Below the pieces are notes generated by a model. The model was not told the DNA's origin. It saw nothing but the letters and a program-made list of their open reading frames with translations, and searched no databases. From assembly GCA_038087875.1 (NCBI GenBank), contig CM075987.1, positions 25,112,001 through 25,176,000 of the forward strand: a stretch of DNA of 64,000 nucleotides, given 5' to 3'. Within the stretch, counting starts at the first letter, position 1. The number at the start of each line of letters is the position of its first letter. This document shows, one piece after another, positions 1-64,000 of this stretch. Origin of the DNA: Malacoraja senta. Taxonomy: Eukaryota. The position numbers were made by a program, and so were the translations under genes.

Positions 1-280
1 AGGTTCGATTCTGACTACGGGTGCTGTCCATACGGACTACAGCATACAACGTACAACATAAGGCCCTTCAGACAACAATGCATTCGTTGCACATAATGCC
101 AAGACCAATTTATCTGCCTGCATATAATCCAATCCCACTATTCCCTGCTTATCCAGGTAACTATCTAAAAGTCTCTTAAATGCTAATATCATGCCTATTT
201 AGTTGGAACGTTATTCAAAACAAGATTTGACTCATGGCAGTGGAGTAGAATCGAGATAGGAAATAGGAGAGTGTAATGAA

Positions 281-633
281 TCATAGTCATCCAGCATGGA
301 AACAGGCCCTTCGGCCCAACTTTCTCACATCGACCAACATGTTCCATCTACACTAGTGCCACCTACCTGCATTTGGCCCATATCCCTTGAAACCTCTCCT
401 ATCCATGTATCTGTAAACGTTTCTTAAACGTTGCGATACTACCTACCTCAACTACCCCCTCCGGCAGCACGGTCAATATACCCACCACCCTTTAGTTTGT
501 GTAAAAAAGCTACCTCTCAGGTTCCTATTAAACCTTTCCCCCCTCACTTTAAATTATGTCCTCTGGTTCTCGATTCCCCTACTCTGGGTCAGAGACTCTG
601 TGCGTCTGCCCGATCTATTCCTCTTATGATTCT
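281..633 (-). mobile_element. HER1/CR1-like LINE 3' fragment (shares 3' end with the V-SINEs)
   Basis: Minus strand ends GGGCCGAAGGGCCTGTTTCC..., the same terminus as the SINEs. Near-identical fragments at 33315-33665, 35123-35355, 45680-45975 and 47725-47955. Confidence 0.7.
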
Positions 634-1095
634 GTGAAGAAAATTGTGATTCTATTACAGTGTCTGGGCATTATTCCAGTGGAATATTTCCAGTGGTCAA
701 GTTTACGTTCAGCTCAAAATAATAAGAAATCCATTAAAGGAAGCTTTGAGTAGGATACAATACAAATGCTGATTCAGGATCAATATACATGCAGAACATG
801 TGGCAGATTCAATCTGATTGATTCCGGTTAAAAAAATCTAATATGTTTCAAGCATCTGGAAGCTGAAATGGACTACTAAGTCGAGCAATGTAATCTCATT
901 ACATGCAAAACCCGGAAATGCCAGCAGTTCAATGTCTTCTCACCAGCATGACAAAGGCCATAGGAAATACGGGGTGTTCCACAATGTAACTCACCCTACA
1001 ATCATTTATAGACACTGATTAAGTTTCACCCCTTTCTTAGTGGTGATTGCATGGACAGTTTTAAATAACATGTGGAAATAACGTGAATGCATCAA

Positions 1096-1381
1096 ATTTA
1101 GACGTTAAAGACTTCGGAGATACAGCGCGAAAACCGGCTGTTTGACCCACTGACCAGCGATCACCCTGTACACCAGCACTATCCTACACGCTCAGGACAA
1201 TTTACAATCTTACCAAAGCAAATTAATCCACAGACCCGTACGTCTTTGGAGTGTGGGAGGAAACCGGAGCACCCAGAGAAAACCCACGCAGCCACAGAAC
1301 GAACGTACAAACTCTGTACAGACAGCACCCGTCTCTGGTACTGTAAGGCAGCAACTCTACCGCTGCGCCACCCTGCCGCCC
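1096..1381 (-). mobile_element. HE1-like tRNA-derived V-SINE
   Basis: tRNA-like head GGGCGGCA..GGTGGCGCAGCGGTAGAG and V-domain ...TCCGGTTTCCTCCCACACTCCAAAGAC on the minus strand. Confidence 0.8.
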
Positions 1382-1823
1382 TTTTAGTCAGTAGAAGAAT
1401 TGTTTCTACGAGCTACGTGGAATCGTGGAAGCAGATGTAATTATAACATGAAAATGTGGTAAAGTGCGGATTAAATGCAAAATTGTGCGTTTTAACGTGG
1501 TTATCACAAAACCTATCATTTCTGTAACTAGGAGAGACATTTCTGTTTGCAATAAACAAGATCTCTTCTTTTCATGTTTGCCACCTATGAAGTTTGTCTC
1601 TATTTTCTTCATTAATTCAGTCCTGGATTTATTCCTTACAATGTTCTGTATTTCAAGTGATAATCAATACACATATTATGCAGCTATTTCTGCCTATGAT
1701 CGACTGCAAAAACAAAATGCCGTAATTTAACCCAACGTCAGTTCAGAAACGTATTCAATGAAGGTAAAGATAATAACACATAACCTTTCAACACAAAGGG
1801 AAAAGGAAACAGAACAGGATAGA

Positions 1824-2108
1824 ATAATAATAATAATAATAATAATAGATTTTATTTATATAGCGCTTTTCAGGACTCAAAGTCGCTTTACGTTGAGAGT
1901 CAAGAATAAACAAAACAAAATAGAGCAGTAAGACAGAGATGCAAAGGGGAGGGGGACATGGGACTAAGGGTATGCAGAGGTGAAGAGATGGGTCTTGAGG
2001 CGGGACTGGAAGATGGTGAGGGACTCAGAATTTCGGATTGGTTGTGGGAGGGAGTTCCAGAGCCTGGGAGCTGCCCTGGAGAAGGCTCTGCCTCCAAAGG
2101 CTCTGCCA
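1824..2108 (-). mobile_element. L2-clade LINE 3' fragment with (TTA)n tail
   Basis: Minus strand GTAAAGCGACTTTGAGTCC..AAAAGCGCTATATAAATAAA followed by (TTA)n, the L2-type 3' stem-loop. Upstream encodes an L2-like ..LWNSLP.. C-terminus. Confidence 0.75.
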
Positions 2109-2127
2109 CTGTCCAACAGGAATAGGT

Positions 2128-2420
2128 GGGACAGTGGCGCAGCGGTAGAGTTGCTGCCTTACAGCACCAGAGACCCTCACCACGGGAGCTGACTGTATCG
2201 ACTTTGTGCGTTCTTCCCGTGACTGCATGGGTTTTCTCCGGAAACTACGGTTTCCTCCCACACTGCGGAGACATACAGGTTGGTAGGTTAACTGGCTTCG
2301 TTAAAAATAGCTAATTGTCCCTGGTGTGTGCAGGATAGTGTTAGTGTGCGGGGATCACTGGTCGGCACGGTCTCGGTGGGCCGAAGGGCCTGTTTCTGCG
2401 CTGTATCTCGAATCGAAACA
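2128..2420 (+). mobile_element. HE1-like V-SINE
   Basis: Head GTGGCGCAGCGGTAGAGTTGCTGCC, V-domain, 3' GGGCCGAAGGGCCTGTTT. Confidence 0.8.
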
Positions 2421-3780
2421 GGCAGTTTTTGTAGATTAAAAAGGCTTTCGCCACAGGAATTAACTGGGTGTGCATTCTAATTTTGCCTCACCTTTTAAGA
2501 AGCTTTCTGGAGTGATATACCTGTTTGTTTACCAACGTGGTCTAAGCTAATTCATCTCCGTACCAAAGAAGATAGCTTCACTTATCATTTCATGGCAGTA
2601 AATTGCTTCGCTCCCTTTGTTACTGACTGAATGGGTCAGGGGAAGCCAATTACCCCCTTGATTGATCTCCTTGGATAATTGGCTTCCAGATGCACAACAG
2701 AACATGACATCCTTCTCCCAATCTAACATGCCTTCCTTGGAGTTATTTAATTGGCTTTCAGCTAAAAGGGCATAAGGTAGCGCATCGGCAGAGTTAATTG
2801 CAACTCCAGTAGAAAGAAGGCATGAAGCTCTTGGCTCCAGGCAAGAAAACCTAAAAGTTTTTTATAAAGCTCCATTCTTCCTCTGTAACTTAGCTGAGTT
2901 CAGACGTTTATGGGTCTTGTTTCGACTTGGACTTAAATTTCCATTGCCCCAAAACCAACCCGCTTCTGGTCTCTGGAGGGGCAATTTTCAAGCAGGAGAA
3001 TGGAGCCGTTCCCACGCTGGACTCATCAAAACATTCACACAGCGTATTAATGCGAAATAACCCTTGTAAATGTCAGCCATTGGTAAATCACACTCTGAGA
3101 AGGTCAAGCGGTAAAGGCTCATGAAATCCATCCTCCCGCTTTCTCTTGGTCTTCTTGATAGAATACAGGGCAGGGAGGAGAAGTGTCTGGAGAAGGGTCT
3201 CGACCAGAAAAGTCACCCGTCCCTTCTATCCGGAGATGCTGCCTGTCCCGCTGAGTTACTCCGGCATTTTGTGCCTATCTTCGGTGTAAACCAGCATCTG
3301 CAGTTCTCTCCTTCACTATTGATGCATCCGGCGTTCTATCGATGAAGAAGCTGTGCTTGCTGACAATCTATCTTTCTTGCTTGAACTGCTGCCCAACCAT
3401 TAGTTGAAGATGATTGTAATTTTACAAAGTGTGAAATAAAGCTGCGCCTCAGAGGGTCTTCTAGCTTCTCGCATGACCACATGTTTTGAGCATCTGTGAA
3501 ACTGACAGCTTTTATAATTTGATTATCTTTACACAATGCTGTTGCCTTCTGCTTTTGTAACGTTGACTGCTTCATCACAATCTTCAAATGCACATTGAAA
3601 GGTATTATTTTGTTCCATGCCAGTCGACACAACTTGTTAGTACAACAGTTGTGTCGGGTAAACTACTATTTCCATCAAATAGCCCAATATAATTGAAAAT
3701 ATCCATAAAGACGAATCTTGATTTGAAGGTAATGGAACAGGCATTTTTATAACTATTGGCCGTCACCATCAACATATTTT

Positions 3781-4412
3781 GTTTAGTTTAGTTTAGTTTA
3801 GAGATACAGCGTGGAAACAGGCTCTTCGGCCCACCGAGTCTGTGCTGACCAGCGATCCCCGCACACGAACACTATGTTCGGCTGGCAACCGGAAGGTAGC
3901 CGGTTCGAATCCCGCTTGGAGTGCATACTGTCGTTGTGTCCTTGGGCAAGACACTTCACCCACCTTTGCCTGCGTGTGAATGTGTGTGAATGATTGGTGG
4001 TGGTCGGAGGGGCCGTAGGCGCAGATTAGCAGCCACGCTTCCGTCAGTCTGCCCCAGGGCAGCTGTGGCTACAGAAGTAGCTCACCACCACCGAGTGTGA
4101 CTGAGGAGTGAATGAATAATGCGATGTAAAGCGCCTTGAGTATTAGAAAGGCGCTATATAAATCCCATCCATTATTATTATTATTACTATCGGACACACA
4201 CTGGGGACAATTTACAATTATGCCAAGCCAATCAACCTAGAAATCTGTACGTCTTTGGTGTGTGGGAGGTAACCGGAGATCCCGGAAAGACCCAGGCAGG
4301 TCACGGGGAGAAGGTACAAACTCCGTACAGACAAGCGCCCAGTGGTCAGGATGGAACCCGGGTCTCTGGCGCTGTAAGGCAGCAACTCTACCGCTGTGCC
4401 ACCGTGCCGCCC
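3781..4412 (-). mobile_element. HE1-like V-SINE interrupted by a second SINE
   Basis: Full head, V-domain and (AAACT)n tail, split at 3876-4185. Confidence 0.8.
3876..4185 (+). mobile_element. CORE-type tRNA SINE with L2-derived tail, 5' truncated
   Basis: B box GGTTCGAATCC (3902-3912), CORE-like GTGTCCTTGGGCAAGACACTT, tail TGTAAAGCGCCTTGAG..AAAGGCGCTATATAAAT+(TTA)n, ACTAT duplicated at 3871-3875 and 4186-4190. Confidence 0.75.
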
Positions 4413-4910
4413 CATGTCTGCTGCTAACCCTTTGTAATTATTCCTTCAATCACTCAACGATATTATATTGTAGAATAATAATGTTAAGAGCTTGCCTGAA
4501 GTAACAATAATTCAGGGTAACGATAATTAATCCTGTCCGTTGAAACGAGACAAAAGAAAAAAAAATCTGATATACGTATCGAAGTTTCATGAATGCATTC
4601 CAGTTAGATGTTATTTATTTAAAAGCTAATCCATCTTCAATGATTCTGTTCGGTTAGACAGAAAGGATGAGTACTGGAATTCCAATTTGAAGTGCTGCTT
4701 GAGAAGGGAAAGCTGCTACAGAATTATTAAAATCACATTTAATAAAGAAGTGAAGCAATCAGATCCATCCCACTCAAGACCGCTACTTAATCAAATCTTT
4801 TTGATATGTAAAGCTTACAGCCTTGGACAAGTTGGATGCACAACTATCTCTGTGACTTGGCTATTTAACTAGTCTTTGGTTGATAACCATTGCACGGCGG
4901 TGCTGCCTTA

Positions 4911-5138
4911 AGGGCCTGGCCCACTTTCACGACCTAATTCGCGACCTTTTTTACTCCTGGACATTTTTTATCAGGCTAGAAAAAACGCCCCGACCTACTT
5001 GATGCCACGAGTACCTACGACTAGCATCACAACCTACCTACGACCTCCTATGACCTCGTGATGACCGTGCTGCGAGTATGAGTCGAGGGCAAACTCGGCA
5101 GAGGTCGTGAATTAGGTCGTGAAAGAGGGACAGGCCCT
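4911..5138. mobile_element. PIF/Harbinger-like MITE
   Basis: About 35-bp imperfect TIRs AGGGCCTG(G/T)CCC.CTTTCACGACCTAATTC; flanks TTA/TTG. Confidence 0.7.
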
Positions 5139-5529
5139 TTGTGGGACTGTTCCACTTAGGCGATTATTTAGGCGACTACAGGCCCACCAGGTCCACGCCG
5201 ACCAGCGATCCCCGCACATTAACACTATCCTCCACCCACTAGGGACAATTTTTATATTTACCAAGCCAATTAACCTACAAACCTGTACGCCTTTGGAGTG
5301 TGGAAGGAAACCAAAGATCTCGGACAAAATCCACGCAGGTGACGGGGAGAACGTGCAAACTCTGTACAGACAGCACCCGTGGTCGGGATTGAACCCAGGT
5401 CTCTGGCGCTGCATTCGCTGTAAGGCAGCAACTCTACCGCTGCGGCACCGGGACCCGTTGAGTGTCACCTGGGTCACTCCCTCTTCTCCCCTCCCCTTTG
5501 CCATGATCCCAGAGCATATTTGGAAATTG

Positions 5530-6130
5530 AAGCTGCTCCTGAACATTGCAGTTTCCAGACTCCTGTACCTTATTCCCGAAGGCAGGAATGAAATGAGAGC
5601 ATGGCCAGGGTGGTGTGGGTCTCTGATGATCCTGGCAGCCATTTTGAGGCAGCGACTCTTGTAGATCCCTTCGATGGTGGGGGAGGTCAGAGCCTGCGAC
5701 GGACCGGGCAGTGTTCACCGCTTTTTGCGATCATCATCGTTCCTGGGCGTTCTAGTTGCCGAACCAGGCCATGATGCAATCAGTCAACGTGCTCTCCACT
5801 GTACAACCTGTAGATGTTGGAGAGAGCAATCATCGACACACTAAAGGGCCTGCCCCACTTGGCCGTCATTTGCGCGTCACGCAGATGGCGAGCGAAGATT
5901 TTGTACATCCCAAAATCCTGGGGCGACCGCGCGTCACTGCCTACGTCACCACACACCGTGCGCGCATAAAGCGCACCATCACGTGCTGTCACGGCGTGCG
6001 CGTCGTGCTTCGTGACGCGTAAATGATGTGCCGTAAATTACGAGCAAATGACGGCCAAATGGGACAGGCCCTTGAATCTCCTCAATCTTCTCAGGAAGCA
6101 AGAGGTGTTGGTGAATTTCCTTTATGGGTC
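5530..6130 (-). mobile_element. Rex1/Babar-clade LINE C-terminal fragment (interrupted by MITE)
   Basis: Encodes IIRDPHHPGHALISFLPSGIRYRSL, homologous to the 46954-47310 ORF. Confidence 0.75.
5845..6072. mobile_element. PIF/Harbinger-like MITE
   Basis: TIRs AGGGCCTG(C/T)CCCA.TTGGCCGTCATTTGC; flanks TAA/TGA; CpG-rich interior. Confidence 0.7.
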
Positions 6131-6465
6131 CAGGACAGGAGAGCAACTGTGTTCAGGCCAGTACCTTCAATTTATAATTGAGCAGCATTTCATCCTCCTA
6201 TTATGGCGTGCTCTTTTATTCATAGACTGCATGATCTGCTTCACGTGTCTGTACAGTTTCACGGCAGTGTGTTGCATGCTAATTACAACCTAAAACTGCA
6301 TGCTCTGTGTACTCAGGGAGCAAACACAACAATGCACGTAAATAAAGTTCCCACTCTACACACGTCAAAGGAAACTGTGCGGTACAAGTACATTTCCATG
6401 CCTTCTGCAGGGGGGGCAGTTTGTGTTGAGAAGTTATCAATTCAAAAGTATCGTGGAGGGCGAAG

Positions 6466-6617
6466 GGTTTAAGAAAGAACTGCTGATGCTGGAAAAAAAT
6501 CGAAGGTAGACAAAAAATGCTGGAGAAACTCAGCGGGTGAGGCAGCATCTACGGAGAGATAGTCCTTCTCTCCATTGGTGCTGCCTCACCCGCTGAGTTT
6601 CTCCAGCATTTTTTGTC
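6466..6617 (-). mobile_element. Penelope-derived palindromic short element
   Basis: Inverted copies of the PLE 3' segment; near-duplicated flank TATCGTGGAG(G/A)G(C/T)GAAG at 6449-6465 and 6618-6634. Confidence 0.7.
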
Positions 6618-6924
6618 TATCGTGGAGAGTGAAGTAAGTGTCTAGGTGGGTTTCTGTGACTGCAAGGAATGCAAATGCCCTAGAATGTGAATGAGTGCGG
6701 CAGGGAGTACTGCAATTTGTTTTAGGTATAGATGTTCCAAGAGATGGAGGTTACAAAGAAAGGCGCGGCACAGACATTCAGCCGACGGAGCTGCAATCCT
6801 GACTACGGGTGCTGTCTATGTGGAGTCCGCACATTACCCCGGGGGCCACGTTTGTTTTTGAGGAAATGTTTTACCGTGAAGATTCCTTCTCTTTGCAAGC
6901 CAGCACAATGGTTGTTTTCAGATA

Positions 6925-7267
6925 CAGGTCCACCGCCGATTATTCGGGCAAAATTACTCCAGACAAAATTACGAGAACACACTTGAAATCCCTCCCTGGA
7001 AGTGTCTTCCCCCCCCCCCCCCTCCCCCTCCCCGAACATGTGGCACCTAGGCCACCGATCTTGACCTCATTGAGACTTCCGCGGCCGGGGCTCTGGAACT
7101 CCGGCCCGGCTGGAGCCGGCAGATCCGTTCCCATAGCCGACTCCCAAGGCCGACTTTGTGGGCCGGTATCTCGGCCCCTCGGCGGGAACGTTCCGGTACC
7201 TTGGGACACCTCCCAGAGGCCGTGGCCTCTGTTGGTCCTGGAAAATGGATAATCAGTGGTGGACCTC
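6925..7267. mobile_element. Tc1/mariner (Tigger/pogo-like) MITE
   Basis: TA-CAGGTCCACCGCCGATTATTC left end; GGATAATCAGTGGTGGACCT right end (imperfect TIR). Confidence 0.55.
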
Positions 7268-7864
7268 CAGTTTAATTTATTGATGCAAGGAGAATGGGGT
7301 GGAGAGGTAAAGGCAGATCAGCCATGATTGAATGGCAGCTTCGACTTGATGGGCCGAATGGCCTAATTCTGTGCCTATCACTTATGACCTTATGACAACG
7401 TTCTATAGATAACATAACAAACAAAAAATGTTCAATAAATAAAAAAAACTATATTGGAGCAAATTAATATACAAGCCTGAAGTCCCTAATGCAGCCATGA
7501 AGGCTTGTAGATCAAAGTTTAGTACTTCCGTGTGCAATAGCCTTGCTGGTGAGAAGTTGTTCCTGAACCAGAGTTTTAAGGCAGAGATAGACAGATTCTT
7601 GATTAGTGCGGCTGTCAAGGGTTAAGGGGAGAAGACAGGAGAATGGGGTTGAGAGGGAGAGATAGACCAGCCATGTTTGAATGGCGGAGTAGACCTGATG
7701 GGCCGAATGGCCTAATTCTGCTCCTATCACCTCATGATCTTATAACCTCGAGGTCTTGGTAAGGTTTGTTTCCTTTGTAAGGGAAACCTTCGTATCACAG
7801 TAGTTTCATCACTCACTCATTGGACATTGGAGTGTTACTGCCTCACTCATTGGACATTCTAGGT

Positions 7865-8580
7865 CAGCGTTTCTTAATCTTTTTTACCCATGCGGAACCC
7901 TTGAAATAATTTTCATGTCTCAGGGAACCCCTACATCAACATTATTATATATCTTTATTAATCTCTTTCTTTCTCTTTCATAAACTTTAGGTTCACAAGG
8001 CAAACATGATCCACATAATCACACGCAGCTCCTGCCCACTAACGGCCGCTTCACACTGGCGCTGTATAAACGTCGCTAAATATATCTCCTTTGATAATTA
8101 TACTTTTAAATGATACAACAGGTTGAAGACTTTATTATAATTCCCATGAATTTTCCAAGAATATGCTGCACGCGGATAATAAAATTAGGAATATGAAATT
8201 AAACACAAAGATGACTCGAAAATGAATTAACGTATGTGTGGATTAACTATGTTAGCATACCTTTAATATACCTATCACCACACATATTATGCATGCTGCA
8301 TATTCCGTATGTAGTCCAGTCCAGATCTTCATCCCTACCCCGGACTATTGATAACAGCACTTCACCATTTCACGATCAGACTTGATGCTGGCTACGGAGA
8401 CGATAGCATGTAATGTTTCCTCCGCATGTGTCACAATAAAAGACCATGAGTTGTCACTCCTGTGTATGGCTCACATCGCACAACAATAAGATTCGCCTAT
8501 TTATCACTCTTTCTCTCGGAACCCCGAGCGACCTCTCGAGGAACCCTCGCGTTGCGGCGAGCCCCGGTAGAGAAACGCTG
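7865..8580. mobile_element. Non-autonomous hAT (Charlie-like) transposon
   Basis: TIRs CAGCGTTTCT/AGAAACGCTG, 8-bp TSD TTCTAGGT/CTCTAGGT, subterminal GGAACCC repeats. Confidence 0.85.
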
Positions 8581-9092
8581 CTCTAGGTATCGTGCTCTCC
8601 CCTGTTTCTCAGTGTAAAGTGAACTCAAGTCAAGTTTTGACATTTCAATTCAGTTGTACATTTGGGAGCTTCCCGCAATATAAACGCCCCCGAGGTAGAT
8701 AACGATATGGGAATAAATGCTGCCAATACAGAAGATACATGATTTTGCTGGGGGAGCAACTTAATCTGAACCCTTGGCTTCATTCCTATTTATGTAATGT
8801 ACCATTCTCCTTTCAGTTTATACAGAGCAGATAAATTGCAAAGCTGCTAAGAAGGTTGTCGAACTATTTAGTAGAAAGAAAACGTTATTTGAAGGTAAAA
8901 ATGAAGCGGCAATCTATAAACCTTTGTACTATGCACCACCCCAGAAGGTTGGAATGAAGTGCATGTATCTGCTCAACCTTCAGGACTACTTGGCATTGTC
9001 TTCTGAACACCACAATGTTTCTCTTCTCCTCAAGAGGTTTTCAGATGGTCAAAGAAACACATTTAACCTATTTCAAGATCAGAATAAAAGGA

Positions 9093-9297
9093 GGTAGACA
9101 AAAGTGCTGGAGAACCTCAGCGGGTGCGGCAGCATCTATGGAGCGAAGGAAATAGGCAACGTTTCGGGCCGAAACCCTTCTTCAGACCCGAAACGTTGCC
9201 TATATCCTTCGCTCCATAGATGCTGCCGCACCCGCTGAGTTTCTCCGGCACTTTTGTCTACCATCGATTTTCCAGCATCTGCAGTTCCTTCTTGAAC
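9093..9297. mobile_element. Penelope-derived palindromic element with hammerhead-type motif
   Basis: About 75-bp inverted arms; minus-strand CTGAAGAAGGGTTTCGGCCCGAAACGTT; perfect 15-bp TSD ATCAGAATAAAAGGA (9078-9092, 9298-9312). Confidence 0.85.
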
Positions 9298-9544
9298 ATC
9301 AGAATAAAAGGACATACCTTCAGAAAGGAGATGAGGAGGAATTTATTTAGGTAGAGGGTGGTGAATCTGTGGAATTCATCGCCACAGACGGCTTGCATTT
9401 TCGTGAAACCTTATGATGTTGTTCAGAAATATCTTAAAGTGCTTCACATACAACCCATTAATTTAAAAGTGCAACAATTAGATGCATGCAGAAGAATAAT
9501 TGCTTGCTGCATTGATGAAGTAAACAGAGAGACAAATGGTCTAT

Positions 9545-10022
9545 ATTAAGTCAAGAGTGTTTTATTGTCACGTGTCCCAGATAGAACAATGACATTCTTA
9601 CTTGCTGCAGCACAACAGAATATGCAAAAATAGTACATAATGGGGAAAAAAAAAAGTTTAGTGTGTGTATCAACACATGCACACATACTCAATAAATAAC
9701 AAATATAGTGCAATAATAATAATAGTCTGTTGTAGTTCAGAGCTTATTTGTTGTCATGTTTAATAGCCTGATGGCTGTACGGAAGAAGCTGTTCCTGAAC
9801 CTGGACGTTACAGTTTTCAGGCTCCTGTACCTTCTTCCCGATGGCAATGGTGAAATGAGTGTGTGGCCAGAATGGTGTGGGTCTTTGATGATGCTGGCTG
9901 CCTTTTTGAGGCAGCGACTTCGATAGATCCCTTCGATGGTGGGGAGGTCAAAGCCGGTGATGGACTGGGCAGTGGTCACAACTTTTTTTTCAGTCTTTTC
10001 CGCTCCTGGACGTCCAAGTTGC
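9545..10022 (-). mobile_element. Rex1/Babar-clade LINE 3' end
   Basis: ORF 9737-10024 RCLKKAASIIKDPHHSGHTLISPLPSGRRYRSLK; 3' TGACAATAAA plus CTTGA tail. Confidence 0.8.
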
Positions 10023-10474
10023 AAGATAGTTCACAAAAACACATTAGTCTAGTAAATGTTCCTCGGATGATGCAGTGTTTTGATTCACCGCCCATCGGAA
10101 GTTTATTCGTGCGCAACGTTCTCCTGTAAATTGAAGCACTATCTTGCACGGCTGACGTCACTTGCACACCATCGATCTTTTCGAACATTACGCATCTATT
10201 GCTCGCTGTTGGAGTCAGCTGCAGAAGTAGACTTTAACCCAAGGGTTAAGACCTACATGAGTTCAACTGGCCCTCTGGATGGGCTTATACCAGTAAGTTT
10301 GGCAGCAGCAGATCGATCAGCTATTGTGAAAGAGCACACCTCCAGATTCTGGGGACAGGTTCTTCCTACAAGTTATTAGGCAACTGAACCACTCTACCAA
10401 AATTGGAGCAGGGCTGAACTACTATCTACCACATTGGTGACCCTTGGACTATCTTCAAAATCTTTCCCCTGCAC

Positions 10475-11211
10475 GGGAGACCCGACCTTTTCTTTGTCGG
10501 GTCTCCGTTGTCGTTGGGGCTGGGCAACGTGGAGCGGCCTCCAGCAGGAACGACCTGGGGCTCCAGTTGCGGAGCTATGGACTACTCACCGTCGCGGGGC
10601 TGGCCGAGTCCGGAGCTGCGGACTACTCACCGTCGCGGGGCTGGCCGAGTCCGGAGCGGAGTGGAAACAATCGCTGCTGCTACCCGACCCCCGGAGATTC
10701 GAAGGCTACAACCGCGGGTCTGGCGGACGGCAACACCGTAAGCCCGCGGGTCCCCTGGTGGGAGACCGCTTTTCGGGGCTTCCGCAGCGGCGACTTCTCC
10801 CGCCCGAGTTGCGGGGTTGAAGAGCACCTGGAGCGGGGCTTTACATCGTCGCCCCGCGCGGCTTGGAGTGGCCGCGGTCCTTTGCGAGCGCGCGCCGGGG
10901 CTCTAACACCAAGACCCGGTGCGCGACCTTGTTTTAATGGCCACGGGACAATCACCATCGCCCGCCGAGGGCTTTGACTTTGACTCTGACATCGGGGGGG
11001 GGGGGGGGGGGGGGGAGTGCAGTGGAGAGATATGTTTTTTTGCCTTCCATCACAGCGCTGTGATGGATGGATGTGTAAATTGTGTTGTGTCTCGGGTCTT
11101 CTTCGTTTTGTAATGTATGGCTGCAGAAACGACATTTTGTTTGGACCTCAAGGGGTCCAAATGACAAATTTGTCCAAAAGACAAATAAAATTGTATTGAA
11201 TTGTATTGTAT
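10475..11211 (+). mobile_element. GC-rich non-coding retroelement with Rex-type 3' end and (TTGTA)n tail
   Basis: 5' hairpin GGAGACCCGAC/GTCGGGTCTCC, about 42-bp internal tandem duplication (10578-10657), palindrome 11046-11067, TGACAA..AATAAA and microsatellite tail. Confidence 0.55.
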
Positions 11212-11689
11212 TCTGCATCCTGTTATTATCCCTTCGCTCTATTTATTGTATTTGAGTTTGGCTTGGCTGTATTCATGTACAGCATTATCTGATTTGATTG
11301 AATAGCGTGCAAACAAAAGCCTTTCACTGTACCTCGGTACTCATGCCAATATTCTGGGGGAGGTAGGCGTTTCGTGTCGAGACCCTTCGTTAGACTCCAC
11401 TAGATTCTGGGGGGTCTGGAAGAGCAATTTGAAATATGATGAACATAATTTCTCCAGAAAAAATTGAATCAGGTGGTACAGGCATTAGAATGGTTGCACT
11501 ACTTCCAATTCATGATTTTTGCATCAAGAATAAAAGCAATGGGATCCACTTTTGAAGCCGATTTGAATTCCCTTTTATCCTTTGAACAATCAATGTTTTC
11601 TTGGCATTCATCTGCAGCACTAGAAAAGTTAGTATGGCTTTAAAAGTTGATCTTAAGTTCTCTGTCTCCCATTCACTCCAGATTACATT

Positions 11690-12332
11690 CAGTTTAGTTT
11701 AGTTTAGAGATAAAGCACAGAAACATGTACTTTGGCCCACCGCGTCCGCACCGATCAGCGATCACTCCGTATAATAATAGCCCTGTCCCACGGTACGAGT
11801 TCATTCCAAGAGCTCTTCCGAGTTTGCCCTGATTCGAACTCGGAGATTTACGGTAATGGCCGCTCGTCGGTACTCGGGGCTCTCGTGGACATTTTTCAAC
11901 ATGTTGAAAAATCTACACCAGTCTCCACGAGCTTACCGCGTTTCCCGGTTACCTGCCGGTGGCGTTACGAGCTGCTAAGAGATGTCCCCGAACTCCGACG
12001 TACCCGCTACGTTCATTCTCCGTGCTTCCTACGAGTTTGATTTTTTTTTTTTAAACTCATGAGAGCACTTGAATGAACTCGTACAGTGGGACAGGGCCAC
12101 AACACTCTCCCACACACTTGGAACAATTTACAACCTTTACCACAGCCAGTTAACCTACAAACCTGTACGTCTTTGGAGTGTGGGAGGAAACCGAAGATCT
12201 CGGGGGAAACTCACGCAGGGCATGGGGGGGAGGACGTGCAAACTCTGCACAGACAGCGCCCGTAGTCAGGATCGAACCTGGGTCTCTGGCGCTGTAAGGC
12301 AGCAACTCCACCGCTGTGGCGCTATGCTGCCC
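11690..12332 (-). mobile_element. HE1-like V-SINE interrupted by MITE
   Basis: Head, V-domain and tail present, split at 11778-12099. Confidence 0.8.
11778..12099. mobile_element. PIF/Harbinger-like MITE
   Basis: TIRs TAGCCCTGTCCCAC.GTACGAGTTCATTC; flanks TAA/CAA; same family as 21577-21895. Confidence 0.8.
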
Positions 12333-12829
12333 CTACCTGTTCACATTCACCTCGATAATACATGGTTTCGCGTCTAGCACGGAAGCTACCTTTTCTATCT
12401 ATATGTAATTAATCCTGTTGACAACAGGACTTGTGGAACTAGCGAACTGCAGCCGCACTTTCATCACTTAATAAAAGACTGGATCCCAAGTGCACGCTGC
12501 ACGGATTCACAATGAGGAATTAAGTATCCTTTATTTAATCCTATCAACAGTACTGATCAGCTCTCCAAGTTTACAATTTTCTAAATAATGAGCTGTTCAC
12601 AGAGTAACAGAACAGCAAAGCTATTTACTCTTTAGATGTTTGTTCTTAGCGATAACAAGGTTTATGGAGACAGCAGGGGAGAACACAGCATCAGTGGGGG
12701 AACTGTCAATAGACAATAGACAATAGGTGCAGTAGGCATTCGGCCCTTTGAGCCAGCACCGCCATTCGATGTGATCATGGCTGATCATCCCCAATCAGTA
12801 CCCCGTTCCTGCCTTCTCCCCATATCCCC

Positions 12830-13223
12830 TGCGGGACCTGGAGCTGATACAGCGGGGTCCGGAGCGGAGACTGCGGGGCCTGGAGCTGGGGCAGCGGCCC
12901 GGAGCGGAGGCTGCGGGACCCGGGGCTGATGCTGTGGCGGGCCGTCCCGGAGCGGAGACGGCGTTCCGGCTTTCGGCGGCGGCGACATCACCACGGAGGT
13001 CCGCTGGACTGGAGGGCGGCATCTTCGGCCTGGATCGATCGCCTCAGTGCAGAGGGAGAACAAGGAGGGAAGAGACGGAGACTAAGACTTTGTCTCCATC
13101 ACAGTGAGGGTGTGCTTGGTGAACTCACTGTGGTGGATGTTTAATTTGTGTTTATTGTATGTTTTGTCATTATTGGTTCTGTGTATGACTGCAGGCAACA
13201 TAATTTCGTTCAGACCGAAAGGT
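12830..13223 (+). mobile_element. GC-rich repeat-headed element with conserved CCATCACAG hairpin (truncated by gap)
   Basis: About 21-bp GC-rich tandem units GCGGG.CC.GGAGC at 12830-12960; 3' part homologous to 11040-11200 and 58950-59110. Confidence 0.55.
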
Positions 13224-13423
13224 NNNNNNNNNNNNNNNNNNNNNNNNNNNNNNNNNNNNNNNNNNNNNNNNNNNNNNNNNNNNNNNNNNNNNNNNNNNNN
13301 NNNNNNNNNNNNNNNNNNNNNNNNNNNNNNNNNNNNNNNNNNNNNNNNNNNNNNNNNNNNNNNNNNNNNNNNNNNNNNNNNNNNNNNNNNNNNNNNNNNN
13401 NNNNNNNNNNNNNNNNNNNNNNN
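13224..13423. other. Assembly gap (200 N)
   Basis: Run of 200 N. Confidence 1.
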
Positions 13424-13719
13424 CTCTTTCACCGTACCTTGGGACATGTGATAATAATAAAGCAATTCCAATACCACCCTGATAGATATTTGTAAACTCA
13501 TGAGGAGCATGCATGTGGTATATGGGGTGAAGCTTTCCCCTTTAGCAGAGGTATCGCAAACTATTGAATAGAGGATATAGTTCATGGTCACAGATCAGAG
13601 GTGTAAAGGAAGTCGGAGAAAGAATTTGTTGCACTCTAAGGATGGTTTTATGGTGGAACACACTGCATGAGTGGTGGAGAAAGATATAATAATAACACTC
13701 AAGAGGTATCTCAACAAGT

Positions 13720-14115
13720 TCATAAGTGATGGGAGCAGATTTAGGCCATTCGGCCCATCAAGTCTACTCCGTCATTCAATCATGGCGGATCTATCTCTCC
13801 CGCTCTCCTGTCTTCTCCCCGTAACCCTGACACCCGTACTAATCAAGAATCTCTCAATCTCCGCCTTAACAATATCCATTGACTTGGCCTCCACAGCCGT
13901 CTGCGGCAATGAATTCCACAGATTCACCACCCTCTGACTGAAGATATATCTTCTCATCCTCTTTCTAAAGACACATCCTTTCATTCTGAGGTTATGACCT
14001 CTGGTCCTGGACTCTCCCACTAGTGGAAACATCCTCTCCACATCCACTCTATCCAGGCCTTTCAGTTTGGTAAGTTTAAATAAGGTCCCTCCCTTCATCC
14101 TTCTAAACTCCAGCA
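13720..14115 (-). mobile_element. CR1-clade LINE 3' fragment
   Basis: ORF 13772-14116 with RTRGH..FSQRVVNLWNSLP, typical of CR1 ORF2 C-termini. Confidence 0.85.
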
Positions 14116-14546
14116 AGCCTTGAATCCTTGTGCTATATCATTCTATAACTTCACCAAAAGTCGGATTTTTTCTCTTCTCCTTAATTGCATGTCTCACAAA
14201 TCTCTAAAATAATCCTGCAGTATCCCTCAACAGGATGCACAAACTGATTCAACAGCAGAAATAGAAGCGAAGAAAAGACACAAAGTGCTGGAGTAACTCA
14301 ATATGTCAGGCAACATCTCCGGAGAACATGGATATATAATGCTTTGGGTCTGGACCCTTCTTCAGACTGATTGAAGTGGTGTAATAGGAAGCTGGGAAAG
14401 AGGAGGGGCAGAACAAAGCCCGACAGGTAAGAGGTGGATACAGGTGAGGGGGAGGGTTTATGAGGGGGGGGGTTTATGACATACGATGAAAGAATGCACT
14501 GACTGGGCTTATATTCACAGGAATTTAGAAGGATGAGAGGGGATCT

Positions 14547-14600
14547 GGGGTGGGAGATTGCAACCTTCATGTGGTCCGCCCTGTTTCGACTAATGCAATC
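14547..14600 (+). ncRNA. Putative minimal (P4-less) HDV-like self-cleaving ribozyme
   Basis: P1 GGGGTGG/CCGCCCT (G-U at +1), P2 GATTGCA/TGCAATC, P3 ACC/GGT, L3 TTCATGT, linker GTTTCGA, J4/2 CTAA with catalytic-position C14590. Confidence 0.8.
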
Positions 14601-14683
14601 AACTCGACGTGCACAAACGGAAGATCAAATAGAACAAGTTGTCCTACAACTTTAGGCTGTGCGCGCCACACGAAAGAAGAAGG
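14547..14683 (+). mobile_element. Short non-autonomous retroelement (family A) headed by a minimal HDV-like ribozyme, (AAG)n tail
   Basis: Interrupts a CR1 reading frame; TSD GGGGATCT (14539-14546, 14684-14691); ends CACACGAAAGAAGAAG; no Pol III A/B box seen. Confidence 0.85.
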
Positions 14684-15635
14684 GGGGATCTTATAGAAAC
14701 ATACATCATTCTTAAGGGATTGGACAGGCTAGATGCAGGAAAAAATATTCCCGATGTTGGGGGAGTCCAGAAGCAGGGGTCACAGTTTAAGAATAAGGGT
14801 AGGCCATTTAGGACTGAGATGAGGAAAAACCTTTTCACCCGGAGAGTTGTGAATCTGTGGAATTCTCTGCCACAGAAGGTAGTGGAGGCCAATTCACTGG
14901 AAGTATTCAGGAGAGAGTTAGATATGGCTCTTAGGGCTAGGAATCAAGGGATATGGGGAGATAGCAGGAACGGGGTACTGATTTTGGATGACCAGCCATG
15001 ATCATATTGAATGGCGGTGCTGGCTCGAAGCACCGAATGGCCTACTCCTGCACCTATTTTCTTTGTTTCGATGTTTCTATGTTTCTTTGATAGGCAGATG
15101 GTTGGATGAAGGGCAGAGATCAAAGACAGAAAGAACGAGACAAAATGATTGAGGGGTTGTCAATTGTGAAGCTGGATGAAGGAATGTAGGTGAAGGGGGT
15201 TGGGGGGGTTGGGGAGAAATAGGTGCGAGTCCAAGTGGGGTACAGGAGAGAGGGGTTGGGAGGAAGGAAAATAAAAGGGAGGATGCGGGAAAAGGAAGGT
15301 GGGGAGGGGTTACAACCCAAAATATCACCTATCCATGTTATCAGAAGATACCGTCTGAAGATTGTCTCTTCTGCAGTTCCTTGTTTTAATGAAATAGACA
15401 CAAAATGCTGGAGTAACTCAGCGAGACAGGCAGCATTCCTGGAGAGAAGGAACGGGTGACATTTCGGGTCGAGACCCTTCTTCAGACTGAGAGTCACAGA
15501 AAAAGAGAGATATAGACGATGATGTAGAGAGGCGTAGAACAATGAATGAACGATATGCAAAAAAGTAACGATGATAAAGGAAACCGGCCATTGTTAGCTG
15601 TTTGTTGGGTGAAAACGAGAAACTGGTGCGACTTG

Positions 15636-15810
15636 GTAGGCAAAAGTGCTGGAGAAACTCAGCGGGTGCAACAGCATCTATGGAGCGAACGGTTTCGGCC
15701 CGAAACGTTGCCTATTTCCTTTGCTCCATAGATGCTGCCGCACCCGCTGAGTTTCTCCAGCACTTTTGTCTACCTTCGATTTTCCAGCATCTGCAGTTCC
15801 TTCTTAAACA
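15636..15810. mobile_element. Penelope-derived palindromic short element
   Basis: Inverted arms, PLE-type terminus CCAGCATCTGCAGTTCCTTCTTAAACA. Confidence 0.75.
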
Positions 15811-16002
15811 AACTGGTGGGGGAGGGATGGAGAGAGAGGGAATATTAGAAACTTCAGCATGTGGTGTTTTGCCATTGCTCTCTGGCATATTAAAGGAAAC
15901 GGCACTACCAAAGAGCAAGTTCATGTTATCTCTGTGTCCAGAGCTTCCAATCTTACTTGTGATTACCGGCAGTATCCAGGCTGGTGTGTTTAGTTTAGTT
16001 TA

Positions 16003-16485
16003 AAAACATAGAAACATAGAAAATAGGTGCAGGAGTAGGCCATTCTGCCCTTTGAGCCTGCACCGCCATTCAATATGATCATGGCTGATCATCCAACTCA
16101 GTATCCTGTACCTGCCTTCTCTCCATACCCCCTGATCCCTTTAGCCACAAGGGCTACATCTAACTCCCTCTTTAATATAGCCAATGAACTGGCCTCAACT
16201 ACCTTCTGTGGCAGAGAGTTCCAGAGATTCACCACTCTCTGTGTGAAAAAAATTTTCTCATCTCGGTCCTAAAAGATTTCCCCTTTATCCTTAAACTGTG
16301 ACCCCTTGTCCTGGACTTCCCCAAAATCGGGAACAATCTTCCTGCATCTAGCCTGTCCAACCCCTTAAGAATTTTGTAAGTTTCTATAAGATCCCCCCTC
16401 AATCATCTAAATTCTAGCGAGTACAAGCCGAGTCTATCCAGTCTTTCTTCATATGAAAGTCCTGATGTCCCAGGAATCAGTCTGG
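16003..16485 (-). mobile_element. CR1-clade LINE 3' fragment, (TTTCTATG)n tail
   Basis: Near-identical to 28223-28695 and 38178-38712. Confidence 0.85.
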
Positions 16486-16730
16486 TTTAGAGATACAACG
16501 TGGAAACGCCGACCAGTGATCCCCGCACATTAACACTATCCTACACACACTAGGGACAATTTACCCATTTATACCAAGCCAAAATAAGCTACATTTAATG
16601 GAGTGTGGGAGGAAACCGAAGATATCGGAGAAAATCCACATAGGTCACGGGGAGAACGTACAAACTCCGCAGTCGGGATCGGACCCGGGTCTCCGGCGCT
16701 TAAAGTGCTATAAGGCAGCAACTTTACAGC
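16486..16730 (-). mobile_element. HE1-like V-SINE
   Basis: V-domain and partial head on the minus strand. Confidence 0.75.
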
Positions 16731-18014
16731 CACTAATTGTCTTCAGTATCAAAACCTAGCGTATGGCATAAACTACTCCTGATCATGTCTTACACATTTT
16801 CCATGAAGAAAACTCTTTCAACAGAGAAATATGATCTTGGGGGGGTCAGATAATTAACGCTGTCTGTGATTTGTGATTTATGTTGCTAGCCTTTAAATAA
16901 AGTATGCACAGATGTTGATATTTAAATATTTCAATGGAATCAAAAGTTATGATGTGGCTAAAACAAGGGCAGACAATTCTCTTGCAGCCATTGAGCACCG
17001 GTGACCATGAATGACTTTATTCTCAGTAAATGAGAATCTAAAGTGGGGCGCATTGGTTGAGTTGCGGCCTTGCAGCTCCAGAGAGCCTGACTACTGGTGC
17101 AGTCTGTACGGAGTTTGTACGTTCTCCCCGTGACCTGCGTGGGTTTTCTCCGGGTGCTCCGGTTTCCTCCCACACTCAAAAGAGGTAGGTTAATTGGCTT
17201 GGTATAAATGTAAATTGTCCCAAGTGTGTGTAGGATAGCGTTAGTGTGCATTGATCGCTGGTGAGGTTTATTTGGCTTGTGTAAATTGACCCTAATTTGC
17301 AGAATAGTGCTAGTGTATAGGGTGACTGTTGATCACTGCTTCTTTAAAGCCTAAAACAGTCACCTCTACACTTCCTGATAGAGACCAGCTATTGATTTAA
17401 CACATATTGATCTGAAAATCTTCAATTTCATTTATATTTCTCTACGGTCTTAACCCCCCCTTGTCTCTTCAATCCATATCGGCCTCAAAGATGCGTCCAA
17501 TTACTTCAACTTAGTGTCTTGAGCATCCCAAATTTAAGGGGTCAATTATGGCCTGTTACACTGCTTCTAATGCTTGACGCTCTGAATTCTCTCCCGAAAA
17601 TGCGTGCTTATTTTCCACCTTGCTTCAAGAACTTCCGTTTGCACTAGCTATTAGCCTCTTATTTTAATCTTCTCATGCAGTTTAAAGTTTTTTTTTTCCT
17701 TCTATAATACTCCTGTCATGTTTAGCTTGCTCTCTATGGATAGTACCTGCGTTTGGAAGAATCCATCACACACACAAACTTCAGACGGGTCTGTCGAAAT
17801 AGACAGCGGCAATTGGTAAAAAAGGTGTCGATTTTCTAGATTAATGTTAGAATGTTCAGAGCACAAACAAATGTTCATAGAACTGACCCACTCCCTTCAA
17901 ACACCATCTCAGATAAATCAAATCCCAACTATCTAAAGCTTACGATTTTTTATTTATCAACGGTGCACATTTATTCACCACAGTGTTGCTGTTTCAGTTA
18001 TGAGGGTGGGCTTG

Positions 18015-18285
18015 GTTAGTTTAGTTTGGAGATACAGTGCGGAAATAGGTCCTTCAGCAGACCGAGTTCACCTGCATACTAGTTCTATCCAACAACTAGG
18101 GAACATTCACAGAAGCCAATTAACCTCCAAACCTGCACGTCTTTGGAAAGTGGGAAGAAACCGGAGCACCCGGAGAAAAAACCCACACGGTCACAGGGAG
18201 AATGTGCAAACTCCACATTGACAGCATTTGTGGTCGGGATGGAACCCTGGGTCTCTGGCGCTGGAAGGCTGCAACTCTACCGCTT
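18015..18285 (-). mobile_element. HE1-like V-SINE
   Basis: V-domain, head and tail recognisable. Confidence 0.75.
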
Positions 18286-18415
18286 CTGTAGTTGGAACCC
18301 GAATGCCCTTTCTGTGAGGGCATGGTGGGAACGGGTACTCTCACCTGTCAGCAGAATCACCAACGTGCAGAAGGCTATGGACCAAGTACAGGTAAATATG
18401 AATAGTATAGATAAG

Positions 18416-18718
18416 GGGCAGCACGGTGGCACAGCGGTAGAGTCCCGGCCTTCCAGGGCCAGAGACCCAGGTTCGATCCTGACTATGAGTGGAGTCTGTA
18501 CAAAAAAATGTACCTTCTCCCCGTGACCGCCGTGGGTTTTCTCCGAGATCTTCGGTTTCCTCCCACTCTCCAAAGACGTACATGTTTGTAGGTTAATTGG
18601 CTTGGTATAAATGTAAATTGTCCCTGGTGTGTGTAGGATAGCGTTAATGTGCGGTGATCGCTGGTCGGTGCAGACCCAGTGGGCTGAAGGGCCTGTTTCC
18701 GCGCTGGATCTCTAAACT
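18416..18718 (+). mobile_element. HE1-like V-SINE (full length)
   Basis: A box GGTGGCACAGCGG, B box GGTTCGATCC, V-domain, HER1-type tail. Confidence 0.85.
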
Positions 18719-19607
18719 ACTTGATGGTTAGCAGGGAAACGGTGGGCTCAATGGCCTGCTTCTCTGCGAGATGACTCAATGGATGAAATGATCAGCAAAG
18801 TCTAACAGATTTAATTTTCTGCCCTTCTTCCAAATAAAAAAAGTTTGCCGATTCTATTTTTGCAGCTACGCGTTACATTAGTGCTCGTCAAACTGACCCC
18901 GCATCTAATTGAACTGCAAATGATACACAGGCACAAAAGAAGATCTGTGCAGGCTTTCAAAAGTATTTTCCAGAAAGCAAGGAGGGATTGTACACAGTAT
19001 ATTCATGTTAAGTCTAAAGAAACGAAACAAAGAGGCACGCTCTTAAGTAAATTTAGCCATTCAATGGACTTATCACAGCTAGCTTCCGCTCTGTCTGACA
19101 GTCTCCATTTCAAACACAGCACCCTGCAAGATGCATAATTGCTTCCCCCGGGCCCAAAGGAATTAAAAGATCACACTTTTGCTGTTTTCCGAGACTCTTC
19201 CAGCAACAAACAAATCTCGGGGTGAAATTTTGAAAGCTTGCGTTGACTTTCTGCTGGCCCATTTTCATCAAATAGAGACTGACAAAGCAAAGAATCATTA
19301 TGCCGAGATCAATAGTTCAGAGGATTAAATTGAAGTAATATGTCACCACTAAATACATTTGCCACCACTCTTTTTCCTGCATCTTCCGTCCCTTCACGAT
19401 GTCCCTTGATAGACATTGATACAAAAGAGGGTTCATGGAAAGCTAACAGCTGCATTATCAATGTCTCTTTGGTTCGTCGCATGAGGCAGAAGCTGAATAA
19501 ATGTCATTTATTTACAACCATTTTCTGCAAAAGTCAAGATTTTTTTTTGTCAGAATATTAGTTTAAAATCCAACACCGTAACAGAGTATTACATTGTACA
19601 CTCTGTA

Positions 19608-20016
19608 CACTCTGGAGTTTAGAAGGATGAGAGGGGATCTCATTGAAACATATAAGATTGTTAAGGGCTTGGACACGTTAGAGGCAGGAAACACGTTCCC
19701 GATGTTGGGGGGGAGTCCAGAACCAGGGGCCACAGTTTAAGAATAAGGAGTAAGCCATTTAGAACGGAGACGAGGAAACACTTTTTCTCACAGAGAGTGG
19801 TGAGTCTGTGGAATTCTCTGCCTCAGAGGGCGGTGGAGGCAGGTTCTCTGGATGCTTTCAAGAGAGAGCTAGATAGGGCTCTTAAAAATAGCGGAGTCAG
19901 GTGATATGGGGAGAAGGCAGGAACGGGGTACAGATTGGGGATGATCAGCCATGATCACATTGAATGGCGGTGCTGGCTCGAAGGGCCGAATGGCCTACTC
20001 CTGCACCTATTGTCTA
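19608..20016 (+). mobile_element. CR1-clade LINE 3' fragment
   Basis: LEFRRMRGDLIETYKIVKGLD..VVSLWNSLP; TATTGTC-type tail. Confidence 0.85.
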
Positions 20017-20069
20017 TTTCATCAACAACACTTCATGACATCAAATTTAAAAAATATAATGCTTGTTAA

Positions 20070-20320
20070 GGGCGGCACGGTGGCACAGCGGTAGAGTTTC
20101 TGCCTTGCAGCGCCAGAGACCTGGGTTCGATCCTCTCTGTACGGAGTTTGTACGCCCTCCCTGTGACCGCGTGGGTTTTCCCCGGGTTCCTCCCACACTC
20201 TAAAGACACACAGGTTTGTAGGTTAAAAATTGCACATTGTCCCTAGTGTGTGTTGGATAGTGCTAGTGTGCAGGGATCGCTGGTCGAAGCGGACTGGGTG
20301 GGCCGAAGGGCCTGTTTACA
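20070..20320 (+). mobile_element. HE1-like V-SINE
   Basis: Head with A/B boxes and V-domain. Confidence 0.8.
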
Positions 20321-21539
20321 GAGAGTTGAAGGGCACATCTAGACATTTAGAATTATCTCTAAATCTCTCAATTTAGTATGTCTAAACTAAACGTACAACT
20401 GGGACAAAAGTGTTTTTCAAAAACAGCTTGTGCAAATCCATGGTAGACACAAAATGCTGGAGTAACTCAGCGGGGCTGGCAGCATCTGTGGAGAGAAGGA
20501 ATGGGTGCCAGGGACCCGGGTTCGATCCCGACTGCACACACTAACACTATCCTACACACACTAGGGTCAATTTACATTTATAGAAGGGTCTCGATCCCGA
20601 AATGTCACCCATTCCTTCTCTCCAGAGGCGTTCCCTGTACGTGTTTGGAGTGTGCTCTGTACAGACAAGCACCCGTGGTCGGGATCGAACCCGCGTCCAC
20701 AGCGCTTAAAGCGCTGTAAGGCAGCAACTCCACCAAGTATGATCATTGGGCTCACTTTCTGACAGGAAGCGCCCGTACAGGACAGGAGGGAGGTTAGTGG
20801 TGTTTAAGTGGCTTCTAGATAGGCGCATGACTATGCAGGGGGGTGCGGGATAGTGATCACATGCAGGTCGAAGCGATTAGTTTAATTTGACATAATGTCC
20901 GGCACAGACATGGTCACGGGGAGAACATACAAACGCTGTACAAAGGACCTGCTCCTATGCTGCACTGTTTTAAAAAAAACACAACTTACTGCCACATCTT
21001 TCCATGTGGGATGAAGCCCACATTGTCAAAGAGAGATCATACAAACACAACACAGACAGCAGCCGATGTCAGAATGACACCAACAGTTGCTAACCTGTTT
21101 GTGCCATGTCGTAGGTGGCACGGTGGCGCAGCGGTAGAGTTGCTGCCTTACAGCGCCAGAGACCCGGGTTCCATCCTGACCACAAAAAAAGACAAAGTGC
21201 TGGAGTAACTCAGCGGGTCAGGCAGCATCTCTGGAGAACATGGAATAGGTGACATCGTAGGTCGAGACACTCCCTCAGACCGATTTTTATAGGGGTAAGA
21301 AAGCTGGAAGGGAGGTGGGAGCAGGACAAAGTCTGGTAAATGAAGAAGGGTCCCAACCTGAAACGTCACCCCTCCATTTTGTCCATAACCCTTTCCTAAT
21401 CAAGATCTAATCCATCTTTCCTACACAGAAATAAGTTCAACTTCCAGGAATGTATACCGTGAGGATGATCATATCTATGAAAATAACAGCAAACTATTCA
21501 ATGCAGGTGCTACTTGGTATTTTACTGGTTGCCAACACG

Positions 21540-22160
21540 GGTGGCGTGGTGGCACAGCAGTAGTGTTGCTGCCTTACAGCCCTGTCCCACTGTACGAGTT
21601 CATTCAAGACTTCTCCCGAGTTTGCCCTGTTTCGAACTCGGGGAATTTACAGTAATAGCCGCTCGTCGGTACTCGGGGCTCTCGTGGACATTTTTCAACA
21701 TGTTGAAAAATCTTCACGAGTCTTCCCGAGCTTATCGAGTTTCCCCGAGTACCTGCCGTTAGCGTTACGAGCCGCTAAGAGACGTCCCCGAGCTCCGACG
21801 TACCCGCTACGTACATTCTTCGTGCTTACACGAGCTTGATTTTTTTTTAAACTCGGGAGAGCTCTTGAATGAACTCGTACAGTGGGACAGGGCTATTACA
21901 GCACTTGCAGCGCCAGAGACCTGGGTTCGATCCCGACTACGGGTGCTGCCTGTACGGAGTTTGTACGTTCTCCCCGTGACCTGCGTGGGTTTTCTCTGAA
22001 ATCTTCGGTTTCCTCCCACTCTCCAAAGATGTGCAGGTTTGTAGATTAATTGGCTTGGTATAAATATAAAATTGCCCCTGGTGTGTGTAGGGTAGAGTTA
22101 GCGTAGACTCAGTGGGTCGAAGGGCCTGTTTCCGTGCTGTATCACTAAACTAAACTAAAC
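21540..22160 (+). mobile_element. HE1-like V-SINE interrupted by MITE
   Basis: Head split at GCC-TTA-CAGC; (AAACT)n tail. Confidence 0.8.
21577..21895. mobile_element. PIF/Harbinger-like MITE
   Basis: About 30-bp TIRs AGCCCTGTCCCACTGTACGAGTTCATTCAAGA; TTA TSD (21574-21576, 21896-21898). Confidence 0.85.
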
Positions 22161-23999
22161 TATTCAGCGCAGGTAGACACAAAAAGCTGGAGTAACTCAG
22201 CGGGACAGGCAGCATCTCTGAAGAGAAGGAATGGGTGACGTTTTGGGTCGAGACCCTTCTTCAGACTAGTTAGGGATAAGGGAAACGAGAGATATAGACG
22301 ATGATGTAGTGTGATAGAGAGCGAAGAACGCATGATATTGCTCACCGACATATTAGTTTCATCGTTTCTCCTGAGATGTGTTGAGGGAAACAAATTTCAA
22401 ACAATTCCATCTGTTGTTCCCAACATGGGATGGTTCTCCCCTGCCCGTGGAAGTATTGCCGGTACATCACCTCAGCTGGGTATTGTCAGAATCAATAACG
22501 TTTCAGATTTATTTGTCACCAGTGATTTTTGATCCTTTCAACATTTGCAATCTGGTGCATGCTGAGCAATCAGCTTATCTGATCCGCGCAGCCCACAGCT
22601 TGCAAAAACCGAGAGATAGCCCACATTTCTCTCAGCCTGCTCATGCCAAAATAGAATCCAAACATCACTGCCTCAGCTATTTATTAATTGGCTGTACATT
22701 TTCTGACTGAACTGATCCACAACATGACCTTCTAATTGATCAAAATATCTGCTTTTTTCGGTTCCTGAGCAGCTATCTATCTCTCCCTCTCAACCCCATT
22801 CTCCTGCCTTCTCCCCGTAACCCCCGACTCCCATACTAATCAAGAATCCATCTCTCTCTGATTTAAAATATATCCACTGACTTGGCCTCCGCAGCCTTCT
22901 GTGGCAACAAATTCCACAGATTCACCACCCTCCATCTGATTGATACTAAGATACCTTAGTGTGATTGTGCCTGATCTTCCATATTAAAACACTTGATCTC
23001 GGAAGAATATAAATAAAAGATAGTGATGTTTATTTTTAAACTATTCTGAATATCCAGTGGGATATTGGGGGTCAAAATTACAAATCTTCAGAGTAAGAAA
23101 AATGTCACTTCATTTCAACTTTTTATTACCGTCTTATGGTTTTGAGATAGTTCTCATCTCCCAGGCAAGAGAAAGAGCTGTTAAGTATCCCTCCCTTGTA
23201 CCTTTCAATATGAGGAGCTAAACTCCCTTATCAACTCTTCTCATCTTTCTATCTTTCTAAATAATCTCTCCCCATGTGAAAGCCCCTAGCTCCAGGAGTC
23301 AATGCAATAATTTTTTATTGTGACACCCTCTGAGGCAGATCTTTCGCTCCTTACGACAAGAAATGTGAGAAGGCACACAATAATCTTGGCTTTCCCTCAC
23401 CAAATCCCTGTACGAATGCAGCAAGGATCGCTCACTGTGTAGCAAGGAACTGCAGATGCTGGTTTAAACCGAAGATAGACACAAGAAAGCTGGATAAACC
23501 CAGCGGGACAGGCAGCATCTCTGGAGAGAAGGAATGGGTGACGTTTCGGGATGACTGAAGAAGGGCCACGACCCGAAATGTCACCCATTCCTACTCTCCA
23601 GAGATGCTGCCTGTCCCGCTGAGTTACTTCAGCTTTTTGTTTCCACAATGGTTCATTGTTGGCTGAGGGGAAGGCGTTGAGACTCAGAGGGAAAGGGAAA
23701 CGACTTGAGAATCAGGGGAAAGGGAAACGAGAGATATAGACGGTGATATAGAGAGAATGAGAACAAAAACATATGAAAGATGAGCAAAAAAGGAACGATG
23801 ATAAAGGAAACAGGCCATTGCTGGGAGAGGGCCAGATGAAACGTCATCATGTTGAGTCTCATTGTCTGTAACTCGTTTTCACCTAGCCCCATCCCTAGTG
23901 GAAAGAACTCCTAGTGGAGGTGAGAGGCGGAAAAGTTTTCAGGAGCTGTGCAAGGCAAGTTTTTACACATAGATAGGTGGGTACTTTGCTATGTTCTAT

Positions 24000-24180
24000 G
24001 AGTCTCTCGGCTTGCAATACTCAGGTTCTAACCTGGGCTGGTATCACCAGGTTTATCAGGCTGTTGAGGTTGAGATTCTGGTCAATGGCAATGCTCAGTA
24101 TGTTAATGCTGGTGGACTTGGTGGGGGCCACACCACCACTGAATGTCAAGGGCAGGTGGGTACACTCCCTTGTTGACTAA
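24000..24180 (-). mobile_element. Old degenerate CR1/L2-group RT fragment
   Basis: Minus strand reads HLPLTF..TSINILSIAIDQNLN, resembling the LGV.ID.KL.W thumb region. Confidence 0.45.
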
Positions 24181-24317
24181 GGCCATGATTCGGTTCAGGT
24201 CCATGCCTGTAATCTCAGTCTCCCTGCCTGTGTGTTGAAGAGAAGCAGCTGGACTTGAGCATTGTGCAGTGATCAGCCAACCACCTCATTTCTGGCAGCC
24301 ATTGACTAAGTTATTGT

Positions 24318-24632
24318 GGGAGGCACGGTGGCGCAGCGGTAGAGCTGCTGCCTTGCAGCACTAGAGGCCCGAGTTCGATCCCGACTACGGGTGCAGTTTG
24401 TACGTTCTCCCCGTGATCGTGTGGGTTTTCCCCGAGATCTTCTGTTTCCTCCCACACTCCAAAGGCGTACAGGTTTGTAGGTTAATTGGCTTGGTGTATG
24501 TGTAAATTGTTCCTAGTGTGTGTGTGTGTGTGTGTGTGTGTAGGATAGTGTTAATGAGCGGGGTGATCAATGGTCGGCGCGGCCTCGACGGGCCTAATGG
24601 CCTGTTTCCACGCTGTATCTCTAAACTAAACT
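24318..24632 (+). mobile_element. HE1-like V-SINE with internal (GT)n expansion
   Basis: Head, V-domain, (GT)n at 24516-24541, tail. Confidence 0.8.
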
Positions 24633-26108
24633 AGACTAAGTAGAGATTTCTATTAGATAAATATTCAAACAACTGCAAAATTTTAATTAAATCTGGCTCA
24701 TTACTCACAATTAAATCTAATGTGGCATCGTGGCGTTTTGGTTCCTGGATTTATTGGATTACAATTTCCCCTGCTCCCACAGAAGCGCATTAAATGTTTG
24801 CTTTGTGAGGGGACAAGAACGGTTTGGAAATAGATAAGTACCTGAGCCCTTACTGGATAAGATTTTCCGGCGCTAAGGCCCGTCTTCCGGAAGCCTAGCA
24901 CCAAAGATCGGATAAGTCTGGAATGATTGTTTGGAATCGTGGGGTGGCACCTTGGTGTCGAGGTTGAAAGGTGAAAGGTGAAGGGGTCAGCTGCCCGTGA
25001 TCACTGATGTGATGGTTGATTGGTTGGTACTGGGTGGGTTATCTGGAAGAAGGGTCTCAACCCTAAACGTCACCCATGCCTTCTCTCCGGAGATGCTGCC
25101 TGTCCCGCTGAGTTACTCCAGTTTTTTGTGTCTATCTTGGGTTATCTGCAAGGTATTGCAAATCGTGAAGAAGGTTGACCAAAGTCAAAGGTAGACAAAG
25201 GGAAAATGCTGGAGAAACTCAGCGCGTGCGGCAGCATCTATGGAGCGAAGGAAATAGGCAACGTTTCGGTTCGAAACCCTTCTTCAGACCAAAGTCAAGC
25301 TTGGTAAGTGGGCCAAGGAATGGCAAATGGCGTTCAATTCAGATACATGTGCGGCGTTGCATTTGAGAACTCAAACCAGAACAGGAGCTTCACGGTGAAT
25401 ATGAGGGCCGCTGTACGTCTGTTACTCCCTTCAACACAAGGTTGTTGTTGCTGGATCCATTGTTAGTTTTAAGCCTGAGATTAATACACTCTTGTTAATC
25501 ACACATGTAAAGCTGGCATAGAATGATGAAAAACGAGGACACAGATCCACCATGATTTCATCGAGTCATTAAATAACCTTGGTGTGTTTTGATGATGACT
25601 TATTGTAACTACCTCGTGATGTTCTAACGGCCCCATCACAAAGTCTCTAATTAAAGATTTTACCATATCGCCCACTGCTGATGTTGAGCTAATGTTGATG
25701 TTGAGTTCATACAGCTAGAATTAAACGACGTTGCTTCAGGAAGGAGATCAGGAGCAATTCTTTAGTCAGAGGGTGGTGAATCTGTGGAATTCTTTGCCAC
25801 AGAAGGCTGTGGAGGCCAAGGCAATGGATATTGTTAAGGCAGAGATAGATAGATTCTTGTGTAATAAGGAAGATAGACACAAAAAGCTGGAGTAACTCAG
25901 GCAGCATCTCTGGAGAGAAGGAATGAGTGACGTTTCGGGTCGAGACCCTTCTTCAGGTTCAATAGATTCAATAGGAAAGATTGTTGATTAGTACGGGTGT
26001 CAGGGGTTATGGGGAGGAGGCAGGAGAATGGGGATGAGAGGAAAAGATAGACTAGCCATGATTGAATGGTGGAGCAGACGATGGACCGATTGGCTTAATT
26101 CTGCTCCT

Positions 26109-26598
26109 TTTTTTTTTCTTCTTTTTTTTCTTTTTTTTCAGCGAATGCAAAGTCCTTTACCCATGCAGTTGCCTCTTGTTCTGCTGTATGAAGGGCGACA
26201 AGTCCTCCTTTAAGTCTTTTTTGAGGGCATGAGAGTTGGGTCAGCCAGGTTAGAGCTCAGGGGCCCAGGTGTTTCATGAACTCTGGAGAGATGTTATCAT
26301 AACCTGCTGCCTTTCCACATTTCAGGCCCTGCAGGACCTTCTCCAGTTCAGCCACCTCGAAGGGCTCAGGGTTTCTTTCCTTTCCAGGTGTTCGTCGAAG
26401 TGTTAGTATTCGGAGAGCAGGTCCAACAGCCAGGTGCTCTTGAGGCTGGTCGTTGTTGCTGCTTTCGGCTTTGGGATAATGACTAGGATTCTTTGACTTG
26501 GCTCTCAGGCGTCGTCTTGTAGAATTTAGTCTGCTGGTAGGATCATTGGCTTCCCCAGGTGAGCCTGGGTACTGACGGGGGGCGCGACTAGAACACTG
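26109..26598 (-). mobile_element. Internally deleted Ingi/Vingi-like non-LTR element with poly(A) tail
   Basis: TSD ATTCTGCTCCT (26098-26108, 26599-26609); poly-T 26109-26138; RT-start remnant PFEVAELEKVLQGLKCGKAAGYDNISPEFMKHLGP*ALTWL (about 26240-26370); Pr77-like 5' end. Confidence 0.75.
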
Positions 26599-26600
26599 AT
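26540..26600 (-). ncRNA. HDV-like ribozyme of Ingi/L1Tc (Pr77) type, 5' P1 strand missing
   Basis: Minus strand ATCA-GTG-TTCTAGT-CGC-GCCCCCC-GTCAGTA-CCCAGG-CTCA-CCTGGG-GAAGCCAA-TGATCC, read as P2, P3, L3, P3', P1', J1/4, P4, J4/2, P2'. Confidence 0.75.
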
Positions 26601-26624
26601 TCTGCTCCTATCGCATGACCTTAT

Positions 26625-27627
26625 TGTAAAGACTTGTCAAACACGTAGTGTCTTCACTCTTAGTTTATTGCATCCATTGTAGTCGTGTACACACATATTG
26701 CCCTAGCTGTTCGTGGTCCGTTACCGGAGCTAGAGAGCGAGCTAGGGGTGGGAAGGTTACAATTATACTGAAGATAATGGGGAGTGGTTAGTAGTGGTGA
26801 GGTCATTATGTTAAAGGAACATGCACGGCTCTACATCCTTCCCCTTGAAAAGGGAAACATTACAATGATGACAGTGAGACCACGACTCATACGCTAGACA
26901 CAAATCCGTGCGTACATCGTCAGGAAAAACTTGAAACATTCAAACAAACTCCCCGTAACGTTCAGGCGGCTTGACCAGACGCCCGGAGCGGGTACGCAGC
27001 CCGCCTTCCCCCCCCTCCGAAGGAAGGGCAGGTACAGGAGCAGGAGGGGCGACAGGGGATCCGAGAGGAGAATGAGCAGGAGAGGGAGGATGAGGAGACC
27101 GGGGGGAGAAACGGGCCCCGCAACGGGCACGCGAGCGGGAGAGGTTTGATGGGGGGGGCCAGGAGGAGCAGCGGGAGAACGGGGCACCAAGGGTCGCGAG
27201 GGCAGAGTCCTGGGCATGGGAGGAGCGGTAGGCAACGAGGTGGCAACCGGGGGAGCAAACGGGGCTGCGGGAGGCGGAGCGGGCTCGTTGACCGGCAGCA
27301 AATGCTGGCGGGACCGGCGGTAGATGGTGCCCTCGTAGTCAACTAGGTAAGAGCGCGGAGAGTCTGCAAAGTCGATGACAACAGCCAAGCGGTGGTGTCC
27401 GGAGGGGGACTGCATCCGGACGACCTGGCCCTTGAAGAGGGGCTGAAGGGGACGGCATGACTTGTCGTGGGAGCGCTTCTGGACGACCTGTTTCTGGGTA
27501 ATGCGCTCCTGGACAGCAGCAGGGCTGCGGACTGCGGGCTGTAGGGATCGCTGGGAGACAGGGATAGGAGGGCGAGTGGTTAGTAGTGGTGACGTCATTA
27601 TGTTAAAGGAACATGCACGGCTCTACA
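26625..27627 (-). mobile_element. Internally deleted Gypsy LTR retrotransposon
   Basis: 5-bp TSD CTTAT (26620-26624, 27628-27632); 3' LTR 26625-26835 (TG..CA, AATAAA) preceded by PPT AAGGGGAAGGA; partial 5' LTR about 27573-27627; integrase C-terminus SPRSYLVDYEGTIYRRSRQHL. Confidence 0.85.
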
Positions 27628-28222
27628 CTTATCACCTTACAATTCTGTTTTCTCTTTGAAAATCAGAGTTACATTTGTTAACGACTGCTCAAAATGCAAC
27701 GAATTGTGGAAGATAAAATAAAGCATTCCATCACAACGCATCTTTCTAGCTTAGTAAAATATTGTTGATTTTAATTTCATTAATTTCTCTTGTACTGCTA
27801 TATTAGCATTAATTCAGTTCATTATCCTCATTTGACCACCTAGTTCATTGTTTTTAGCAATAATATTTGCCATGCTTTACACTGTGATGTCAGATCTAGA
27901 ATTCTTGTCTCAACCATCTGACATTTGACAATAGGCCATTTGTAAATAATCCATTATAATTTCCATTAGTCCATTATAATTTTTTGTTTAATTTAGTGAT
28001 ACGTCGCGGAAACAGGCCCTTTGGCCCACCGAGTCCGCGTTGGCCAGTGATCTCCGCACACTAACACTATCCTACACACACTCGGGACTATTTATAATTT
28101 TATACAAGCCAATTAACCACTCTTTAGAGTGTGTGAGGAAACCGGAGCACCCGGAGAAAACCCACACGGGTCACAGGGGGAACCTGCAAACCCAATACAG
28201 ACAGCGCCCATGGTCAGGATTA

Positions 28223-31070
28223 GAAACATAGAAACATAGAAAATAGGTGCAGGAGTAGGCCATTCGGCCCTTCGAGCCTGCACCGCCATTCAATATGATC
28301 ATGGCTGATCATCCAACTCAGTATCCTGTACCTGCTTTCTCTCCATACCCCGTGATCCCTTTAGCCACAAGGGCCACATCTAACTCCCTCTTAAATATAG
28401 TCAATGAACTGGCCTCAACTACATTCTGTGGCAGAGAATTCCAGAGATTCACCACTCTCTGTGTAAAAAATGTTTTTCTCATTTCAGTCCTAAAGATTTC
28501 CCCTTTATCCTTAAACTGTGACCCCTTGTTCTGGACTTCCCCAACATCGGGAACAATCTTCCTGCATCTAGCCTGTCCAACCCCTTAAGGATTTTGTACG
28601 TTTCTATAAGATCCCCCCTCAATCTTCTAAATTCTAGCGAGTACAAGCCGAGTCTATCCAGTCTTTCTTCATATGAAAGTCCTGACATCCCAGAAATCAA
28701 ATCAACCTTTATTGTCATCTTGCAAGCAACAGTTGTACAGTGCAAAATGAAAAGAAGTTTCCCAGGGGATACCGGAGCATCGCACATGAAATTTAAAACA
28801 TTTCACACATAATAACACTAAAAGCAATCCAGTCCCTGATGGTCCTTGTCTGTCTGGTGATCCTTCTCTGTACTCCCTCTATGGCAAGAATGTCCTTCCT
28901 CAGATTAGGAGACCAAAACTGTATGCAATACTCCAGGTGTGGTCTCACCAAGACCCTGTACAACTGCAGTAGAACCTCCCTGCTCCTACACTCAAATCCT
29001 TTTGCTATGAATGCTAACACACCATTCGCTTTCTTCACTGCCTGCTGCACCTGCATGCCTGCTTTCAATGACTGGTGTACCATGACACCCAGGTCTCGTT
29101 GCATCTCCCCTTTTCCTAATCGGCCACCATTCAGGAAATAGTCTACTTTCCTGTTTTTGCCACCAAAGTGGATAACCTCACATTTATCCACATTAAACTG
29201 CATCTGCCATGCATTTTCCCACACCCAGCCTATCCAAGTCATCTTGCAGCCTCCTAGCATCCTCCTCACAGCTAACACTGCCCCCCAGCTTCGTGTCATC
29301 CGCAAACTTGGAGATGTTGCATTCAATTCCCTCGTCCAAATCATTAATATATATTGTAAATAGCTGGGGTCCCAGCACTGAGCCTTGCGGTACCCCACTA
29401 GTCACCGCCTGCCATTCTGAAAAGGACCCGTTAACTCCTACTCTTTGCTTCCTGTCTGCCAGCCAGTTCTCTATCCACATCAATACTGAACCCCCAATAC
29501 CGTGTGCTTTAAGTTTGTATACTAATCTCTTATGTGGGACCTTGTCGAATGCCTTCTGAAAGTTCAGATATAGCACATCCACTGGTTCTCCCTTATCCAC
29601 TCTACTAGTTACATCCTGGAAAAATTCTATAAGATTCGTCAGACATGATTTACCTTTCATAAATCCATTCTGACTTTGTCCAATGATTTCACCACTTTCC
29701 AAATGTGCTGCTATCCCATCTTTAATAACTGACTCTAGCAGTTTCACCACTATTGATGTTAGACTAACTGGTCTGTAATTCCCTGTTTTCTCTCTCCCTC
29801 CCTTTTTAAAAAGTGGGGTTACATTAGCTACCCTCCAATCCTCAGGAACTACTCCAGAATCTAAAGAATTTTGAAAAATTATCACAAATGCATCCACTAT
29901 TTCTGGGGCTACTTCCTTAAGTACTCTGGGATGCAGCCTATCTGGCCCTGGGGATTTATCGGCCTTTAATCCATTCAATTTACCTAACACCACTTCCCGG
30001 CTAACCTGGATTTCACTCAGTTCCTCCATCTCATTTGACCCCCGGTCCCCTGCCATTTCCGGCAGATTAATTAAGTCTTCCTTAGTGAAGACAGAACCAA
30101 AGTAATTATTCAATTGGTCTGCCATGTCCTTGTTCCCCATGATCAATTCACCTGTTTCTGACTGCAAGGGACCTACATTTGTTTTAACTAATCTTTTTCT
30201 CTTCACATATCTATAAAAATGTTTGCAGTCAGTTTTTATGTTCCCTGCCAGTTTTCTTTCATAACCTATTTTCCCTTTCCTAATTGAGCCTTTTGTCCTC
30301 CTCTGCTGGTCTCTGAATTTCTCCCAGTCCTCTGGTAGGCTGCTTTTTCTGGATAATTTGTATACTTCATCTTTTGTTTTGATACTATCCCTGATTTCCC
30401 TTGTTATCCACGGATGCACTACCTTCCCTGATTTATTCTTTTGCCAAACTGGAATGGACAATTGTTGTAGTTCATTCATGCAGCCTTTAAATGCCTTCCA
30501 TTGCATATCCACCGTCAACCCTTTAAGAATCAATTGCCAGTCTATCTTGGCCAATTCACGTCTCATACCCTCAAAGTTACCTTTCTTTAAGTTCCGAACC
30601 CTTGTTTCTGAATTAATTATGTCACTCTCCATCCTAATGAAGAACTCAACCATATTATGGTCACTCTTGCCCAAGGGGCCACGCACAACAAGACTGTTAA
30701 CTAACCCTTCCTCATTACTCAATACCCAGTCTAGAATAGCCTGCTCTCTCGTTGGTTCCTCTACATGTTGGTTTAGAAAACTATCCCACATACATTCCAA
30801 AAAATCCTCTTCCTCAGCACCCCTGCCAATTTGATTCACCCAATCTATATGTAGATTGAAGTCACCCATTATAACTGTTTTACCTTTGTTGCACGCATTT
30901 CTAATTTCCTGTTTGATGCCATCCCCAACTCCACTACTACTGTTAGGTGGCCTGTACACAACACCCACTAGCGTTTTCTGCCCCTTAGTGTTTCGCAGCT
31001 CTACTCATATTGATTCCACATCCTCCAAGCTAATATCCTTCCTTCCCATTGCGTTAATCTCCTCTCTAAC
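28223..31070 (-). mobile_element. CR1-clade (HER1-related) LINE, 5' truncated, inserted in a V-SINE
   Basis: APE-EN motifs (YRPP, GDFN, SDH) plus RT; (TTTCTATG)n tail; V-SINE halves at about 27985-28221 and 31071-31120; small insertion about 28698-28851. Confidence 0.95.
29193..30968 (-). pseudogene. CR1 ORF2 (endonuclease/reverse transcriptase), frameshifted near 29220
   Basis: 591-aa ORF with [34 protein letters not shown]; continues in the 28793-29398 frame. Confidence 0.9.
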
Positions 31071-31464
31071 CTGGGTTGAACCTGGGTCAGTGGCACTGGA
31101 AGGCAGCAACTCTACCCCATGACATTTCTCTTGACATTTCTCCAAGAGGCCAATGTTTGTTTTGGGTCAATTTGCTTTTAAATTGCCTCATTCTTCTTAT
31201 TGATTTCTTGATTACTCATTGTTGATCTTTAAAATCCACCCAATCCCCCATTATAATGTTACTGAACTCAATACCATATTTCCATTCTCTTATTACACCC
31301 ATTTATAACTGTAGTCTAGAAATCTATGTGACCTTCTAAAGCATATTCAATAACTTCAGGCGGAGGTTGGTGGGTGTATGGAACGAGCTGCCGGAGGAGG
31401 TAGGGACTATTGCAACATTTAAGAAACAGTTGGACAGTTACATGGATAGGACAGGTTTGGAGGG

Positions 31465-31747
31465 AAACATGGCCATCGACCCACCGGGTCCGCGTCGACC
31501 AGCGATCCCCGCACATTGACACTATCCTACACCCACTAGGGACATTTTTACATTTACCAAGCCAATCAACCTGCACACTTGTATGTGTGTTTAGAGTGTG
31601 GGAGAAAACCAAAGTTCTCGTAGAAAACCCACGCAGTTCTCGGGGAGAACGTACAAACTCCGTACAGACAGCACCAGTAGTCAGGATTGAACCCGGGTCT
31701 CCGGCGCTGCATTCGTTGTAAGGCAGCGCTGTGTCTCCGTGCGCCAT
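31465..31747 (-). mobile_element. HE1-like V-SINE
   Basis: Head and V-domain on the minus strand. Confidence 0.75.
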
Positions 31748-32118
31748 CTGGAGGTGTGCTTTTTCACGCTTCTATATTGCTCAATAAGAGGGGGGGTGGG
31801 GGAGGGGGAAAGGGAGAGTGACTGGGGTGGGACTGGTCCTCGATTATGCTGGTGACGGCGGGAAGTGTAGATGGAGTCAACGGAAGGGAGGTTGGTTTGC
31901 GTGCTGGTCTGGGCTGCGTCCGCAAATCTCTGCCATTTCTTGCAGACTTTCGCCTTCATTCGATGGGGGTGGTGTCGATCTTGTGGATCAAGGTCGCAGG
32001 ATATGGACCAAGACATTTGAGGCTGTGAGGGGAAATTTCCGCAGTCCGCTGTGGCTGTGAAATTCTTTACCAGGTGCCAAGTCTTCAATGTGCTTGAAGA
32101 ACCGGTTGATAGATTTGT

Positions 32119-32415
32119 GGGCGGCACGGTGGCGCAGCGGTAGAGTTGCTGCCTGGCAGCACCAGCGACCCGGGTTCGATCCTGACTACGGGTGCTGTCT
32201 GTACGGAGTTTCTACCTTTCTCCCCGTGAGTTTTCTTCAAGACCTTCAGTTTCCTCCCGCACTCCAAAGACTCCACATTTGTAGGTTAATTTACTTGGGT
32301 AAAAATGTAAAATTGTCCCTAGTGTGTGTAGGATAGTGTTAATGTGTGGGGATCGCTGGTCGGAGCGGATTCGGTGGGCAGAAGGGCCTGTATCTCTAAA
32401 CTAAATTAAACTAAA
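32119..32415 (+). mobile_element. HE1-like V-SINE (full length)
   Basis: A/B boxes, V-domain, (AAACT)n tail. Confidence 0.85.
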
Positions 32416-34087
32416 CATTCAAAACAGCAAGGGTATGGGGGGGAAGATCAGGAATGTGATATTGAGACAGAGGATTGACCATAAAACATTCCTCTTTCCA
32501 TTAACTGTCATTAAGAAATTCTCATTATGAAACATACCACAATCTAACAAGACATTTCTCACATCGTTCTGGAGGAAGACTTTTAAATTAACTTAGAAAA
32601 TCTCCAAAATAAGGAGGAAAATGGCAACCATAAATTTACGAATCCATAATTATAAGGCCCCATTTAATATCACAATTGCAATTTAGCTTTTAAGATTCCA
32701 GCATCAGCCTCCCTAATCTGTCTAAACTATTCCGATTTTACATTTTAACTGCAGTAAAACAGAGAGGTGGCGAAAAGGAAATATAACATGACCTTGAATC
32801 GAATCACATTCCACTGATTAATAAATTTACAGATGATTATATATTACCTAATTATATTGCAGATTCCATTATTGGATTACAGTAATTATACCTATAATAC
32901 CTAATAATGCTTAAATGATCTATATTCATCTGTGTGTTATTATATCTTAGTAAGATCCATTCAATCCACTAAATGGCAAACTTTCATATTCGCATGTTGT
33001 TTCTGAAGGATAAAACTAAAGGCTCAGGTTGCCAAGGTTCTTTCATCCAACTGATCTTATCTTCATGTAATACCATGGGCTTCATCATCTTCACATCTCA
33101 CCATCTGATTTATTCTTTAATTATGGCCAACAACCTAACTTCTTCCACCCTTTCAAACTCCTCATTTCAGCCATCAATCATTCTACCTGTAAGGAATTCC
33201 TCCCTTGCCTCTATAGTAAACTTATTCCAAACACCTTGTGCTTCATGGCTCTGTCACTCCTGCAAGAAAAAATATTGTTTAGGTGTCTTTTCTCAGTGTC
33301 ATTAAGTACCTAGAGTCATTCATAGAGTCACAGAGTATGGAAACAGGCCCTTCAGCCCGACTTGATCACACTGACCAACATGTCCCAGCTACACGAGTCC
33401 CACCTGCCTACATTTGGCCCATAACCCCTCTAAACCTGTCTTATCCATGTACCTGTCTAATTGTTTCTTAAACGTTGCGATAGTCCCTGCCTCAACTATC
33501 TCCTCCGGCAGCTTGTTCCATACACCCGCCACCCTTTGTGTGGAAAAAGTTGCCCCTCGGATTCCTATTAAATCCTTTCGCCTTCTCCTTAAACCTGTCC
33601 TCTGGTCGTCGACTCCCCTGCTCTGGCCAAGAGATTGCCCGAGTCTTCCCGATCTATGCCTCTCACGGTTCAATACACCTCAAGACCAGAATCTGTATAA
33701 ATTTCTCACTGAATCATGTTTTTTCTTAAAAAATGTTTAATTCCAGCCAAAATGTTGTCAAATACAGCAAAAGAATGTTCCTTGAGAGGGAACTGGAAAC
33801 AAAAAGACTGGAATACCATGAGCTGGAGGAACTCAGTGGGTCAGGCAACATCTGTGGAGGAAATGTTTCGATATTTCAGGTTGGGATCTTTCTTCAGATT
33901 GATAGTCGTAGGGTGAAGATAGCTGGAAAAGCGAAGTGGGGGTGGGACTAAGCCTGGCAGGTGATAGGTCAGAGTCATAGAGGAAACAGGCCCTTCGGCC
34001 CAACTTGCCCACACCAACATGAGGCAGCTATACTAGTCCCACCTGCCTACGTTTGGTCCACATCCATCCAAACCTGTCCTATCCATG

Positions 34088-34947
34088 GCTATCTGGACTA
34101 CACGTCTTCCCACCCTGCTTCCTGTAAAGAGTCCATCCCCTGCTCCCAATTCCTCAGTCTACGCTGCTTCTGCACCCAGGATGAGGTGTTCCACACCAGG
34201 GCATCGGAGATGTCCTCATTCTTCAGGGAATGGGTGTTCCCCTCTTTGACTATAGATGAGGTTCTCATCAGGGTCTCTTCTATACCCCATGACTCTGCTC
34301 TCACTCCCCATCCCCCCACTCGTAACAAGGGCAGAGTCCCCCTAGTCCTCACCTTCCACCCTACCAGCCGTCACATACAACAAATAATCCTCCGACATTT
34401 TTGCCACCTCCAACGTGATCCCACCACTTGCAACATCTTCCCATCTCCTCGCCTGTCTGCTTTCCGCAGAGACCGCTCCCTCCGTAACTCCCTGGTCAAT
34501 TCGTCCCTTCCCACCCGAACCCCCTCTCCGGGAACTTTCCCTTGCAACCGCAAGAAATGCTACACTTGTCGCTTTACCTCCCCCCTTGACTCCATTCAAG
34601 GAACCAAGCAGTCTTTCCAGGTGCAGCAGAGGTTCACCTGCACCTCCTCCAACCTCATCTATTGCATCCGCTGCTCTAGTTGTCAGCTGCTCTACATCGG
34701 TGAGACCAAGCGTAGGCTTGGCGATCGTTTTGCCGAACACCTCCGCTCGGTTCGCAATAACCAACCTGATCTCCCGGTGGCTCTGCACTTCAACTCCCCC
34801 TCCCATTCCGAATCAGACCTTTCTATCCTGGGCCTCCTCCATGGCCAGAGTGAGGTCCACCGTAAATTGGAGGAGCAGCACCTCCTATTTTGCTTGGGTA
34901 GTTTGCACCCCAGCGGTATGAACATTGACTTCTCTAATTTCAGGTAG
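34088..34947 (+). pseudogene. PLE RT thumb/linker plus GIY-YIG endonuclease (5' truncated, open to stop)
   Basis: YLDYTSSHP, Cys linker CNRKKCYTC, NLIYCIRCSSCQLLYIGETKRRLGDRFAEH, LEEQ..GMN. Confidence 0.9.
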
Positions 34948-35122
34948 TCCCTACTTTCTCCTCCCCTTCTCAGCTCTCCCTCAGCCCACTGGCTCCACTT
35001 CTTCCTTTCTTCTTCCCACCCCCACATCAGTCTGAAGAAGGATCTCGATCCGAAACGTTGCCCATTTCCTTCGCTGCACAGATGTTGTCTCACCCGCTGA
35101 GTTTCTCCAGCATTTTTGTCTA
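34088..35122 (+). mobile_element. Penelope-like element (Neptune-type), 5' truncated
   Basis: 9-bp TSD CTATCCATG (34079-34087, 35123-35131) inside a HER1-type fragment; 3' region with CTGAAGAAGGATCTCGATCCGAAACGTT hammerhead-type motif. Confidence 0.9.
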
Positions 35123-35738
35123 CTATCCATGTACCTGTCTAATTGTTACTTCAACGTTGGGACAGTTCCAGCCTCAACTACCTCCTCTGGCAGCTTGTTC
35201 CATACAACCACCACCCTTCGTGTGAAAAAGTTACCCCTCAGATTCCTATTAAATCTTTTCCCCTTCACCTTAAACCTATGTCCTCTGGTCCTCGATTCAC
35301 CTACTCTGGGCAAGAGACTCTGCGTCTACCCAATTTATTCCTCTCATAATTTTATCATGGTTGAGGGTTGAGGTCCCGACCACGGGGGAAAATGGAGGAG
35401 GACTGGCCAAATTTTGTGCCTTCCACCACAGTGATGAATGCTGTGGTGGGTGTTTGTGTTAAATTTTTGTTGTGTTTTTGTGTGTTTTTTTTTCATTGTA
35501 CCATTGCTGGCAAATTTATTTCACTTGCACTTTATGTGCAAGTGCCGAATAAAACTGATATTGATATTGATTATACACTGGTGGAAGAAGGAATTGCAGA
35601 TGCTGGTTTAAATTGAAGATTTAATTTAAACCAGTGTCTCAACCCAAAGAAGGGTCTCAACCCAAAACGTCACCTAATTCCTTTTCTCCAGAGATGCTGT
35701 CAGACCCGCAGAGTTACTCCAACTTTTTGTGTCTATCT

Positions 35739-38144
35739 TTTTTTTTTTTTTTGAAAATATTTTTTATTGGAGAAAAGTACACAACCTATTAACATCATTA
35801 CAGTCTTACATTTTTAAATTGATAATATTATCAATTATTATTACATTGTCTCCAATACCTTTTGCCTTTTTTTTAAATTTTTGTTTTTAAACTAGGTAGA
35901 ACTAAAAAGATAGATGAAGTAAAGAAAGAAAAGAGTGAGAAGGAAAAAGAGAAAAGAGAAAACAAAAAAACAAAAAACAAAAAAAAATTAAAAAATAAAA
36001 AATAAAAAGATGGTTAAAGAAGAATTGAAAAATTTAAAAGATAAAAAAGTTCATTCGAGATATATTCGTACATTTCAGAGTATAGCATTTCATCCATTCT
36101 TTAGCCCGAGCATTAGTCAGGTTCCTGTGCTGAACCATTCTGACCCTTTAAATAATCAATAAAGGGAGACCATGTTCCAACGAATAATTCCTGTTTGTCC
36201 AACAGGGAAAATCTGATTCTTTCCACGTTTAAGGTCTCCGTCATTTCTATAATCCACATTTTGATTGTGGGGGCCGTAGGGCCTTTCCAAAATTTTTGAA
36301 TTAATTTTTTTCCTGTTATTATACTATAATCAATAAAGTTTCTTTGTGTTGTAGTAAATGTTTGATTTAATTCTAATGTTCCGAGTATTATAAATTTTGG
36401 ATCCGGGTCCACTTGTGTGCTGGTCACTTTAGATATTATACTAAAAATATTTACCCAGAATTTTTTAATTTTTATACAGTTTGCAAACATATGAGATAAG
36501 GTAGCTTCTAAATGTTGACATTTATCACATATAGGTGAGATATGTTGAAAGATTTTATGTAATTTTGTTTTTGAATAATGTAACCTATGTATTACTTTAA
36601 ATTGTATTAAAGAATGTCTGGCATTTAGTGGACATTGATGTATGTGTTGTAAACTTTCCTCCCAAGTATCTTTCGTTATTATTTGATTTAATTCTTTTTC
36701 CCATGTTTGTCTGTGTAAGTCCGTCGATGGAATGTCACTGTCTAATAAGATTATATATATAAGATATTAATTTTTCTGTATTAGGATGTTTATTCCAACA
36801 TTCGTCAAGAATTTCTGAATTTCTAATTCGAAAATGTTGAGTATTCGATTTTACATAATCTCTGAGTTGAAGATATCTGAAATAATCATTTCCTCGAAGT
36901 CCATAAGTCTGTTGCAACTCCTGAAATGTCAGAAAAGTGCCTTCCTTATAAAGTTGTCCCATATTTTTATTTCCATAATTCTTCCATTGTGTAAAACCCC
37001 TGTCCAACCATGAAGGCTTAAACAAAGGGTTATTCACAATTGGGAGAAAAAGTGATAAATTATCTAATTTTAATGTCTTTTTTAATTGTTTCCAAATTCG
37101 TATAGCACTAAATATTATAGGGTTTTCCCTATAAATTTTTTTGTTTAATTTAGATGTAGCAAATAATATCGAACCGATATCAAAAGGCAAACAATCTTCC
37201 TTTTCCATTTTTAACCAATCTGGTTGTTGATCTATTTCTTCCAACCAGAAATTCATATTTTTAATGTTAACTGCCCAAAAATAAAACAGAAAGTTGGGTA
37301 AAACCAAACCTCCATTTATTTTTGATTTACACAAATGTCTTTTGTTTATCCTATGATTCTTATAATCCCAGATAAAATCATTAACAATGGAGTCCAATTT
37401 AAAAAAAAAGTTTTTTGACAAATATATCGGAATTGTCTGAAAAAGGTATAATATTTGCGGTAAAAAAATCATTTTTATGGCATTAATTTTGCCAACCATT
37501 GAGATAGGAAGTGTTTTCCAGTATTGAATATTCTTATGTAGTTTATTCAGTAATGGGGGAAAATTTGCTTTAAATAATGATGTATATATCTTAGTTACAT
37601 AAATACCTAGATATTTAAATTTTTCATTTACTATTTTAAATGGAAATTGTTGTATTATCTGTTTGTTATGTTCCCTTATTGGCATAATTTCACTTTTATT
37701 CCAATTTATTCTGTATCCTGAGAGTGAACCAAATTGGGTTATTAGCTCTAATAAGTTTGGAATACTAATTTCTGGTTTTGTAATGTAAATTAGTACATCA
37801 TCTGCGTATAGAGAAATTTTATTCACTGTGTCCTTTGTGATATACCCATATATTTCCGGATGACCCCTAACTCTTTCTGCAAGTGGCTCAATAGCAAGCG
37901 CAAATAATAATGGAGATAACGGGCATCCTTGTCTACAACCTCTAGATAGGCTGAATTTAGATGACAACCTTTGGTTTGTTAATATTCTAGCCGCAGGATT
38001 TGTATATAACAGTTTTATCCATGTACAGAATTTCTCCCCTAGCTGCATATTTTCCATCACCGAAAATAAATAAGACCATTCAACCTGATCAAATGCTTTT
38101 TCAGCGTCAAGTGAGATTATTGCTAGATCTTCATTAATAATTCT
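35739..38144 (-). mobile_element. L1-clade LINE, 5' truncated, poly(A) tail
   Basis: 16-bp TSD CTTTTTGTGTCTATCT (35723-35738, 38145-38160); poly-T at the left end; AT-rich ORF2. Confidence 0.92.
36113..38144 (-). pseudogene. L1 ORF2 RT plus C-terminal CCHC domain, frameshift near 36750
   Basis: LDAEKAFD, RQGCPLSP, YADD, KYLG; CDKCQHLEATLSHMFANC near 36480-36530. Confidence 0.88.
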
Positions 38145-38177
38145 CTTTTTGTGTCTATCTGAAGTGATAGGTGGTTA

Positions 38178-38712
38178 CATACATAGAATACATAGAAAAT
38201 AGGTGCAGGAGTAGGCCATTCGGCCCTTCGAGCATACACCGCCATTCAATATGATCATGGCTGATCATCCAACTCAGTATCCCGTACCTGCCTTCTCTCC
38301 ATACCCCCTGATCCCTTTAGCCACAAGGGCCACATCTAACTCCCTCTTAAATATAGCCAATGAACTGGCCTCAACTACCTTCTGTGGCAGAGAGTTCCAG
38401 AGATTCACCACTCTCTGTGTGAAAAATGTTTTTCTCATCTCAGTCTTGAAGGATTTCCCCCTTATCCTTAAGCTGTGACCCCTTGTCCTGGACTTCCCCA
38501 ACATCGGGAACAATCTTCCTGCATCTAGCCTGTCCAACCCCATAAAAATTTTGTAAGTTTCTATAAGATCCCCCCTCAATCTCCTTAATTCTAGCGAGTA
38601 CAAGCCGAGTCTATCCAGTCCTTCTTCATATGAAAGTCCTGACATCCCAGGAACCAGTCTGGTGAACCTTCTCTGCACTCCCTCTATGGCAATAATGTCC
38701 TTCCTCAGATTT
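38178..38712 (-). mobile_element. CR1-clade LINE 3' fragment
   Basis: EGVQRRFTRLVPGM..RTRGH..WNSLP. Confidence 0.85.
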
Positions 38713-39521
38713 GGGAGGGGGGGGGGTTGGGTGGGCAGTTGGGTGGAGTAACTGATAAAGACTGGAGGTGGAAAAGGAGACAAAGAGCAGCAGATATGAA
38801 AGGAAGATGGGCGAAAGGTAATGGTAGAGGGAGAGATAGGGGAAGTGGGGGATGTGGGGATAGGAGAAAAGTGTATAAAGGAGAGGAAGGGAGACGGGAA
38901 GATCTTGCTCAGGCTACGACCGTGCGAAACATACTCATGTGGCATTTTGAAAGATTCACAACCATATCTCACATGAACACAATAGCAAACAACATTGACT
39001 CTGATGTTGGATGAAATGGCAAATTCAACTAACTAACAAAAGGCACGTGAGTTTGCAGCTTTTGTGGAAATGGACAAAAAGGATTTGTGTTTGCAAGTGG
39101 ATCATTACAATAGCCTTTTTGCCAGTAACTTTACAAATCTTTCAGCCAGAGCTGTATTGAAGTAGTTACTCCACCCTGCCTTGCTGTCACTGTTCCTTTG
39201 CATTCACTGACTCTTCAGAATAAAGAAATTGTCCTTTATCACGAATAGTCCTATGGAGCAGCAGTGTAGTGGTTACATCACGGAACAAGCAGAAGGCAGG
39301 ACTCATGATCCGCACACAACTGGGCATGACATGACATGGCTCGGGAATTTCAATTCAATTCATTAAAATTAATCTGCAATTAGAAGCAAAGACTAGCAGT
39401 GATAACCATGAAACAACTGGAATGCCAAACAAAATAAAAATAATTGAATTAACTAATGACCTTCAAGGAAGGTAATCTGTAGTCTTTGCCTAGTGTCACT
39501 AGAAGTCCAGATGCACAGCAA

Positions 39522-39688
39522 GGTAGACAAACATGCTGGAGGAACTCAGCGGGTGAGGCAGCATGTATGGAGAGAAGAAATAGGTGACGTTTTGGCTTGA
39601 GACCTTTCTACAGACAGCCTCACCCGCCGAGTTCCTCCAGCATTTTTTCTACCTTTGATTTTTCCAGCATCTGCAGTTCTTACTTAAA
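39522..39688. mobile_element. Penelope-derived palindromic short element
   Basis: Inverted arms; 14-bp near-TSD CAG(A/G)TGCACA(G/A)CAA at 39508-39521 and 39689-39702. Confidence 0.7.
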
Positions 39689-39804
39689 CAGGTGCACAAC
39701 AATGTATTTGATTCTTAACTGGCTGCTCAATCAAGATTAGTTTAATTTAGAGATACAGCATGGAAACTGTATCTTCGGCCCAACGAGTCCGTAGATAGAC
39801 ACAT

Positions 39805-42664
39805 GGGGGGGGGGGGTAGCTCTGCTTGTGAGGGATGGAATTCAGTCCCTTGCGAGGGAAGACATAGGGACTGACGAGGTAGAGTCACTGTGGATTGAGT
39901 TGAGGAATTGTAAAGGCAAGAAGACACTATTGGTGTTATTTACAGACCCCCAAATAGTAGCCCGGATGTAGGGTGTAAGTTGCAGCAGAGTTAAAACTGG
40001 CATGTAACAAAGGTAATGCCACTGTGGTCCTATTTTCTATGTTTCTATTGGAGAGAAGGCAGGTACAGGATACTGAGTTGGATGATCAGCCATGATCATA
40101 TTGAATGGCGGTGGCAGACTCGAAGGGCCGAATGGCCTACTCCTGCACTATTTTCTATGTTTCTATGTGATGGGGGATTTCAATATGCAGGTAGACTGGG
40201 AAAATCAGGTTGGTTCAGGACCCCAAGAAAGAGAGTTTGTAGAATGCCTCCGAGATGGATCCTTAGAGCAGCTTGTAATGGAGCCAACCAGAGAAAAGGC
40301 AATTCTGGATTAGTGTTGTCCAATGAACAGATATGATAAGAGAACTCGAGGTAAAGGAACTGCTTGGAGGTAGTGATCATAATATGATTAGTTTTAACCT
40401 GCAATTTGAGAAGGAGAACGTTAAATCGGAAGTGTCAGTGATGCAGTTGAACAAAGGGGACTATGAAGGCATGAGAGGGGAGCTGGCCAAAGTAGACTGG
40501 AAAGGGATCCTAGCAGGAATGACGGTGGAACAGCAATGGCAGGAATTTCTGGCATAATCCGGGAGACGCAGGATCATTTCATTCCAAAAAGGAAGAAAGA
40601 TTCTAAGGGGAGTAGGAGGCAACCGTGGCTGACAAGAGAAGTTAGGGATAGAATAAAACTAAAAGAAAAGATGTATAACACAGCAAAGAGTAGCCGGAAG
40701 CCAGAGGATTGGGAAACTTTCATAGTACAACAGAAGGAAACAAAACGGGCAATAAGGGCTGAAAAGATGAAGTATGTGGGGAAGCTGGCCAGGAATATAA
40801 AGAAGGACAGTAAAAGCTTCTTTAGATATGTTAAGGGAAAAAGAGTAGCAAAGTCAAATGTGGGTCCCTTGAAGGCAGACACGGGTGAGATTATTATTGG
40901 CAACAAGGAAATGGCAGAAGAGTTGAATAGGTACTTCGGATCTGTCTTCACTAAGGAAGACACAAACAATCTCCCAGATGTACTGGAGGACAGAGGATCT
41001 AAGGGGGTAGAGGAACTGAAAGAAATATTCATTAGGCGAGAAATAGTATTGGGTAGGCTAATGGACTGAAGGATGATAAATCCCCTGGGCCTGATGGTCT
41101 GCATCCCAGGGTCCTCAGGGAGGTGGCTCTAGAAATAGTGGACGCATTAGTGATAATTTTCCAATGTTCAATAGATTCAGGATCAGTTCCTGTGGATTGG
41201 AGGTTAGCTAATGTTATCCCACTTTTCAAGAAAGAAGCGAGAGAGAAAACGGGGAATTACAGACCAGTTAGCCTGACTTCGGTGGTGGGAAAGATGCTGG
41301 AGTCAATTATTATAGAGGTAATAATGGGGCATTTGGATAGCAGTAAAAGGATTAGTCCAAGCCAACATGGATTTATGAAAGGGAATCATGCTGGACTAAT
41401 CTTCGGGGATTTTTTGAGGATGTGACAAGTAAATGGATGAAGGGGTGCCAGTGGATGTAGTGTATCTAGACTTTCAGAAAGCCTTTGACAAGGTCCCGCA
41501 CGGGAGACTGGTGACTAAAATTAGAGCACATGGTATTGGGGGTAGGGTGTTGACATGGATAGAAAATTGGTTGGCAGACCGGAAGCAAAGAGTAGGAGTG
41601 AATGGGTCCTTTTCAGAATGGCAGGCAGTGGCGAGTGGAGTGCAGCAAGGCTCGGTGTTGGGGCCGCAACTGTTTACCATATATATTAATGATTTGGAAG
41701 AGGAAATTAGGAGCAACACTAGCAAGTTTGCGGATGACATAAAGCTGGTGGCAGTGTGAACTGTGAAGAGGATATTAGGAGGTTGCAGGGTGACCTGGAC
41801 AGGTTGAGTGAGTGGGCAGATGCGTGGCAGATGCAGTATAATATAGATAAAGGTGAGGTTATCCACTTTGGTGGCAAAACAAAGGGCAGATTATTATCTC
41901 AATGGGGTTAGGTTAGGTAAGGGGGGTGTACAGCGAGACCTGGGTGTCCTTGTACACCGGTCACTGAAAGTTGGCGTGCAGGTACAGCATGCAGTGAAAA
42001 AAGCTAATGGAATGTTGGCCTTCATAACAAGAGGATTTCAGTATAGGAGTAAAGAGGTTTCTTCTGCAGTTGTATAGGGCTCTGTGAGACACATCTGGAG
42101 TATTGTGTACAGTTTTGGTCTCCTAATTTGAGGAAGGACATCCTTGTGATCCAGTGCAGGGTAGGCTCACGAGATTGATCCCTGGGATGGCGGGACTGTC
42201 ATATGAGGAAAGATTGAAAAGACTAGGCTTGTATTCACTGGAGTTTAGAAGGATGAGGGGGGATCTTATAGAAAGATATAAAATTATAAAAGGACTGGAC
42301 AAGCTAGATGCAGGAAAAATGTTCCCAATGTTGGGCAAGTCCAGAACCAGGGGCCACAGTCTTAGAATAAAGGGGAGGTCATTTAAGACTGAGGTGAGAA
42401 AAAACGTTTTCACCCAGAGAGTTGTGAATTTATGGAATTCCCTGCCACAGAGGGCAGTGGAGGCCAAGTCACTGGATGGATTTAAGAGAGAGTTAGATAG
42501 AGCTCTAGGGGCTAGTGGAGTCAAGGGATATGGGGAGAAGGCAGGCACGGATTATTGATAGGGGACGATCAGCCATGATCACAATGAATGGAGGTGCTGG
42601 CTCAGAGGGCCGAATGGCCTCCTCCTGCATCTATTTTCTATGTTTCTATGTTTCTATGTTTCTA
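39805..42664 (+). mobile_element. CR1-clade LINE (second subfamily), multiply frameshifted ORF2
   Basis: GGGVALLV, YRPP, MGDFN, SDHN, NYRPVSL, QGSVLGP, FADD, RTRGH, WNSLP; (TTTCTATG)n tail; nested CR1 3' fragment about 40030-40168. Confidence 0.93.
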
Positions 42665-42681
42665 AAATGCTGGAGTAACTA

Positions 42682-42924
42682 AGGGCCTGTCCCACTTAGC
42701 AAATTTTTCAGCGACTGCCGGCATCATTGACTGACATATCAGGTCACCGGTCACCAATAATGTCCGCGGCGTGATGACGTGCTGACGCACGGTGTTTCCT
42801 CAAGTGTCGCCAACAATTGTTGTCGCCGCTGGATTTTGAAATGTGCAAAATCTTTCGGCGACCCTAATACATCAGTCAATGACGCCGCCAGTCGCCGAAA
42901 AATTCGCCAAGTGGGACAGGCCCT
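42682..42924. mobile_element. PIF/Harbinger-like MITE
   Basis: TIRs AGGGCCTGTCCCACTT(A/G)GC.AATTTTTC.GCGACTG; splits a PLE-derived repeat. Confidence 0.75.
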
Positions 42925-44207
42925 TAACTCAGCGGGACAGGCAGCATCTCTGGATTGAGACTGCATCTCATGTTCTGGACTATTGAAGAACCTGGTGCTT
43001 CCTGGTCCTGGTGCATCTTGGTGGTCAGAGCAGGGACCGAGATCCCGGAAAGTTTTGGGGAAAGTAGGAACCAGTGAGTTTTTGGGAAGAGCGGCAACCT
43101 GGACCCTGGTGAGTTTATGGGGAAAGGAGGAACCAGGTGAATGCCGAACATTTGGGAATACCGAATAGACAGCTGATTAACGGATACACTTTGCTTTGGG
43201 ATGGCCTTGAAGTGTTGCTGATGTCCAGTGATACACCCAATCTTTGGACAACTAAAAAGAAAAACATCCTTCAATGAGTGAAACAGTTCTGAACCTATTT
43301 TGACTAAGATTAAACATTTTGAATATCTTATATAACTGGTTGCCAGTTAGACGATTTTTAAATTTCAATTTCAGTGCTGCAATTTGATAATTATATCAAA
43401 TTGCTCTGGTGCTGAATAGATTTAATCTGTAGCATGTATTCAATATCTTCACCTATATTTTTCCTGTCTTGTGTGCAGCTTACCACAAATAATTGTTCCA
43501 CTTACATATCTCAGCTAGATTCATACACGTCTGTTTCTAGTAATAATGTATCTTCGTCTCTCACTTGACAGGCTCCGCAATGTCCTTTGTTTGAATTTCT
43601 GCATCTCCATTAAAAGGTTTATTGTCATGGCTCGGTTCAAATGACTCCACATTTTATCTCTCAGAACACAACAGTAATATTTTAGTGGACTGTTTGCAAG
43701 CAGGTAATACCTTTAACACTGTCAGGCGATCAAGCTTATTTGCTTCACGGAACCGTTTCCCCCCCCCCCCTCACCACACTTATCCGCAGAAAAACATTGT
43801 CCCTAGTGTGTGTGTGTAGAATAGAGTTAATGTGCGGAGATCGCTGGTCGGTGCGGACTCGGTGGGCCGAAGGGACTGTTGTCCGCACGGTATCGCTAAA
43901 CTTAAAAAAACAAATGAAACAATCTTAGGGAACATAGAAAAGTATGGTGTAGGAAGGAACAGCAGATGCTGGTTTATACTAAAGATAGACACAAAGCGCT
44001 GGAGTAATTCAGCGGGTCAGACAGGATCGCTGGCAAAAAAGTACAGTCTTCAGTCCACGGTAGACAAAAGTGCTGGAGAAACTCAGCGGGTGCGGCAGCA
44101 TCTATGGAGCGAAGGAAATAGGCAACGTTTTTCGGCCGAAACCCTTCTTCAGTCCGCAGTGTCTGCACTGAACATGATGCCAAGACAAAGTAACGTTTGC
44201 CCGCACA

Positions 44208-44880
44208 CAGGGGCGGAAAACCCCGGGGGGGGGGGGGCACGTCCCCCCCATGTGTTGAGTGGTGGGGGACATCCTCCCCCCAAGTTTTGTGATCCGTATT
44301 TTAAAATCTCCGCTTTCCGCGAGACAGTGGGGGTGGGTCTGATGATCGAGGGCGCAATAATTGGAGGAGGGAGGAGTTGGGGGGGGGGGGGTGGGACTGA
44401 GGATAGAGCGCGGCTATTGGAGCAGGGAGACGTGGCACAGACCTGCACCTCATCCGCAGGCAGGATCGATCCCGGCCGGGTCTCTGGCGCTGTGCCGAGT
44501 GCCCCCCCCCCCCCACCCCCACGGGTGGCCAGAGAGGTCGGGAGACAGACGCGAGCTGTGCCCACAGCCAGCGCAGAGAAGCAGCGCTAAACCAGCTCAC
44601 TCTGCCGGTCCTGCCTGGTGAGCCTACAGCCATCCTGGGCTTGTGGGAAATATGGCCAGCGCGGAGAAGCAGCGCTGGTGTCCCGTCAGTCCAGCCAGAG
44701 CTGTATTAACCGGGTGAGACAGGCAAAGTTGAGCTGCATTTAGCGCTGGATTGAGCCTCCGAAGCACGCGCGCGGGAGTGTGCACATGCGCGTGTGTGTG
44801 AGTGTGCGCATGCGCGCGCGGCCGGCAAAAAAATTGTGTCCCCCGTCCCCTCCATGTTTTGATAGCGAGTTCCGCTCTTG
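44208..44880. mobile_element. Non-autonomous hAT transposon
   Basis: Perfect 8-bp TSD CCCGCACA (44200-44207, 44881-44888); TIRs CAGGGGCGGAA/TTCCGCTCTTG; subterminal GTCCCC motifs. Confidence 0.85.
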
Positions 44881-46939
44881 CCCGCACATGATCCATATTC
44901 TCCATTCCATGCATGTCCATATGTCTATCTTAAAGCCTCAAATGCTACCATTGTATCTGCCTCCACCATCACCCCTGACAGCATGTTCCAGGTACACACC
45001 ACTCCATGTACATTATAAGAGCTCCACACAGCTCTTATAAACATCGCCACTCTCACCCGGATACAAAGCCTTCTAGTATTTCGACACACAATGCTGGAGT
45101 AACTCAGCGGGTCAGGCAGCATCCGTGGAGAAATGTCACAAATAGGTGACCTTTTGGTGTCGAGACCCTTCTTCAGACTGAGAGTCAGGGGAGAGGGAAA
45201 CTAGAGGCATGAAAAGGTACAGAACAGATCAGAGCCGGCACTGAAGATTCCACCCTGGGACACTGGGTCCATTATTAAAATGGTTGCGTGATTTCAGAAT
45301 GCCGTTTGCCATGCAGCAATGTTACACTACTTTGTGCGTCTGCTGTGGTTTACACAATATACATACTTAATGTGGAGATGTTTGCAAATTGGTGCAATTT
45401 AAACTAGCTCAAGGTTAGCTCTTGTTAAACCGAGCAGTGCGTTTACAATGACAGATGAACATGCTAACAGTGAAATATATAATGTATGCTTCAAAATTCA
45501 AAGCAACACTCTTTTTGTGCAAGCTGAAGTAAATGGTGAACCTGTTTGATCAAACTGTCATGTCAGATAAAACATACAGGGCTGCCATTCACACATCTAT
45601 GCTGTAATATGCAGGCCTTCAATTTGGAGTTCAATTGCGCTAATTATGAGATGAAATGTCTATAAAAGCTTGAAGTCGAGTCAGAGTGATGCAGCATGGA
45701 AACAGGCCCTTCAGCCCAACTTCCCTACACCGACCAACATGTCCCATCTACACTAGTCCCACCGACCTGCGTTTGGCCCATATCCCTCCAAACCTGTCCT
45801 ATCCACGTACCTGTCCAAGTGTTTCTTAAACGTTGCAATAGTCCCAGCCTCAACTGCATCCTCCGGCAGCTCGTTCCATACAACCACCTCTCTTTGTGTG
45901 AAGAAGTTGCCCCTTAGATTCCTATTAAATCTTTCCCCCCCCCCCCCGCCCCCACCTTAAACTTGTGTCCTCTGGACTTCTCTGTAAAATCTGTAATAAC
46001 AATCCTGAACTATGAGAAAGCGCAGATCCAACGCTCATTGTATTTTTGTTTTACACCTGTTATATCTTTTAGTTTGAACCCATTTTATATTTTAACTGTT
46101 TCCCCGGTTTTATTTCTGATTTGGATCTTAACACAAGTAGCTGCAAAATACTGTCTTAATACTCCAATTTACAGTCCAGTCAGTGTTTCGCAGCTGGTGT
46201 GACTTTGCCACTAAGGTACATATCATACCTCCAATGAACCCCTATTTGTACAGTATCCTCTTCCATTTCTAGTGCTTCTTAAACCAAGTCCAAACACCGT
46301 CAAGCCTGTTCCATTAGTTAACTGCTGGAAGGGCCATTAGTTAAGAAAGGAAGAAGTACACATTCTCCTTACAGCCTGACCAATTTCCAACCCATTCACT
46401 TAAATGGACAGATAATGAGATGAGAAAGGGTCTGAAGAAGGGTCTGGACCCGAAACCTCGCCCATTCCTTCACTCCAGAGATGCTGCCTCGCGTGCTGAG
46501 TTACTCCAGCATTTTGTGTCTACCTTCGATAATGAGATGAGCACTGTTACAGATGAAAACCATTTCTGGCTGTTTATTAAGAGGTACCCAGACAGAAAAT
46601 GTAATTCACGGGAGTGTATTAATCCTGAGGTGTCTAAATAATTTTGAATGGAAATTGTGTCAAGTGAAAAGTTGGGTCACTTTTGGTCGTCAGTCGTTGA
46701 AACCAAATATTGTAGATGAAACTTGGAATATTCATATTGTGCTCTCAACACAGTGCTGTTTGCCCATGTGTGTGCCAGCAAGAAAAGATCATGAGATTGA
46801 ATCATCTGAGAATTATAAAATCATGAGAGGAATACTTACTTATTTTTTAATTGCAGACTCAATGTCCAGATAAAAGACAAGGCATTACAAAGAATAGATC
46901 GGGTAGATGCACGGAGTATCTTGCCCAGAGTAGGGCAGC

Positions 46940-47490
46940 TACTCTGAGTCGGTTTGTCAAGGAGAACTCTCTCTAACTTCTACAGGTGCACAGTAGAGAG
47001 CATGCTGACCAGTTGCATCGTGGCTTGGTTCGGCAACTTGAGTGCCCTGGAGAGGAAAAGACTACAAAAAGTAGTAAACACTGCCCAGTCCATCATCGGC
47101 TCTGACCTCCCTTCCATCGAGGGGATCTACCACAGTCGCTGCCTCAAAAAGGCTGGCAGCATCATCAAGGACCCACACCATCCTGGCCACACACTCATCT
47201 CCCTACTACCTTCAGGTAGAAGGTACAGGAGCCTGAAGACTGCAACGACCAGGTTCAGGAACAGCTTATTCCCCACAGCCATCAGGCTATTAAACCTGGC
47301 TCGGACATAACACCGAACTTTACTAGCCAATACTGTATTTGCACTTTATCAGTATATTGACCATTGTGTATATATTTATAGAATGCCTTGTAGTAAATGC
47401 CTACTATGTTCTGTTGTGCTCAAGCAAAGCAAGAATTTCATTGTCCTATCAGGGACACATGACAATAAACTCACTTGACACTTGACTTGA
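46940..47490 (+). mobile_element. Rex1/Babar-clade LINE 3' end
   Basis: ORF 46954-47310 FYRCTVESMLT..WFG..HPGH..LPSGRRYRS..RFRNSLFPTAIRLLN; TGACAATAAA plus (CTTGA) tail. Confidence 0.85.
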
Positions 47491-48029
47491 CAAGCTGTTA
47501 CACTACTGAACTCTGCACCTCGGTGTTTGCCAGTCACCCCCCCCCCGACACTCCTTCCCCCAGAAAAATTGGACTATTGATACTGCTGTACATATATATA
47601 TTTTACTGCTCATTATTCCTAAGTTCGCTCTTCTGGGTGAGATGCTAACTGCATTTCGTTGTCTCTGTACTGTACACTGCACAATGACAATTAAAGATTG
47701 AATTGAATTGAATTGAATTGAATTGAGGACCAGAGGACATAGGTTTAAGGTGAAATGGAAAAGATTCAATAGGAATCCTAGCGGTAACTTTTTCACACAA
47801 AGGGTGTTGGATGTGTAGAACGAGTTGCCAGAGGAGGTGGTTGAGGCAGGGACTATCCCGACATTAATGAAACAGTTAGACAGGTACATGGATAGGACAG
47901 GTTTAGAGGGCTGTGGACCAAACACAGGCAGGTGCGACTAGTGTAGATGGGACATGGACACAAAATGCTGGAGTAACTCAGCGGGACAGGCAGCATCGCT
48001 GGAGTGAAGGAGTGGGTGATGATTCCGGT

Positions 48030-48188
48030 GGAGACACTCAGCGGGTGCAGCAGCATCTATGGGGCGAAGGAAATAGTCAACGTTTCGGGCCGAAACCCAA
48101 GGGTTTCGGCCCGAAACGTTGCCTATTTCCTTCGCCCCATAGATGCTGCTGCACCCGCTGAGTTTCTCCAGCATTTTTGTGTACCTTC
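48030..48188. mobile_element. Penelope-derived near-perfect palindrome
   Basis: About 58-bp arms centred on CCGAAACCC-AA-GGGTTTCGG (48089-48090). Confidence 0.8.
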
Positions 48189-48429
48189 TATGACTCTAAA
48201 CGTGCCCAATAATATCCAGACAATGTCCGGATTTGATCGCAGTTTAAAACCATATACATTTACGTTTTGAAAATCATCAACGGTCACCGTTGATTATTAT
48301 TTTCCCGAAAACCCTGCGCAAAGTTAAATGATTTTTAATTACCAATTCCATGAGATGAAGAACTATTGGGATCTTAATTGAGTAGCATGTGTGCATATTC
48401 ACAGAGAAAAATGATCACCTCTTCTGAAT

Positions 48430-48757
48430 GGGCAGCACGGTGGCGCAGTGGTAGAGTTGCTGCCTTACAGCGATTTCATCGCCTTCAGCGCCAGAGACCC
48501 GGGTTCGATCCCGACTACGGCTGCTCTCCGTACGCCGTTTTGTACGTTCTCCCTGTGACCGAGTGGGTTTTCTCCGAGATCTTGGGTTTCCTCCCACACT
48601 CCAGAGACGTCCAGGTTTGTAGGTTAATTGGCTTGGTATACATGTAAATTGTCCCTAGTGTGTGTAGGATAGTGTTAATGTGCGGGGAATCGCTGGTTGA
48701 GGCGAACTCGGTGGGCTGAAGGGCCTGTTTCGGCGCTGTATCTCGAAACGAAACTAA
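48430..48757 (+). mobile_element. HE1-like V-SINE (full length)
   Basis: A/B boxes, V-domain, tail. Confidence 0.85.
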
Positions 48758-49116
48758 TTAACACCAAGGCTTGTGACCAAGCAATTGAGTATCTCACAAT
48801 CAGCTCGAGAGGTTATAAACATTAGGATAAGTACCACAGCAAGAGCTCGCTACAATCACCTCTTTCTGGAGTACATTATAATTGTTGGCTCTGTTTAATC
48901 CAATTAAGGTCGACAGGTTTTTACAAATTTATTTTGGGCTTCATGTTACTGTGCAACACAGCAATGTTATAACTATTAGAATATTCACATATCCTGCCAA
49001 CTTTACCTTGCAACAAGTATAAAACTTAATGACTTTTCTTTGATGGGAATTGTTCATGACCAGACACAAGAAAGCCACATGAAATAGTTGGTCCAAGTTT
49101 AGTTTAGTTCAGAGAT

Positions 49117-49294
49117 GGGGGTCAAGGAAAGAGCGTTCACGTCGCGGCCCTGTTTCCACCAATCTTTCCACCACCACGCACAGGAAGCACAAGAAGCGCG
49201 AGACAGACACCATTGTACGCAGATGCCGAGAAGTGTGTTCAGCTCTGGCTGAATAACTTCTAATCTTGTGTGTGGACTCGATAAGAAGAAGAAG
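49117..49294 (+). mobile_element. Short non-autonomous retroelement (family B) headed by a minimal HDV/CPEB3-like ribozyme, (AAG)n tail
   Basis: Inserted in a V-SINE tail; TSD-like TTCAGAGAT/CTTAGAGAT; homologous to 61488-61657; ends CGATAAGAAGAAGAAG. Confidence 0.85.
49118..49169 (+). ncRNA. Putative minimal (P4-less) HDV/CPEB3-like ribozyme
   Basis: P1 GGGGTC/GGCCCT, P2 GGAAAGA/TCTTTCC, P3 GCG/CGC, L3 TTCACGT, linker GTTTCCA, J4/2 CCAA (C49159). Confidence 0.8.
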
Positions 49295-49440
49295 CTTAGA
49301 GATACAGCTCTAAAGTGAGCCCTTCGGCCCCTCGAGTCCATGCCGACCATCTATTACCCGTTCACAATAGTTCTATTTTATCCCACTTGCTCGTCCACTC
49401 CCGACACACTAGGGGCAATTTACAGAGGTCAAGTAACAGA

Positions 49441-49620
49441 GGGCGGCACGGTGGCGCAGCGGTAGAGTTGCTGCCTCACTGCGCCAGAGACCCGGGTTCG
49501 ATCCTGACTACGGGTGCTGCCTGTACGGAGTTTGTACCTTCTCCCCGTGACCTGCGTGCATTTCCTCTGGGTGCTCTGGTTGTCTCCCACACTGCAAAGA
49601 CGTACAGGTTGTCGTTTAAT
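49441..49620 (+). mobile_element. HE1-like V-SINE 5' part
   Basis: Head and V-domain, ending at the G-rich repeat. Confidence 0.8.
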
Positions 49621-49621
49621 T

Positions 49622-49731
49622 GAGGGGGAGAGGGGGAGAGGGGGAGAGGGGGAGAGGGGGAGAGGGGGAGAGGGGGAGAGGGGGAGAGGGGGAGAGGGGG
49701 AGAGGGGGAGAGGGGGAGAGGGGGAGAGGGG
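49622..49731 (+). repeat. (GGGGGAGA)n polypurine tandem repeat
   Basis: About 13 perfect 8-bp units. Confidence 0.95.
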
Positions 49732-50097
49732 CAGAATTAGGCCATTCGGCCCATCAGGTCTACTCCACCATTCAATCATGGCTGATCTATCTCTCCCTCC
49801 TAACCCCATTCTCATGCGTTCACCCCATAACCCCCGACACCTGTACTAAACAAGAATCTATCAATCTCAGAGATGGAGAGGAAGAGACGGAGAGCGAGAG
49901 AGAGGTGACATCAATGATGCAGGACACGAGGAGTGTCCAAGACTGGCCTTGACACTCCGAATCAAAGTTATTTTTTGTGATATTCTGAAGTACATTTTAA
50001 GCATCCCAAATATGATACATAAAAACCATCTGAGCCTCTGCTATAACCTGAAACCGGTACCCCTCATATCTCGGTTTGACAGATCTAGATAGTGACT

Positions 50098-50450
50098 TGG
50101 ATAGAGTGAATGTGGAGAGGAAGTTTCCACTCATGGGAGAGTCTCGGACCAGAGGTCATAGCCTCAGAATTAAAGGACGGTTTTTAGGAAGATGAGGAGG
50201 AATTTATTTACTCACAGAGTGGTGAAACTGCGGAATTCTTTGCCACGGAAGGCTGTGGAGGCCAAGTCAGTGGATATTTTTAAGGGAGAGATAGATAGGT
50301 TCATGATCAGTACGGGCGGGTATCAGAGGTTATGGGGAGAAGGCAGGAGAATGGGGTTAAGATGGAGTGATAAAATCGGTCATGATTGAATGGTGGAGTA
50401 GAATGGATGGGCCGAATGGCCTAATACTGCTCCTATCACTTACGAACCAA
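50098..50450 (+). mobile_element. CR1-clade LINE 3' fragment
   Basis: RTRGH..RVVKLRNSLP and shared 3' UTR. Confidence 0.8.
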
Positions 50451-51224
50451 TGAACTTCTTGCTTCTCTTTGCACAATGTACAAGTTTCTCCACTGTCTAT
50501 AGTTCTTCACCTCATTATTTGACCATTTTGCCTCAAGGCTGTGGCGAACTACATGAAATAAGTGGGCGCATAAATTTTAAAAAATATATATTTTCCTTCT
50601 GGTGCCAATTGATTTTTGGGAAACGTTACATTTCTCCCCCATCGCGGCGATGCGAGGAGCAAAACGACGGATGTTACTCGGTCTGGAGATTGCCCAGTCG
50701 CACACCCATTAAAGCAAATATGTCCGGTGGGAAATTGCAGTCTCCGAGATGAAAGCACTCTGTTTAGTTTGAAATCATTGTATCGAGAGAACCACGGGGG
50801 AATTACACCACTGATATTGAAAAGAAAATTATTTCAGTGTCACGGCTAGTAGTTTCATATTTTGAAATGGCAGCCCATGTAGTCTGGGTCCCTGTAGGCA
50901 GAAAATAATTACTACTTGGTAAAATACTATTTACTCTCAGCCGGCAACACAAAAAACAAAAATTCCAATCTGTTGCAACAACAGAAAAATTTAATTTTCC
51001 ACATCAAATTGCTTGATGGCATCGAAGTCTGTTATTTGTTTTGAGCAGTTATTTTGTTCTGGTGAACATGACTAAGTGGCGACTAGTAGCCCGAAACTCA
51101 GTGGAACACAGAACCACTTGAGACGTACAGAGGTAGGTGGAAATGTAGCCACAGGATGCATCGCAGGTACTGTAAGTGTTCTTTTGCGTGCGAATTGTCA
51201 CTTTATGAAATGACACCAATTGTT

Positions 51225-51517
51225 TAGACAATAGACAATAGACAATACGTGCAGGAGTAGGCCATTTGGCCCTTCGAGCCAGCACCGCCATTCAATGTGA
51301 TCATGGCTGATCATCCACAATCAGTACCCCGTTCCTGCCTTCTCCCCATATCCCCTGACTCCGCCATCTTTAAGAGCCCCATCTAGCTCTCTCTTGAAAG
51401 TATCCAGAGAACCTGCCTCCACCGCCCTCTGAGGCAGAGAATTCCACAGACTCACCATTCTCTGTGAGAAAAAGTGTTTCCTCGTCTCCGTTCTAAATGG
51501 CTTACTCCTTATTCTTA
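51225..51517 (-). mobile_element. CR1-clade LINE 3' fragment with (TATTGTC)n tail
   Basis: Homologous to 19608-20016. Confidence 0.8.
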
Positions 51518-51962
51518 AGGCCGTGTCTTACCTGTTTGCGGTCATCGGCGGTGAAGCGCGGTGTAGACGGTAGCGAGGACCGCGCGGCAACGGCGAGAGC
51601 GTCGAGCCTATCCACCGGAGCATCGCACGGATGCTGCGCGGGGCCGAGTGAATCAAATAGGGCGGGTCCCACGTGCTTGCGGTAGGTTAAAAAAAATGTT
51701 GATTTACCAGAAGCTTTTGTTGCACGTACGTCGGGTGATCATCGCACGGCCTGTCGAACGAGCATGCGATCCCGGACTTTGACGGGGAGGGACGGAGGGA
51801 GGGGAACGTCCATTTTTTTTCAAGCTCGAGCCTGACGCCATTTGGAGCAGAGTCTGGAAATCTCGAGCCTGACGCCATCTTTATTTCAGGTAAACAAAAG
51901 TAAATGAATGTGTTTTATAAAAGTCTATTTTATAAATGACCACAGACTCGTGAGTCAGGCCT
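51518..51962. mobile_element. CpG-rich Harbinger-like non-autonomous element
   Basis: AGGCC..GGCCT ends with imperfect TIR (TG(C/T)GGTCAT), TTA on both flanks. Confidence 0.6.
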
Positions 51963-52048
51963 TTAGTTAGCTTTAGATTGCCCAAAAGATCTTTATTTCA
52001 TCAGTTGAGTAGAACATGTTTCCACTCTTAAGAAAATAAGCATATTTG

Positions 52049-52576
52049 GAGGGAAGGTGGGAGGGGGACGTCCATTTTGAGAGAGTCAAGCTCGAGCCTG
52101 ACGCCATTTGGAGCAGAGTCTGGAAAGCTCGAGCCTGACGCCATCTTTATTTCAGGTAAACAAAAAGTAAAGGAATGAGTTTTATAAAAGTATATTTTAT
52201 AAATTTTGAATCTGATGGCTGTGGCGGCAGCTGTCCAGATCGCGGCGCTGCAGCGGTGGCTGTGCCTGCGGCCGTGCAGCACACGTGCGTCACTGGCGGC
52301 GGCACGTGCCTCACTGGCGGAGGCTGTGCCAGTGGAGGCTTGACGCACGCGCTCGAGCCATACTGGCGGCGGGCCGTGCGAGCGGCCGTGCGCACTCGTG
52401 CATCACTGGTGGAGGTTGTGCGGTGAGTATAGTGTTTTCGACATTGTCGATTTTATTTTTGCACCGCGCGGGTGTGGGAACACCGTCGCACGGCCCGGGA
52501 ATTGTTCTTTCTCACGAGTGCGCGGCAGATTCTTCCCGTTTCGCCACCAATGACCGCAGATTCGTGAGACGGGCCT
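52049..52576. mobile_element. Second, left-truncated copy of the same CpG-rich element
   Basis: Repeats about 51789-51935 at about 52049-52205; ends ATGACCGCAGATTCGTGAGACGGGCCT, matching the TIR. Confidence 0.55.
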
Positions 52577-52666
52577 TTCAAACTGTGGCCGCTGGTTCTG
52601 GACTCCCCAAGACGTCAGGTTTTGAAAGAGTAGAGGTGGGTTGTGCCCACATATTGAGAAAGAAGC

Positions 52667-52965
52667 TCGCGGTGGAGCAGCGGAAGAGTTGCTGCCTCAC
52701 AGAGGCAGAGGCCCGGGTTCGATCCCGGCAACGGGTGCTGTCTGTACGGAGTCTGTACGTTCTCCCCGTGACTTGCGTGGGTTTTCTTCAGAATCTCCAG
52801 TTTCCTCCCACACTCCAAAGACCTGCAGGTTTGTAGGTTAATTGGGTTGGTATAATTGTGAATTGTCCCTAGTGTGTAGGATAGAGTTAGGGTGCGGGGA
52901 TCGCTGGTCGGCATGGGCTTGGTGGGCTGAAGGGCCTGTTTCCATGCTGGATCTCTAAACTAAAC
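52667..52965 (+). mobile_element. HE1-like V-SINE
   Basis: B box, V-domain, tail. Confidence 0.8.
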
Positions 52966-53671
52966 TCACTCCTGCGCTATTTTACTGTGGAGTACCTCAA
53001 GTGGCAGAACAACACCTCATCTTGCACAGGCCAAACTACAGCCTTGTAGATGCGATAGAATATTTTCCATCTTTGGGTAACTTGTCATCTTTCCACCGGT
53101 ATCTGAAACGGCCAATTCTGCCACACAGACGTGCGACTGTGATTTTTGGTCATATTTTTCTTCTCAGTCAATAATTTCTGGGTTGCTGTCGACAGTACAT
53201 CCACAACATTGCTATGAGCTGTGCAGGAAGGAACTGCAGATGCTTCTTTAAACCGAAGACAGACACAAAATGCTGGAGTAACTCAGGGGGTCAGACAATT
53301 GCCGTGTTAATCTATTTGGTCTCGGAGATATTTCATATTCTCTCCAAACTTTCTTTACAACGGAATATTAACTTGCTTTCTTTCACAGTATTAACAAGGG
53401 GTCACAGACCTGAAAAGCTAATTTTGTTACTCCTTCCTCAGTCACAACCTGACCTGATGAATATTGCTGGCAATTTCTGTTTTTTAATTTAATTTAAGGT
53501 TTCTTTTGATTTTCACCACATTGCTCCTGCCCAAACGAGCTCCACTGATCTAAAGCATAGTAGGCCTTTGTGTTTCCATGGTTACTTTACCCAGTATTCA
53601 CATGGGCTTTTCAAGTGTGGAGGCCTTCTAAGTGTGGAGGCTAGTCTCTCTCTAGATATACTCAGACACAC

Positions 53672-54125
53672 CTATATATATATAATATTTATATATATAT
53701 TTATTATATATTTATTATATATATATATATATTTATTATATATAATATATTATATTTATTATATATATATATATATATATTTATTATATATATATATATA
53801 TTATTATATATATATATATTATATTAATTATTATATATATATATATATTTATTATATATATATATATATATTTATTATATATATATATAATATTTATATA
53901 TATATATATATATATATTTATTATATATATATATATATATATTTATTATATATATATATATATATTTATTATATATATATATATATATTTATTATATATA
54001 TATATATATATTTATTATATATATATATATATATTTATTATATATATATATATATATTATATAATATATATATATATATATTATATATATATATATATAT
54101 TATATATATATATATTTATTATATA

Positions 54126-54162
<37 letters not shown>

Positions 54163-54593
54163 TATATATATATTATATATTATATATATTTATATATATT
54201 TATATATATTATATATATTTATAATATTTATATATATATATATATTTTTATATATATTTATAATATTTTTATATTTATATATTTTTTATATTTATATATT
54301 ATTTTTATATTTATATATATTTTTATATTTATATATATTTTTATATTTATATATATTTTTATATATATATATATTTTTATATTTATATATATTTTTATAT
54401 TATATATATTTTTATAATATATATATATTTTATATATATATATATATTTTTATATATATATATATATATTTTTTATATATATATATATATTTTTATATAT
54501 ATATATTTTTATATATATATATTTTTTATATATATATTTTTATATATATATTTTTATATATATATTTTTATATATATTTATTTTTATATATAT

Positions 54594-54624
<31 letters not shown>

Positions 54625-54638
54625 ATTATATATATATA
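53672..54638. repeat. (TA)n-rich low-complexity tract
   Basis: About 970 bp composed only of A/T. Confidence 0.98.
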
Positions 54639-54639
54639 A

Positions 54640-55347
54640 CACACACAACACAATGTTTAAGAAAGAAATGCAGATGCTGGAAAATCTAAGGTAGACAAAA
54701 ATGCTGGAGGAACTCAGCGGATGAGGCAGCTTCTATGGAGAGAAGGAATAGGCGACAGTTTCGGGTCGAGACGTCACCTATTCCTTCTCTCGATAGAAGC
54801 TGCTCTCCACCGAGTTCCTCCAGCATTTTTGTCTACCTTCTTTTATATACACATACACACATACATACATATCTAAGTGTGGAGGTTATCAAAGCCCCAT
54901 CTCTCTCTACACATACACAGAGAGATACATATACGTATACACAGACACATATACACACACATATACATACAGTATACACATACATACACATTGATATATG
55001 CAAGTGTGTGCAAATATATATGAACATTTTCACCATATAAATGAATATTTTAAAGCATTCAAAGAGACAGACAAACAATAATGGTTTCAGGAGATTTGTT
55101 CTGTGTAAAACAAGGCTGTTTGTCAATGAGGCAGCTGTGTATGTTGGGTATTGCACTCTAATCTGAGGATCACCTACAGCGATGTCTCAGGATGTGATGA
55201 CTAGTTTCCAATGACCAAAACCATCCGCCTTTGCAGTTGGCATTAACTCCAGGCAGATGAGAGCTTTCTTTCTCCATTCCCAAGGGACCGAAATGACTCA
55301 ATGCCACCAATCCCTTTCAAACCAGTGGCTTGGTAACACAGGGAGTC
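54640..55347 (+). repeat. Direct duplicate, copy 1 (of 55895-56607)
   Basis: Near-identical about 700-bp segments on either side of the gap. Confidence 0.92.
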
Positions 55348-55370
55348 GACTTCTACATGCTCACTCTATC

Positions 55371-55570
55371 NNNNNNNNNNNNNNNNNNNNNNNNNNNNNN
55401 NNNNNNNNNNNNNNNNNNNNNNNNNNNNNNNNNNNNNNNNNNNNNNNNNNNNNNNNNNNNNNNNNNNNNNNNNNNNNNNNNNNNNNNNNNNNNNNNNNNN
55501 NNNNNNNNNNNNNNNNNNNNNNNNNNNNNNNNNNNNNNNNNNNNNNNNNNNNNNNNNNNNNNNNNNNNNN
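55371..55570. other. Assembly gap (200 N)
   Basis: Run of 200 N. Confidence 1.
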
Positions 55571-55875
55571 TTTTTATATATATTTATTTATTTATATTTT
55601 TATATATATTTATTTATTTATATTTATATATATATTTATTATATTTATATATATATTTATATATTTATATATTTATATATATATTTATATATATATTTTT
55701 ATATTTATATATATATTTTTATATTTATATATATATTTTTATATTTATATATATTTTTATATTTATATATATTTTTATATATATATTTTTATATATATAT
55801 TTTTATATATATATTTTTATATATATATTTTTATATATATATTTTTATATATATATTTTTATATATATATTATTT

Positions 55876-55895
<20 letters not shown>
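55571..55895. repeat. (TA)n-rich low-complexity tract
   Basis: A/T only. Confidence 0.98.
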
Positions 55896-55909
<14 letters not shown>

Positions 55910-56607
55910 ATGTTTAAGAAAGAAATGCAGATGCTGGAAAAATCTAAGGTAGACAAAAATGCTGGAGGAACTCAGCGGATGAGGCAGCTTCTATGGAGAG
56001 AAGGAATAGGCGACGTTTCGGGTCGAGACGTCACCTATTCCTTCTCTCGATAGAAGCTGCCTCTCCCACTGAGTTCCTCCAGCATTTTTGTCTACCTTCT
56101 TTATATATACACATACACACATACATACATATCTAAGTGTGGAGGTTATCAAAGCCCAATCTCTCTCTACACATACACAGAGAGATACATATACGTATAC
56201 ACAGACACATATACACACCCACATATACATACAGTATACACATACATACACATTGATATATGCAAGTGTGTGCAAATATATATGAACATTTTCACCATAT
56301 AAATGAATATTTTAAAGCATTCAAAGAGACAGACAAACAATATGGGTTTTCAGGAGATTTGTTCTGTGTAAACAAAGGCTGTGTTGTCAATGAGGCAGCT
56401 GTGTATGTTGGGTATTGCACTCTAATCTGAGGATCACCTACAGCGATGTCTCAGGATGTGATGACTAGTTTCCAATGACCAAAACCATCCGCCTTTGCAG
56501 TTGGCATAACTCCAGGCTGATGAGAGCTTTCTTTCTCCATTCCCAGGGACCGAATGACTCAATGCCACCAATCCCTTTCAACCAGTGGCTTGGTAACACA
56601 GGGAGTC
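55895..56607 (+). repeat. Direct duplicate, copy 2 (of 54640-55347)
   Basis: Near-identical, scattered substitutions and indels. Confidence 0.92.
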
Positions 56608-57170
56608 GCTCTCAGCTCACCTCTAGATATAACTTTAGACTTTAGAGGTGCAGCGGGAAAACAGGCCCATTCGGCCCACCGAGGCCGCGCCGACCAGTGG
56701 TCACCCCTTACACAAGCACTATCCTACACACACTAAACACAATTTACAAAGGAATGGGTGAGTGTGGGAGGAAACTGGAGATAACTCACATGGTCACGGG
56801 GAGAATGTACAAACTCCATACAGACAGCACCCGAAGTCAGAATCGAACCCGGGTCTCCAGCGCTGTAGGGCAGCCATTCTCCCCACTGTTCTTGGGTCTG
56901 CCTTTAGACCAATGCAGTAATATCTGGGATTAAGTGGCTTCAACCACAGAAGGTAGGCTGATCATTGTTGAGCAGATTATTGATAAGTACCACTTAGTAA
57001 AACCGTTAATGATAAATAATATTACTTTTCTAATGATTGAGTTCAGACTGAAGGGGCAGTAATTGGCTTGATTTGTATTAAGTTCCTACTGTGGGCAGAT
57101 CACATGCAGTCAATTGTCACTCCACTGAGTGGCTGTTAGTGTTGCAGTCTGCAGTATTGAATAGAGAGGC

Positions 57171-57478
57171 TAGTTTAGTTTAAAGATACAGTATAGAAAC
57201 AGCCCCTTCAACCCACCGAATCCACGCCGACCTGCGATCCCTGCACAATAACACTATCCTACACACACTAAGGATAATTTACAATTACACTAAGTCAATT
57301 AGCCTACAAACCTGTACGTCTTTGGAGTGTGGGAGAGAAACCGGAGCACCCAGAGGAAACCCACACAGGTCACAGGGAGAAGGTACAAACTCCGTACAGA
57401 CAGCACCTGTAGTCAGGATCGAACCCGGGTCTCTGTCGCTGAAAGGCAGCAACTCTACCGCTGCGCCACCCCGCCGCC
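57171..57478 (-). mobile_element. HE1-like V-SINE (full length)
   Basis: Head, V-domain, tail. Confidence 0.85.
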
Positions 57479-58184
57479 CAACCAGACATACAATAAAAAT
57501 AATTAATGAAGATAATTATAAAACTAATTAATATTGAATTAATGTTGAATGCAACAACAGTTAAGCTTTGCATAACCTTCCAGTGAAAGGGGAATGTTCC
57601 AATTACTTGAAGCAAAAATCAAGTTGCTGGTGCAACTCAGCGGGTCAGGAGCGTCTGTGGAGCAGAGGAATTGTTGACATTTCGTGTGTCAGGACCGAGC
57701 GAGCAAATGAAAGTGCTCCACGGCACTTCAAAGCTTCATCCCTGATTATATTCAGTTCTATCACCATCACACAATGCCGCCTAATCCTGGGCGGACGAAG
57801 AGCTACTTTAGAAGATGCTCCCTCTTCCAAACTCGCTGTGAAACAATGGGACCTCATTTGGCTGCTTGGATCGACGTGAAAGATCAAAAGGCACATTTAA
57901 ACTAGAGGCACGGGGTTCCACTGCTCAATAACAGGATCTTTTTTGCCCTGTTCCTTTCATTGTGTCTTGGTTAATGAGCCTCGACTTCCAATGCGCTTTT
58001 CAATTAAAAACAAATGATAAACTGCTTGCCTTGTTGAATAGGAATGCTGATCTAATCACTATCAGCTAAATTCTCACCCGGTGGTAGATCTTGATAATTT
58101 TATTATTAAAGTCGTACAAAAAAAATAATTCATATTGCAGACGCTGATTGCAAATGCAACTCATTGGAACTTTCGGAATAATGA

Positions 58185-58530
58185 AAGGCTCGGATAGAGT
58201 GGATGTGGAGAGGATGTTTCCACTGGTGGGAGAGTCTCGGACCAGAGGTCACAGCCTCGGAATTAAAGGGCAACTCTTTTGGTGGAAAGAAGGTGAGGAG
58301 GAACTTCTTTAATCAAAGGGTAGTTAATCTGTGGAACTCATTGCCACAGAGGGCTGTGGAGGCCAAGTCAGTGGATATTTTTAAGGCAGAGATAAACAAA
58401 TCCTTGATTAAAAAGGGTGTCAAGGGTTATGGGGAGAAGGCAGGAAAATTAGGAGGCAGCGATCAACCATGATTGAATGGCGGAGTAGACTCGATGGGCC
58501 GAATGGCCTAATTCTGCTCCTATAACGTGA
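58185..58530 (+). mobile_element. CR1-clade LINE 3' fragment
   Basis: RRNFFNQRVVNLWNSLP. Confidence 0.8.
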
Positions 58531-58721
58531 ATGTGAAATAAGCTTCTCATTTAACCTTGCACTAAATAGAAATGCTTTAAATGTATGAAGCCAAATGTAA
58601 GCAGCTGGAGTGACTCAGTGGGCCAGGCAGCATCTACGGAACAAAGGAATTAATGGGATTTTAGGTTAAGACCCTGCATCAAGACTGAGAGTGGAAGGGG
58701 AAGATCACTGGTATAATGAAA

Positions 58722-59118
58722 GCCAGTTCGCCTCGACGTTGCAGTTGGACTGCTGGACCACGGGTTGGGCCGCTTGAACCGCACGCGGGGTTTAAAGGAC
58801 ACGGAGCCGGGGCCTAACATCGCCCGGCGTGGCTAAATGGCCATAGGACTTACCATCGTCCGCCGGGGGCTTTAACATCGGAGCCCCAGTTCGCCTAGAC
58901 GCTGCAGTTGGACTGCTGGACCGCGGGTGAAGAACAAAGGGAAGAGATAAGACTTTGCCTTCCATCACAGTGAGGAGGTGTTGGAGACTCACTGTGATGG
59001 ATGTTTATGTAAACTGTGTTAAGTGTGGGTCTTGTTTTTTTTTTGTAATGTAAAAAAAACTGTAGTAAATGCAATTTCGTTCAAACCTAGGTTTGAATGA
59101 CAATAAATAGCATTCCAT
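58722..59118 (+). mobile_element. GC-rich element with conserved CCATCACAG hairpin and Rex-type 3' end
   Basis: 37-bp direct repeat (58723-58759, 58886-58922), 14-bp perfect stem 58961-59001, TGACAATAAA. Confidence 0.55.
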
Positions 59119-59328
59119 AATGAGGAGAGGGGCAGGCAATCAAAAGCTTTTCCCTGTACTCCGGTACACGTGACAATAAACTAAACTGAACTAACGCTGT
59201 GAGAAAAAGAATAACGATGACTTGGTGAACAATTTTAAAATTAATCTTTGGAACACGTAAATAATCGGACAGTTTGTACGAATGCACTATACATTCATCC
59301 GAGAATCGGAGATACTGGAAATATCTCT

Positions 59329-59632
59329 GGGCATCACGGTGGGGCAGCGGTAGAGCTGCTGCCTTACAGCGTTTGCAGCGCCGGAGACCCGGGTTCAATC
59401 CCGACTACGGGTGCTGTCTGTATGTGGTTTGTACCTTCTCCCTGTGAATTTTCCCCGGGTGCTCTGGTTTCCTCCCACACTCCAATAGTGTACAGGTTTG
59501 TAGGTTAATTAGCTTGGTATAAGTGTGGATTGTCCCGAGTGTGCAGGATAGTGCTACTTATATAGACGGATACACTACGTATCGGTGTGGACTCGGTGAG
59601 CCGACAGACCCGTTTCCACACTGTATCTCTAA
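59329..59632 (+). mobile_element. HE1-like V-SINE
   Basis: Head, V-domain, tail. Confidence 0.8.
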
Positions 59633-59794
59633 CGTGAAGCAAGATAAAAGTAAATACTCTTAATTTGTCTGCACAATTGAAGTAAATGCAGTGTGGTCCC
59701 AGTCAAAATCTACATCGGAGCAGAGTTCAAATGCTGTCAACTCCCCTTGATCAGATGGGGCTCATGTTGTTGAACCTCCCCGTGGTGAGCCCTG

Positions 59795-60145
59795 TCAAGT
59801 CAAGTCAAGTCAAGTCACTTTTATTTCTATAGCACATTTAAAAAACAACTCTCGTTGACCAAAGTGCTTTACATCGGTGGAGGTACTAACGTTATACAAC
59901 AGTGGTTCATAGATTAAGTACATACATAAATACATACACATAGCCCTCCCTCAGAGGACGTCAAGAAAGGCTTGGGAGTAAAGATGAGTTTTAAGTCTTG
60001 ACTTAAAGGAGTCGATGGAGGGGGCAGTTCTGATGGGAAGGGGGATGCTGTTCCACAGTCTAGGAGCTGCAACCGCAAAGGCGCGGTCGCCCCTGAGCTT
60101 ATGCCTAGACCGCGGGATGTTCAGTAACCCTCAGTCTGACTGGCC
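59795..60145 (-). mobile_element. L2-clade LINE 3' fragment with (CTTGA)n tail
   Basis: Minus strand GDRAFAVAAPRLWNSIP..FKSRLKTHL; TGTAAAGCACTTTGG..GTGCTATAGAAATAAA. Confidence 0.85.
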
Positions 60146-61154
60146 TCAGTCAGGCGAACGGCAACAAACAGAGACAGCAGCAGCAGCGCCACAGCTTGGC
60201 GCCAACCCGGAGCATGCGCCCCTTTTAGGGCGGGCACCCACGGATGTCGAACCGGACGGCATCACCCTGCTGCAGACCTCTGCTGCCTCAAACGCAAGAA
60301 AAAGAAGTGACCAGATGAGACTGTACAAAAGTGGCACATTCCCACAGGATGGGTGGCTACAGTTTAAACAGCTGGAATGCCCTTTCATTCGCATCTGAGA
60401 TAAAGGGACATAATATACCAGCGTCACTGAAGGTAAATCAAGGACACGGCCTCTATCTCAGCTGATTTCTATCAAGTGAATACATTTGATCTTTTATTGG
60501 GATAAAGTTAATATAACGATCAAGGTTTGTCACTCTTATCTCTTCAGTCAGTTCTGGCGTTTACACACATCAAGGACATTTGAACGCCCTTCAACCGATA
60601 CCGTGGGGAAAAGTTCCATGAAAATTGCCACCAAAAACGATCAAAATACTTTTGTGACTTTTATGGAATTGTCTGACAAGTCTTTTTTTTGCAAATTTGA
60701 GCGAGACACAGTTTGCCCAAAAACTCTTCTTTAAAGAAGAAATGCTGACCTACCTAATAACCTCCTGATAAACAACCTGCCTCAAGGCAGATGTTAATCA
60801 CTATCAGAGGTCCTCAGTCACAAACCAAGAGTTGGAGTTGGCAATATATGGTGCAGAGATTGGTGAATTGGCAAAGGCAAAGTTTTAAAACTTGTAGTTA
60901 GTTATTCTGGGAGACATATATTGATGAGCTTGTAGATTAAGATGGGGTTAGGAGGGAGAGATAGATCAGCCATGATTGAATGTCGGAGTAGACTTGATGG
61001 GCCGAATGGCCTAATTCTATTCCTATTCCTTATGACCTCATGACAAAAGTGTGGTGGTCAGGGATGGAAATAGATGTGGAACAACATGTGAGGTCATGCC
61101 ATGGATGTTAGATGATTAGTAGACCCAATCCACCTGAGCCAATACAAAGTACAT

Positions 61155-61289
61155 CAGTCTGAAGAAGGGTTTCGGCCCGAAACGTTGCCTATTTCCTTCG
61201 CTCCATAGATGCTGCTGCACCCGCTGAGTTTCTTCAGCATTTTTGTGTACCTTCGAATTTCCAGCATCTGCAGTTCCTTCTTAAATACA
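61155..61289 (+). mobile_element. Penelope-derived short element with hammerhead-type motif
   Basis: CTGAAGA-A-GGGT-TTCG-GCCC-GAAA-CGTT at 61159-61186 and PLE-type terminus. Confidence 0.8.
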
Positions 61290-61487
61290 TTGTTACCAAC
61301 AGGTCCATGGGAAGATGTTGCTCTAGATTTTCCACCTCCATCAGGAAAATCAATACTAGTTGTGATCGATTACTACAGCAGATATTGTGAGTATGCAATA
61401 GTGAAGACTACAACATCGGAAAAGACCGTAGTGGCTTTGATGGAAATATACGCAAGACAGTGTGACAATGGGCCTCAGTTCATTCCT
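61290..61487 (+). pseudogene. Degenerate Gypsy integrase core fragment
   Basis: LPTGPWEDVALDF..ILVVIDYYSRY..DNGPQF. Confidence 0.8.
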
Positions 61488-61657
61488 GGGGTCAAGGAAA
61501 GAGCGTTCACGTCACGGCCCTGTTTCCAACAATCTTTCCACCACCACGCACAAGAAGCGCAAGAAGCGTAAGAAACACCATTGGATGCAGATGCCGAGAA
61601 GTGTGTTCAGCTTTGACTGAACAGCTTCTAATCTTGTGTGTGGACTCGATAAGAAGA
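61488..61657 (+). mobile_element. Family B ribozyme-headed retroelement, second copy (ribozyme mutated)
   Basis: TSD AGTTCATTCCT (61477-61487, 61658-61668); starts exactly at GGGGTC; (AAG)n tail. Confidence 0.88.
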
Positions 61658-61779
61658 AGTTCATTCCTTAGAAGTTGGCTGACTACATGAAGAACAGCGG
61701 TGCGTACCATCACAAAGTGGCTTAAAAATGTTTCAATCAATTGCCCTCTCACTCTTCTGAACTGCGGCAGGGTCAAACC

Positions 61780-62082
61780 TATGGAGGAGCAGCACCTCAT
61801 ATTTCGCTTGGGTAGTTTACACCCCAGCGGTATGAACATTGACTTCTCCAATTTCAGATAGTCCCTGCTTTCTCCTTCTTTCACCTCCCCTTCCCAGCTC
61901 TCCCACAACCCACTGTCTCAGCCTCTTCCTTTCTTCTTCCCGTCCCCCCCACCCCCACGTCGAGGCTGAAGAAGGGTCTCGACCCGAAACGTCGCCTATT
62001 TCCTTCGCTCCATGGATGCTGAGTTTCTCCAGCATTTTTGTCTATCTTCGATTTTCCAGCATCCGCAGTTCTTTCTTAAACC
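61780..62082 (+). mobile_element. Penelope-like element 3' fragment
   Basis: EEQHLIFRLGSLHPSGMNIDFSNFR*, then CTGAAGAAGGGTCTCGACCCGAAACGTC (61966-61993). Confidence 0.85.
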
Positions 62083-62564
62083 TATCCTGACTGATGTTTC
62101 TTCGGCAGGGAACCAGTCCATTCCTGGCATTCGTGCATTGAATCTACGCTGCAGGAAACTGCTTTCAATATATCAACATTGCTCCTTAGACCAACACAGC
62201 ACATATTAGTGTAGATGTGGTTTTATGAATGCCTGATAAAACTGAATCGTAACCTGCTACTTTGCTATTCATTTCCATTGAACGTAAACATTACCATTCA
62301 TTTTCACAGAATCACTCACTGGTATTCTAAAATATGTTTTTTCCCATTTCAATGTGACCCTTGATTGGTACCAGCCATGCATGAATACAGGCACTTCAGG
62401 AAGAAGCCACCATTACTTAGCAAGACAACCCATCCATTTCAGATTTTGAAGTGGTTTGCAGATCTAACGTTCAAAATGTGTCGATCCCAATGAAGGAATT
62501 AATCCATAAAAACCCGTCAATATTTACAGGTAATGTGAAACTGCTTTTAAGATTTGATGGTCTT

Positions 62565-62775
62565 TTTAGACTTTAGAGATACAGCGCGGAAACAGGCTCT
62601 TCAGCCCACCGAGTCCGCACCGACCACCAATCGCCCCGTACACTAGCACTATCCCACACACACGAGGGACAGGTTTTTTTTCTTCAACTTACCGAAGCCA
62701 ATTAACCTACAACGCTGTGCGTCTTTGGAGTGTGGGAGGAAACCAGAGCACCCGGAGAAAACCCACGCAGGTCAC
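62565..62775 (-). mobile_element. HE1-like V-SINE 3' part
   Basis: V-domain and tail. Confidence 0.75.
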
Positions 62776-63509
62776 GATTCTGTGCATCCATCTGGCCTGA
62801 GAAGAAACCAGAGTTTTGCACATCTGTATGAAGTTTTCTGCAGTTAACCCTATCTCCTGCTTTTGGCTGGATTCCGACAATCCATAAATAATTCACTCTC
62901 TGATGAGCTGAGTCCGGCAAATCTGCAGTTATCTGCTAACAATCTTGATGCTGTGAACAAAATAGCAATGGATTCGCCATGCTCCTTGGGTCAGAGATAG
63001 TGCGGTAATGGGCAACTATTTCAGTTAGGCAGGCTGCGTTGCCTTTTTAATGCACATAATATTGCACATTCTCCAGGGTCTCATTTGAGGAGTTATGGTC
63101 GGTACAATCCTTGCAAGCCATGAGCTCCAGTAACATCTTCATGATTTTTTCTTTTGCACTTTATCTGACAGCCAGCGTAAAATGGAATGAAAACCCTTCC
63201 TTCCACAATCACCAATCTTTGGAGGGGTCGTTTGTCTGGGATTGAGCAGCTTGCTAGACACAAAATGCTGGAGTAACTCAGCGGGACAGGCAGCATCTCT
63301 GGAGAAAACATCACCAATGAACCACGAGTTACGTGACTCAATTGAAAAGGAGCAAACAAACACCTCAAGGCACTTAATGTGCAGGAAGGAACTGCAGATG
63401 CTGGTTTAAACCGAAGAAGGACACAAAAAGCTGGAGTAACTCAGCGGGACAGGCAGCATCTCTGGAGAAAAGGAATGGGTGACGTTTTGGGTCGAGACCC
63501 TTCTTCACA

Positions 63510-63793
63510 CTGGTGCAGCAGTAGAGTTGCAGCCTCGCAGCGCCAGAGACCCGGGTTCGACCCCGACCATGGATGCTGTCTGCCCCTGTCTGCCTGCGTG
63601 TGTTTTCTTCAGGGCGCTCCAGTTTCCTCCCACACTCCAAACTCGTAGAGATATGTAGGTTAATTGGCTTGGTGTATGTATGAATTGTCCCTAGTGTGTG
63701 CAGGATAGCGTTAATGTGCGGGGATCGCTGGTCGGTGCGGACTCGGTGGGCCGAAGAGCCTGTTTCCGCGCTGTATCTCCAAACTAAACTAAA
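63510..63793 (+). mobile_element. HE1-like V-SINE
   Basis: B box GGTTCGACCC, V-domain, (AAACT)n tail. Confidence 0.8.
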
Positions 63794-64000
63794 CTTCCAC
63801 TGGCAGCGAGTTTCCTATGTTTACAGGAGCTATGAACGCAATCTGAAGAAGGGTCTTGACCTGAAACATCACCCATTCCTTTTCTCCAGAGGTACTGCCT
63901 GTCCCGCTGAGTTACTCCAGCATTTTGTGTCCTTCTTCGGTTTAAACCAGCATCTGCAGTTCCTTCCTGCACATGAAGTGGCTTGAGGTGTTTGTTTGCT

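What the first reader, a model, noticed from the sequence alone, without database searches (positions are those of the whole stretch)
26109..26598. Internally deleted Ingi/Vingi-like element with a Pr77-type HDV ribozyme, retrotransposed as a 490-bp unit
Seen on the minus strand: P3 GTG/CGC, P1' GCCCCCC, GTCAGTA, P4 CCCAGG-CTCA-CCTGGG, GAAGCCAA, P2' TGATCC; then a short RT-start remnant (LKCGKAAGYDNISPEFMKHLGP), a 3' end, poly(A) and an 11-bp TSD. Established: trypanosomatid ingi/L1Tc carry a 5' HDV-like ribozyme, with (as I recall) ..AGTACCC..GGGGAAGCCAA.., and give rise to deleted RIME/NARTc derivatives. Inference: a vertebrate RIME-like derivative, about 10-15 nt 5'-truncated so that the P1 5' strand is lost. 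It shows the Ingi/Vingi lineage is present in this genome and may represent the P4-containing ancestral state of the minimal ribozymes.
Basis: partly seen in the sequence, partly recalled or inferred. Interest (0 to 1): 0.78.

Follow-up and report, generated by a model that had tools for sequence, protein, structure and literature searches.

The report
Dead copy of ribozyme-headed LINE derivative
This is a broken copy of a short parasite of a jumping gene whose RNA starts with a self-cutting ribozyme; that ribozyme is a close relative of the one in the mammalian CPEB3 gene, which hints at where the mammalian one came from.

Summary
Window 26109-26598 (minus strand) is a retrotransposed 490-bp unit with an 11-bp target-site duplication and an A-rich tail.

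Other copies in the same genome share both deletion junctions. 33 of 34 places extend further 5', and 21 of 34 start GGGGG[A/G][C/G], which supplies the missing P1 strand. The window copy is exactly 14 nt 5'-truncated, so it cannot fold P1 or P2.

The parent is a ~3.1-kb LINE with one ORF (endonuclease plus reverse transcriptase, no RNase H hit). Its ATG lies inside the 73-nt HDV-like ribozyme.

The fold covaries in diverged relatives: 96% of cells paired, and 12 of 16 pairs changed on both sides.

The only Rfam family matching these 5' ends is the CPEB3 ribozyme, below its threshold. Published Repbase Vingi 5' ends carry the same core, so Vingi membership is well supported. An RT phylogeny could not be run. 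Self-cleavage is inferred, not shown.

I found no paper in the library searched that assigns a ribozyme to Vingi or links CPEB3 to it.

Two further ribozyme-headed retroposon types lie in the window.

The parts
26599..26609 (.). Target-site duplication, copy upstream of the element's 5' end (AGGAGCAGAAT)
   Evidence: exact 11-bp repeat abutting both ends
26540..26598 (-). Ribozyme remnant, nt 15-73 of the 73-nt HDV-like ribozyme. It holds the last 2 nt of the P2 5' strand, P3 (GTG), L3 (TTCTAGT), P3', P1' (GCCCCCC), J1/4, P4, J4/2 and P2' (TGATCC). The P1 5' strand and 4 nt of P2 are missing. It also differs from the family majority at P3 (GCG to GTG), L3 (TTCTCGT to TTCTAGT) and L4
   Evidence: model R1 scores it 72 bits with non-pairs in P1
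26404..26598 (-). 5' segment of the parent (unit nt 1-195): ribozyme remnant plus the start of the ORF
   Evidence: in long copies nt 1-195 is followed by 938-1144 bp that the unit lacks
26232..26403 (-). Internal segment (unit nt 196-367) from the linker and RT start of the parent ORF. The open remnant is 26257-26400
   Evidence: identical to ...LRRTPGKERNPEPFEVAELEKVLQGLKCGKAAGYDNISPEFMKHLGP of the L041 frame
26132..26231 (-). 3' segment (unit nt 368-467): the last ~100 nt of the parent
   Evidence: 1273-1482 bp lie between nt 367 and 368 in long copies
26109..26131 (-). A-rich tail. Most other copies have (TAAA)n here
26098..26108 (.). Target-site duplication, copy downstream of the tail

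Best explanation
The stretch is a dead-on-arrival copy of a ~467-bp non-autonomous derivative of a ~3.1-kb Vingi-like LINE. The derivative arose from the parent by two internal deletions. [quoted passage not shown] Inferred mechanism: the ribozyme folds as it is transcribed and cuts just 5' of its first G. This removes any upstream host sequence and leaves an RNA whose 5' end sits inside the compact fold. The single ORF (APE endonuclease plus RT) starts at an AUG at ribozyme nt 9-11, so its translation would have to be cap-independent. The protein then copies RNAs that carry the family's 3' ~100 nt and (TAAA)n tail into nicked DNA, giving 8-13-bp duplications. The deleted unit keeps the 5' ribozyme and the 3' end and is copied in trans. 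In the window copy, reverse transcription or joining stopped 14 nt short of the 5' end. P1 and most of P2 cannot form, so this copy cannot cut itself. Shown: anatomy, copies, junctions, TSDs, 5' ends, covariation and homology. Inferred: cleavage, cap-independent translation and trans-mobilisation.
For: Copies: 19 loci align over unit nt 1-467 at 93.6-96.6% identity with unrelated flanks. TSDs of 8-13 bp were found for 14 of 25 loci examined, and in L005, L006, L008 and L030 they end right at the G run. 5' ends: 21 of 34 distinct places start GGGGG[AG][CG], and 33 of 34 extend beyond the window copy's 5' end. Parent: long copies of 2.9-3.1 kb hold one frame with Exo_endo_phos/Exo_endo_phos_2 and RVT_1 and no other Pfam hit. 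The frame reads through the ribozyme from ATG. Relatives at 55-61% identity keep the N-terminus MDQRSRR. Fold: on a model-fitted alignment of own and diverged ribozymes, 96.2% of 132 cells pair, against 70.5% in shuffles (0 of 500 as high) and 41-55% with slid partners. 12 of 16 pairs change on both sides. In my hand-drawn fold of 8 sequences, 161 of 167 cells pair, and the P2 sequence differs in every lineage. Ribozymes sit 280-350 nt upstream of the APE start, on the coding strand, in metagenome loci L048, L064, L066, L092, L095 and L097. One also sits in a second family of this genome at 43% protein identity, L136. Rfam: the CPEB3 ribozyme is the only family hit, in 4 of 6 intact loci at 18.7-25.8 bits. 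L095 and L064 hit HDV-F-prausnitzii at 33.1 and 30.9 bits. Vingi link: the 5' ends of Vingi-2_Gav, Vingi-4_Crp, Vingi-1_BF and a stretch of Vingi-2_SPur, as printed in the supplement of PMC5786205, share AGCGTTC(A/T)CGTCGCG and GTCAG.
Against: No cleavage assay exists. All Rfam scores are below the gathering thresholds (25.8 against 35; 33.1 against 44). Most copies have an A.C mismatch at P1 position 6 (19 of 22). RNAfold energies are no better than shuffles (z from +0.6 to -1.4). The alignment behind one search was fitted to the model and holds 3 junk rows. The segments were chosen by eye. My loose motif scan was not specific overall (44 hits against 65 in shuffles). Model R1 found ribozymes in only 2 of 80 metagenome loci with default filters. 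Of about 12 loci with enough upstream DNA, about half gave none. A defined 5' end could also come from an internal promoter, as in L1Tc Pr77. Clade assignment lacks an RT tree.
Confidence: 0.82

Rival explanations
1. The conserved 5' 73 nt is a 5' UTR, internal promoter or N-terminal coding module, and the ribozyme-like fold has no catalytic role. The uniform 5' end would then come from transcription initiation at G1.
For: The ORF reads through the segment. The L1Tc Pr77 stretch is a promoter as well as a ribozyme (abstract and passages of PMC3383444). Most copies carry a P1 mismatch. Rfam scores are below threshold.
Against: Compensatory changes keep P1, P2, P3 and P4 while the sequence, and the peptide it would encode, change completely between lineages. 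A promoter or a coding constraint does not predict that. The core is near-identical to CPEB3, a proven self-cleaver.
Confidence: 0.1
2. The parent is a member of the RTE clade or another compact single-ORF clade, not Vingi. HDV-like ribozymes are already reported for RTE.
For: RTE elements are also ~3.2-kb single-ORF APE+RT elements that give bipartite non-autonomous derivatives and carry predicted ribozymes (PMC5786205 passages). No RT tree was made here.
Against: The 5' end shares a 13-15-nt core and GTCAG with four Repbase Vingi families. A conserved C-terminal CxCG..T..H....C motif is present; that RTE lacks such a motif is recalled, not tested. Junction motifs are shared with L1Tc of the sister clade Ingi.
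Confidence: 0.08

Closest known systems
Vingi clade LINEs and their internally deleted derivatives (Kojima et al. 2011, not held here; Kojima 2018, PMC5786205)
   Same: Compact single ORF with APE and RT, no RNase H. About 3.1 kb, against 3128 bp for Vingi-2_Gav. Non-autonomous copies made by internal deletion. The 5' end shares the core AGCGTTC(A/T)CGTCGCG...GTCAG, and shares the P4 loop CTCG with Vingi-1_BF.
   Different: P1 and P2 strands differ, and the changes are compensatory. The ATG lies inside the ribozyme. The tail is (TAAA)n. [quoted passage not shown]
Mammalian CPEB3 ribozyme (Rfam RF00622)
   Same: HDV-like fold. P3-L3-P3' matches in 12 of 13 nt. J1/4 is GUCAG in both. J4/2 is GC(C/G)AAU. 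It is the only Rfam family hit.
   Different: CPEB3 is a single-copy intronic element of mammals, whereas this is the 5' end of a mobile element. P2 and P4 sequences differ. The score is below gathering.
L1Tc/ingi Pr77-L1TcRz with NARTc/RIME derivatives (PMC3185411, PMC3383444)
   Same: HDV-like ribozyme in the first ~77 nt of a LINE of the sister clade. Deleted non-autonomous partners keep it. TSDs are 11-12 nt. AGTAC and GGAAGCYAA motifs are shared.
   Different: Ingi has RNase H and a trypanosomatid host. The P1 and P3/L3 sequences are unlike. RIME and NARTc are bipartite, whereas this unit has three parts.
HDV-like ribozymes of R2 and RTE elements, and drz-Spur-3
   Same: 5'-terminal self-cleaving ribozyme that processes a LINE RNA. 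The drz-spur-3 primers show L3 TCCCCGT, as in L048 and in window 59757, and GCCAAT in J4/2, as here.
   Different: Different clades and, for R2, a site-specific rDNA context. The key paper (Ruminski 2011) could not be read here.

Membership tests
HDV-like self-cleaving ribozyme | 7-bp P1 that begins at the cleavage site, which is the RNA 5' end | tested here: met
   GGGGGAC/GCCCCCC pairs 6 of 7, with A.C at position 6. GGGGGGC pairs 7 of 7 in L040 and L042. Positions 5-7 covary in relatives.
HDV-like self-cleaving ribozyme | 3-bp P3 closing a 7-nt L3, directly followed by the P1 3' strand | tested here: met
   GCG-TTCTCGT-CGC-GCCCCCC. Two of three P3 pairs change on both sides.
HDV-like self-cleaving ribozyme | P2 pseudoknot between the stretch after P1 and the 3' end | tested here: met
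   GGATCA/TGATCC. Helices of 4-8 bp with unrelated sequences in 7 lineages, 46 of 47 cells paired, with segments chosen by eye.
HDV-like self-cleaving ribozyme | Catalytic C in J4/2 and P1.1 | tested here: inconclusive
   C(G/C/T)AA is present in J4/2 in 7 of 8 sequences and absent in L048. P1.1 would be a single pair, as reported for L1TcRz. Neither was tested.
[quoted passage not shown]
   RNA reads gave no pile-up of starts.
CPEB3 ribozyme (RF00622) | Score at or above the Rfam gathering score of 35 bits | tested here: not met
   18.7-25.8 bits in 4 of 6 loci. The P4-less element of the window scores 31.9 bits.
CPEB3 ribozyme (RF00622) | Single copy in an intron of CPEB3 in mammals | tested here: not met
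   Here it is the 5' end of a dispersed repeat.
Vingi clade | Single ORF with APE and RT, no RNase H, about 3 kb | tested here: met
   Homologues are about 1000 aa on 3.1-3.5-kb contigs.
Vingi clade | RT domain groups with Vingi references | not testable with these tools
   No Repbase references are on hand. The nearest solved structures are L1 ORF2p and R2.
Vingi clade | 5' end like the Repbase Vingi consensus sequences | tested here: met
   Compared by eye with strings printed in the supplement of PMC5786205.
Ingi/L1Tc (Pr77) | RNase H domain after RT | tested here: not met
   No Pfam hit besides RVT_1 in the C-terminal 388 aa at E<=0.01.
Ingi/L1Tc (Pr77) | The 77-79-nt signature sequence | tested here: inconclusive
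   Only two short motifs are shared, read from published primers.
RIME/NARTc-type bipartite non-autonomous LINE | Only the 5' and 3' ends of the parent are kept | tested here: not met
   A 172-nt internal piece is also kept. Other variants in the genome are bipartite, holding nt 1-195 plus 368-467.

The most novel reading that the evidence does not exclude
The mammalian CPEB3 ribozyme is an exapted 5' end of a Vingi LINE, or of a Vingi-derived SINE, and Vingi elements across deuterostomes start with CPEB3-type ribozymes. Nt 2-41 of Vingi-2_Gav match human CPEB3 at 37 of 40 positions, and 13 of 13 further positions match at the 3' end. This includes both strands of P2 (GCAGAA/TTCTGC), whose sequence is free to vary in this family. 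The Vingi-derived part of the alligator SINE2-1_AMi matches at about 56 of 68 positions, including the P4 stem. These are my hand counts. [quoted passage not shown]
Probability: 0.7. Interest if true: 0.8.

Novelty: new member of a known kind. Interest (0 to 1): 0.64.

Why it matters
HDV-like ribozymes at LINE 5' ends are known for R2, RTE, LOA, R1, R4 and Ingi. This finding adds the Vingi lineage in a large animal genome, with diverged families and derivatives. It also shows a start codon embedded in the ribozyme.

The wider value is the bridge it gives. The same core links trypanosome L1Tc, Vingi elements of amphioxus, sea urchin and crocodilians, this genome's families, and the CPEB3 ribozyme, whose origin is open and which has lacked outgroups. 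That makes the origin of CPEB3 directly testable.

It may also matter for engineered Vingi-1 gene-insertion systems, which keep the native 5' UTR according to a 2026 review.

Tried and rejected
- **Rfam on the window.** The gathering-score scan gave 0 hits. At E<=10 around the copy there were only chance hits and no ribozyme.
- **Covariance-model search of the own genome.** The tool does not offer this, so I used a pattern search, which it does offer. That found one family only.
- **Loose regex scan for P3/L3/P1.** It was not specific (44 hits against 65 in shuffles) and served only to point at candidates.
- **MAFFT alignment of diverged ribozymes.** It put P1, P2 and P4 out of register. I therefore used hand-set segments and a model-fitted alignment.
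- **RNAfold.** z-scores were not significant.
- **Sequencing runs.** No RNA holder was listed.
- **Laid raw RNA reads.** Depth was low over the 5' and 3' parts, zero over the middle of the ORF, and there was no pile-up of starts. This says nothing decisive about cleavage.
- **PDB.** Only L1 ORF2p and R2 came back as distant relatives.
- **Papers not held.** Kojima 2011 and Ruminski 2011. What they say about Vingi 5' ends or ribozymes is therefore unknown to me.
- **drz-Bflo-2 sequence.** I looked for it in two papers and one supplement and did not find it.
- **Earlier scan notes.** None were relevant.
- **L137 and L138.** These lie upstream of two other diverged families; the model found no ribozyme.

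Full report
**Observation.** Read on the minus strand, the element runs from 26598 to 26109. It is flanked by AGGAGCAGAAT at 26609-26599 and at 26108-26098. Window 26400-26257 translates to LRRTPGKERNPEPFEVAELEKVLQGLKCGKAAGYDNISPEFMKHLGP*. No Rfam family reaches its gathering score in the window. The copy itself gives no ribozyme hit at E<=10.

**Copies in the own genome.** The window lies in a 1.94-Gb genome. A DNA search listed 50 matches out of 353 first-look candidates. Nineteen loci align over unit nt 1-467 in one piece, at 93.6-96.6% identity, with unrelated flanks. So the doubly deleted unit has itself been copied many times.

TSDs of 8-13 bp were found for 14 of 25 loci examined. In L005, L006, L008 and L030 the duplication ends right at the run of G. 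L004, L007 and L022 have 1-4 extra bases there. Most tails are (TAAA)n, whereas the window copy has an A-rich tail.

**The missing 5' end.** Among 34 distinct places whose match reaches unit nt 10 or less, 33 continue further 5' than the window copy, with ...ATGGAT or a close variant of it. Of these, 21 begin GGGGG[AG][CG]. The window copy is therefore 14 nt short.

The full ribozyme is 73 nt:
- P1: GGGGGAC/GCCCCCC
- J1/2: TAT
- P2: GGATCA/TGATCC
- P3: GCG/CGC
- L3: TTCTCGT
- J1/4: GTCAGTA
- P4: CCCAGG-CTCG-CCTGGG
- J4/2: GAAGCCAA

P1 has an A.C mismatch at position 6 in 19 of the 22 intact copies I aligned. The exact core pattern occurs 48 times in the genome, against 0 for the reversed control, and all 48 are of this family.

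**Parent.** Long copies span 2.9-3.1 kb: unit nt 1-195, then 938-1144 extra bp, nt 196-367, then 1273-1482 extra bp, nt 368-467. They hold one long frame with Exo_endo_phos/Exo_endo_phos_2 and RVT_1 and nothing else at E<=0.01. There is a conserved C-terminal CxCG..T..H....C motif. The frame opens at an ATG at ribozyme nt 9-11 and reads through the ribozyme as MDQRSRRAPRQYPGSPGEANDP. A protein search of the genome shows many copies at 93-100% identity, most of them broken or partial, with open frames of up to 994 aa. It also shows diverged families at 43-45% identity.

**Relatives elsewhere.** 883 proteins matched at E<=1e-5. The best are about 1000 aa on 3.1-3.5-kb contigs, at 44-63% identity. 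P0002, P0024 and P0025 keep the N-terminus MDQRSRR. Many others start MI(Q/L)P or MLPPA, which is the reading of the ATG in ...AATGATCC (J4/2-P2').

In 80 metagenome loci, model R1, built from 22 own copies, found two ribozymes with default filters (L048, L066). With filters off on 16 loci it also found L095 and, weakly, L064. A loose scan that was not specific overall (44 hits against 65 in shuffles) pointed to L092 and L097. All six lie 280-350 nt upstream of the APE start, on the coding strand.

Rfam's HDV-F-prausnitzii model hits L095 (33.1 bits) and L064 (30.9 bits), below its gathering score of 44. A second family in the own genome at 43% protein identity carries a ribozyme at the same relative place: P1 GGAGGAG/CUCCUCU and P2 AAAGACA/UGUCUUU, scoring 25.2 bits. 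Two other upstream stretches gave nothing.

**Covariation.** On a model-fitted alignment of 11 rows, three of which are junk, 96.2% of 132 cells pair. Shuffles give 70.5% (0 of 500 as high) and slid partners give 41-55%. 12 of 16 pairs change on both sides, and the covariation score is 0.536 against 0.181. In my hand-set fold of eight sequences, 161 of 167 cells pair against 38-49% when slid, and P2 is a different 4-8-bp helix in each lineage. The segments were chosen by eye, which favours pairing. RNAfold recovers P1 and P4, but its energies are not better than shuffles.

**What it resembles.** On six intact loci the only Rfam family found is the CPEB3 ribozyme, in 4 of 6 at 18.7-25.8 bits against a gathering score of 35, with best E 0.0046.

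The supplement of Kojima 2018 (PMC5786205; passages seen) prints the 5' ends of Vingi-2_Gav, Vingi-4_Crp and Vingi-1_BF, a stretch of Vingi-2_SPur, and the Vingi-derived part of SINE2-1_AMi. All carry GGGGCCAT..AGCGTTC(A/T)CGTCGCGG..CCC(T)GTCAG..GCGAAT. Our family shares the 13-nt P3-L3-P3' exactly with Vingi-1_BF, and also GTCAG and the P4 loop CTCG.

[quoted passage not shown] Reverse-complementing the L1Tc primers printed in PMC3185411 shows AGTAC after P1' and GGAAGCTAA before P2', as in our J1/4 and J4/2. L1Tc TSDs are 11-12 nt.

**CPEB3.** Human CPEB3 primers are printed in PMC5984629. By my hand count, Vingi-2_Gav matches 37 of 40 positions up to GTCAG and 13 of 13 at the 3' end, including both P2 strands. 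SINE2-1_AMi matches about 56 of 68, including the P4 stem. [quoted passage not shown]

Searches for Vingi with ribozyme, for the CPEB3 ribozyme with retrotransposon terms and with SINE, and passages of the hits, showed no statement linking them. Kojima 2011 and Ruminski 2011 could not be read.

**RNA.** No RNA holder was listed. Laid raw RNA reads cover only the 5' and 3' parts, thinly, and show no start pile-up. A DNA contig shows the 1143-bp skip that makes the nt 195/196 junction.

**Verdict.** This is a confirmed, well-read finding. [quoted passage not shown] Cleavage and clade placement still need the tests named under the next steps.

Noticed in passing
window 49117-49294 (+) and 61487-61660 (+): A ~177-bp retroposon that starts with a P4-less CPEB3-like ribozyme: P1 GGGGGTC/GGCCCT, P2 GGAAAGA/TCTTTCC, L3 TTCACGT. 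It ends in (AAG)n, and the second copy has the TSD TTCATTCCT. Rfam's CPEB3 model scores it 31.9 bits (E 1.2e-5), below gathering. The genome gave 1810 first-look candidates, and the 40 that were scored are 95-100% identical and all start at nt 1-3.
   Followed up: partly
window 59757-59828 (+): A third ribozyme type: P1 GGGGCTC/GAGCCCT, P3 ACC/GGT, L3 TCCCCGT, like metagenome locus L095. It is followed directly by (GTCAA)n. Model R1 scores it 17 bits, E 0.013. It may be an extremely deleted derivative.
   Followed up: no
window about 25930-25990 (-); also flanks of L004, L005, L016, L024, L042: An abundant SINE-like repeat with a hammerhead-like core, CTGAAGA-GGGTCTCGACCC-GAAAC. Rfam gave no hammerhead hit at E<=10. 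Three copies of the LINE derivative (L004, L005, L016) are inserted at nearly the same spot of this repeat...CTCCAGCA(C/T)T.., which hints at a target preference.
   Followed up: partly
L031, L048 and most own copies; Vingi-2_Gav string: P1 position 6 is a mismatch in three lineages: A.C here and in L048, and C.A in the printed Vingi-2_Gav consensus. Positions 5 and 7 covary normally. Whether this tunes cleavage is unknown.
   Followed up: no
L014:1440-1500: One copy has a 5' end with 12 G followed by GGAC repeated three times before the normal sequence. This suggests slippage or template switching at the RNA 5' end.
   Followed up: no
L136:233-320 (-): A second LINE family of the same genome, at 43% protein identity, carries its own HDV-like ribozyme with fully compensated P1, P2, P3 and P4.
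   Followed up: partly

What the first reader, a model, noticed from the sequence alone, without database searches (positions are those of the whole stretch)
49117..49294. Family B: ribozyme core matching the mammalian CPEB3 ribozyme P3-L3
Seen: GGGGGTC-AA-GGAAAGA-GCGTTCACGTCGC-GGCCCT-GTTTCCA-CCAA-TCTTTCC. From memory of the human CPEB3 ribozyme (GGGGGCC..AGCGUUCACGUCGCAGCCCCUGUC..), the 13-mer GCGTTCACGTCGC and the following ..GCCC(C)TGT are shared. P1.1 would be reduced to one pair, as in CPEB3. The body near the tail can be read PLYADAEKCVQLWLNNF*, weakly like an Ingi-group ORF C-terminus. Inference: this kind of mobile element is a possible source for the orphan intronic CPEB3 ribozyme, though convergence under catalytic constraint is equally possible.
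Basis: partly seen in the sequence, partly recalled or inferred. Interest (0 to 1): 0.87.

Follow-up and report, generated by a model that had tools for sequence, protein, structure and literature searches.

The report
CPEB3-type ribozyme heads skate retroposons
The flagged 177 bases are one copy of a small jumping element of a skate-like fish that starts with a self-cutting RNA of the same type as the supposedly mammal-only CPEB3 ribozyme, and its parent LINE elements carry even closer matches, which points to such elements as the likely source of the mammalian ribozyme.

Summary
Window 49118-49294 is one copy of a high-copy, ORF-less retroposon ("family B") of a cartilaginous fish. RAG1 is 97% identical to a skate's. 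The element starts exactly at G1 of a 52-nt HDV-like ribozyme that lacks P4. It ends in (AAG)n and is flanked by target-site duplications. Its 3' part is the last 17 codons of a LINE ORF.

The flagged copy scores 31.9 bits on Rfam's CPEB3_ribozyme model, whose cut-off is 35. A search of its own genome with that model gave 39 matches over the cut-off, up to 64.2 bits. These carry P4. Several sit at the 5' end of a 3.1-kb, single-ORF (APE+RT), Vingi-like LINE with the same (AAG)n tail.

An older family ("C3") is colinear with the mammalian consensus. It shares the consensus's P1, P3 and P4, and its P2 differs by one compensated pair. A LINE relative from an unnamed metagenome record shares P1, J1/2, P2 and P3. 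Sister families change these helices freely through compensatory substitutions, so shared descent is more likely than convergence.

Cleavage itself is untested, and one RNA-seq run showed no pile-up of read starts at G1. No paper linking CPEB3 ribozymes to these LINEs turned up in the paper library searched.

The parts
49111..49116 (+). Left target-site duplication (AGAGAT). G49117 between it and the element is an extra base.
   Evidence: The same hexamer recurs at 49298-49303. The insertion lies inside another repeat (family D20).
49118..49169 (+). P4-less HDV-like ribozyme of the CPEB3 type. P1 49118-23 pairs with 49146-51. J1/2 is 49124-25. P2 49126-32 pairs with 49163-69. P3 49133-35 pairs with 49143-45. 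L3 is 49136-42 (UUCACGU). P1.1 pairs G49152 with C49138. A linker at 49153-58 stands where P4 would be. J4/2 is 49159-62 (CCAA), with C49159 as the putative catalytic base.
49170..49209 (+). 5' body with a variable number of 9-nt CACAAGAAG-like units.
49210..49263 (+). Relic of the last 17 codons and stop codon of a LINE ORF (PLYADAEKCVQLWLNNF*).
49264..49282 (+). Short 3' UTR ending in ...ACTCGAT.
   Evidence: The LINE clade's 3' ends read (C)AYACGA followed by a trinucleotide repeat.
49283..49294 (+). (AAG)4 tail.
49298..49303 (+). Right target-site duplication (AGAGAT).
61488..61659 (+). Second family B copy. It has a G-to-A change in P3' and scores 21.6 bits on RF00622. Its TSD, TTCATTCCT, lies at 61479-87 and 61660-68. 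It is inserted in an integrase-core remnant.
14547..14682 (+). Family A copy: a 136-nt sister retroposon with a 54-nt P4-less ribozyme (14547-14600) and a tail ...CACACGAAAGAAGAAG. Its TSD, GGGGATCT, lies at 14539-46 and 14684-91.
59757..59831 (+). Decayed fragment of a further ribozyme type (P1 GGGGCUC/GAGCCCU, P3 ACC/GGU). It is broken by a (GTCAA)n run.
   Evidence: 20.5 bits on my model R1, E 0.007.

Best explanation
Window 49118-49294 is a copy of a "bipartite" non-autonomous derivative of a Vingi-like LINE. It keeps only a ribozyme head, a short body, the last codons and 3' UTR of a LINE ORF, and the (AAG)n tail.

Proposed working:
- The element has no tRNA-like head and is probably read through from host transcription units (inferred).
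- The nascent RNA folds into a nested double pseudoknot and cuts itself 5' of G49118, with C49159 acting as the general acid/base (inferred from the fold; not assayed).
- The LINE's APE-RT protein recognises the ...ACGA(AAG)n 3' end and copies the RNA into a nicked target. It runs to the ribozyme-made 5' end. This gives 6-14 bp target-site duplications and insertions that start exactly at G1 (shown by the copies).

The ribozyme is a P4-less offshoot of the ribozyme at the 5' end of the parent LINE clade. That LINE ribozyme belongs, by Rfam's own cut-off, to the CPEB3_ribozyme family. The mammalian intronic CPEB3 ribozyme is therefore most simply a retained 5' end of such a LINE (inferred).
For: ELEMENT
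- 1810 first-look candidates, 40 scored, all 95-100% identical.
- Exact 34-nt cores: 461, against 0 in the control. Sister family A: 1584, against 0.
- The first four bases are GGGG in 25 of 28 parsed B copies (30 loci) and 28 of 29 parsed A copies (30 loci).
- Exact TSDs of 6 nt or more: 15/28 for B and 21/29 for A, against 1/28 and 2/29 when the flanks of different loci are paired.
- In DNA runs of other coded organisms, 349 and 246 contigs lose likeness exactly at 49118.

FOLD
- A versus B: 8 of 16 comparable pairs are changed on both sides and none is broken. Unpaired parts are 18/20 identical.
- The bodies of A and B align no better than shuffles (131/200 shuffles did as well). The ribozymes do align (0/200).
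- Alignment A3: 90% of cells are paired, against 78.9% in shuffles and 35-45% with slid partners. 17 pairs have double changes (0/500 shuffles reach this).
- Alignment A5: P2 was not part of the search model, yet it is 91.9% paired and all 7 of its pairs show double changes.

PARENT LINE
- L117 is 3.1 kb. The ribozyme comes first, then an ORF of 940 aa with one stop, with Exo_endo_phos and RVT_1 domains. It ends in an (AAG)4 tail and has the TSD ACAGAACAAAA.
- B's C-terminal relic matches the homologues' C-termini.
- A's 3' end is the same as that of L147 and L128.

CPEB3 LINK
- 39 matches over the cut-off of 35, up to 64.2 bits.
- 18 of 18 re-scored loci are over the cut-off.
- C3 copies are colinear with the consensus. 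Their P4 stem is identical to it (L120), and so are the P1 strands (L119, L116).
- The L132 ribozyme equals the consensus at 35 of its first 37 nt (counted by eye).
- The host is a cartilaginous fish.
Against: - No cleavage assay was done.
- In the one raw RNA-seq run laid (polyA, another coded organism, 212 reads, mostly 90-95% alike), 50 reads cross the site at 49118 and no pile-up of starts was reported.
- Nested-only MFE folding is no better than shuffles, with z +0.22 to +0.60. This is expected for a pseudoknot but gives no support.
- The flagged copy is under Rfam's cut-off. None of 20 B loci reached it (18 hits, 26.7-34.4 bits).
- P4 is missing.
- Family A has a different P3. It scores only 15.9 bits on CPEB3, about the same as on the F. 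prausnitzii HDV model (16.0).
- Active-site convergence among HDV-like ribozymes is documented (PMC3774820, passages).
- No LINE copy with B's exact 3' end was found in this genome.
- The Vingi assignment was not tested against reference sequences.
- The rows of the covariation counts are related, so they represent few independent lineages.
- C3 copies share only about 100 nt, and what they belong to is unknown.
Confidence: 0.8

Rival explanations
1. Convergence. The element is a real retroposon ribozyme, but its likeness to CPEB3 comes only from the small number of sequences that can fill an HDV-type active site. It would then say nothing about the origin of the mammalian ribozyme.
For: - Eickbush et al. 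[quoted passage not shown] They also describe a termite R2 active site identical to a fungal one, and ascribe both to convergence.
- Sister family A has P3 ACC/GGU and scores 15.9 bits on CPEB3, against 16.0 on the bacterial F. prausnitzii model. That model's L3 consensus, UCUaCGU, also ends in ACGU.
Against: - The likeness reaches helices that catalysis does not fix and that vary freely among sister families here. P2 has 7 of 7 pairs with double changes, P4 7 of 7 and P1 5 of 7.
- C3 copies share the consensus's P1, P3 and P4, and P2 apart from one compensated pair. They are colinear with all 78 model positions, with one inserted base.
- L132 shares P1, J1/2, P2 and P3 with the consensus.
- 39 matches are over the curated cut-off.
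Confidence: 0.12
2. Dead or non-catalytic head. The P4-less structures of families A and B no longer cleave. The exact 5' ends would then come from an internal promoter or start site, or from protein binding to the folded 5' end.
For: - P4 is absent.
- No start pile-up is seen, and 50 reads cross the site in RNA-seq.
- The 5' head of L1Tc doubles as a promoter (abstract of PMC3383444, seen in the listings).
Against: - Between subfamilies A1 and A2 the ribozyme is 49-51/54 identical while the body is only 60-65/79. This holds even though the A2 rows were picked for a broken P3'.
- Every helix difference between A and B is compensated.
- The catalytic C and the C-N-A-A junction are kept in all families.
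- P4-less HDV-like ribozymes are known: R2 of silkmoths, where cleavage levels are quoted (PMC3774820), and the minimal drz (PMC10879173).
Confidence: 0.1
3. A chance match of random repeat sequence to a covariance model.
For: The score is under the gathering cut-off. Many other sub-threshold Rfam matches in the window are plainly spurious, such as the miRNA models that hit hairpin repeats.
Against: - E is 1.4e-6 locally.
- The same model gives 64 bits on relatives.
- Covariation, exact 5' ends and TSDs all point to a real structured element.
Confidence: 0.01

Closest known systems
Mammalian CPEB3 ribozyme (Rfam RF00622)
   Same: - The nested double-pseudoknot fold.
- L3 UUCACGU, P3 GCG/CGC, G-U after P1' (a one-pair P1.1) and a C-N-A-A J4/2.
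- Relatives in the same genome also share P1, P2 and P4, and pass the family's cut-off.
   Different: - The flagged copy lacks P4, has another P2, a 6-bp P1, and scores 31.9 bits, under the cut-off of 35.
- It is multi-copy and sits at the 5' end of retroposons in a cartilaginous fish, not single-copy in CPEB3 intron 2.
- None of the scored matches lies on a contig that holds a CPEB ZZ exon.
- Bendixsen et al. [quoted passage not shown]
HDV-like ribozymes at the 5' ends of non-LTR retrotransposons (R2, L1Tc/NARTc, RTE, Baggins)
   Same: Position at the exact 5' end, a presumed role in releasing the element from co-transcripts, and insertions that begin at the cleavage site.
   Different: - The host LINE clade looks like Vingi. 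A 2018 survey lists six clades with 5' ribozymes and Vingi is not among them (PMC5786205 section 23).
- The active site is of the CPEB3 type.
Bipartite non-autonomous LINEs (R2 SIDEs, NARTc/RIME, derivatives of Vingi-1_EE)
   Same: Only the 5' head and 3' end of the LINE are kept, there is no coding capacity, and the element is mobilised in trans.
   Different: - Very small, at 136 and 176 nt, and very abundant.
- The ribozyme has lost P4 relative to the LINE's.
- B's body could not be traced to a LINE copy in this genome.
Minimal P4-less HDV-like ribozymes (drz-Mtgn, theta ribozymes; silkmoth R2)
   Same: No P4, and about 50-55 nt long.
   Different: Those come from metagenomes, phages or insect R2. 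Here the P4-less form sits beside its P4-bearing relatives in a vertebrate genome, so the loss can be seen within one lineage.

Membership tests
HDV-like self-cleaving ribozymes | Nested double pseudoknot (P1, P2, P3, P1.1, with or without P4) | tested here: met
   87-96% of cells are paired, against 64-84% in shuffles and 35-63% with slid partners. Double changes occur in P1, P2, P3 and P4.
HDV-like self-cleaving ribozymes | G1 at the cleavage site closing P1 with a wobble pair, and a catalytic C in J4/2 | tested here: met
   G49118 pairs with U49151. C49159 stands in CCAA, and the other families have CUAA or CGAA at this junction.
HDV-like self-cleaving ribozymes | Self-scission 5' of G1 | not testable with these tools
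   Only indirect evidence exists: insertions start at G1. RNA-seq gave no start pile-up.
Rfam RF00622 CPEB3_ribozyme | Score at or over the gathering cut-off of 35 bits | tested here: not met
   The flagged copy scores 31.9 bits. None of 20 B loci reached 35. One B variant, at C2:95332788, scores 40.4. P4-bearing relatives: 18 of 18 re-scored loci are over the cut-off, at 39.2-64.2 bits.
Rfam RF00622 CPEB3_ribozyme | P4 helix between P1.1 and J4/2 | tested here: not met
   A 5-nt linker (49154-58) stands in its place. P4 is present in families C1-C5.
Rfam RF00622 CPEB3_ribozyme | Single copy in intron 2 of CPEB3, in mammals | tested here: not met
   The element is multi-copy in a cartilaginous fish. 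CPEB ZZ exons lie on other contigs.
Rfam RF00622 CPEB3_ribozyme | CPEB3-specific active site: 7-nt L3 UUCACGU, and P1.1 made of one G-C pair plus U-U | tested here: met
   with the description of CPEB3 in passages of 10.1101/2022.09.22.508989.
Bipartite non-autonomous LINE | 3' end taken from the partner LINE, including the tail | tested here: met
   The ORF C-terminus relic, the ...ACGA plus trinucleotide-repeat end, and the (AAG)n tail as on L117, L125, L128, L147 and L171.
Bipartite non-autonomous LINE | 5' end taken from the partner LINE | tested here: inconclusive
   The ribozyme is homologous to the LINE's and closest to type C1 in its 5' half. However, it lacks P4, and no LINE with the same head was found.
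Vingi clade of LINEs (the partner) | About 3.1 kb, with one ORF of about 993 aa holding APE and RT and no RNase H | tested here: met
   Descriptors were read in PMC3708506, PMC5786205 and PMC13708176.
Vingi clade of LINEs (the partner) | RT groups with reference Vingi sequences in a phylogeny | not tested
Named homologues include Anolis carolinensis and Branchiostoma.
Classical SINE | Head derived from tRNA, 7SL or 5S with a Pol III promoter | tested here: not met
   ARAGORN called nothing in 48900-49600. The head is the ribozyme.

The most novel reading that the evidence does not exclude
The CPEB3 ribozyme is not a mammalian invention. It is the conserved 5' processing module of an old, metazoan-wide, Vingi-like LINE clade. 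The mammalian copy would be the exapted head of one insertion into the CPEB3 intron. The skate genome shows the module alive in three states: on the LINE, on old short copies that are nearly the mammalian sequence, and as P4-less heads of thousands of tiny retroposons.
Probability: 0.7. Interest if true: 0.88.

Novelty: new variant of a known kind. Interest (0 to 1): 0.82.

Why it matters
The CPEB3 ribozyme is one of the few conserved self-cleaving RNAs of mammals and has been tied to memory. Its origin is open: the literature I could read calls it unknown outside mammals, so no outgroup exists for reconstructing its ancestry (PMC8233481).

A retrotransposon lineage that carries the same ribozyme supplies those outgroups and a concrete origin to test. 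It also offers a natural series of variants for studying what the fold tolerates: with and without P4, one- or two-pair P1.1, and many P1, P2 and P4 sequences.

It would add Vingi-like LINEs to the clades that process their RNA with ribozymes. That bears on the use of Vingi 5' UTRs in gene-writing tools (PMC13708176).

Tried and rejected
- Search for a LINE with B's own 3' end. A 70-nt 3' query gave 56 candidates. Of the 40 scored, 30 were fetched and 26 parsed; nearly all carry the SINE's own ribozyme head or 5' body, and two are 5'-truncated SINE copies (L065 and L068, the latter confirmed). No LINE copy was found. A pattern that excludes the SINE's upstream bases gave 4 hits, none a LINE.
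- Patterns for further P4-less families gave only mutated A and B copies.
- A structure-descriptor scan of 90 loci found none beyond A and B.
- A protein search with the 47-aa frame found nothing. Pfam on it gave only a sub-threshold chance hit.
- The look-up of sequencing runs listed no RNA holder.
- Earlier notes of this scan held nothing on this genome or sequence.
- Nested MFE folding gave no signal.
- Linkage of C3 copies to CPEB genes: there is none.
- The frame that stays open through the whole element in 24 of 26 copies was considered as a possible fused ORF. It was set aside because two different 5' frames are both open and there is no start codon or domain.
- Papers not held in the library: Webb and Luptak 2011, Kojima et al. 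2011 and Ruminski et al. 2011. Their figures and supplements may already show CPEB3-like sequences in lamprey, sea urchin or amphioxus elements.
- Literature searches that found no link between CPEB3 and Vingi or other LINEs.

Full report
WHAT IS AT THE COORDINATES

Rfam's CPEB3_ribozyme model (RF00622) matches 49106-49169 at 31.9 bits. The cut-off is 35. E is 1.4e-6 in a 601-nt search and 1.4e-4 in the whole window. The match contains a 19-nt block identical to the consensus. No other HDV-type Rfam family matched at E<=10. The default gathering search of the window found nothing.

A second copy lies at 61488-61659, with the TSD TTCATTCCT on both sides. It interrupts a weak integrase-core match (rve, 19.3 bits, under the Pfam cut-off).

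THE ELEMENT IS A RETROPOSON

The genome has 1.94 Gb in 6182 contigs. Searching it with the element gave 1810 first-look candidates. The 40 that were scored are 95-100% identical over nearly the full length, and 32 of the 40 start at query position 2, which is G49118.

An exact 34-nt core occurs 461 times, against 0 for the reversed control.

In 30 fetched loci, 28 copies could be parsed:
- 25 begin with GGGG.
- 15 have an exact TSD of 6 nt or more abutting G1 and the tail, against 1 of 28 when the flanks of different loci are paired.
- Some loci are duplicates of one insertion (L009/L010, L019/L020, L022/L025).

Contigs of DNA runs from other coded organisms lose likeness exactly at 49118 in 349 and 246 cases. 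Two contigs carry the same insertion with its left flank, so this insertion is shared between species.

ARAGORN sees no tRNA-like head.

A SISTER FAMILY AND THE FOLD

A descriptor scan for HDV-like folds found the flagged site and one more, at 14547-14600. Shuffled windows gave 0-3 low-grade hits per strand.

The second site heads a 136-nt element, "family A", with the tail ...CACACGAAAGAAGAAG and the TSD GGGGATCT. Family A gave 2147 first-look candidates and 1584 exact 35-nt cores against 0 in the control.

Intact A copies have the same L3, UUCACGU. Comparing A with B:
- 8 of 16 comparable base pairs differ on both sides: 5 in P2, 2 in P3 and 1 in P1.
- None is broken.
- The unpaired parts are 18/20 identical.

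The bodies of A and B align no better than shuffles (131 of 200 did as well), whereas the ribozymes do align (0 of 200). Between subfamilies A1 and A2 the ribozyme is 49-51/54 identical and the body 60-65/79. Those A2 rows had been picked by a pattern that forces one P3' mismatch.

The tool's own count on alignment A1 gave 96% paired cells, against 83.8% in shuffles. Nested-only MFE folding gave no signal, with z +0.2 to +0.6.

THE TURNING POINT

I searched the window's own genome with RF00622. It returned 51 matches, from 59 scored out of about 102,000 rough candidates. 39 were over the cut-off, and 22 of those scored 43-64 bits, most of them 70-89 nt long. The same search hit none of 14 control genomes.

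I fetched 20 of these places. cmscan re-scored 18 of them, and all 18 are over the cut-off at 39.2-64.2 bits, covering model positions 1-78. They carry P4.

Type C1 (for example L103-L106) has these features:
- P1 GGGGAUC/GAUCCCU
- P2 GUAGAA/UUCUAC
- P3 GCG/CGC
- L3 UUCACGU
- G-U-C, then a 7-bp P4
- G-CGAA

In each copy the flank changes right at G1.

THE PARENT LINE

Behind C1 lies a LINE. In L117 the ribozyme is followed by an ORF of 940 aa. One stop interrupts it, and the same frame runs on to the tail. The ORF has Exo_endo_phos and RVT_1 domains, no RNase H match, and a Cys/His motif near the C-terminus. The element ends in (AAG)4 and is flanked by the 11-nt TSD ACAGAACAAAA. It is about 3.1 kb long.

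There are 244 proteins at E<=1e-20. They are typically 965-999 aa on contigs of 3.0-3.4 kb. Named ones come from amphioxus, sea urchins, a starfish, fishes, Anolis carolinensis, insects and crustaceans.

These traits fit what I could read about Vingi:
- a single 993-aa ORF (PMC3708506);
- elements of about 3.1 kb that give rise to bipartite derivatives (PMC5786205);
- no RNase H (PMC13708176).

No reference sequence was at hand, so this is a likely assignment, not a tested one.

For example, one of them ends in ...NENAKKCVQLWLNHI. The score is 55, against a maximum of 32 for the reversed query. Family B's 3' part is therefore the end of such an ORF.

HOW CLOSE TO THE MAMMALIAN RIBOZYME

Five old copies form "type C3" (L114, L116, L118, L119, L120). 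They are 83-88% alike. They align to all 78 model positions with a single inserted base in L4.

By eye, L114 is identical to the consensus at 55 of the 67 ribozyme positions, and L119 at 52 of 67. Most of the differences are private to one copy. Across the copies:
- both strands of P1 appear exactly as in the consensus (5' strand in L119, 3' strand in L116);
- P3 appears exactly as in the consensus;
- the 7-bp P4 stem appears exactly as in the consensus (L120);
- G-U-C and CGAA appear exactly as in the consensus;
- P2 differs by one compensated pair;
- L3 differs by one base (UUCUCGU).

C3 copies share only about 100 nt, namely the ribozyme plus about 33 nt. None lies on a contig with a CPEB ZZ exon.

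THE SAME MODULE IN OTHER HOSTS

A scan of metagenome records with an alignment of the LINE proteins found 531 relatives, of which 80 were kept.

I built a covariance model from the skate ribozymes, modelling P1, P3 and P4 only. It found ribozymes just upstream of the ORF in these loci:
- L132/L133/L134: 56.2 bits. These are three records of one locus.
- L155: 29.4 bits.
- L143: 27.9 bits.
- L171: 23.8 bits.
- L204: 25.1 bits.
- L185/L198: 18.0 bits.

In L132 the ORF is 51% identical to the skate's. Its P1, J1/2, P2 and P3 equal the CPEB3 consensus at 35 of the first 37 nt (counted by eye). L3 is UCCACGU, P1.1 has two G's, and J4/2 is CUAA.

L132 and L171 are flanked by TSDs (CCGAGTCTT and CCTCTGGAA) that abut G1. 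The clade's 3' ends read (C)AYACGA followed by a trinucleotide repeat: (AAG)n, (TCA)n, (TGA)n or (TAA)n. Family A's end is the same as that of L147 and L128.

COVARIATION OVER THE WHOLE SET

On alignment A3 (19 rows: A, B and C1-C5), 25 pairs are 90% paired, against 78.9% in shuffles and 35-45% with slid partners. 17 pairs show double changes (0 of 500 shuffles reach this).

On the model-made alignment A5 (23 rows, including two weak window hits), P2 was not in the model. It is nevertheless 91.9% paired, with double changes in all 7 pairs. Overall, 87.4% of cells are paired, against 64.0% in shuffles.

Rows are related and lineages are few, so these are counts, not probabilities.

THE HOST

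A 400-aa stretch of RAG1 is 97% identical to that of a skate, 87-90% to other elasmobranchs and about 81% to mammals. The host is a cartilaginous fish.

AGAINST, AND OPEN

- Cleavage is not shown.
- The one raw RNA-seq run (polyA, another coded organism) gave 212 reads. 50 of them cross 49118 into foreign flanks, and there is no pile-up of starts. The two read directions are about equal, and most reads are only 90-95% alike, so this neither shows nor excludes cleavage.
- The flagged copy and 20 other B loci stay under Rfam's cut-off. One B variant reaches 40.4 bits.
- Family A scores no better on CPEB3 (15.9 bits) than on a bacterial HDV model (16.0 bits).
- Eickbush et al. 2013 document convergence of active-site sequences, and also P4-less R2 ribozymes (PMC3774820). 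For the flagged copy alone, convergence could not be excluded. What makes descent the better reading is the helix identities of C3 and L132, set against free covariation elsewhere in the set.
- The LINE that gave rise to B was not found.

LITERATURE

- Passages of Bendixsen et al. [quoted passage not shown] - Weinberg et al. 2019 note that some LINEs and SINEs use HDV-like ribozymes.
- No paper in the library holds both "CPEB3" and "Vingi".
- Only one 2026 review holds "Vingi", "HDV-like" and "ribozyme" together, and it treats them apart.
- Three key papers were not held, so prior description cannot be ruled out.

Noticed in passing
window 59757-59831 (+): A decayed fragment of a further ribozyme type (P1 GGGGCUC/GAGCCCU, P3 ACC/GGU). 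It is most like the ribozyme on the metagenome LINE L171. A (GTCAA)n run stands where P4 would be.
   Followed up: partly
window 49120-49263 and 24 of 26 family B copies: The frame that ends in ...CVQLWLNNF* stays open back to the first bases of the element. It does so in two different 5' frames in two subfamilies that differ by a 1-nt indel. There is no ATG. This may be chance, or it may be a trace of a LINE ORF that starts right behind the ribozyme.
   Followed up: partly
L114, L116, L118, L119, L120 (G000 C1, C10, C3, C3, C8): The old C3 copies share only the ribozyme plus about 33 nt and then diverge completely. Whether they are tiny elements, chimeric retrocopies or heads of different bodies is unknown.
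   Followed up: partly
L117:3001-3234 and relatives L125/L126: In this LINE copy the ORF runs without a stop into the (AAG)n tail, after a frameshift near the C-terminus. The 86%-identical relatives end ...KKWETAI* shortly before the tail.
   Followed up: no
window 61302-61487 and 61669 onward: An integrase-core (rve) remnant of another retroelement, split by the second family B copy.
   Followed up: partly
window 9095-9260, 23494-23628, 6518-6608, 15652-15757 and others: Long, near-perfect hairpin repeats (repeat families D2, D3 and D7). They draw spurious sub-threshold hits from plant and animal miRNA models in Rfam.
   Followed up: no
window 49620-49700 and 53650-54650: A (GGGGGAGA)n run right behind a tRNA-derived SINE copy, and a 1-kb AT-rich low-complexity tract.
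   Followed up: no
L070/L071 (G000 C13): A duplicated family B copy in which P3 reads GUG/CAU. Two separate CpG transitions together keep all three pairs.
   Followed up: no

What the first reader, a model, noticed from the sequence alone, without database searches (positions are those of the whole stretch)
61488..61657. Second family B copy: 5' junction exactly at the predicted cleavage site, ribozyme since inactivated
Seen: the 11-bp TSD AGTTCATTCCT abuts the first G of P1 (61488), inside an old Gypsy integrase. Relative to the 49117 copy, P3' is CAC instead of CGC and J4/2 is ACAA instead of CCAA (catalytic-position C to A at 61529). Inference: the precise junction fits self-cleavage defining the retrotransposed 5' end. 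This copy is a natural negative control, and loss of activity might be favoured if it lies in a host intron in the sense orientation.
Basis: partly seen in the sequence, partly recalled or inferred. Interest (0 to 1): 0.72.

Follow-up and report, generated by a model that had tools for sequence, protein, structure and literature searches.

The report
Decayed copy of ribozyme-headed retroposon
This 170-base stretch is a worn-out copy of a small jumping element that starts with a self-cutting RNA motif very like the mammalian CPEB3 ribozyme; its two damaging changes look like ordinary decay, but the element family itself is worth attention.

Summary
Window 61488-61657 is a 170-bp insertion flanked by the perfect 11-bp repeat AGTTCATTCCT, and its first base is the first G of an HDV/CPEB3-type fold. 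Compared with the 49118 copy it has G>A at 61514 (middle pair of P3) and C>A at 61529, the position that Rfam's CPEB3 model aligns to the catalytic C.

It belongs to a roughly 173-bp non-coding retroposon family with 1380 first-look candidates in this 1.94-Gb genome. The family has target-site duplications and an (AAG)n tail. Its 5' ends are uniform: 50 of 53 sampled copies reach the G run, and 41 of 53 have a duplication ending exactly at base -1.

The head lacks P4. It belongs to a wider set of ribozyme heads in this genome, including a 3.1-kb APE+RT LINE, that score up to 64 bits on RF00622 (cut-off 35) and covary in P1, P2 and P4.

Self-cleavage defining the 5' end is the best reading but is untested, and one RNA-seq lay showed no pile-up of ends at G1. 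Selection for inactivation is not supported. The copy is 6.5% diverged, with 2 of 52 changes in the head against 9 of 118 in the body. One change is CpG decay, and head and body decay at equal rates across the family.

The parts
61477..61487 (+). Left target-site duplication AGTTCATTCCT; last base T is the -1 nucleotide
   Evidence: Read. Identical to 61658-61668. Family-wide TSD test.
61488..61539 (+). Ribozyme-like head of copy B2. P1 5' 61488-93; J1/2 61494-95; P2 5' 61496-502; P3 5' 61503-05; L3 61506-12; P3 3' 61513-15 (A at 61514 gives a C.A mismatch); P1 3' 61516-21 (G61488.T61521 wobble); J1/4 61522-23; linker 61524-28 in place of P4; J4/2 61529-32 (ACAA, family CCAA); P2 3' 61533-39
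   Evidence: RF00622, 21.6 bits. Helix assignment from alignment A2 and pair counts. Broken pair 17-27 and J4/2 ACAA.
61540..61657 (+). Non-coding body and tail of copy B2. It holds a variable CACAAGAAG-type stretch, a conserved hairpin at 61605-61622 (one pair lost here) and the tail GATAAGAAGA(AG) from 61648
   Evidence: Tail shared by the family.
61658..61668 (+). Right target-site duplication AGTTCATTCCT (the first AG may be tail)
61269..61487 (+). Integrase-core-like ORF fragment interrupted by the insertion; it resumes after 61668 with a stop codon
   Evidence: Pfam rve 18.6 bits, below cut-off
49118..49293 (+). Reference copy B1 of the same family (head 49118-49169, all helices and CCAA intact), preceded by one extra G at 49117; short imperfect TSD AGAGAT
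   Evidence: (RF00622, 31.9 bits)

Best explanation
Window 61488-61657 is a dead copy, about 6.5% diverged, of a roughly 173-bp non-coding, non-autonomous non-LTR retroposon ('family B').

Shown:
- The family is high-copy.
- It begins at the first G of a 52-nt head that is a P4-less relative of the CPEB3/HDV-like ribozyme.
- The same type of head sits at the very 5' end of a 3.1-kb LINE with one 934-aa APE+RT ORF, an (AAG)n tail and an 11-bp TSD. It also heads several 100-120-bp mini-elements.
- The helices covary between these families.

Inferred:
- Master copies have no need of a promoter of their own. They are transcribed as part of longer RNAs.
- The head folds into the double pseudoknot and cuts just 5' of G1. 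This leaves an RNA whose 5' end is the element's first base.
- The LINE's protein copies this RNA into a new site by target-primed reverse transcription, priming on the AAG tail.

After insertion this copy decayed neutrally. A CpG transition broke the middle pair of the 3-bp P3 (61514). A transversion replaced the C at the first J4/2 position (61529). By analogy with HDV, CPEB3 and theta ribozymes, that change alone should abolish cleavage.
For: Family and ends:
- 1380 first-look candidates; all 40 scored are 95-100% identical.
- the query was the 3' 80 nt only, and 26 of 29 loci other than B1 reach element position 1-2.
- of 53 non-duplicate copies, 50 reach the G run, 38 have exactly four Gs, 41 have a TSD of 7 nt or more ending at -1 and 39 have one of 9 nt or more. 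The control gives 8 of 1044.
- in contigs of runs X18 and X20, homology breaks at 49118 in 250 and 316 contigs. In X20 the next places have 38 (49119) and 29 (49120).

Ribozyme identity:
- RF00622 is the only ribozyme family hit.
- A 19-nt run (P3-L3-P3-P1) is identical to the model consensus.
- 39 of 60 scored genome matches are over the 35-bit cut-off, up to 64.2 bits. Older family-B copies score 35-43.7.
- 88.4% of cells are paired, against 35-48% when slid. 13 of 24 pairs change on both sides, and 0 of 500 shuffles reach the covariation score.

LINE partner type.

Neutral decay.

Literature:
- Minimal HDV-like ribozymes lack P4 and are active. The catalytic C is the first J4/2 position, and C>U kills activity (PMC10879173, passages).
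- C57 of CPEB3 has no active mutants (PMC9901934, passages).
- HDV-like ribozymes head RTE, baggins, R2 and L1Tc elements and non-autonomous derivatives (PMC6765202 passages; PMC3414825 abstract).
Against: - No cleavage assay exists for any copy.
- In the one raw RNA run laid (X24, poly(A), another organism of the same study as a DNA holder; about 6% of the run read), 195 reads fell on the family. No place passed the tool's test for many molecule starts, and 50 reads ran across the 5' junction into varied flanks. Strand could not be separated, and most transcribed copies may be antisense or dead.
- The B head lacks P4 and has a 6-bp P1. I recall 7 bp as usual; this was not checked.
- The young subfamily scores 31.9 bits, under Rfam's cut-off.
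- Its linker and J4/2 lie in a 9-nt direct repeat (TTTCCACCA, element positions 36-44 and 48-56). The C may therefore not descend from the ancestral catalytic C.
- B shares only the head (83% over 36 nt) and 16 nt of tail with the LINE examined. The true partner is not identified.
Confidence: 0.7

Rival explanations
1. The uniform 5' end is a transcription start, not a cut. Family B would carry an internal promoter (Pol III-like, or Pol II as in Pr77 of L1Tc), and its head would be a ribozyme relic that lost P4 and its original J4/2 and no longer cleaves. The two changes in this copy would then have no functional meaning.
For: - The head is rearranged: no P4, 6-bp P1, a 9-nt duplication over J4/2.
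- It scores below the RF00622 cut-off.
- No pile-up of RNA ends at G1, and 50 junction-crossing reads.
- L1Tc shows that one 77-nt head can be both promoter and ribozyme (PMC3383444, abstract).
Against: - No tRNA, 7SL, 5S or other Pol III-type RNA family hit at E up to 10 in either copy.
- The start coincides to the base with the cleavage site of the P4-bearing relatives, including a 3.1-kb LINE.
- The older GGCCCCT and younger GGCCCT subfamilies differ by one C. In the younger form the first pair of P1 is again a G.U wobble, which suggests the fold stayed under selection in master copies.
- C42 is substituted in 0 of 51 other copies.
Confidence: 0.2
2. One reading: the ribozyme of this copy was inactivated because selection favoured loss of cleavage in a sense-oriented host intron.
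For: Both changes hit positions expected to matter most. C>A at element position 42 is unique among the 53 sampled copies.
Against: - 2 of 52 head substitutions against 9 of 118 in the body (p 0.51).
- 61514 is a CpG hot spot, changed the same way in 6 of 51 copies.
- Across the unbiased sample the head (5.3%) and the adjacent body (5.0%) decay alike.
- 25 of 51 copies still keep every helix and motif, so there is no general purge.
- No host exon was seen near the copy. All Pfam hits among 109 ORFs of 100 aa or more in the window are RT or endonuclease. The copy sits in nested repeat debris.
Confidence: 0.05
3. The ribozyme likeness is a chance fit on an ordinary repeat.
For: Taken alone this copy is not significant (E 0.35 on the window). 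The nested MFE folds are no better than shuffles.
Against: - The family relatives score up to 64 bits on a curated model. 0 of 14 control genomes pass the cut-off.
- Helices covary.
- The motif always sits at the exact element start.
Confidence: 0.03

Closest known systems
HDV-like ribozymes at the 5' ends of non-LTR retrotransposons (R2, RTE, baggins, L1Tc)
   Same: The ribozyme is the first sequence of the element. The cut falls 5' of G1, so the whole ribozyme stays on the mobile RNA. The element has no need of a promoter of its own. Copies have constant downstream and varied upstream sequence (PMC6765202 passages; here).
   Different: The core here is a sequence-level match to the CPEB3 model, not to insect drz or HDV models. 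The LINE's clade (RTE-like by size and single APE+RT ORF) was not tested by phylogeny. Ruminski et al. 2011 was not held, so details of known RTE ribozymes were not compared.
Non-autonomous ribozyme-headed derivatives: R2 SIDEs and NARTc
   Same: A short non-coding element made of a 5' HDV-like ribozyme plus a 3' end that the LINE machinery uses, spread in trans (PMC3414825 abstract; PMC3383444 abstract).
   Different: SIDEs are rare and site-specific in rDNA, and are plain internal deletions of R2. Family B is dispersed and high-copy (1380 candidates). It is not an internal deletion of the LINE examined: only 36 nt of head and 16 nt of tail match.
Mammalian CPEB3 intron ribozyme (Rfam RF00622)
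   Same: Same P3, L3, J1/4 and J4/2 letters. The 19-nt core run is identical to the model consensus. Related heads in this genome score 35-64 bits.
   Different: [quoted passage not shown] Here it is a multi-copy retroposon head. Family B lacks P4 and has a 6-bp P1.
Minimal (P4-less) HDV-like ribozymes: drz-Mtgn and theta ribozymes of gut phages
   Same: P4 is replaced by a short linker, with the catalytic C at the first J4/2 position directly before the P2 3' strand (PMC10879173 passages).
   Different: Those are in bacteriophages, next to tRNA genes. This one heads a eukaryotic retroposon and is derived from a P4-bearing CPEB3-type lineage. Its activity is unknown.

Membership tests
HDV-like self-cleaving ribozyme (structural class) | Nested double pseudoknot with P1, P2 and P3 (P4 optional) | tested here: met
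   on 21 heads of five families: 88.4% of cells paired against 35-48% slid, and 13 of 24 pairs with changes on both sides. In this copy P1 (6 bp) and P2 (7 bp) are intact, and P3 has one C.A mismatch.
HDV-like self-cleaving ribozyme (structural class) | Cleavage site directly 5' of G1, with G1.U closing P1 | tested here: met
   G61488 pairs with T61521. The element and TSD boundary lies exactly 5' of G61488. This concerns position only; cleavage itself was not observed.
HDV-like self-cleaving ribozyme (structural class) | Catalytic cytosine at the first position of J4/2 | tested here: not met
   This copy has A at 61529. The 49118 copy and 49 of 51 other sampled copies have C; the other two have a deletion there.
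HDV-like self-cleaving ribozyme (structural class) | P1.1 between L3 and J1/4 | tested here: inconclusive
   L3 (TTCACGT) and J1/4 (GT) are the same letters as in the CPEB3 model. They do not vary, so there is no covariation to count.
HDV-like self-cleaving ribozyme (structural class) | Self-scission giving 5'-OH and 2',3'-cyclic phosphate | not testable with these tools
   The only RNA lay showed no pile-up of ends at G1. It was a poly(A) library from another organism.
Rfam RF00622 CPEB3_ribozyme | Score at or above the gathering cut-off of 35 bits | tested here: not met
   This copy scores 21.6 bits and the 49118 copy 31.9 bits. Older family-B copies score 35-43.7, and P4-bearing relatives 38-64 bits.
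Non-autonomous non-LTR retroposon (SINE/SIDE-like) | Dispersed copies with target-site duplications, a 3' simple-repeat tail and no ORF | tested here: met
Non-autonomous non-LTR retroposon (SINE/SIDE-like) | 3' end shared with a partner LINE | tested here: inconclusive
   Only 16 nt of tail (87.5%) match the one LINE family examined. That LINE has the same (AAG)n tail and an 11-bp TSD.
Classical Pol III SINE | Head derived from tRNA, 7SL or 5S RNA with A and B boxes | tested here: not met
   No such Rfam family at E up to 10 on either copy.
Ty3/Gypsy integrase (the interrupted flank) | rve integrase core; Gypsy-clade affiliation | tested here: inconclusive
   Pfam rve 18.6 bits, under the 32.6 cut-off, on a 73-aa fragment. 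The clade was not tested.

The most novel reading that the evidence does not exclude
This genome keeps alive the retroposon lineage from which the mammalian CPEB3 intron ribozyme was once captured. The lineage consists of an RTE-like LINE with an uninterrupted ORF and several SINE-like families, all carrying heads that pass Rfam's CPEB3 cut-off. Family B would show that this lineage can shed P4, shorten P1 to 6 bp and still make more than a thousand precise-ended copies. It would then be the first minimal HDV-like ribozyme working in a eukaryotic mobile element.
Probability: 0.35. Interest if true: 0.8.

Novelty: new variant of a known kind. Interest (0 to 1): 0.58.

Why it matters
The single copy is ordinary: a decayed repeat that can serve as a natural inactive control.

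The family matters for two reasons.
- The origin of the CPEB3 ribozyme is open. A 2021 study states that it has not been found outside mammals and therefore has no outgroup (PMC8233481). Retroposon heads that pass the CPEB3 model's cut-off would supply outgroups and a concrete origin hypothesis, namely capture of a LINE or SINE head in an intron.
- P4-less HDV-like ribozymes are so far tied to phages. A eukaryotic, retroposon-borne one with hundreds of near-identical natural variants would be a ready-made mutational series. In the sample, 25 of 51 copies are intact and the rest carry single defined defects.

Tried and rejected
I used searches and stretches instead.
- Rfam at gathering threshold on the window: no match. 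Matches appear only under the cut-off.
- The look-up of sequencing runs: no RNA holder listed. Best shares were 0.38 and 0.31. One raw RNA run was offered as belonging to the same study as a holder, and I laid it.
- The lay was made on the 49118 copy, not on this one. Transcription of this locus and its strand are therefore unknown.
- Nested MFE folds of both heads are no better than shuffles. They cannot model the pseudoknot, so they are uninformative.
- BLAST of the LINE against the window: no nucleotide match, and only a distant RT similarity at 29.3-29.7 kb. No P4-bearing head lies in the window.
- Looking for host exons: Pfam on 109 ORFs of 100 aa or more gave only RT and endonuclease hits. 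Exons are usually shorter, so intron status stays unknown.
- Earlier notes of this scan: nothing for this genome or sequence. A word search gave only unrelated ribozyme notes.
- Literature:
  - 'HDV-like' + ribozyme + shark gave 2 papers, neither relevant.
  - 'drz-Pmar' gave no paper.
  - Ruminski 2011 and Webb & Luptak 2011 are not held.
  - No paper found describes CPEB3-type ribozymes in retroposons of non-mammals. Supplements were not read.
- Identity of the partner LINE for family B: not found. Top-scoring hits of every DNA query are family-B copies.

Full report
**What is at the coordinates.** Reading the window shows AGTTCATTCCT at 61477-61487 and again at 61658-61668. These repeats bracket 170 bases that begin GGGGTCAAGG and end GATAAGAAGA. 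The first two bases of the repeat (AG) could equally be the last unit of the AAG tail, so the duplication is 9-11 bp. The 5' boundary, T|GGGG, is unambiguous.

Aligned with the copy at 49118, the first 52 bases differ at two places. One is 61514, G>A (GTCGCGG becomes GTCACGG). The other is 61529, C>A (CCACCAA becomes CCAACAA).

The flank is an integrase-core-like ORF fragment. Pfam rve scores 18.6 bits, under the cut-off, and the frame resumes after the right repeat with a stop. 'Gypsy' was not tested.

**Is the head a ribozyme motif?** At Rfam's gathering threshold the window has no match. With permissive thresholds, the only ribozyme family found on either copy is RF00622, the mammalian CPEB3 ribozyme. 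The scores are 31.9 bits for 49106-49169 and 21.6 bits for 61477-61539, against a cut-off of 35. On the whole window the E-values are 1.4e-4 and 0.35.

The model alignment puts its P1, P3, L3 and J1/4 on the element, with a 19-base run identical to the consensus. It skips P4, and it aligns the C of its 'CGAA' J4/2 with the first C of CCAA. In this copy that C is the A at 61529.

The resulting map for this copy is:
- P1: 61488-93 with 61516-21 (6 bp, G.U at the cut site)
- P2: 61496-502 with 61533-39
- P3: 61503-05 with 61513-15 (now C.A in the middle)
- L3: 61506-12
- J1/4: 61522-23
- A five-base linker instead of P4
- J4/2: 61529-32

**The family.** The genome holding the window (1.94 Gb, unnamed) gave 1380 first-look candidates for the 174-base query. 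All 40 scored were 95-100% identical.

That sample favours full-length copies, so I repeated the search with only the 3' 80 bases. Of the 29 loci other than the query's own, 26 reach element position 1-2. The exceptions are L044 (starts at 19), L038 (interrupted, starts at 32) and L040 (GAGA in place of GGGG).

Pooling both samples and removing duplicates leaves 53 copies:
- 50 reach the G run.
- 38 have exactly four Gs and four have five.
- Four (two of them paralogous duplicates) have 10-15 Gs.
- 41 have a direct repeat of 7 nt or more whose upstream copy ends exactly at the base before the G run. 39 have one of 9 nt or more, against 8 of 1044 in shuffled flank pairings.

Contigs of two other public runs show the same edge. 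Homology to the laid stretch breaks at 49118 in 250 (X18) and 316 (X20) contigs. The next most frequent places in X20 have 38 (49119) and 29 (49120) (346 further rows were not shown). The refutation condition 'heterogeneous 5' ends' is therefore not met.

**Relatives with a full ribozyme.** Searching the genome with RF00622 gave 60 scored matches, 39 of them over the cut-off and the best at 64.2 bits. None of 14 control genomes passed the cut-off. The matches fall into at least five repeat families.

One family ('A1') is a 3.14-kb LINE:
- Homology between its copies starts at G1.
- It has a roughly 100-nt 5' UTR.
- It has a single 934-aa ORF, uninterrupted in L091, with APE endonuclease and RT domains.
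- Its 3' end is ...GACACGAAAAGAAGAAG, followed by an 11-bp TSD.

By size and single-ORF layout it looks RTE-like. That assignment rests on general knowledge, not on a tree.

Three other families (A2-A4) are 100-120-bp elements made of a ribozyme plus 25-40 nt.

An alignment of 21 heads from the five families was counted against the HDV-type structure that I wrote from it:
- 88.4% of cells are paired, against 35-48% with partners slid.
- 13 of 24 pairs change on both sides.
- 0 of 500 shuffles reach the covariation score.
- P2 and P4 carry most of the compensation.

The head is therefore a real, conserved RNA module that always sits at the element's first base.

**Family B's peculiarities.**
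- Family B lacks P4.
- Its linker and J4/2 lie inside a 9-nt direct repeat (TTTCCACCA at element positions 36-44 and 48-56). The region was therefore rebuilt, and the present C may not be the ancestral catalytic C.
- An older subfamily has GGCCCCT after P3 (L081, L083, L088-L090; these score 35-43.7 bits), while the abundant young one has GGCCCT. With four 5' Gs, losing that C makes the first pair a G.U wobble again. I read this as a sign that master copies stayed under selection for the fold. This is an inference.
- P4-less HDV-like ribozymes are active in phages. The catalytic C is defined as the first J4/2 base, and its replacement inactivates them (PMC10879173, passages). C57 of CPEB3 has no active mutants (PMC9901934, passages).

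**Does it cut in vivo?** This is unknown. One raw poly(A) RNA-seq run (X24, about 6% read) gave 195 reads on the family. No place passed the tool's criterion for many molecule starts, and 50 reads crossed the 5' junction into varied flanks.

This is evidence against efficient cleavage of the bulk of transcribed copies, but it is weak:
- Strand could not be separated at the junction.
- Both orientations are covered about equally.
- A few loci dominate the reads.
- The organism differs from the window's.

**Why this copy is broken.**
- Against the family majority it has 2 substitutions in 52 head positions and 9 in 118 body positions (Fisher p 0.51), plus a small indel.
- It is 6.5% diverged. 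That is at the old end of the unbiased sample (median 4.2%, range 1.7-7.2%).
- 61514 lies in CGCG. The same G>A occurs in 6 of 51 other copies, and the neighbouring C>T in 6 of 51.
- The C>A at position 42 is unique: substituted in 0 of 51, deleted in 2.
- Across the sample chosen by its 3' end, substitution rates are 62/1174 in the head and 43/860 in positions 53-93.
- 25 of 51 copies keep every helix, L3, J1/4 and the C-N-A-A junction.

Nothing calls for selection, and neutral decay suffices. Whether the copy lies in an intron cannot be told. Among 109 ORFs of 100 aa or more in the window, only RT and endonuclease domains were found.

**Comparison with what is known.** HDV-like ribozymes heading R2, RTE, baggins and L1Tc elements, and non-autonomous derivatives (R2 SIDEs, NARTc), are established (PMC6765202 passages; PMC3414825 abstract; PMC3383444 abstract). 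The mechanism proposed here is theirs.

Three things seem new:
- A core that matches the CPEB3 family at sequence level in a multi-copy retroposon setting. [quoted passage not shown] A review notes only structure-based relatives elsewhere (PMC8256844 passage).
- A P4-less form in a eukaryotic mobile element.
- Very small ribozyme-plus-tail elements.

My searches found no report of these. Two key papers were not held.

My impression that its repeats are those of a non-mammalian vertebrate is recall only.

**Verdict.** The cleavage-defined 5' end is well supported at family level but not demonstrated. Inactivation of this copy is a sound prediction. Selection for inactivation is not supported. 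The copy is ordinary, and the family is a new variant of a known kind with a bearing on the origin of the CPEB3 ribozyme.

Noticed in passing
L061-L080, L082, L084-L086 (heads at locus positions about 1501-1589); L091 99-3241: At least four further repeat families in the same genome start with a P4-bearing CPEB3-type ribozyme scoring 38-64 bits on RF00622. One is a 3.14-kb LINE with an uninterrupted 934-aa APE+RT ORF. Three are 100-120-bp elements made of little more than the ribozyme and a short tail.
   Followed up: partly
window 49153-49161 and 49165-49173; 61523-61531 and 61535-61543: A 9-nt direct repeat TTTCCACCA spans the linker plus J4/2 and the P2 3' strand plus following bases. P4 seems to have been replaced through a duplication. 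The P2 5' strand could also pair with the proximal copy, which is the fold the nested MFE picks.
   Followed up: partly
L014, L015, L039, L042 (5' junctions); window 49117: A few copies carry extra Gs between the TSD and the element: 10-15 Gs in four loci, and one extra G in four including the 49118 copy. These could be untemplated addition at the end of reverse transcription, or later slippage.
   Followed up: no
base -1 of family-B copies (L002-L060; window 61487): The base before the G run is T in 34 of 50 copies, against 30% T in the flanks. It lies inside the TSD, so it reflects target choice rather than element sequence.
   Followed up: partly
window 49237-49254 and 61605-61622: There is a conserved 7-bp hairpin (GTTCAGC / GCTGAAC in most copies) in the 3' half of family B. 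It is a candidate recognition element for the reverse transcriptase. Both window copies have a change in it.
   Followed up: no
window 49060-49155: Contigs of two coded runs from different organism labels span the 5' junction of the 49118 copy with its own flank: 0 and 4 differing letters (records 9 and 17). That insertion is therefore shared between them.
   Followed up: no
window 9095-9260, 23494-23628, 6518-6608, 15652-15757: Long palindromic repeats give sub-threshold hits to plant or animal miRNA models on both strands. They are probably hairpin-forming MITE-like repeats.
   Followed up: no
window 29196-31004 (-), 36738-38174 (-), 41433-41756 (+): Other LINE remnants with RT, and in one case endonuclease, domains. 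They are unrelated at nucleotide level to the ribozyme-headed LINE.
   Followed up: partly
window 49440-49610 and 49620-49730: A tRNA-like SINE head lies directly downstream of the 49118 copy, followed by a (GGGGGAGA)n microsatellite.
   Followed up: no
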